This document shows positions 1-25,135 of a stretch of 25,135 nucleotides of DNA, in pieces. A program made the translations under genes and the position numbers. The first letter of the stretch is position 1, and each line of letters starts with the position of its first letter. The notes under the pieces are model-generated. The model did no database searches and was not told where the DNA came from. It was given only the letters and a program-made list of their open reading frames with translations. Source of the DNA: a virus (taxonomy: Duplodnaviria > Heunggongvirae > Uroviricota > Caudoviricetes); IMG/VR virus record IMGVR_UViG_3300043436_001089. One strand, given 5' to 3'.

Positions 1-37
1 TAATCATTACATAGACAGTTAACTAAAGGACTCAGAA

Positions 38-253
38 ATGGCAAACTACTCAATGTACACAGGTTTTGGTAACGATGCAGTTGACGCAATTGTGCGTAGT
101 GCTAAAGTACTCAAAATGGAATGGCCCGCTGTTCTTGCTGAACTCCAATCTTTGGCTGAGCGTTTCCCCGAAGACTTCGGCGAAGCTACTGACACCGCAG
201 TCCGTGAATGTGTCTATCACGCACTTGATTTTGACACCCCCTTCTATATTTGA
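38..253 (+). CDS. small hypothetical early protein (71 aa)
   Basis: ORF with AAGGA RBS upstream; leader resembles the repeated early cassette; stop TGA lies inside the next TTGACA. Confidence 0.8.
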   Translation: MANYSMYTGFGNDAVDAIVRSAKVLKMEWPAVLAELQSLAERFPEDFGEATDTAVRECVYHALDFDTPFYI

Positions 254-278
254 CAATAAATCCAAACTCTGATACAAT
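250..278 (+). promoter_or_regulatory. sigma70-type early promoter
   Basis: TTGACA(250-255), 17 nt, TACAAT(273-278), with TGn extended -10. Confidence 0.8.
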
Positions 279-310
279 ACTTGTATTGACACTGAAACAC
301 TGGAACTAAA

Positions 311-514
311 ATGACATTGACTAAATTCATCGAAAATCTTCAGAAACTTCAAGCCGAAGGTCATGGCGATAAGGAAGTTTTCTATCGTCACGGCGCCTCA
401 GGTGATTGTGGTCCATTGTCCTCAGCATTCATTTCGGATGAGGTAGATAGTGATTGTGGTCCATTTGACCTAGACGAAGGTCAAGAGTATGTTTCTATCT
501 ACGCTGGCAACTAA
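311..514 (+). CDS. small acidic hypothetical protein (67 aa)
   Basis: ORF directly downstream of promoter, GGA RBS; internal DCGP duplication. Confidence 0.75.
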   Translation: MTLTKFIENLQKLQAEGHGDKEVFYRHGASGDCGPLSSAFISDEVDSDCGPFDLDEGQEYVSIYAGN

Positions 515-537
515 TTAACACACCCAGGAATTTTTAA

Positions 538-2703
538 ATGATTATCAACGCCGCACCCCAAAACGAAGCAATCATGTCCAACGTGGGCGAGATTGGTGAG
601 TTCCGCATTCGTAATAGTGCGAAGGCTTTCAACATTCTGTCCTCAGGTTTGTATGCAAACAAAATCCGAGCAATCGTCCGAGAATTGTCCTGCAACGCTG
701 TTGACTCACATACGGCAGCTGGCAAACAAAACACCCCCTTTGATGTTCACTTGCCCAACAGTCTCGAACCCTGGTTCTCAATCCGAGACTATGGTACTGG
801 TCTGTCACACGACCAAGTCACTAACATCTACACCACTTACTTTGAAAGTACTAAAACAGCGTCCAATGAATTCATCGGCGCACTTGGTCTGGGATCCAAG
901 AGTCCTTTCTCTTACACTGACAACTTCACCGTTACAGCGATTAAAGACGGTGTTAAAGGTATTTACACAGCCTTCATCAACGAACAAGGTGTCCCGTCTA
1001 TCGCTAAAATGATGGATGAACAAACTACTGATCCAGCTGGTGTTGAGGTTCGTTTTGCTGTGGAAGAACGTTACGACTTTGACAAGTTCCGTCAAGAGGC
1101 AAAGTCTGTTTACGAATACTTCAAACTGCGCCCAGTAATTTCTGGCAACCAAGAGTTTAAGTTTAAGGATCCTGAGTACAAGGAAAAAGATATCATCCCG
1201 GGTGTTCATTACTCCGGCGAGGGTCATGGTCGCAATTCTTACGCTATCATGGGTAACATCAAGTATCCGATCGATGTGCCTAACGCTGATAAGGCTCTCG
1301 GTGGTCTGCAAGGTCTGTTGAGTTGCGGTCTGGTTATGGAGTTCAACATTGGTGAACTTGACTTCCAAGCTTCACGTGAAGGTCTGTCGTACATCCCACA
1401 AACAATTGATGCTATCAAAAACAAATTGGTAGCATTGAACGGTCAACTGGCTATTCATATCGCACAAGAGGCTGACAAGATCACCAACTTGTGGGAACGT
1501 GCTGATTATTTGGAAAAGCGTTATGCTGAACATTTGTTCAGTCAGGCAGTGACCAAGTATGTTACTGATACAAAGTTTGAATTGTACTCTCCACAGCACA
1601 GTCGTTGGAATGCAAAGAAGACTTTCAAGTTTGAAGTAAAGAATTTGGCAAGTACTTATAACATTGCACTGCGCGGTTTCAGTAAGAGCCGTAGCTACAA
1701 TGCATGTTCTACAATCAAACCAACTCATTCATACGACAATGTGAGTGGACAGACTGTATACCACGATGACTGGGAAATTACTGTTAGTCCTGACGTGCAT
1801 TTTGTTATCAACGATACCAAAGTCGGTGCTACTGAACGTGCAAAACATCACTGGAAGACTTCGGCTGACATTAGCAACCGATATAGCTCTAGTGTGTATG
1901 TGATTGAGGCTGCTGACAAATCTAAGCCAATTGATACTAAAGCTTTCTTCACTGCATTGTCTAACCCACCTGAAGGTAAAATCTTCCAAGCAAGTTCATT
2001 GCTTGAAAAAGAACGTGCAGGTGGTATGGGTCAGAACGTTACTATCATGCGACTGGAAGAAGGTCGTAGTCGTGGTTGGCGTGATCGTGCTGAAATGGTA
2101 TGGCGTGATGGTGGCAAGGCTGGCTCATTTGATGCTAAACAAACTTATTACTACTTGCCACTGAGCGGTTACAAGAACCTCGGTACAGTTGAGGATATCA
2201 AGAGTTTGGAAGTTCACTTGCGTACTAGTGGTATCTACACAGATCATATCTACGGCGTGCGTAAAGGTGATATCGAAAATATCAAGGCTCAAAAGAACTG
2301 GGTTAACCTTGACGAACATGTTAAGGGTAAGTTGGCACTGTTGGGTCAAAGTGATGTGATGGGTTTGGTCAAACAAAGTATTGACTGGAAAGAACTTTAC
2401 CAGTATAATGCTACTAAGCATATTGCAGATAAAGCTAGTCCTTATATTGTGTTGTTCAACACTTTCAAGGATGTGAAAGAATCTGACCAGAAGAAGCGTC
2501 AGAGTTTGGAATGGTTGTGCCGACAGTACAAAGTTGCAACGTCAACAAACATTGACCCAGCAACGTTGATTGATAAGTACAACAAAGAAGTTGAAGCAAT
2601 TTATAAGCGTTACCCGCTTATCAAAGGCATCAGCAGACATAGCACAGAGGGTAAAGACCTCGCTGAGTACATTAATTTGATTGACCAGACTAAAGGAGTC
2701 TAA
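538..2703 (+). CDS. rIIA: rIIA-like protein with N-terminal GHKL/HATPase domain
   Basis: 721 aa; GHKL motifs ELSCNAVDSH, IRDYGTGLS, GALGLGSKSPFSY, and GELDFQASREGLSY; followed by an rIIB-like gene; AGGA RBS. Confidence 0.88.
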   Translation: MIINAAPQNEAIMSNVGEIGEFRIRNSAKAFNILSSGLYANKIRAIVRELSCNAVDSHTAAGKQNTPFDVHLPNSLEPWFSIRDYGTGLSHDQVTNIYTTYFESTKTASNEFIGALGLGSKSPFSYTDNFTVTAIKDGVKGIYTAFINEQGVPSIAKMMDEQTTDPAGVEVRFAVEERYDFDKFRQEAKSVYEYFKLRPVISGNQEFKFKDPEYKEKDIIPGVHYSGEGHGRNSYAIMGNIKYPIDVPNADKALGGLQGLLSCGLVMEFNIGELDFQASREGLSYIPQTIDAIKNKLVALNGQLAIHIAQEADKITNLWERADYLEKRYAEHLFSQAVTKYVTDTKFELYSPQHSRWNAKKTFKFEVKNLASTYNIALRGFSKSRSYNACSTIKPTHSYDNVSGQTVYHDDWEITVSPDVHFVINDTKVGATERAKHHWKTSADISNRYSSSVYVIEAADKSKPIDTKAFFTALSNPPEGKIFQASSLLEKERAGGMGQNVTIMRLEEGRSRGWRDRAEMVWRDGGKAGSFDAKQTYYYLPLSGYKNLGTVEDIKSLEVHLRTSGIYTDHIYGVRKGDIENIKAQKNWVNLDEHVKGKLALLGQSDVMGLVKQSIDWKELYQYNATKHIADKASPYIVLFNTFKDVKESDQKKRQSLEWLCRQYKVATSTNIDPATLIDKYNKEVEAIYKRYPLIKGISRHSTEGKDLAEYINLIDQTKGV

Positions 2704-2841
2704 ATGGACATTGAGAAAGAAGCAAAGGCGGCTCAGAAACGACTCGCCAAGTATATTGATAAGTTGACTGAGAAGGCAAAAGCCGACACAGCAAAAGATT
2801 TTGAACAAGCACGTAAAAAACTGAAAATTGAAGGAAAATAA
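2704..2841 (+). CDS. 45-aa Lys/Ala/Glu-rich helical protein between rIIA and rIIB (not in ORF track)
   Basis: MDIEKEAKAAQKRLAKYIDKLTEKAKADTAKDFEQARKKLKIEGK; AAGGAG RBS; fills the intergenic gap. Confidence 0.65.
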   Translation: MDIEKEAKAAQKRLAKYIDKLTEKAKADTAKDFEQARKKLKIEGK

Positions 2842-2842
2842 A

Positions 2843-3898
2843 ATGAGCTATCCGTTTATCATGCAGGGCAACAGCATTACAGTTGTTATCGGTTCTAAGC
2901 CCCACACAATCTCTAAGAGCCACATTACTTTCCAAAAGGTTCTTGACGCTATCAAAGCACAAGACTGGAACTTGGTTAAAGACATTATCGAACCTGTCAA
3001 AGTTGTTCTCAACTATGGCAAGGGCAACGTAAGTGTCCAAGGTGAGGAATTGTTCTGGAAAGGTAAGCCAATGCACAACGCATTGTCTAACCGAATGATT
3101 GCAATGTTGCAAGAAGGCTTCCCCGTTGAACCTCTGGTCAACTTTATGGAAAACTTGATGACTAACCCATCTAAGCGGGCAGTCACTGAGTTGTATGGCT
3201 TCTTGGAAAAGAACAGTTTGCCAATCACTCCCGATGGTTGCTTCTTGGCTTACAAGAAAGTTCGTAATGACTTCTTGGACATTCACAGCGGCACTATGGA
3301 CAACAGTGTTGGTAAGATTGTTGAAATGGAACGCAACGAAGTTGATGACAACAAGGATCAAACTTGTTCAACTGGTTTGCACTTCTGTTCACAAGACTAT
3401 CTGCCACACTTTGGTAATGGTTACGATAGCCGTGTTGTTATCTTGAAGATCAACCCTGCTGATGTGGTCTCTATCCCTAGCGACTACAACAACGCTAAGG
3501 GTCGTGCATGTCGTTACGAAGTTGTCGGCGAAATCGGCAACGATGGTGACAAGATTGACAATGCTTTCAACAAGCCTGTACAGTCTAACGCTAGTAACAA
3601 CATTGCTAAGCCAGTTACCCCGGTAGCAAAAGCACCAAAGACTGGTTCTAGTGAATTCTATCGTGGTTACACTGATGGATATGAAAGTAGGGAGTTTTCT
3701 CCTGGTTTCAAATTCAACAAGGACTATCAAGAAGGCTTTGATAAAGGTGAGACCGATGCAGACTGGGAAGATGGTCCTCGCTATCAGTATGTGAGTACAC
3801 CGGCAGGTTGGACTCGACACAGTGATGGTAAAGTAAGTCCTCCACCAGGAACTACTTTTAATGCACAAAGTGGTGCATGGCCCTTCCCAACTAAGTAA
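2843..3898 (+). CDS. rIIB: rIIB-like protein
   Basis: start trimmed to MSYPF; motifs LYGFLE, ITPDGCFLAYKKV, DNSVGKIVEM, CSTGLHFCSQDY, VKINPADVVSIP-like (LKINPADVVSIP), KGRACRYEVV; downstream of rIIA. Confidence 0.88.
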   Translation: MSYPFIMQGNSITVVIGSKPHTISKSHITFQKVLDAIKAQDWNLVKDIIEPVKVVLNYGKGNVSVQGEELFWKGKPMHNALSNRMIAMLQEGFPVEPLVNFMENLMTNPSKRAVTELYGFLEKNSLPITPDGCFLAYKKVRNDFLDIHSGTMDNSVGKIVEMERNEVDDNKDQTCSTGLHFCSQDYLPHFGNGYDSRVVILKINPADVVSIPSDYNNAKGRACRYEVVGEIGNDGDKIDNAFNKPVQSNASNNIAKPVTPVAKAPKTGSSEFYRGYTDGYESREFSPGFKFNKDYQEGFDKGETDADWEDGPRYQYVSTPAGWTRHSDGKVSPPPGTTFNAQSGAWPFPTK

Positions 3899-3916
3899 TA
3901 CTTAGTACTACAAATT

Positions 3917-3939
3917 AGCCCCTTAAACGGGGCTTTTTT
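3917..3939 (+). terminator. intrinsic terminator after rIIB
   Basis: AGCCCC-TTAAAC-GGGGCT followed by a T run. Confidence 0.8.
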
Positions 3940-3944
3940 GTGGC

Positions 3945-3973
3945 TTGACAATAAATGGATTTGGGCATATAAT
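3945..3973 (+). promoter_or_regulatory. sigma70-type early promoter
   Basis: TTGACA, 17 nt, TATAAT. Confidence 0.85.
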
Positions 3974-4004
3974 ACATGTATTGAATCAGAAAACGGAGTA
4001 CGAA

Positions 4005-4382
4005 ATGGCACGAGAAACAGTAGCACAGCGAAATGCACGATACGCCCAAGAGCGTGAGACATACCTTGCAAACCAAGTTGCTGAATATCCACAGCGCCTC
4101 ATGCTTGCTCTGGCACGTGCTACAAAAGCATACTTTGAACTTACAGTGAGCGATAACAGGTTCCAACTTAGAAATGTTAATGATCGTTATGATTCCGTAG
4201 TGTCTTTGGCATATGCTCACAGCCCCAACAGTCAAGAACAGTTAGAATCGTTGGAATATGATCTGGATAGTTACGAAAAGAGATTAGCAGAAGCCCAGCG
4301 TCTCCGTGAAGTAAAGGCAGAGGCATTGCGTAAGGTCAATGAATTGTTGACTGCCGAAGAACGTGAATTGTTGAATTTGTGA
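4005..4382 (+). CDS. hypothetical helical/coiled-coil protein (125 aa)
   Basis: start trimmed to MARETV (GGAG RBS, downstream of promoter). Confidence 0.75.
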   Translation: MARETVAQRNARYAQERETYLANQVAEYPQRLMLALARATKAYFELTVSDNRFQLRNVNDRYDSVVSLAYAHSPNSQEQLESLEYDLDSYEKRLAEAQRLREVKAEALRKVNELLTAEERELLNL

Positions 4383-4573
4383 TGAATATAAAAATGACTA
4401 CTTACGAACGCATTGCCGAGAAACTACTGAAGGGTCAGCCCAAGGCAAAGAGATTCGGTCTATTCGACGGTAAGCGTTTTTGGACAGGAACACAAAGCCT
4501 GCACCGAACAAAACAGTCAAGAATTTGGCGACTTTTTTGGCGATTAAAGCAAAATCGTATGCCCAAAATTTGA
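4379..4573 (+). CDS. small basic hypothetical protein; start uncertain (4379, 4382 or 4394)
   Basis: start overlaps the upstream stop; stop lies inside the next -35 box. Confidence 0.55.
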   Translation: MMNIKMTTYERIAEKLLKGQPKAKRFGLFDGKRFWTGTQSLHRTKQSRIWRLFWRLKQNRMPKI

Positions 4574-4598
4574 CATTTAATCCATTTGGTTGTATAAT
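4570..4598 (+). promoter_or_regulatory. sigma70-type early promoter
   Basis: TTGACA, 17 nt, TATAAT. Confidence 0.8.
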
Positions 4599-4631
4599 AG
4601 ATACATAGACAGCAAACAAACAGGACTTGAA

Positions 4632-4859
4632 ATGAAAACACAATTGCAAGCTGAAATGAAACGCATTCGTGACCTGTTGCCCACAGAGTTGTTTGAAGGC
4701 AGCAAGGACTGGCGTGAAGGTAACACAGTTGAGCGCATTGAATGGTTGTTGAGTATGTACGAAAGTTCAAAGCAAGAAGTTGAGCGTTTGGAAAAGCTGG
4801 TTGACGATATTGAAGATGACCTTGCTTCCGAAAGACAATTTAACTTTGATCGGACTTGA
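4632..4859 (+). CDS. hypothetical coiled-coil protein (75 aa)
   Basis: start trimmed to MKTQLQ (AGGA RBS). Confidence 0.75.
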   Translation: MKTQLQAEMKRIRDLLPTELFEGSKDWREGNTVERIEWLLSMYESSKQEVERLEKLVDDIEDDLASERQFNFDRT

Positions 4860-4884
4860 CGAAAAAAGTAAAGTCTGATATAAT
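4856..4884 (+). promoter_or_regulatory. sigma70-type promoter of the NadM-Nudix/macrodomain operon
   Basis: TTGACG, 17 nt, TATAAT, with TGn extended -10. Confidence 0.75.
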
Positions 4885-4900
4885 AAGATAAATAAAACAA

Positions 4901-4948
4901 AGCAACGAGATAGACTCCGCGCTGACATTATTGAAAGGATTTTTCAAT
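4901..4948 (+). promoter_or_regulatory. putative structured 5' leader (ATAGA-loop hairpin plus SD hairpin), copy 1
   Basis: AGC-AAC-GAG-ATAGA-CTC-CGC-GCT (4901-4923); ATTGAAA-GGATT-TTTCAAT (4930-4948) covers SD and start. Confidence 0.5.
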
Positions 4949-5273
4949 GTCTAAATTAACTCTCTTCGCCATCGAAGAAAAAATCAAACAACATGAGCAA
5001 GGTCTCAAAGACTTGCAAGCCCAACTGATTGAGGCTAAACTCGAATCTCCAGATCACCAACTTGCCAAAGAGTTGCATAGTTTGCTTTGCTATCAGAACC
5101 ATACTGATGGTTGCGGTTGGCACTATGAATATAAAAACAAAAAAGATGACTGGACAGGTTATGCTCACACTGAGTATTTGAAAAAAGCACAGAAAATGAT
5201 CTGCCATTGTGAAGAACATGGCATGGATATTGCTTCTACTCTTACAGCATTCAAATTGATTCGAGGTTACTAA
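4947..5273 (+). CDS. hypothetical protein with H-x3-C-x3-H-x3-C putative metal-binding motif
   Basis: LHSLLCYQNHTDGCGW; AAGGA RBS. Confidence 0.75.
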   Translation: MSKLTLFAIEEKIKQHEQGLKDLQAQLIEAKLESPDHQLAKELHSLLCYQNHTDGCGWHYEYKNKKDDWTGYAHTEYLKKAQKMICHCEEHGMDIASTLTAFKLIRGY

Positions 5274-5274
5274 T

Positions 5275-5463
5275 ATGACAAAACAATACGAAATCACTGT
5301 CAAGATTTTGGTCACCGTGCCCAATGACAATAGTTTGGGTATGAACGCGGATCAATGGGCCGGCAAAATTGCGGGCGACTGGGCAAACATGGCGCTGACT
5401 TACAGAAACATCGGTGCTGACGAAGTTGTGGAAGTAACTGCTAAGGAGGCAGAAAATGTCTAA
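5275..5463 (+). CDS. small hypothetical protein (62 aa)
   Basis: tightly packed in the operon, overlaps the next start. Confidence 0.7.
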   Translation: MTKQYEITVKILVTVPNDNSLGMNADQWAGKIAGDWANMALTYRNIGADEVVEVTAKEAENV

Positions 5464-6478
5464 AAAATACGATACACTTGTCCTCATTGGACGCTTTCAA
5501 CCCTTACACAATGCTCACCTTGAGATTATCAAACGTGCCACAGCATTGACTGACCAATTGGTTATCATCACCGGTTCTGCCGCACAGCCCCGCACTTACA
5601 AAAACCCCTTCACTAGCAAAGAACGTGCTAGCATGATTAAGGACGCTACTCGCGGTCTTAACATGCATGTTTATGTTGAAGAAAATATTGACACCATCTA
5701 CAACGACCAAGCTTGGGCTATTCGTGTTCAAGGCATCGTTAGTAAATATCGTGTACTCGGTGGTAAAGGTGTAGGCATCATTGGTCACAAGAAAGATGAC
5801 TCTAGTTTCTACCTCGACATGTTCCCTCAATGGGGTTACGAGAATGTGGAACTGATTGAATTCTTGAGTGCGGTTGACATTCGTGACCTGTATTTCAAGC
5901 GTGAAGTCAATATGAAATTCATTAAAGGTGTTGTGCCTGAATCAACATTTGATTTCTTGGATGAATTCCGTATCACACCCGAGTATGAGCAAATCATCAA
6001 GGAGCGTGAGTTCGTGGCTAACTACAAAAAACAATATGCTAGTCTGCCATATCCCCCAATCTTCTCTACTGCGGATAGTGTAGTGATTCAGTCGGGTCAT
6101 GTGTTGATGATTAAACGCCGTAGCGAACCTGGTAAAGGCTTGTGGGCATTGCCCGGTGGTTATGTTAATGCTAACACTGACAAGACTGTACTGGATGCGG
6201 CCATTCGTGAACTGCGTGAAGAAACATTAATCAAAGTGCCCGGTCCTGTACTGCGTGGTAGTATTGTTGATAACCGTGTGTTTGATGCTGTGGATCGTAG
6301 CCCACGTGGTCGTATCATTACACACTGTTTCAAAATCGTATTGCCTGATGGTGAACTGCCAAAAGTAAAAGGCAGTGACGATGCTGAAAAAGCACGATGG
6401 GTTCCTATCGCAGAAGTGCGTAGTGAAGAATGTTTTGAAGACCACTATGACATGGTCATGTGGGCAGTTGGAGCTTGA
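5456..6478 (+). CDS. nadM: bifunctional NMN adenylyltransferase / Nudix (ADP-ribose pyrophosphatase), NadM-Nudix/NatV type
   Basis: N-terminal IGRFQPLHNAH nucleotidyltransferase motif, IITGSA..KNPFT; C-terminal Nudix box WALPGG...AAIRELREET and GSDDAEKARW; AAGGAGG RBS. Confidence 0.9.
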   Translation: MSKKYDTLVLIGRFQPLHNAHLEIIKRATALTDQLVIITGSAAQPRTYKNPFTSKERASMIKDATRGLNMHVYVEENIDTIYNDQAWAIRVQGIVSKYRVLGGKGVGIIGHKKDDSSFYLDMFPQWGYENVELIEFLSAVDIRDLYFKREVNMKFIKGVVPESTFDFLDEFRITPEYEQIIKEREFVANYKKQYASLPYPPIFSTADSVVIQSGHVLMIKRRSEPGKGLWALPGGYVNANTDKTVLDAAIRELREETLIKVPGPVLRGSIVDNRVFDAVDRSPRGRIITHCFKIVLPDGELPKVKGSDDAEKARWVPIAEVRSEECFEDHYDMVMWAVGA

Positions 6479-6479
6479 T

Positions 6480-6692
6480 ATGAATGAACGAATTCGACAA
6501 CTTGCCCGTGATTCATACATGGTCGAAGTGGTGTGTAGCCAGAAATCCGTCAAGGTCAACTACCCCAAGAACTTTGAAAAGTTCGCCGAGTTGATTGTCA
6601 GGGAATGTTATCTGTGGGCCAAAGAAAATGGTGGCCTGGGCTGTGAGGAAGATTTTGAAGCGTTAAAAGAACATTTCGGAGTTGAAGAATGA
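6480..6692 (+). CDS. small hypothetical of the MNERI...EKFAELIVREC...EHFGVEE type recalled from freshwater phages
   Basis: start trimmed to MNERIRQLA; family recognised from memory only. Confidence 0.7.
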   Translation: MNERIRQLARDSYMVEVVCSQKSVKVNYPKNFEKFAELIVRECYLWAKENGGLGCEEDFEALKEHFGVEE

Positions 6693-6874
6693 CAACAATA
6701 CCTTACGAACAATTAGAATACGGACCAATGGACGAAATTGATGCGGCTATTTGGAATGGCGATATGTTTCACAATCGTGATAACATTCGGGAATTTCGTG
6801 ATATGATGGCACGGTGGGAACGCGGATTAAAAATGTGCGAAGACATACTAAACGAAGTACCGGAGAACGAATAA
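6689..6874 (+). CDS. small acidic hypothetical protein (61 aa)
   Basis: ATGA overlap with the upstream gene, GGAG RBS. Confidence 0.7.
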   Translation: MTTIPYEQLEYGPMDEIDAAIWNGDMFHNRDNIREFRDMMARWERGLKMCEDILNEVPENE

Positions 6875-7092
6875 TGAATGATGATATTTGTCTATCGTGT
6901 AAACATGGTGGCATTCACTATTGTCCGGATAAGAATGGTAATCCTATACCGAAAGGCAATCATTCATCCCCACCACCTGAATTACCAGACAGTGTAAATT
7001 TCTGGACATATATTTCTTGTAAGAAAAATTTTGGTCTGCCTAAGGCAGCCTACATCAACAAGTGCCCGCTGTGGCAATCAAAAGGAAAGTAA
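6874..7092 (+). CDS. Cys-rich hypothetical protein (72 aa)
   Basis: TAATG coupling at both ends; CLSCKH..HYC...C...C. Confidence 0.6.
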   Translation: MNDDICLSCKHGGIHYCPDKNGNPIPKGNHSSPPPELPDSVNFWTYISCKKNFGLPKAAYINKCPLWQSKGK

Positions 7093-7613
7093 TGAGACAC
7101 TATACAAACACTGATAACCCTGTTGACTTCCCAGTAACGGCATTGAAACACACTAAAGGTAATCTACTCGACCTAGCAGAAGCAGGCGAGTTTGATGTAG
7201 TTGTTCAAGGATGCAATTGCTTTAACACAATGGGTGGTGGTATCGCACGTGAGATTCGTGAACGCTATCCACATGTGGCAGAAGCAGATGCAGAAACCGT
7301 TCGTGGTGACTACAATAAGTTAGGCAACTGGACTAGAGCAGGAGTTGTTGAAGAACCAAAATATGCCTTCACAATTATTAACGCCTACACTCAGTTTGAC
7401 ATGAGCCAAGGTACTGATGTATTTGAATACATTGCATTTGAACTGATCCTTCAGAAGTTGGTTAGACTATACGGAAACTATTCTATTGGTCTACCCTACA
7501 TTGGTATGGGTCTGGCAGGTGGCGACAAAGATATCATCATCCCGATGATTGAATCGTTCGCTGAACAAGTTTCGGCTAAAGGTGGCACTGTCACTTTGGT
7601 CGAATTCGGTTGA
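7092..7613 (+). CDS. macrodomain (Appr-1-p processing / ADP-ribose binding) protein
   Basis: start trimmed to MRHY; KGNLL, VVQGCNCFNTMGGGIA, IINAYTQ, GLPYIGMGLAGGD motifs. Confidence 0.88.
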   Translation: MRHYTNTDNPVDFPVTALKHTKGNLLDLAEAGEFDVVVQGCNCFNTMGGGIAREIRERYPHVAEADAETVRGDYNKLGNWTRAGVVEEPKYAFTIINAYTQFDMSQGTDVFEYIAFELILQKLVRLYGNYSIGLPYIGMGLAGGDKDIIIPMIESFAEQVSAKGGTVTLVEFG

Positions 7614-7638
7614 CATTAAAATAGGTTAATGTTATACT
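7610..7638 (+). promoter_or_regulatory. sigma70-type promoter of NAMPT
   Basis: TTGACA, 17 nt, TATACT, with TGn extended -10. Confidence 0.8.
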
Positions 7639-7648
7639 GTATCTAAGT

Positions 7649-7691
7649 CCTAGCGATAGACGCAAGGCAATTTAAATAAAGGAACTTTATT
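7649..7691 (+). promoter_or_regulatory. putative structured 5' leader (ATAGA-loop hairpin plus SD hairpin), copy 2
   Basis: CCT-A-GCG-ATAGA-CGC-A-AGG (7649-7667); AATAAAG-GAA-CTTTATT (7675-7691) covers the SD just before ATG. Confidence 0.5.
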
Positions 7692-9092
7692 ATGAAACTC
7701 GCAAAAAATCTTATCCTGAACACTGACAGTTACAAAGTCAGTATGTTCAAACAATACCCAGCAGGAACCACAGGTGTATACTCGTATATTGAGTCGAGGG
7801 GTGGGCGTTATGATAGCACAGTATTCTTCGGACTACAGGCTTTTATCAAAGAATACTTACTGGCGCCAATCACGCAGATGGATATTGACATCGCTGACGA
7901 AATCCTTACCGCACACGGTGAGCCTTTCAACCGAGCAGGATGGCAGTACATTCTTGACAAGCACAATGGATATCTCCCACTTGTCATTCGATCCGTCCCT
8001 GAGGGAACAGTTGTACCAGTTAAAAACGTCCTTGCTACAATCGAAAACACAGATCCAAACGTCCCTTGGTTGACTACTTGGGTTGAAACCCCGATCCTTC
8101 GAGCAGTGTGGTATGGTACTACTGTATCTACACAAAGCAAATTCATTAAAAACATCATCACAGAGTACTTGGAGAAGTCAGGTGACCCTACAACTATTGG
8201 TTTTAAGTTACATGATTTCGGTGCTCGTGGTGTCTCTAGCCTGGAGTCTGCTGGTATCGGTGGTGCCGCACACCTTGTTAACTTCATGGGGACTGATACC
8301 CTCAGCGGTATACTGTTGGCTCGTGAATATTACAACGCTGGTGTTGCTGGTTTCTCCATCCCAGCCGCTGAACACAGTACTATCACTAGTTGGGGTCGTG
8401 CCGGTGAAGTAAAAGCCTACAGCAACATGGTCAAGCAGTTTGGTGTACCAGGTGCATTGTTGGCAGTAGTGTCTGACAGTTACGACATTTACGAAGCATG
8501 CCGCATGTGGAGTACCGGTGACTTGAAACAGCAAGTGATTGACAGTGGTGCTACAGTTGTGATTCGTCCTGACAGTGGTGATCCTGTAGAAGTGTTGCCA
8601 AAGATGTTCCGCATCTTGGCTGAAGGCTTCGGCTACACTACAAACACTAAAGGCTACAAAGTACTGAACAATGTTCGTGTACTGTGGGGCGATGGTATCA
8701 ACCAGTTGAGCATCAAGTCAATTCTCAGCGTAATGGTTGACATGCATGGCTACAGTGCAGATAACATTGCATTCGGTATGGGCGGTGCATTGTTGCAACA
8801 ACTTGACCGCGATACTCAAAAGTTCGCTATGAAGTGTTCAAGTGCAGAAGTCAACGGTGAATGGATTGATGTGTTCAAAGATCCAATCACTGACCAAGTG
8901 AAAGCCTCTAAGAAAGGTCGTATCACTCTTTGGCAGTCTGGTGGTGAGTTTCAATCTAGTGTTGAACAACCAAAAGGATGGACTGACAAGGGTATTGGTC
9001 CTTGGACAGAGGCACTGGTTGAAGTGTATCGTGATGGTAAACTCATCCGAGAATACACCTTTGACGAAGTTCGTGCGAACAGCATGAAATAA
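7692..9092 (+). CDS. nadV: nicotinamide phosphoribosyltransferase (NAMPT)
   Basis: 466 aa; TDSYK, HDFGARG, NFMGTDT (Asp typical of nicotinamide specificity), PAAEHS, VSDSYD, IRPDSGDP, WGDGI, FGMGGALLQ, SKKGR. Confidence 0.92.
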   Translation: MKLAKNLILNTDSYKVSMFKQYPAGTTGVYSYIESRGGRYDSTVFFGLQAFIKEYLLAPITQMDIDIADEILTAHGEPFNRAGWQYILDKHNGYLPLVIRSVPEGTVVPVKNVLATIENTDPNVPWLTTWVETPILRAVWYGTTVSTQSKFIKNIITEYLEKSGDPTTIGFKLHDFGARGVSSLESAGIGGAAHLVNFMGTDTLSGILLAREYYNAGVAGFSIPAAEHSTITSWGRAGEVKAYSNMVKQFGVPGALLAVVSDSYDIYEACRMWSTGDLKQQVIDSGATVVIRPDSGDPVEVLPKMFRILAEGFGYTTNTKGYKVLNNVRVLWGDGINQLSIKSILSVMVDMHGYSADNIAFGMGGALLQQLDRDTQKFAMKCSSAEVNGEWIDVFKDPITDQVKASKKGRITLWQSGGEFQSSVEQPKGWTDKGIGPWTEALVEVYRDGKLIREYTFDEVRANSMK

Positions 9093-9116
9093 AGAAAGGG
9101 GCACTTGCCCTTTTCT
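9093..9116 (+). terminator. intrinsic terminator after nadV
   Basis: AGAAAGGGGC-ACTT-GCCCTTTTCT hairpin, T-rich 3' side. Confidence 0.7.
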
Positions 9117-9118
9117 TC

Positions 9119-9147
9119 TATGCAACAAATCCAAACTCGCATATAAT
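9119..9147 (+). promoter_or_regulatory. variant early promoter with degenerate -35
   Basis: TATGCA, 17 nt, TATAAT; spacer ACAAATCCAAACTCGCA resembles that of the promoter at 250. Confidence 0.55.
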
Positions 9148-9184
9148 ACAAGTTCTAAATCGTTAAATTGTTTGAAAGAAATTC

Positions 9185-10243
9185 ATGACTCGTTTTATTA
9201 AAAATGGCAATCACTTCATGGTAGCATCCGAAGAATCTATGGATGTGCGCAATGAGTTGCCGCCCGGTAATTACACTGTTAAAGAAATGCCAATGGGCGG
9301 CCCGTTGTATCTAGAACATATTGATAGTTTCACTCCGCTTTCTAAAGTGTACGGTGACTGTTTGAAGAACACTGATCGGGTTATTCGTACTTTCATGGAT
9401 CGTCCTGCGGCTACTGGCATTATGCTGACTGGTGAGAAGGGTTCTGGTAAAACATTGTTGACCAAGAACATTGCGATTGAATTGGCAAAGCAAGGTATCC
9501 CTACTATTGTTATCAACGCCGCATGGCATGGTGACAAGTTCAATAGCTTCATTCAAACTATCACTCAGCCATGCGCTATCTTGTTTGATGAATTTGAAAA
9601 GACTTATGACCGTGATGAACAGGAAGCAATCTTGACTTTGCTTGATGGAGTGTTCCCTTCTAAAAAGTTGTTCATGTTGACAACTAACGACAAGTACCGT
9701 GTTGACTATCACATGCGTAATCGTCCTGGTCGTATTTTCTACATGCTTGACTTTAAAGGTCTGGATGCTGAGTTCATTCGTGAATACTGCGAAGACAATT
9801 TGAAGAATACTAGCCAGATTGACAAGATTGTGAATATCTCTAGCTTGTTCTCAGAATTCAACTTTGACATGCTGAAAGCATTGGTTGAAGAAATGAATCG
9901 CTACGATGAATCTCCGCAGGAAGCATTGCGTATGTTGAACGCTAAGCCTGAGTTCGATGGCGGCTCCAAGTACGATGTTGAAGTTGTACATAACGGTGAA
10001 CTGGTCAAGGGCGATGTTAACCCTGCAGTCTTTAACGGTAACCCACTACAACCAAAAGGTGTCGAAATTTCTTTTGATGCTGACCCTGATGGTGATACTG
10101 ATTGGGAATACATGGAGTTCAATGCTAACGCATTGGTCTCTGTTGATGCACAAGCAGGTAAGTTTGTCTTTGAGGACAAAGGTACTCGTCTGACACTGAC
10201 TAAGGTCAAGAATAAGAGCTATGACTTCTACGGCGCTTTTTGA
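9185..10243 (+). CDS. AAA+ family ATPase
   Basis: Walker A GEKGSGKT, Walker B ILFDEFEK, sensor LTTN, NRPGRI arginine-finger region. Confidence 0.88.
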   Translation: MTRFIKNGNHFMVASEESMDVRNELPPGNYTVKEMPMGGPLYLEHIDSFTPLSKVYGDCLKNTDRVIRTFMDRPAATGIMLTGEKGSGKTLLTKNIAIELAKQGIPTIVINAAWHGDKFNSFIQTITQPCAILFDEFEKTYDRDEQEAILTLLDGVFPSKKLFMLTTNDKYRVDYHMRNRPGRIFYMLDFKGLDAEFIREYCEDNLKNTSQIDKIVNISSLFSEFNFDMLKALVEEMNRYDESPQEALRMLNAKPEFDGGSKYDVEVVHNGELVKGDVNPAVFNGNPLQPKGVEISFDADPDGDTDWEYMEFNANALVSVDAQAGKFVFEDKGTRLTLTKVKNKSYDFYGAF

Positions 10244-10247
10244 GACT

Positions 10248-10276
10248 AAAATGTGTACTTAATCAGTACACATTTT
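10248..10276. repeat. perfect 12-bp inverted repeat (terminator- or operator-like)
   Basis: AAAATGTGTACT-TAATC-AGTACACATTTT. Confidence 0.75.
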
Positions 10277-10284
10277 TAATACAT

Positions 10285-10385
10285 AAGTATTCAATTTATC
10301 GGTTCTGGGACGCTAGGACCGATACTTTTTTCAGGAACGCATACTGACATACATCTAGCAAAAACAGAAAAGGTTGACAATAAAT
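10285..10385 (+). repeat. promoter-upstream repeat, copy A
   Basis: 74/101 identical without gaps to 11120-11220; identical 21-mer ACGCTAGGACCGATACTTTTT. Confidence 0.85.
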
Positions 10386-10402
10386 CACTTTGGGTATACA
10401 AT
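10374..10402 (+). promoter_or_regulatory. sigma70-type early promoter
   Basis: TTGACA, 17 nt, TACAAT. Confidence 0.8.
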
Positions 10403-10434
10403 AGAATCTTAGACAGTTAAATAAAGGACTTAAA

Positions 10435-10719
10435 ATGACATTGCAAGAAATCAATCGCTCTATCATCAGTGGCACTTTCTCTAATGAGGATCTGAATTCT
10501 ATCGGGGATGCTATCAAGTTTGCCCGTTCTCAAATTGCAAATAAAAACAAATTTACACTGGTTAAAGGTACTAGTGTGAAGTTCACAAATTCGCGGTCGG
10601 GACAAACAGTGGTTGGCACTGTTGAAAAAGTCAACCGCAAATTTATCATTGTTCAGGAAAAAGGTAAGGCATTTGGTGGCTCATGGAGAGTTCCTGCTAA
10701 CATGTTGTCTGCCGCTTAA
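10435..10719 (+). CDS. hypothetical protein, possible C-terminal SH3-like beta-barrel
   Basis: AAGGA RBS; VKF...GTVEKVNRKFIIV...WRVPANML pattern. Confidence 0.8.
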   Translation: MTLQEINRSIISGTFSNEDLNSIGDAIKFARSQIANKNKFTLVKGTSVKFTNSRSGQTVVGTVEKVNRKFIIVQEKGKAFGGSWRVPANMLSAA

Positions 10720-10732
10720 TAAGGAAAAAATC

Positions 10733-10921
10733 ATGGCTGTAATTAAATTTATTTTTTGGCTTGCTGTAATAGCACTTATCATTGTTGCAGGTCCGCTATT
10801 GACCTTGTGGGCAATGAATACATTGTTCCCTGCTCTTGCGATTCCTTACTCTATTGAGACTTGGTTCGCAGTCATCATCCTCGCAGGCGTATTTAAGTCA
10901 AACGTAAAGGCAACCAAATGA
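10733..10921 (+). CDS. small membrane protein with two hydrophobic segments (62 aa)
   Basis: start trimmed to MAVIKF (AAGGA RBS). Confidence 0.75.
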   Translation: MAVIKFIFWLAVIALIIVAGPLLTLWAMNTLFPALAIPYSIETWFAVIILAGVFKSNVKATK

Positions 10922-11091
10922 GCAAAGTAAACGAATTGTATCTGGATATCGAATTGATGCTGGAGCAGGGTACCCACCCTGCTACAATCTCCGCAGTACT
11001 TGATGTGCCGGTTTCTTGGGTCTATGAGGTTCTAGATGACGCCGAAAAACCCGATGAAGATTTTAGCCCCTTTAAAACAGTCAATAGTTAA
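10918..11091 (+). CDS. 57-aa acidic hypothetical, possible short HTH-like (not in ORF track)
   Basis: MSKVNELYLDIELMLEQGTHPATISAVLDVPVSWVYEV...; ATGA overlap, AAGG RBS. Confidence 0.65.
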   Translation: MSKVNELYLDIELMLEQGTHPATISAVLDVPVSWVYEVLDDAEKPDEDFSPFKTVNS

Positions 11092-11119
11092 TACTGTAGT
11101 ACTACTTTTTGGTGAACTA

Positions 11120-11220
11120 AAGTATTCATTTTGATGCCATAGGAACGCTAGGACCGATACTTTTTGCAGGAATGCATCTTGATACAGTTCTAGCGTTTTT
11201 ACCAAAAGTTGACAATAAAT
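11120..11220 (+). repeat. promoter-upstream repeat, copy B
   Basis: ungapped homolog of 10285-10385 at the same offset to TTGACA. Confidence 0.85.
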
Positions 11221-11237
11221 GGGCATGGTGATATACT
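11209..11237 (+). promoter_or_regulatory. sigma70-type early promoter
   Basis: TTGACA, 17 nt, TATACT, with TGn. Confidence 0.8.
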
Positions 11238-11267
11238 ATGTCTATAGATTGATTAAAGGAGTTGTTC

Positions 11268-11495
11268 ATGGAATATCAGTGCTTTTATCTGAACCCTGAG
11301 TACAAACTGGCTCACGATGACGATGCCGAACTGTTGTTTGAAACTGACAACTTGGGCGAAGCGTGTACTTTCGTGTACAATAAATTCAACCAAGAAAAGC
11401 GTGACATCGCAGTTTACCAGCCCCGCAATCAGGGCTACTGTCAATACTACCAAAACAAGCTCCGCAATTCTAAAGGTCAATTCGTAAAAGGTTGA
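11268..11495 (+). CDS. small hypothetical early protein (75 aa)
   Basis: start trimmed to MEYQ (AAGGAG RBS); stop inside the next -35. Confidence 0.75.
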   Translation: MEYQCFYLNPEYKLAHDDDAELLFETDNLGEACTFVYNKFNQEKRDIAVYQPRNQGYCQYYQNKLRNSKGQFVKG

Positions 11496-11520
11496 CAATA
11501 AATCAGTTTGGGCATATAAT
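11492..11520 (+). promoter_or_regulatory. sigma70-type early promoter
   Basis: TTGACA, 17 nt, TATAAT. Confidence 0.85.
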
Positions 11521-11550
11521 CTATACATAGATTGAAACAAAGGAAACGAA

Positions 11551-11781
11551 ATGACCAAGCAATTCGTACAAGTTAGTGCCCAAAAAGACAGCAACAATTT
11601 TGCACTCTGTAGCAACCTGAGCATCATGGCATATGATGGTCTGACTGCCGAGCAGGCCCTGTGCAAATTGCAGGAGATGGCGGATGAATATGGAGCGAAG
11701 GGTTACGATATCGAATGGATTCGTAGCGATTTCGATGCAATTGACGAAGAAATGTACGGCGACTTGTTTGCCCAAATTTGA
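11551..11781 (+). CDS. small acidic hypothetical early protein (76 aa)
   Basis: AAGGA RBS; stop inside the next -35. Confidence 0.75.
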   Translation: MTKQFVQVSAQKDSNNFALCSNLSIMAYDGLTAEQALCKLQEMADEYGAKGYDIEWIRSDFDAIDEEMYGDLFAQI

Positions 11782-11806
11782 CAATAAATGGTTTTGGTGC
11801 TATAAT
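11778..11806 (+). promoter_or_regulatory. sigma70-type early promoter
   Basis: TTGACA, 17 nt, TATAAT, with TGn. Confidence 0.85.
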
Positions 11807-11838
11807 AGAATCTTAAACAGTCAACTAAAGGAAACGAA

Positions 11839-12264
11839 ATGGCTTACTTCAATCAAGAACGCAAAAAAGAACGTGCTCCGGTTATCAAATCTATCCTGAA
11901 AAAGTACGGTGTCAAAGGTTCGCTTGCTGTGCGTAACCACTCTACTTTTGTCCTGAACGTCAAGTCGGGTTCTGTTGACTTTATTGAAAACTATATCAAG
12001 ACCGATGCTGACAAAAACTACGGTAACAAATTGTCGCAGGATCAAATCGACTATATCCGTAACAACAAATCTTTGGATGTGAATCCCTACTGGTATCAAG
12101 AACACTATTCGGGTAAGGCTCTTTCTTTCCTTAAGGAAGTGTTTACTGCAATGAACAAAGGTAATCACGACAATTCGGATGTCCAAACTGACTACTTTGA
12201 TGTGGGTTGGTATGTTGATGTGAACATTGGTTCTTGGGACAAGCCCTACACTTTGGAAAAATAA
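11839..12264 (+). CDS. conserved-looking phage hypothetical protein (141 aa)
   Basis: AAGGA RBS; aromatic/acidic C-terminus SDVQTDYFDVGWYVDVNIGSWDKPY. Confidence 0.8.
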   Translation: MAYFNQERKKERAPVIKSILKKYGVKGSLAVRNHSTFVLNVKSGSVDFIENYIKTDADKNYGNKLSQDQIDYIRNNKSLDVNPYWYQEHYSGKALSFLKEVFTAMNKGNHDNSDVQTDYFDVGWYVDVNIGSWDKPYTLEK

Positions 12265-12265
12265 A

Positions 12266-12421
12266 ATGAATCAATATTGGATCCTCGTAAAATATAAAGA
12301 CGAACCTGGTGCAGGCTTTGGACGCATGTATATTAATGCTGACAATCCTTTCCAAGCAATCCAAATGGCTAAAGGTATGTATGGACGTTTGCTGATTAGT
12401 GAATCAGCGAACGTGGTGTAA
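12266..12421 (+). CDS. small hypothetical protein (51 aa)
   Basis: start trimmed to MNQYW, immediately after the upstream stop. Confidence 0.65.
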   Translation: MNQYWILVKYKDEPGAGFGRMYINADNPFQAIQMAKGMYGRLLISESANVV

Positions 12422-12438
12422 TTCGGGCAAATGAGTGG

Positions 12439-12467
12439 TTGACAGTTATAACGCCCGGTGTTATAAT
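12439..12467 (+). promoter_or_regulatory. sigma70-type promoter embedded in an 11-bp inverted repeat
   Basis: TTGACA, 17 nt, TATAAT; GTTGACAGTTA(12438-12448)/TAACTGTCAAC(12470-12480). Confidence 0.8.
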
Positions 12468-12524
12468 AGTAACTGTCAACATTGACATTTTATTAACTTA
12501 GTCTAATCTTAAAGGGAACTTATA

Positions 12525-12917
12525 ATGGCTAACGCAAATCAAACTTTCAAAGTCGCTGGTATCACTGTTCATAATGGTAATGCTAAGGTTCGTTTCACTG
12601 ATGATATGGTTCGCCGTATCAAACAGTTTACTAAAGGTGGCGCAACCCGCGTTGACTTTATTGAATTGCCGAGTGAGATGACCAAGCTTGAAGCACTTGC
12701 TTATATGGCAAAACATGCAGAATTTCAATCTGCTGAGGATCAGGCAACTATTGCGGATACTACTTCTGACAAGACAAAAGAAGCAAGTAAAGGTACTGTA
12801 AAAGTTAAGGCATCCAAGCCTAGCATTGAATCTATCAAGGCTCGTGGCAAGAAGAAAGAAGTCACACCCGAGCAAGTTCTCGCGGCCGCTGACTTGCATA
12901 ACGTGGATCCCGCATAA
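12525..12917 (+). CDS. hypothetical protein with Lys-rich C-terminal tail, possibly nucleic-acid binding
   Basis: 130 aa; AAGGG RBS; KTKEASKGTVKVKASKPSIESIKARGKKK. Confidence 0.8.
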   Translation: MANANQTFKVAGITVHNGNAKVRFTDDMVRRIKQFTKGGATRVDFIELPSEMTKLEALAYMAKHAEFQSAEDQATIADTTSDKTKEASKGTVKVKASKPSIESIKARGKKKEVTPEQVLAAADLHNVDPA

Positions 12918-12919
12918 CT

Positions 12920-13108
12920 ATGAAGCTGTCTACTAAACTTTCAAAAGTAGGTGACAACCTTACTGTCCACATGTATGACAACGGCTTTATGGTTGAAGTA
13001 TCCGGTCGCAATGACGATGACGACTGGAAGACTGCAAAGATCATGTGCCCAACATTGAATGACGTATATACCGTGATTGAAGAAGCGGCAGCTATGGTAA
13101 AGGAATAA
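12920..13108 (+). CDS. small hypothetical protein (62 aa)
   Basis: tight operon packing. Confidence 0.7.
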   Translation: MKLSTKLSKVGDNLTVHMYDNGFMVEVSGRNDDDDWKTAKIMCPTLNDVYTVIEEAAAMVKE

Positions 13109-13109
13109 G

Positions 13110-13346
13110 ATGAACCTTCAAACATTTCGCCGATCATTTAATCCACGCCGTGAATTTGATCCTACTAGTCATGAGGATTTGATTGAACTGAAGTATTTTA
13201 AAGATAATGGCAAATGGAGGAACGGTTGTCCTTTCTATGTAGAAGACCCTTTCATTGAAGTGCCCGCAATGTGTTATTTCAAGTATAGTGAACACATGCT
13301 ATCACAACTAAAAGTCACTACACGAAAACAAAAAAGCCCCAAATGA
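13110..13346 (+). CDS. small hypothetical protein (78 aa)
   Basis: AAGGA RBS; last + strand gene before the terminator. Confidence 0.7.
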   Translation: MNLQTFRRSFNPRREFDPTSHEDLIELKYFKDNGKWRNGCPFYVEDPFIEVPAMCYFKYSEHMLSQLKVTTRKQKSPK

Positions 13347-13358
13347 GGGGCTTTTTTT
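13330..13358. terminator. bidirectional intrinsic terminator between convergent blocks
   Basis: AAAAAAGCCCC-AAATGA-GGGGCTTTTTTT. Confidence 0.88.
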
Positions 13359-13375
13359 ATGGCTACGTCGGGTGC

Positions 13376-15715
13376 TTAACCTATACGCCAGTTAGTTCCG
13401 TCACACCATACACATACAGTATTTGAACCACTGTTACCAACAATTGCACCAAAGTTTCCTACCGATGCCAAGTTAGCGTCACTGACAAATGCTCTAAATC
13501 CTGCTACTGCATATTGACCGGATGGCAATGTATCTACTGTTAGAACAGGACTTTGAGTAACTCCGGCTTCAGTAAACAAATAGTTTTTAGCATTGGTTGT
13601 TAATTTAATACCATTTACTGATGTTAACCTATTTGGTAGTGTGAACTGAGCAATCTGTTGACCACCACCAGTTCCACTTACTGTAAATGTGCCTGCGCCC
13701 CCACCAGTATATACCCCGGTAACAGTTGTAGATGTGCTACCAAGTATTATGGTATCACCTACTTCCATCAATGCTAATACGCCTAGCATATAAGTAGAAG
13801 ATGCATTGGTGAATGTCAGTGTATTACCAGACCAGACTAAATCATCATACTGATATAATATATCAAATGTAGCAAGTGGAATATTATTTGTTACAATACC
13901 ACCTTGTGGTAATACTAAGTTACCAGCAGTGTCAAATGTCCAAGTGTTACCACCACTGTGTACGAATACATTAGGAGCAGCTCCGTTATAATAACCTACT
14001 TCAAAACTTGAATCTTCACCGCCTAAGAATATGTTAGCAAGTGGTTCATCAATATTTGAACTTGGTGCTCGTAAGTGAATATGTCCCGGGGCAGTTGGAT
14101 CAAGAACTAGTGACTGTGAACTATATCCAACAGATGGTGTCAAGATCATTGTGCTGACATTTGGATTTATTGGATCCAATGAACTGTTAGCAACGCTTTG
14201 AATTACGCTCTCACCACCTGCTAAGATTAAGTTACCAGTAGTATCAAGAGTCATTGCATATGAAATGTTACCATCATACGAACTCATAATGATGTTACCG
14301 GTGCTACTTACTTGAACAAACTTTTGATCGTCACCTATAATTAAATCATATGCTTCATTGTTGCCAGTGTCCATATGAATATGACTTGCTACATCACCTG
14401 AACGAACCCTTACATATGCTAAGTTAGCAGTAAAGTCTGGGCCAGCACTTAACTCTAATTGTGAATTGTCGCCTTGAACTGTAACATCATCAAATGTTAC
14501 ATTGCCTGTGTTAGCATTGCCCCCGGCTACTGCCGCAAACACACCATTACCGTATAACACATTACTATTGCTACCGGTTAAATTGATAGAAGAAATATTA
14601 CCAAGATTATTTGCTGTAATATTTCCAGTAGCACTAATATTGCCACCGGAGATGTTACCAGTACTTGGTTCAACAGTAGCATAGTTTACATATTTTAGAT
14701 TACCATCATATGTCATTATACTCATAGCACCGTTAGAGGTGATATCTTGTGCGACTGTCGGTGCCGCTATTACCGCAAACACTCCGTTGCCATATAATAC
14801 ATTACTAGTACTACCATCCAGTGCTAGTGTAGCGATGTTGCCTATACCAACAACATTAGCAACAGCAACACTATTAGCAGTACCGGCATATGTGACAGCA
14901 CCTGTAACGTTTGCTCCTGCTACATTAGTTGCGTATGTTGCTGTTGCAACTGCGCCTGAAACATTGGCTCCTTGAATGTTTGACAATCCACTACCATTAC
15001 CAGTTAAGAAAGGCGATGAAAGAATTCCGGTTACTTTATCAAACGTAAATCCTGCATTGCCACCAAACACACCATTGTCATTAAATTGTATTTGTGTATC
15101 AGTTCCACCAGGCGCCCCGTTACCACCACCTCCGCCAAATACATAGCCGTTAGCATAGTAATAGCGATCTGTGTATATTGCATTCGGTCTTACATTACCC
15201 GTAGCATTTAAATTTACTGTATTGGTATTACCAGATATAGTCACCGTAGATGCCGCGAGATTTGCTGTGGTTAGTTTATTGTTTCCAGCATCCCACGTTA
15301 GGTCTGGATCACCCGCAAAGATACCACCGTTGTTGAATTGAAGTTGTGAATTACTGCCACCTGGATTACCATTTCCAGATCCAGACTGTGCCACCCACGC
15401 TAAGTTACTAGCCCCGTCAGTTTGTAATATGTATCCGTTGACCCCACCTGAGATTTTCAATGTATTAACGTTCAATGTACCGACGCTAGTGATGTTAGGC
15501 TGTGCGGCATTAACAACACTGTATGCAAGTGTGGAGAGGAATGCAGGGGATAACGTGTTACCTGCCTGCCCCATTATAAAGTTAGCAACGTTACCTACAG
15601 TTACTTTTTGTGTTATCGCAGTACCGGTGGTGTTGACTACTGGTAATAATGTATTGCTTGCTAGTCCATTACCAATATTTTGCAGTTGTGTTATTTTTAT
15701 TGTTGTATTTGCCAT
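13376..15715 (-). CDS. virion structural / tail fibre-like protein (779 aa, Gly/Asn/Thr-rich, modular repeats)
   Basis: N-terminal IKITQL; duplicated GG.x.QxQFN and NVLYGNGVFA modules; C-terminal AFVSDA...DGTNWRIG; AGGA RBS. Confidence 0.7.
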   Translation of the reverse strand: MANTTIKITQLQNIGNGLASNTLLPVVNTTGTAITQKVTVGNVANFIMGQAGNTLSPAFLSTLAYSVVNAAQPNITSVGTLNVNTLKISGGVNGYILQTDGASNLAWVAQSGSGNGNPGGSNSQLQFNNGGIFAGDPDLTWDAGNNKLTTANLAASTVTISGNTNTVNLNATGNVRPNAIYTDRYYYANGYVFGGGGGNGAPGGTDTQIQFNDNGVFGGNAGFTFDKVTGILSSPFLTGNGSGLSNIQGANVSGAVATATYATNVAGANVTGAVTYAGTANSVAVANVVGIGNIATLALDGSTSNVLYGNGVFAVIAAPTVAQDITSNGAMSIMTYDGNLKYVNYATVEPSTGNISGGNISATGNITANNLGNISSINLTGSNSNVLYGNGVFAAVAGGNANTGNVTFDDVTVQGDNSQLELSAGPDFTANLAYVRVRSGDVASHIHMDTGNNEAYDLIIGDDQKFVQVSSTGNIIMSSYDGNISYAMTLDTTGNLILAGGESVIQSVANSSLDPINPNVSTMILTPSVGYSSQSLVLDPTAPGHIHLRAPSSNIDEPLANIFLGGEDSSFEVGYYNGAAPNVFVHSGGNTWTFDTAGNLVLPQGGIVTNNIPLATFDILYQYDDLVWSGNTLTFTNASSTYMLGVLALMEVGDTIILGSTSTTVTGVYTGGGAGTFTVSGTGGGQQIAQFTLPNRLTSVNGIKLTTNAKNYLFTEAGVTQSPVLTVDTLPSGQYAVAGFRAFVSDANLASVGNFGAIVGNSGSNTVCVWCDGTNWRIG

Positions 15716-15727
15716 TTTTTATCCTGC

Positions 15728-16822
15728 TTATGCGAATGTCACACCGTTTTGTCCGATACAGTACCACTTGCTGTTCATGTACTGTAGAGTACATCCATCA
15801 CCGATATCATTGAATGTGATAGTACCTGTACCACTTGATTTCCATCCTGCGTTCGTGACGGTGATAACCATATCGCCACTGTCTGCGACCATCATGAATG
15901 TTTTAATTTGTCCTGTTGTACCTGCTGCCAATGTTGCTGTACTTGCACCTGAGGTAGAGAAGTAACTTGCAGTTACAGCTAAGTTTGCCGCCGCACCTGA
16001 TGCTAGGTTCTCACTGCTAGTTAACAAGAATTGTCCTGTTATTGATACGTTTGCGGGCAATTCAACAGCCATTGTTCCGGTAGTTGTTATTGGGCTACCG
16101 GATACAGTCAATGTACTACTTGATAGTCCTACACTAGTTACAGTTCCGCCTGCACTAGTACTTGATATAGTGATGTTTCCGTTAGGGCCACTAACTAGAA
16201 TACCAGCACCTGCACTAATTCTAGTAACACCTGTGTTAATTACCGTCATTGTGCCATTTGATGTTACCGGACTACCAGTAACACTGATACCTGTACCAGG
16301 AGATATACCTACGCTAGTAACTGTACCTACAGAGTTTGCACTAGCAATACTAGTGACTCTACCGTATGCGTCAACTGCTACAGTAGGATATGTATATGAT
16401 CCTGCAGTAACACCGGTTGTTGCTAAGTCTAACGTTATATTACCATTAGTTGTGATTGGACTACCTGTAGCAACTATACGAGTTGATGAAACCGGGACGA
16501 TTCCTACTGATGTAACAGTGCCACCTGCACCATTACCGCCACCTGTGCTAGAAATAGTTACGTTACCGTTTGCCTGATCTATAACAATGCCCGTGCCGGC
16601 AATAATACTAGTAACACCTGTATTTGTTAAAGTAAGAGTTCCAGAACTTGAGACAGCAGATGCATTTATCCCTACACCAATGAATGTGTTGTAGGGGCTT
16701 GCGTTGTTGAATAGAGTTGTGAAGTTTGTTTGTGTCTTGGTAAAGGCTGTATATAAAGAATCACTGCCAGCGGATTCGTTTTGTATGCCTATATTTATGT
16801 CCTGGATGCCTGAAATTGCCAT
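15728..16822 (-). CDS. virion structural protein (364 aa) with T4-type baseplate/fibre-like N-terminal motif
   Basis: INIGIQNESAGSDSLYTAFTKTQTNF resembles the INIG..NDGTGD.LR.AF.K.N.NF motif; repeated GTVTSVG / GVT.I.AG.GI units; GAGGA RBS. Confidence 0.7.
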   Translation of the reverse strand: MAISGIQDINIGIQNESAGSDSLYTAFTKTQTNFTTLFNNASPYNTFIGVGINASAVSSSGTLTLTNTGVTSIIAGTGIVIDQANGNVTISSTGGGNGAGGTVTSVGIVPVSSTRIVATGSPITTNGNITLDLATTGVTAGSYTYPTVAVDAYGRVTSIASANSVGTVTSVGISPGTGISVTGSPVTSNGTMTVINTGVTRISAGAGILVSGPNGNITISSTSAGGTVTSVGLSSSTLTVSGSPITTTGTMAVELPANVSITGQFLLTSSENLASGAAANLAVTASYFSTSGASTATLAAGTTGQIKTFMMVADSGDMVITVTNAGWKSSGTGTITFNDIGDGCTLQYMNSKWYCIGQNGVTFA

Positions 16823-16823
16823 A

Positions 16824-16862
16824 GTTTAGTCCTCATATTGTATTTATCAATATGGACTAAAC
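16824..16862 (-). promoter_or_regulatory. RBS-occluding hairpin with ATAAATA loop (T4-late-type control, putative)
   Basis: 8 bp, 2-nt bulge, 7 bp stem; 3' arm holds most of the GAGGA SD; loop ATAAATA on the - strand. Confidence 0.6.
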
Positions 16863-17176
16863 GAACTCCCGCATCCACAGTTAGTCTTAGCCTGAGGGTT
16901 ATTAATTGAAAATCTAGAACCTTGTAAATCTTCTACGTAATCAACAGTTGCACCAGCGATATATTGTGCGCTCATACTGTCTACTAGGACACTTGACGAT
17001 CCTGCAGGGATTTCAAAATCATCTTCGTTTTGATCCTCATCTAAGCTAAACCCATAAGACATTCCTGAACATCCGCCACCTTGTACAAACATTCGTAATC
17101 TAAGTGACGGCTTATTTTCTTCTGATAGTATCTCTGCTATCTTGTGTTGTGCTGATTCAGTTATAGTGATATCCAT
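16847..17176 (-). CDS. erpA: A-type Fe-S cluster carrier, HesB/IscA/ErpA family
   Basis: ITITESA, LRMFVQGGGCSGMSYGF, VDSMSAQY, NNPQAKTNCGCGSSF (three conserved Cys); AAGGA RBS. Confidence 0.88.
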   Translation of the reverse strand: MDITITESAQHKIAEILSEENKPSLRLRMFVQGGGCSGMSYGFSLDEDQNEDDFEIPAGSSSVLVDSMSAQYIAGATVDYVEDLQGSRFSINNPQAKTNCGCGSSFSPY

Positions 17177-17195
17177 ATGATTCCTTTGTTATATA

Positions 17196-17951
17196 CTATT
17201 TAACTTGGTAACGCAATATGGAAGAAACATTATCTGCAACGGCTTCGTGTGATTTTATTCCCGGATGTGACAAATCTCTAGCTAAGTCTAGTCTTCTGAA
17301 AGAAATATCACCTGTATCTGAATAAGACGCATGACCGTTATAGTTTAATTTTACTAGCGGACATTGAACTACTGTGTTTATTAAGCGGTAGGATATATTT
17401 TTTCTAGCATGGAAAGCTCCGGTTTCTTCCCCGTTGAATAATAACTTCCCGACGTTCTTGTCATTAGTAGCGTTCCAACTGCCATTAGGTAACAGATTGT
17501 CATATCCCGGATACATTGATACAAATCTACTGTGATCCGGTAACTGTGCGATAACTGCCTTAGGTTTCTTGTTGAATTTAAAGAACCAAGTTAATAAGTT
17601 GTATTCTACTACATCTATTCCGGTAGCAGATATTGCTAGATTATAATAGTCGCACTTTAAGTTGGATGATACAAGATTGGGGTAAGTTTTTTCTAACTCT
17701 ACTCCTACCCCTTGTGTATGACTGCATCCAATAAAAAGTATATAGTTATCAAAATCTAAATCGTTAACTTCTTTGGATCTATGCCCATATGAGTTAAAAG
17801 AATAGCTTATGTTTGTGTCACGGTAATACCAATCCTGAGGCTGAGTTTCTTTATTGATATTGAAATTCTCTAAGCTATCACCAGTACCATGTAGATATTC
17901 TAGCTTGATACTAATAGAATCTTCTCCGATAAAGTCATCATAGAATTTCAT
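17196..17951 (-). CDS. SGNH/GDSL-hydrolase-like protein, paralog 1
   Basis: start trimmed to MKFYDDF (ATGA overlap); block I-like FIGCSHTQG, YNLAISATG, C-terminal RDLSHPG (DxxH). Confidence 0.6.
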   Translation of the reverse strand: MKFYDDFIGEDSISIKLEYLHGTGDSLENFNINKETQPQDWYYRDTNISYSFNSYGHRSKEVNDLDFDNYILFIGCSHTQGVGVELEKTYPNLVSSNLKCDYYNLAISATGIDVVEYNLLTWFFKFNKKPKAVIAQLPDHSRFVSMYPGYDNLLPNGSWNATNDKNVGKLLFNGEETGAFHARKNISYRLINTVVQCPLVKLNYNGHASYSDTGDISFRRLDLARDLSHPGIKSHEAVADNVSSILRYQVK

Positions 17952-18571
17952 GGTCTTACGGTCCACATACGTTTGTTGATTTCAGTAACTAGGTTGGTTG
18001 AAATCTTGTGATGGTCAAACATATCATCATTATGATATATGTTGACAATGTTCTGTGAGAATGCAGGTTGTCTATCTTTGAAAACAATTTGATATATAGG
18101 CAATTTGATTAAGTTGTTAATTTGCCTATCTGCAAACACATGTCTTGTATTAAAGAAGCCGGTAATGTTTCCTGCATCTAATAACTCTCGCACACTATCA
18201 TCGGCTAAATTGCAATAATCATAATATGAATAGTTCTGGTCCGATACGATTAATGAATTTAAAAACTCACAACTAACAATAACAGCCTTGGGTTTCTGTT
18301 TCACTAACGTAAACCATGTAATCAGATTATAGCGTAATGCATCTAATCCACCATTGAATATGGATAGATTATAATAATCAGCCTTTAGCTTTCGTGCTAC
18401 TAAGTAGGGATAAGTTTCTTCAATAGGTGTACCAAGACCAACACCTATGTTGTCCCCTGCAAACAAAACATAATTGTGTAAATTAAGGTTTGCTAATTCT
18501 TTACAGCGATGCCCGTGTGAATTGAAATCAATTCCCGGGTCATGACCCAAGAAGCTTTCATAAAATTGCAT
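17948..18571 (-). CDS. SGNH-like paralog 2, catalytic motifs degenerate
   Basis: aligns by eye with paralog 1 (FNSHGHRCKE, NYVLFAGDN, ETYP, DYYNL, YNLITWF, KPKAVI); Ser position is Asn. Confidence 0.55.
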   Translation of the reverse strand: MQFYESFLGHDPGIDFNSHGHRCKELANLNLHNYVLFAGDNIGVGLGTPIEETYPYLVARKLKADYYNLSIFNGGLDALRYNLITWFTLVKQKPKAVIVSCEFLNSLIVSDQNYSYYDYCNLADDSVRELLDAGNITGFFNTRHVFADRQINNLIKLPIYQIVFKDRQPAFSQNIVNIYHNDDMFDHHKISTNLVTEINKRMWTVRP

Positions 18572-18786
18572 TACCTGCGCCTTACGATTCTTCCTTTTGT
18601 CAGGTCGTACGGGCTGAACTCAATTTCTACTACATCACCTAGTAGAATTTTAATGTCATGCTTACGCATCTTACCTGAAATATATCCAGTCACTGTCTGA
18701 CCGGCATTCAATGTAACTCTAAAGACAGCATTGGGTAATACATCAATTACCTTACCGTCCATCTTAATGCCTTCTTCTTTAGCCAT
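18571..18786 (-). CDS. infA: translation initiation factor IF-1
   Basis: 71 aa; [49 protein letters not shown]; AAGGAG upstream. Confidence 0.92.
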
Positions 18787-18797
18787 ATGTATTTGCT

Positions 18798-19079
18798 TTA
18801 CGCTCCTTTAATGTATGGTTGGGCCTGAAGTTTGACCCACATGAATTTCTTCATTAGTTTTTCGTTAGTCGTGACATACCGGGTGTGCCTATAATGGTAA
18901 CTTCTGTCTTTGATTATCTTTACGCCACCTTTAGGACCCTGTCGCCAAACTTTGTCGCTAAGTGTAATCAATCTATTGTAGCCGATCCTGCTATTCTTTT
19001 CTGATGAAAAACTATATACGCCCGGTCTAATATCAGCACGGTCGTATGTGACTTCGCAGTAATAGTTATAATCAACCAC
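18798..19079 (-). CDS. hypothetical protein (93 aa), start uncertain
   Basis: GTG start overlapping the upstream stop; tight packing. Confidence 0.65.
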
Positions 19080-19464
19080 GGCGCATCCTAGAAATTTCTA
19101 CGGCTTGTTCGTCACTGAAAATTGGTACAGCGTTTGACTTGTGCATAGTACCGATGCCAAGAATCTTGTTGCCGGTGTAAACTTTGTGAACGGATGAAGT
19201 AGAACCACCTGCGGTTACGCGGCTGGGAATATGATTACTTGTAGAACGACCTACAGGTGCTGACAGTTTGTAGTCGAGTGTAGGTTGAGCCAAAGCACGT
19301 TTGCGCTTTTTGTCTTCAGCCTCAACGTCCCACTTTTTTTGTAGCTCTTTCCAAGATTCATCAAGCTCACGGGCTTTGCGGGCCTCGTCTGCATTACGGA
19401 ATTTAACTTTACCCTTGCGCTTGCCGCCCATAGACAGTGCGGGATGTGCTAGATGCATGGTCAT
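19072..19464 (-). CDS. basic hypothetical protein with C-terminal YTG...GIGTMHKSNAVP...MRR motif (family recalled from T4-like phages)
   Basis: 130 aa, own sigma70 promoter; family recognised from memory only. Confidence 0.75.
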   Translation of the reverse strand: MTMHLAHPALSMGGKRKGKVKFRNADEARKARELDESWKELQKKWDVEAEDKKRKRALAQPTLDYKLSAPVGRSTSNHIPSRVTAGGSTSSVHKVYTGNKILGIGTMHKSNAVPIFSDEQAVEISRMRRG

Positions 19465-19496
19465 GATGTATGGTTCATAGTTGTAAAACAGTTACT

Positions 19497-19525
19497 ATTA
19501 TATAGGATATGTGAGTTTTTGTCAA
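19497..19525 (-). promoter_or_regulatory. sigma70-type promoter on the - strand
   Basis: TTGACA(19525-19520), 17 nt, TATAAT(19502-19497). Confidence 0.8.
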
Positions 19526-19539
19526 GTACTACTAAAGTG

Positions 19540-19965
19540 TTACTTCTTTAGTATACCCCACATTTTTTCTTTCTCTTTAATCTCTGCTTCAAGCTCCATG
19601 TAAGCTTTGCGTAGGCCGCGTAAATTTTCCCACTTAGCTTCTAGTTCCTCATTTGGGTGAAGTATTGCTAATCGTTCGTCAATCTTGTCTAGTCTGTCGC
19701 TTAACTTGACACCTTGAACAGTTAGTTCACCCGTAATATCAGCATCTCCGTTAACTTGTAACGTTTTACCTTGCAAGTTTGGATCTGCTGAAATAGTAGC
19801 CCATGATGTTGCACCTATACCATTTGTTGTTAATACTGAACCCGGGGAGACCGTATATGTAGGGCTAATTCCCCAGTCATATGAACCAGTACTACCTGTT
19901 GCACCTGTGATTGATATTGTGTCCATTGTCCCATCTGAATCGGATATATAAATTGTGTCTGACAT
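19540..19965 (-). CDS. hypothetical protein, Thr/Gly-rich N-half and C-terminal coiled coil
   Basis: 141 aa; TAATG coupling to the upstream gene. Confidence 0.75.
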   Translation of the reverse strand: MSDTIYISDSDGTMDTISITGATGSTGSYDWGISPTYTVSPGSVLTTNGIGATSWATISADPNLQGKTLQVNGDADITGELTVQGVKLSDRLDKIDERLAILHPNEELEAKWENLRGLRKAYMELEAEIKEKEKMWGILKK

Positions 19966-20153
19966 TATGTTTTTTTCTTTAGTACAAGTCTGCCGTTGTC
20001 ATCTACTGCAAAGTCAATATCGTCTCCCTCTTTCCATCCCATCTTAGCTAGTAGTACGGGAGGGATAGGTAAAAGTAAATCACCGGATTTATCATCCTGT
20101 TGAGTGATTACTTCGTATCTTTGCTGTTCTGAACCTGGACCCTTGTTAGACAT
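19965..20153 (-). CDS. AbrB/MazE/SpoVT-like DNA-binding domain protein
   Basis: GDLLLPIPPVLLAKMGWKEGDDIDFAVDDNGRLVLKK swapped-hairpin pattern. Confidence 0.7.
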   Translation of the reverse strand: MSNKGPGSEQQRYEVITQQDDKSGDLLLPIPPVLLAKMGWKEGDDIDFAVDDNGRLVLKKKT

Positions 20154-20207
20154 AGTGTATCATTTTTCTAAAGTTATTGCAATACTTATCATTAATTGAT
20201 TGCCCTA

Positions 20208-20765
20208 TTATTTATTCAAAAATGGGCTATAAATCTTTTCTAACTGTGTGATAGTATCAGTTGCCGCAGTAGGTACTTCTGATTCGTCTTCGTGCTTGAC
20301 TACGATACCGCCGGCGTCACTAAATTTTTGACAGTAAGGACCAAAGTCATCAACTAACACATTTACTACACCGTCAATAACTGCATACTTATGCTTTTGG
20401 CTAGTGAAGATAGCGTTAGCACTTGAGCCAGGGTGATAGTCATCAAGCCAATCTTTCTTTGCTTGTTTACTTACATCGGCATATGGTCCTCGTAAAGGAG
20501 CACTTAACACAGTATATGGGATATTGTGTTTTTGGATCCATTCAATAATCTGTTTGCCACCTTTAAGTAAACGTAAATTTCTAAAGAAACTATAAACATT
20601 TTCGGGTGTACTATTTGCTAACAGTTCAATTTCGTTTTCTTTGTTGTCAATTGCCTTCCAATGACTGACACCGTGCTTATCAGCCCATGCCCCGAAGAAG
20701 TCAGCTTGCACTCCATCCATATCTAGGTATAAGTGTGGTATTTTTTCTAATTTGATAGTCTTCAT
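20208..20765 (-). CDS. HAD-superfamily 5'(3')-nucleotidase-like protein
   Basis: motif I LYLDMDGVQADF, motif II LSAP, motif III K, motif IV VLVDDF. Confidence 0.8.
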   Translation of the reverse strand: MKTIKLEKIPHLYLDMDGVQADFFGAWADKHGVSHWKAIDNKENEIELLANSTPENVYSFFRNLRLLKGGKQIIEWIQKHNIPYTVLSAPLRGPYADVSKQAKKDWLDDYHPGSSANAIFTSQKHKYAVIDGVVNVLVDDFGPYCQKFSDAGGIVVKHEDESEVPTAATDTITQLEKIYSPFLNK

Positions 20766-21558
20766 AAGTTTCTATAGGTAAGTTGTTTTTTAAAAATTCA
20801 GTACGATTGTTAACGTACTTGGTGTATGCAGAGTTCACTGCTTGGGTAGTTTCGTCACTGACGTTGATATTTAAAAATTGTCGTAGTTGCGTGAGTGCTA
20901 CAAATGAGTCATTCTGTTGTTTAAAAATATCTGCAAACTTTATAACCAGTACAGTATCATCTATGTTTGTAGTGTTTGTTTCAAAGAATTCATGATGATT
21001 GTAATTTTCTAAAAGTGTATCATATTTTAAATAGATCATCGTGTCAATGAATTCACGGTTGTTAAAAAACTCAGGTGTAAGTTTCATCAGTTTTCCGTAC
21101 ATCTTAATGTACGCTATGTAATACATGTTATACTCTTTTTCATTGACCTTTTGAAAAAACATCTCTTTATCATTGTATGTCAACAAGTCTGCATACCGAG
21201 GCATTAAGTTTTTATGAATCATATTAGTAGCCATCTCTAACAAATCATACTTGCTAAAAGTAATTATGATGAAACGCACATCATTCATCCTTTCATTTAT
21301 CACATTGAAATCAGGATAAGTATGACTTATTAATAAGCCTTTGTCGGGCACAGAAAATTGCCAAGTTTGATAAACGTCTGGTTTGTTATGCCCATCATCT
21401 ACATGCTTCCATGTCGTACACCATGGGTTATGATCGTGCGCAGAATTTTCGGGTGTAAATGTTAGGTTAAATGGCAAATCCTGTAACATCATCCATACAA
21501 GATTTGCTATAAATCGTCCAGAAGTGCCACCCCTGAACCCAACTACATAATGACTCAT
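20701..21558 (-). CDS. hypothetical protein, possible sulfotransferase-like (P-loop) fold
   Basis: N-terminal GFRGGTSGRFIANL Gly-rich loop and late VIKFADIF; AT-rich; fold assignment is weak. Confidence 0.5.
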   Translation of the reverse strand: MSHYVVGFRGGTSGRFIANLVWMMLQDLPFNLTFTPENSAHDHNPWCTTWKHVDDGHNKPDVYQTWQFSVPDKGLLISHTYPDFNVINERMNDVRFIIITFSKYDLLEMATNMIHKNLMPRYADLLTYNDKEMFFQKVNEKEYNMYYIAYIKMYGKLMKLTPEFFNNREFIDTMIYLKYDTLLENYNHHEFFETNTTNIDDTVLVIKFADIFKQQNDSFVALTQLRQFLNINVSDETTQAVNSAYTKYVNNRTEFLKNNLPIETYEDYQIRKNTTLIPRYGWSAS

Positions 21559-21567
21559 TAACACATT

Positions 21568-22188
21568 TTACTTGTTTGCGAGTGGATTGTCAATAGCTTT
21601 TTGGATCTTGTTGTCCACTTCTCTCTTTAACTGGTCTACATCTTTTGAGGTTTCACGCTTTAACACTTCTACTTCTCTTGCAATTTCTCTACGGGCATCA
21701 GCCATTTCTCTGCGAATAACATTAGCCTCGTTACGTGCCTTTTCCAAATCTTCACGCACTGCTTTACGCATTTCACGCATTTCGGATTCAGTTTCACGTT
21801 GGGCTGTCTTAACACTACGTTCCACTTGTTCGGTTACAGACTCATTACGGCGCAAATCATTCTTTAAGTCTGTTTTAATATCGCGGGTATAATCACTAGT
21901 CTTGGCACTATTTTCTTCAATGACCGCTAATCGCTTATCAAAGCCACTAAGATCGGGAGCACTGTATTCAGCAATCTTTTTCTTCATGCCCTGATAGTCT
22001 TTGTAGACTTCAAATGCCCCATACAATCCACCTAATGTAGATGACACTAGCGTAAATGCTACCATTAGTTTAGCGGGAGTAAATTCATATCCACCAATAC
22101 TGATGACTGTATCTTTACTAGCGTACTTCTTCATCGCCGCTTCTGCTTCGTCAATCTTTTCGTTAACGTTTTTTATTTCTTCTGTCAT
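21568..22188 (-). CDS. membrane-anchored coiled-coil protein (206 aa)
   Basis: start trimmed to MTEEIK (AAGGA RBS); hydrophobic LMVAFTLVSSTLGGLYGAF then long E/K/R heptad region. Confidence 0.8.
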   Translation of the reverse strand: MTEEIKNVNEKIDEAEAAMKKYASKDTVISIGGYEFTPAKLMVAFTLVSSTLGGLYGAFEVYKDYQGMKKKIAEYSAPDLSGFDKRLAVIEENSAKTSDYTRDIKTDLKNDLRRNESVTEQVERSVKTAQRETESEMREMRKAVREDLEKARNEANVIRREMADARREIAREVEVLKRETSKDVDQLKREVDNKIQKAIDNPLANK

Positions 22189-22198
22189 ATAATTTCCT

Positions 22199-22321
22199 TT
22201 AAAACAATGAATTCTTTTTCTTACTGTCTGTTTTCTCAAACAAACGATTAATAACTTTGATTCCCACGTATGTAACTAGTACACATATAGAAACAGTTAT
22301 ACCTGTTACCCAATCTATCAT
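22199..22321 (-). CDS. 40-aa single-TM protein (not in ORF track)
   Basis: MIDWVTGITVSICVLVTYVGIKVINRLFEKTDSKKKNSLF; GGA RBS; fills the gap between neighbours. Confidence 0.6.
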   Translation of the reverse strand: MIDWVTGITVSICVLVTYVGIKVINRLFEKTDSKKKNSLF

Positions 22322-22322
22322 A

Positions 22323-24587
22323 TTACTTTCCTAATCTATATTGCTGATTAACCATCTCTTGGTGAAGACTATCACTACCGCGCTGTAGGCCACGTAGAGT
22401 TCTTGCGTTATCAACATTCACTTGATTCTTGTAAATCTCTTTTGGTGCATAGAATGCTACATCAGGCATTGTTGCTGAATATGCTTGATATCCCGTAGGT
22501 TGTGTTGCCATTGAAGCAATATCTACCTTACCTGCTACCTCATTTGGTTGAACGTTTTTGTTTACTGCGTCTGTTTTTTGTTCTTGTGTAGTTGTATTCA
22601 ACATTATTGGGCGCTGTTCCATTGCATCATTTAATGGTGAACGTCCACCAATCTTAATACCCTCATTCTGTGGTATTTCTACATCAGGTTGTTTATTATT
22701 AAGTCCAGGTGGTGCTTGTAAACTGTACACATCAAACTGACCTTGTGTCATACTTGAAGATACCGACACACTAGGATCAGCAAATATACTCTGTGTTGCC
22801 GGGCGCAATCCACCTATGTTGACCACACTAGTTTGTGAAACACTTGCTACATTTACTACAGACAGTTGTGATTGACTATTGGCCACTGATGTTAATCCTG
22901 TGCCTGCGCTAGATTGTGACATGCTACTAGTAATGCTTTGCATAGTTAATGCACCAGCTACTGTTTCTGCTTGTTGCTGTGCGGATGTTGCAGATTGTGT
23001 GGCAGCAGATTCTGCAGCCTGCACAACAGCTTTTGTTTCATTGCCTATTCTAGCTTGGTTACTACTAATCATACTCATAACACTACTTAAACTAGGCCCC
23101 GATTTGCTGTTGCTATCACCGGCTGTTTTAACTTCACCTGCTTTGGGCTGGCTACTACCGCCACCTTGAGGAGGAGGTTGATTTGCAGGTGGATTACCAG
23201 AATTACTAGAAGCAGTTTGTGTTGCACCTGGTGGGGGCGGAGAACCGGGAGGGGGTGGTTGACTACCCGGTGGCGGCTCTGAGCCTGGTGGAGGAGGTTG
23301 ACTACCAGGAGGAGGCGGGGGTCGAGTAGGATCTTGTACTGGATCTTGCATCTGTGTACCATCAAATGCAATCGGTGATGTGTTATTTGATGAAGATAAT
23401 TGTTTAGCCATAGCAAATGCGTATCCTTTACAATTTGAACTGTGTAAAGGATTAGCCACACAAGGGTCAGCCGTGTAAATCATTGTTGCCCATGCACCTT
23501 CGATTGAAGAATTAGTACCTGATGCTGAACCTGTTATTCTTCCCATACCTAACATTGATTGATTCAAACTAGTAGGTAACAAAAACTTGTCGCTAACTGA
23601 ACCGCTGGTTCCTTCACCCGTGAAACTGTATGGCTTTGAATGTATAGACTGGTTGCTACTGTTAGTCAACGAAAAAGATGCATTTGCATACGCAGGTATG
23701 TTCATTGTCCAACTACACGAACCATCTTGATTCCAAGCAGTACATCCAGAAAAACCTTGTCCAACTCTCCAATTAAATCCATAGTTGAATCCATGTACAG
23801 TTGCTCCGACACCTGCATTCTGCAATGCGGTATTAATTGCAAACGCTTGATTTAGACTTGAACCACCTTTGGTTGAGTCTAATAAATTATTAGTGTTAAG
23901 TATATTACCAAAACCTGCACAAGTTGAACTATACGCAGGGTTAGTAGCGCAAGGATCTACCTTGTATTTCAAGTCAAAACTAACATTAATAATTTCTGGT
24001 CCATAGTTCCCAGCCCAGAAGTTGTTGTCTCTACCCACAAACCCCACTTGTGCTGTGCTTAGTGATGATGCTACATAAGGCGTTGCAAAAGTTTCAGAAA
24101 ATTTAAAATTAGTCCAGTTGTATAGTTGGTTAGTTGATGACGAGTAATCGTAATTTGCAATTTGATTACCACCTGAACCATACAACTTTACATACGCTGC
24201 CAAGTAGTCTTGTTGCCCACCATCCCAGCCGTTGCCGTTCTTAGCACTAAATCCAAAATTGAATCCACTTAATTGTACACCTGTTCCACCTGCTGCTAGT
24301 GCTTTGTTGATGTTGATAATCTGATTAAGGTCTGTCAGACCATAACTGAAGTTGATATTACCACCGTTAGTGATACTAGGATTGGGACCGCAGTTACCCG
24401 GCTCACCTGCGTAAAAGCACAGTTGATTAACATATACACCATTATTCCATGTGCTAGTTGTATCCGTGGGTGTAGTACCAGTATTGATTAAATTACCGGT
24501 AGTAGGATCTACAGTTTGACTATTAGAATAACTTATGGACAAGAACGCCAAGTAAAGCGCCAAGGCCAATTTTCTTAAAATTATCAT
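22323..24587 (-). CDS. large exported protein with signal peptide, two Cys-flanked domains and a polyproline linker (754 aa)
   Basis: MIILRKLALALYLAFLSISYSNS-Q signal-like N-terminus; AAGGT RBS; DPC..NP.....C.G[FY] twice; PPPPGS repeats. Confidence 0.8.
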   Translation of the reverse strand: MIILRKLALALYLAFLSISYSNSQTVDPTTGNLINTGTTPTDTTSTWNNGVYVNQLCFYAGEPGNCGPNPSITNGGNINFSYGLTDLNQIININKALAAGGTGVQLSGFNFGFSAKNGNGWDGGQQDYLAAYVKLYGSGGNQIANYDYSSSTNQLYNWTNFKFSETFATPYVASSLSTAQVGFVGRDNNFWAGNYGPEIINVSFDLKYKVDPCATNPAYSSTCAGFGNILNTNNLLDSTKGGSSLNQAFAINTALQNAGVGATVHGFNYGFNWRVGQGFSGCTAWNQDGSCSWTMNIPAYANASFSLTNSSNQSIHSKPYSFTGEGTSGSVSDKFLLPTSLNQSMLGMGRITGSASGTNSSIEGAWATMIYTADPCVANPLHSSNCKGYAFAMAKQLSSSNNTSPIAFDGTQMQDPVQDPTRPPPPPGSQPPPPGSEPPPGSQPPPPGSPPPPGATQTASSNSGNPPANQPPPQGGGSSQPKAGEVKTAGDSNSKSGPSLSSVMSMISSNQARIGNETKAVVQAAESAATQSATSAQQQAETVAGALTMQSITSSMSQSSAGTGLTSVANSQSQLSVVNVASVSQTSVVNIGGLRPATQSIFADPSVSVSSSMTQGQFDVYSLQAPPGLNNKQPDVEIPQNEGIKIGGRSPLNDAMEQRPIMLNTTTQEQKTDAVNKNVQPNEVAGKVDIASMATQPTGYQAYSATMPDVAFYAPKEIYKNQVNVDNARTLRGLQRGSDSLHQEMVNQQYRLGK
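23229..23327 (-). repeat. coding tandem repeat (PPPPGS[QE]), about 5 units; boundaries approximate
   Basis: PPPPPGSQPPPPGSEPPPPGSQPPPPGSPPPPG with synonymous divergence between units. Confidence 0.8.
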
Positions 24588-25135
24588 CTAGTTTTACCTT
24601 ATCTGCTGCCGGAATCTTGTCTGGATTAGCTTCCCAAGATGCTTTAGCTTGCTCACCGATCTTACCTTCGTATGGGCAAGGTGTGCCGGCTGCTAACATT
24701 GCGTCAAACACACGACGGTCTTGACACATAGTAGCAACTGCGGCTACCTTCATGCCCATGTCGTATAGAGTCTTTGAGAGTTTTAATCGTTCACAATTCA
24801 TATCTCTGACTGTGCCACCTGAACTTACACCAAACACTTGTGTCTGAACTGATCCTGAACTACCAGTACTACATAAATCTGCGTTACCACCTGATAACAT
24901 AGCAGGAGCTACCGCAGTTGGCGGAGGCTGAATAACTCGTTGAGTAATAGTGCTTTCGTTTATGTTACGGTTGGTCATATCACCACTGTTAATGTTTTGA
25001 TTAACGTTGGCATTTTGATTAACGTTTGTGTTAGCACTGGTACTTGTACTTGAACTAGTGTTAATATTGCGGTTAGTCATGTCACCTGTATTAACGTTAT
25101 TGTTGGTATTAGTGCTGGTACTAACGTTGTTGTTA
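24523..25135 (-). CDS. 5'-truncated protein: Asn/Thr/Ser repeats, Cys-containing domain, C-terminal hydrophobic tail
   Basis: frame is open to the window edge; GDMTNRNIN repeats; QPPPTAVAP..DLC...NCERLKLSKTLYDMGMKVAAV..CQD...GTPCP; ends KKIGLGALLGVLVHKLF. Confidence 0.8.
   Translation of the reverse strand, partial: NNNVSTSTNTNNNVNTGDMTNRNINTSSSTSTSANTNVNQNANVNQNINSGDMTNRNINESTITQRVIQPPPTAVAPAMLSGGNADLCSTGSSGSVQTQVFGVSSGGTVRDMNCERLKLSKTLYDMGMKVAAVATMCQDRRVFDAMLAAGTPCPYEGKIGEQAKASWEANPDKIPAADKVKLDDNFKKIGLGALLGVLVHKLF

Follow-up and report, generated by a model that had tools for sequence, protein, structure and literature searches.

A covarying two-hairpin leader upstream of nadM and nadV genes in phages and bacteria: a candidate translational operator for NAD salvage

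The NAD+-I (nadA) and NAD+-II (pnuC) riboswitches and the NrtR regulon control genes of NAD biosynthesis, salvage or transport, as we infer for the leader described here, in which a short hairpin (P1) precedes a second (P2) at the ribosome-binding site. NAD+-II also masks its Shine-Dalgarno sequence (SD); however, it is a long-range pseudoknot that joins a hairpin or internal loop to the SD region, with a triple helix formed by an A-rich strand (PMC10085692), which was not found in the P1/P2 leaders. NrtR differs in being a DNA-binding repressor. In phages, NadV and NadM/NatV together form NARP2, by which NAD+ is rebuilt after NAD-depleting defence systems fire. The pathway uses up PRPP and makes NAD+ in excess even where no defence system is present, and is hence costly, as noted in the paper that defined it, which makes no mention of regulation (10.1101/2024.02.11.579819). 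Translational control of both genes, if true, would be a missing control layer of NARP2.

The leader can also be set beside known RNA hairpins that are read by proteins. The E. coli thrS operator with ThrRS, the T4 and RB69 gene 43 operator and the MS2 and PP7 coat-protein hairpins share with it a short hairpin by or over the ribosome-binding site, with a freely covarying stem and with specificity resting on a handful of loop nucleotides, and autogenous operators share the feedback on an enzyme's own synthesis that we propose below. The NAD leader differs from these in having no known binding protein, in lying on two separate genes, in placing SD and AUG outside the operator hairpin, in a second one, and in being common to phages and bacterial chromosomes. 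The boxB sites of lambdoid N systems likewise have a covarying stem, a purine-rich pentaloop that is lineage-specific, two same-loop copies per genome, and a loop that co-evolves with a phage-encoded reader (for the NAD leader a proposal, without binding data); only the GCGRA loops of phage EJP2 fit the boxB pattern GNR(N)A. In boxB, an arginine-rich peptide binds a GNRA-like pentaloop, and downstream terminators are read through. Antitermination of transcription sets boxB apart from the NAD leader, as do its lack of a link to any one gene family and its absence from the chromosomes of bacteria. At the PyrR binding sites of the Bacillus pyr operon, a homologue of phosphoribosyltransferase-fold enzymes recognises the conserved loop of a hairpin found in several leaders of a single pathway, with nucleotides as co-effectors, as we propose here; PyrR, however, works by transcription attenuation through anti-antiterminator hairpins, and its conserved loop is longer. 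The Rfam family for the PyrR binding site returned no match for the leaders studied here.

The window, by which we mean the whole 25,135-nucleotide stretch of phage DNA that was analysed, has no near relative in the phage collection searched. It carries the following features.

4856..4884, + strand: sigma-70-type promoter of the nadM operon, TTGACG-17-TATAAT with TG, 11/12 matches
4901..4923, + strand: P1 of leader 1, nine-layer hairpin, 34.3 bits with the P1 covariance model R1, supported by covariation
4924..4928, + strand: linker of leader 1 (GACAU), short and G-poor; in the minimum free energy structure it can alternatively pair with AUGUC of the start region
4929..4949, + strand: P2 of leader 1, 8-bp AU-rich hairpin, SD AAGGA at 4935-4939, -4.2 kcal/mol, supported by P2 covariation
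4947..5273, + strand: 108-aa ORF of unknown function (phrog_12218) at the operon head
5456..6478, + strand: nadM, bifunctional NMN adenylyltransferase / Nudix ADP-ribose pyrophosphatase (Pfam CTP_transf_like, NUDIX)
7062..7613, + strand: macrodomain-like protein (phrog_335 at 1e-40), last gene of the first operon
7610..7638, + strand: sigma-70-type promoter of nadV, TTGACA-17-TATACT with TG, 11/12 matches
7647..7668, + strand: P1 of leader 2, -6.7 kcal/mol (z -2.5), 36.9 bits with R1
7675..7691, + strand: P2 of leader 2, 7-bp AU-rich hairpin, SD AAGGA at 7679-7683, -2.3 kcal/mol (z -5.7), supported by covariation
7692..9092, + strand: nadV, nicotinamide phosphoribosyltransferase (NAMPT; Pfam NAMPT_N, NAPRTase)

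The nadM-operon transcript is inferred, rather than shown, to start at about 4890-4892. The product of 7062..7613 has weak PDB matches to ADP-ribose 1''-phosphate phosphatase and YmdB-type macrodomains. Just 8 close relatives were found for the 108-aa ORF, and its slot at the operon head is filled in other phages by nadM itself or by unrelated small ORFs; it is a passenger outside the conserved unit.

P1 of leader 1 consists of a 5' arm (4901-4909) and a 3' arm (4915-4923) around the loop ATAGA (4910-4914), with an apical AUAGA closed by G4909-C4915, an inner GAG/CTC helix, a 3x3 internal loop (AAC/CGC) and an outer AGC/GCT helix. In the P2 that follows, the GGA of the SD lies in the loop (4937-4941) and the ATG (4947-4949) within the 3' arm. 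P1 of leader 2 (7649-7667, extendable to 7647-7668) has the same AUAGA loop (7656-7660) closed by G7655-C7661, with GCG/CGC inner and CCU/AGG outer helices on either side of an A/A mismatch, and here the ATG (7692-7694) stands immediately 3' of P2. Both P1 hairpins begin 3-10 nt from the inferred 5' ends. The motif GATAGAC occurs 6 times in the window (1.9 expected), and 4 times with G/C-flanked palindromic arms (0.37 expected); a third palindromic occurrence, found on the minus strand (210-220), is an 11-mer due to chance. R1 scored the two leaders far above the next best match in the window (36.9 and 34.3 versus 8.9 bits), and a P2-like hairpin is missing from all of the roughly 40 other translation starts there. 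The folding energies of the whole leaders were not significant in single-sequence folding (z of -1.3 and -1.5). Single-sequence folding is thus unremarkable, and it is the comparative evidence that establishes the element.

The original prediction, made from sequence alone, had described ATAGA-loop hairpins and SD hairpins downstream of promoters in both NAD leaders, an architecture lacking from the other leaders of the window, and had not recognised it as an NAD-I or NAD-II riboswitch or as the NrtR operator. Re-reading the sequence confirmed both pairs of hairpins at the positions claimed and the near-consensus promoters ahead of them, and the survey of other starts bore out their absence elsewhere. 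Nor does any named RNA family match. Rfam 15 gave no match at gathering score across the whole window and none for leader 1 at E up to 10; leader 2 at that threshold matched only the DUF2815 RNA (RF03084), whose model comprises a conserved 5' block, a 25-nt hairpin, and SD and AUG. We rejected this match (16.3 bits, E 0.46, gathering score 41.2 bits), in which 5 nt replace the hairpin of the model and the likeness is mostly SD and AUG plus UAGAC. The literature searched on nadV/nadM motifs and NAD+ riboswitches contained no description of the element.

We used covariation across related loci to examine whether the two hairpins are conserved as structures. The P1+P2 leader recurs in 100 leaders at 80 related phage loci and in about 69 leaders at 37 bacterial nadV loci. 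For P1, covariation across 84 distinct phage leaders was 0.44 compared with 0.13 for shuffled alignments, none of 500 shuffles reaching the observed value, and slid controls gave at most 0.13; for P1 and P2 together it was 0.44 versus 0.12 across the 100 phage model matches. P2 was 94% paired in those 100 matches, with pairs that include AU (32), CG (25), GC (18) and UA (13). The phage-trained two-hairpin model, R2, performed poorly on the GC-rich bacterial copies, and a bacterial model, R3, was built in its place; bacterial covariation (61 leaders) was 0.38 versus 0.15. Structure and covariation are therefore shown, and so is the presence of copies on bacterial chromosomes: the element is not specific to phages. 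The original prediction had proposed an undescribed cis-regulatory element coordinating phage NAD-salvage genes, and had suggested looking in related genomes for the hairpin and for covariation. That check was strongly positive and supports the element itself, the coordination remaining an inference; the phage framing needed correction. No recognisable P1 of the classes described below was found in Vibrio phages KVP40 and VCPH or in Enterobacter phage EC-F2.

The linker between the hairpins is about 7 +/- 3 nt long (132 leaders), and P2 lies 15 +/- 3 nt from the P1 loop in phages as well as in bacteria, which argues that the two hairpins are coupled. In roughly one in four nadV leaders of related phages, however, a covarying P2 is present with no P1 at all, so P2 must also do something by itself. 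P1 can do without its internal loops, many stems being fully paired. P2 is weak in the window (-2.3 and -4.2 kcal/mol) compared with bacteria (about -8.8 kcal/mol), and the weakness of P2 in AT-rich phages makes its stabilisation by a bound factor a plausible route to repression there.

The element is almost confined to the two genes. In five near-complete jumbo phage genomes (235-355 kb) the sole convincing matches were the nadM (or operon-head) and nadV leaders, and five whole bacterial genomes (3.2-7 Mb) each gave exactly two strong matches, again the nadM and nadV leaders, with coding-region hairpins lacking P2 ranking next. Weak R3 matches in Variovorax at about 2160, and the weak R1/R3 matches L102, L103 and L204-L206, were of this kind and were not counted as copies. 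Every one of the 100 phage matches and of the 69 strong bacterial matches lies on the coding strand. Gene and strand specificity are thus observed directly. Some copies are intercistronic and promoterless, overlapping the nadM stop codon, and in one carrier genome an NrtR gene adjoins the operon alongside the leader element.

On this one scaffold the P1 loop falls into lineage-specific classes: ANAGA, GUUGA, GYRGU, GWWGUA and GCGRA. ANAGA is the class of the window and also of Synechococcus phage B23; GUUGA belongs to Variovorax and relatives (covariation 0.64 versus 0.19) and GYRGU to phages with a divergent NadM (0.83 versus 0.25). GWWGUA and GCGRA are loops of Rak2-like jumbo phages that have been cultured; in GAP32 and E. 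coli phage EJP2 the same scaffold has loops other than ANAGA, those of EJP2 being GCGAA and GCGGA. Within a genome the two leaders always agreed in class, with 38 (I,I) pairs, 25 (II,II) pairs and no mixed ones, and the same is true of GAP32, XbC2, Yen9-04, Muenster and EJP2, despite the stems of the two leaders being unrelated. The loop is likewise invariant across carriers whose NadM is just ~42% identical and whose stems are wholly different. That loop classes are lineage-specific and common to both leaders of a genome is new here and is shown by these counts; equally, the loop classes represent few independent events, with class II forming one clade. Between classes, nothing in the loop stays constant but the G at position 4. 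It is possible that positions 1 and 5 (A/A, G/A, G/U) pair non-canonically and close a similar N-N-G triloop, in which case a single reader, or even a single ligand, might accept several classes.

We propose that both sites in the window are copies of one cis-acting mRNA leader that would gate translation initiation of NAD-salvage genes. P2 would trap the Shine-Dalgarno sequence and AUG in a short hairpin, and P1, about 7 nt upstream, would display its 5-nt apical loop to a trans-acting reader, the loop being the sequence-specific recognition determinant and the stem sequence free to vary. An expectation of such an operator, structured RNA with conserved pairing at the ribosome-binding site, is met, as P2 holds SD and AUG and shows compensatory changes. 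The reader is most likely a module-encoded protein, because the loop is lineage-specific, is the same in both leaders and travels with the genes; the element accompanies nadM/nadV across phages of unrelated hosts and bacterial chromosomes. A host factor is disfavoured, since loops differ among phages of related enteric hosts. NadM-Nudix is the prime candidate: on binding P1 it would stabilise or release P2 according to the nucleotide it holds (NAD+, NMN or ADP-ribose), such that synthesis of NadM and NadV tracks NAD status. Translational control, the existence of a protein reader, its identity and the direction of control are all inferred, in the absence of binding, expression or structure-probing data, and we would put the case for a translational operator read by a module-encoded factor no higher than evenly balanced.

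The loop appears to follow NadM rather than NadV. Loop class tracks NadM clades, and phages whose NadV is 71-76% identical to that of the window but whose NadM is only 32-35% identical have a different nadM-leader loop and no nadV P1. This state is interspersed on the NadV tree (a quick tree), requiring at least 5 changes, and its association with NadM type is 51/0/0/20. Linkage can explain the association, as nadM lies upstream of the nadV leader and a block swap would move both. NadM-Nudix is not known to bind RNA, and no such activity was found in the literature searched. A bolder reading, which is no more than possible and has no binding data behind it, is that NadM-Nudix moonlights as a sequence-specific RNA binder that reads the P1 loops of both leaders, its occupancy by NAD+, NMN or ADP-ribose deciding whether SD and AUG are locked, and that loop and protein have co-evolved into mutually orthogonal specificities. 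Such a feedback circuit, if true, would give the phage a self-contained sensor of NAD depletion usable in any host.

Of the three mechanisms raised by the original prediction (translational operator, small ligand-sensing RNA, symmetric DNA operator), we retain the first as the best reading, though it could as readily prove wrong as right. The 4947 protein, listed there for binding assays, fails as a general reader: most carriers lack the ORF and other phages have unrelated small ORFs in its place. The ligand-sensing option would make the leader a riboswitch for NAD+, NMN, nicotinamide, ADP-ribose or PRPP, with P1 docking on P2, in the manner of the paired guanidine-II hairpins, to alter access to SD and AUG. 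In its favour are the strict gene association across many phage and bacterial lineages, as riboswitches show, two small hairpins at fixed spacing with the second on the ribosome-binding site, function in unrelated hosts without an obvious common regulator, and, in one genome, presence beside NrtR, a transcriptional regulator to which it would add a layer. Against it, only 5 unpaired nucleotides are conserved within a class and only the position-4 G across classes, the P1 internal loops are dispensable, no Rfam riboswitch model matches, and inspection of the leaders revealed no conserved alternative pairing, pseudoknot or loop-loop complementarity. Specifically, across about 150 leaders nothing complementary to the P1 loop is conserved in the linker, P2 or first codons; candidate pseudoknot or kissing partners, sought also in the 5' flank and in the loop of the other leader, such as GUCUA at ATGTCTA (leader 1) and CUAUC in bacterial nadM codons, are not conserved. 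Nor can UCCU in the nadV-type P1 arm serve as a general anti-SD, other P1 arms being different. The guanidine-II (mini-ykkC) riboswitch is similar in having two small hairpins with covarying stems, a variable short linker, tiny conserved loops and the second hairpin at the ribosome-binding site; however, both its loops are ACGR and kiss via C-G pairs, whereas the P1 loops (ANAGA and other classes) and P2 loops (GGAUU, GAA, GAG) are unlike and non-complementary, and the P1 loop varies by lineage, so an arrangement of this type was rejected. Concerted loop switches in both leaders are unexpected for an unchanging ligand, and lineage-specific loops make a common small-molecule pocket improbable. 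We therefore consider a riboswitch unlikely.

A reader-independent arrangement, in which P2 tunes initiation while P1, at the 5' end or between cistrons, serves to stabilise the RNA or to direct its processing without a specific factor, would accommodate the persistence of P2 without P1 in about a quarter of related phages, the modest thermodynamic stability of the hairpins, and the position of P1 in the window, which is that of known stabilising 5' hairpins. A pure stabiliser would have no need of an invariant loop, however, yet the loop is kept across divergent NadM proteins and unlike stems and is the same in both leaders of a genome, the element is confined to two gene families in whole genomes, and operon-internal copies exist; this explanation too seems improbable. 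The remaining alternative is that a transcription factor, for instance a repressor resembling NrtR, binds a palindromic operator in the DNA just 3' of the promoter. Strong promoters are indeed no more than 20-30 bp from the sites in the window, some bacteria place nadM-nadV under NrtR control, and one carrier has its NrtR gene beside the operon. An NrtR operator would be expected as two conserved half-sites in inverted repeat, functional in either orientation and overlapping a promoter. Instead the arms covary rather than being conserved, the conserved core (the loop) is asymmetric, all copies have the same orientation relative to the gene, on the coding strand only, some are intercistronic without a promoter, and no NrtR is encoded near the phage loci. 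An 11-bp core is also too short for a dimeric winged-helix operator such as the NrtR boxes. The symmetric-operator option thus failed and is all but excluded.

The translational-operator reading is open to experiment, since cultured carriers exist (Synechococcus phage B23, GAP32, E. coli phage EJP2, and Variovorax and Lysobacter strains) in which the identity of the loop reader is directly testable. Orthogonal loop classes could become portable translational switches. With hundreds of members that covary cleanly, the leaders make up an orphan family of RNAs, which is conserved in freshwater jumbo phages, in cyanophages and in the chromosomes of Lysobacter and Variovorax.

The window is phage-like DNA and has no close relative in the phage collection searched. 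Its first 13 kb contain numerous near-consensus sigma-70 promoters on the plus strand. Two of these promoters drive NAD-salvage genes, and each is followed by an mRNA leader in which a hairpin with a short apical loop (P1) is joined by a linker to a second hairpin (P2) spanning the Shine-Dalgarno (SD) sequence and AUG. The original prediction had located both hairpins in both leaders, and we found them at the positions it gave.

Promoters, leader hairpins and principal genes of the two NAD-salvage units
4856-4884, +, sigma-70-type promoter preceding the nadM operon
4901-4923, +, P1 of leader 1: AGC/GCT, 3x3 internal loop, GAG/CTC, loop ATAGA
4929-4949, +, P2 of leader 1: GGA of the SD in the loop, ATG within the 3' arm
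5456-6478, +, nadM: NMN adenylyltransferase fused to Nudix ADP-ribose pyrophosphatase
7062-7613, +, macrodomain-like protein, last gene of the nadM operon (phrog_335 'phosphatase' at 1e-40; weak PDB matches)
7610-7638, +, sigma-70-type promoter preceding nadV
7649-7667, +, P1 of leader 2: CCT/AGG, A/A mismatch, GCG/CGC, loop ATAGA
7675-7691, +, P2 of leader 2, with ATG immediately 3'
7692-9092, +, nadV (NAMPT)

The first promoter is followed by a 108-aa ORF, a 62-aa ORF, nadM, some small ORFs and the macrodomain-like gene, the weak PDB matches of whose product are to ADP-ribose 1''-phosphate phosphatase and YmdB; thus, as inferred from sequence alone, an ADP-ribose-processing enzyme would be co-transcribed with NadM-Nudix.

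Taken by itself, the window offers evidence for the element that is merely suggestive. It has 6 GATAGAC occurrences where 1.9 would be expected, and 4 in palindrome-flanked form where 0.37 would be, and the whole-leader folding z-scores are only -1.3 and -1.5. With a covariance model of P1 (R1), the two leaders reach 36.9 and 34.3 bits, and everything else 8.9 bits or less. The claim that other cassette leaders lack this architecture also held, a P2-like hairpin being present at 0 of ~40 translation starts elsewhere in the window. One palindromic GATAGAC on the minus strand (210-220, GTG-ATAGA-CAC), inside a plus-strand ORF and without a P2, was rejected as chance because the P1 model scores nothing beyond the two leaders above 8.9 bits, the score of this site. 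Separately, a two-hairpin model trained on phages (R2) has a weak match at 12479-12527 (+; 19.9 bits, E 0.44) before an ORF at 12525. An ANAGA loop is lacking there, and the match is probably explained by its AT-rich SD/ATG context.

It had also been proposed that the hairpin and its covariation be sought in related genomes, and both were found, in phage and bacterial leaders. The phage sample comprised 80 viral contigs retrieved through similarity to NadV, plus 11 retrieved with the 108-aa ORF, ranging from fragments to complete jumbo phages as long as 355 kb. The same element lies within the 100 nt 5' of phage nadV, with GATAGAC invariant and compensatory arms (inner stems GCG/CGC, GAG/CTC and AGG/CCT; outer stems CCT/AGG, CCA/TGG, CCC/GGG and GCAT/ATGC). 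A regular-expression scan recovered 84 distinct two-hairpin leaders in phages. In a MAFFT alignment of phage leaders, the nine P1 pairs gave a covariation score of 0.44 versus 0.13 when shuffled, with 0 of 500 shuffles as high and slid controls at or below 0.13; the pair adjoining the closing G-C was AU 36, CG 32, GC 10 and UA 4 times. R2 matched 100 times across 80 loci, always on the coding strand, and in the alignment fitted to that model P2 was 94% paired (for example, AU 32, CG 25, GC 18, UA 13). The nadV copy of several phages has no promoter and immediately follows the nadM stop codon, and therefore the element acts in RNA; these copies contradict the suggested symmetric DNA operator.

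The same architecture was present ~50 nt 5' of nadV, and also 5' of adjacent nadM, in 37-38 of 80 bacterial nadV loci, with carriers including Lysobacteraceae, Achromobacter, Rhodocyclaceae, Chromatiales, Bacterioplanoides, Microbulbifer and Halomonas. Their P1 loop is AUAGA, ACAGA, AAAGA or AGAGA, so loop position 2 is free. Bacterial P2 is GC-rich, averaging -8.8 kcal/mol versus -3.6 in phages, with the AUG within its 3' arm or abutting it, and the loop-to-P2 distance is 15 +/- 3 nt in phages and bacteria alike. Across 61 distinct bacterial leaders the covariation score was 0.38 versus 0.15 shuffled. On a Bacterioplanoides chromosome, a gene for NrtR (Nudix plus NrtR winged-helix domain; L170:1831-2559, minus strand) is divergent from a nadM-nadV operon with the RNA leader on both genes. 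The RNA element is therefore additional to NrtR rather than a substitute, and transcriptional and RNA-level control coexist in this carrier, as inferred from sequence alone.

The element was confined to these genes in the whole genomes searched. A bacterial model (R3) run on five bacterial genomes (3.2-7 Mb), all five carrying both nadM and nadV, gave exactly two strong matches in each, namely the leaders of nadM and nadV; coding-region hairpins without P2 came next. The P1 model, run on five near-complete jumbo phage genomes (235-355 kb), gave two strong matches in each; one of the genomes had an additional, slightly weaker but real copy (L101, its nadM leader). All of these are leaders of nadV or the nadM operon, and the two remaining weaker matches lacked P2. 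The gene 3' of the phage element is nadV, nadM or a small ORF heading the nadM operon. These ORFs come from unrelated families (phrog_12218, 37251, 33851 or none) and are passengers. The window's 108-aa protein, which the original prediction had listed among candidate binders (as the 4947 protein), is excluded as a general reader, since unrelated ORF families occupy the operon head in other phages. Loci were gathered via NadV similarity, so that contexts without nadV are represented by the ten whole genomes alone. A search of Rfam 15 for an already named family returned only a sub-threshold DUF2815 match of different architecture, and the element is not described in the literature searched; it is thus likely to be a new RNA family.

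Variovorax and its relatives seemingly lack the motif, yet their nadM and nadV are each preceded by the same P1-linker-P2 scaffold with a GUUGA loop, whose closing pair is A-U in the nadM leader and G-C in the nadV leader (covariation 0.64 versus 0.19, 37 distinct sequences). Phages with a divergent NadM have a G-C-closed G(U/C)(A/G)GU loop in the nadM leader (0.83 versus 0.25); before their nadV, P1 is missing and only a covarying P2 remains. Some of these phages have a further hairpin before nadM, GAUAUAU-AGA-AUAUAUC (L079:2190-2266, L080:2425-2501, L077:2430-2510), possibly another loop variant. Among cultured phages, the Rak2-like jumbo phages GAP32, XbC2, Yen9-04 and Muenster have G-W-W-G-U-A hexaloops before both genes, E. 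coli phage EJP2 has GCGAA and GCGGA, and Synechococcus phage B23 has AUAGA before both. The only constant across all classes is G at the fourth loop position. Within each genome, however, the two leaders share a class ((I,I) 38, (II,II) 25, mixed 0), as they also do in GAP32, XbC2, Yen9-04, Muenster and EJP2. Our simple class scanner misses P1 with internal loops, and 'none' or 'other' cells in the loop-class table are thus mostly misses. The stems of a genome's two leaders are unrelated, so whole-hairpin gene conversion is not the cause of the shared loop.

What reads the loop? A shared small-molecule pocket should preserve its nucleotides, which the loops do not, and a universal host factor should not need differing loops in phages of related enteric hosts; we consider both unlikely. 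No conserved base-pairing partner of the P1 loop was found in cis. In having one scaffold, loops that differ by lineage and a single loop throughout each genome, the element matches protein-read hairpins such as boxB/N. It resembles a protein-read translational operator in its workings; that it is one is a close call, as the bound protein, its defining feature, is inferred. Since nadM and nadV are the sole genes that every carrier shares, autogenous control would be the economical reading, although we have no binding or expression data.

Three observations favour NadM over NadV as the reader, a tentative preference made without binding data. Loop classes map onto NadM clades. P1 is always on nadM or its operon head and is sometimes absent from nadV. 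Finally, in some phages NadV is 71-76% identical to that of the window and NadM only 32-35% identical; their nadM leader has another loop, and their nadV lacks P1. These phages are interspersed in the NadV tree, needing at least 5 changes, and the association of this leader state with NadM type is complete (51/0/0/20). Against this, nadM lies upstream of the nadV leader, and block recombination would give the same association; the loop classes also represent few independent events.

A mechanism may be proposed, all of which (masking strength, clamp and nucleotide coupling) is inference without expression or binding data. P2 would mask the SD and AUG, and in AT-rich phages (-2 to -4 kcal/mol) would be too weak for strong repression alone. 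With one helical turn plus a 7-nt linker in between, a factor bound to the P1 loop might clamp P2 or hinder the 30S subunit. It could equally well activate translation, as Com does on Mu mom mRNA. Nucleotide occupancy of NadM (NAD+, NMN, ADP-ribose) would tie translation to NAD status, which fits the cost of NARP2, the pathway by which phages rebuild NAD+ after NAD-depleting defence; NARP2 is costly (10.1101/2024.02.11.579819).

Several further features were observed. In Rak2-like jumbo phages (L225, L226, L228-L232: GAP32, XbC2, Yen9-04, EJP2, Muenster, XaC1), the P2 sequence ACUAAGGGAGUCUUAG hardly differs between the nadM and nadV leaders or from one genus to another, and a conserved ~175-aa gene of unknown function lies between the two genes, where Muenster has a homing endonuclease. 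Just 3' of nadV in the window, beyond a hairpin at 9095-9113, is an AAA-type ATPase (9185-10243, +; phrog_2376, Pfam AAA). The window's 13-kb region holds 41 promoter-like sites versus 26.7 expected, including five 12-of-12 sigma-70 promoters (TTGACA-17-TATAAT; 3945-3973, 4570-4598, 11492-11520, 11778-11806 and 12439-12467, all +). A different conserved leader, ...atagaatcttaRacagtYaaNtaaaggaNNNNNaaATG, lies at 1-40, 10390-10437 and 11795-11841 (+), downstream of consensus promoters and before three other genes starting at 38, 10435 and 11839, and resembles a repeated early-gene expression cassette.
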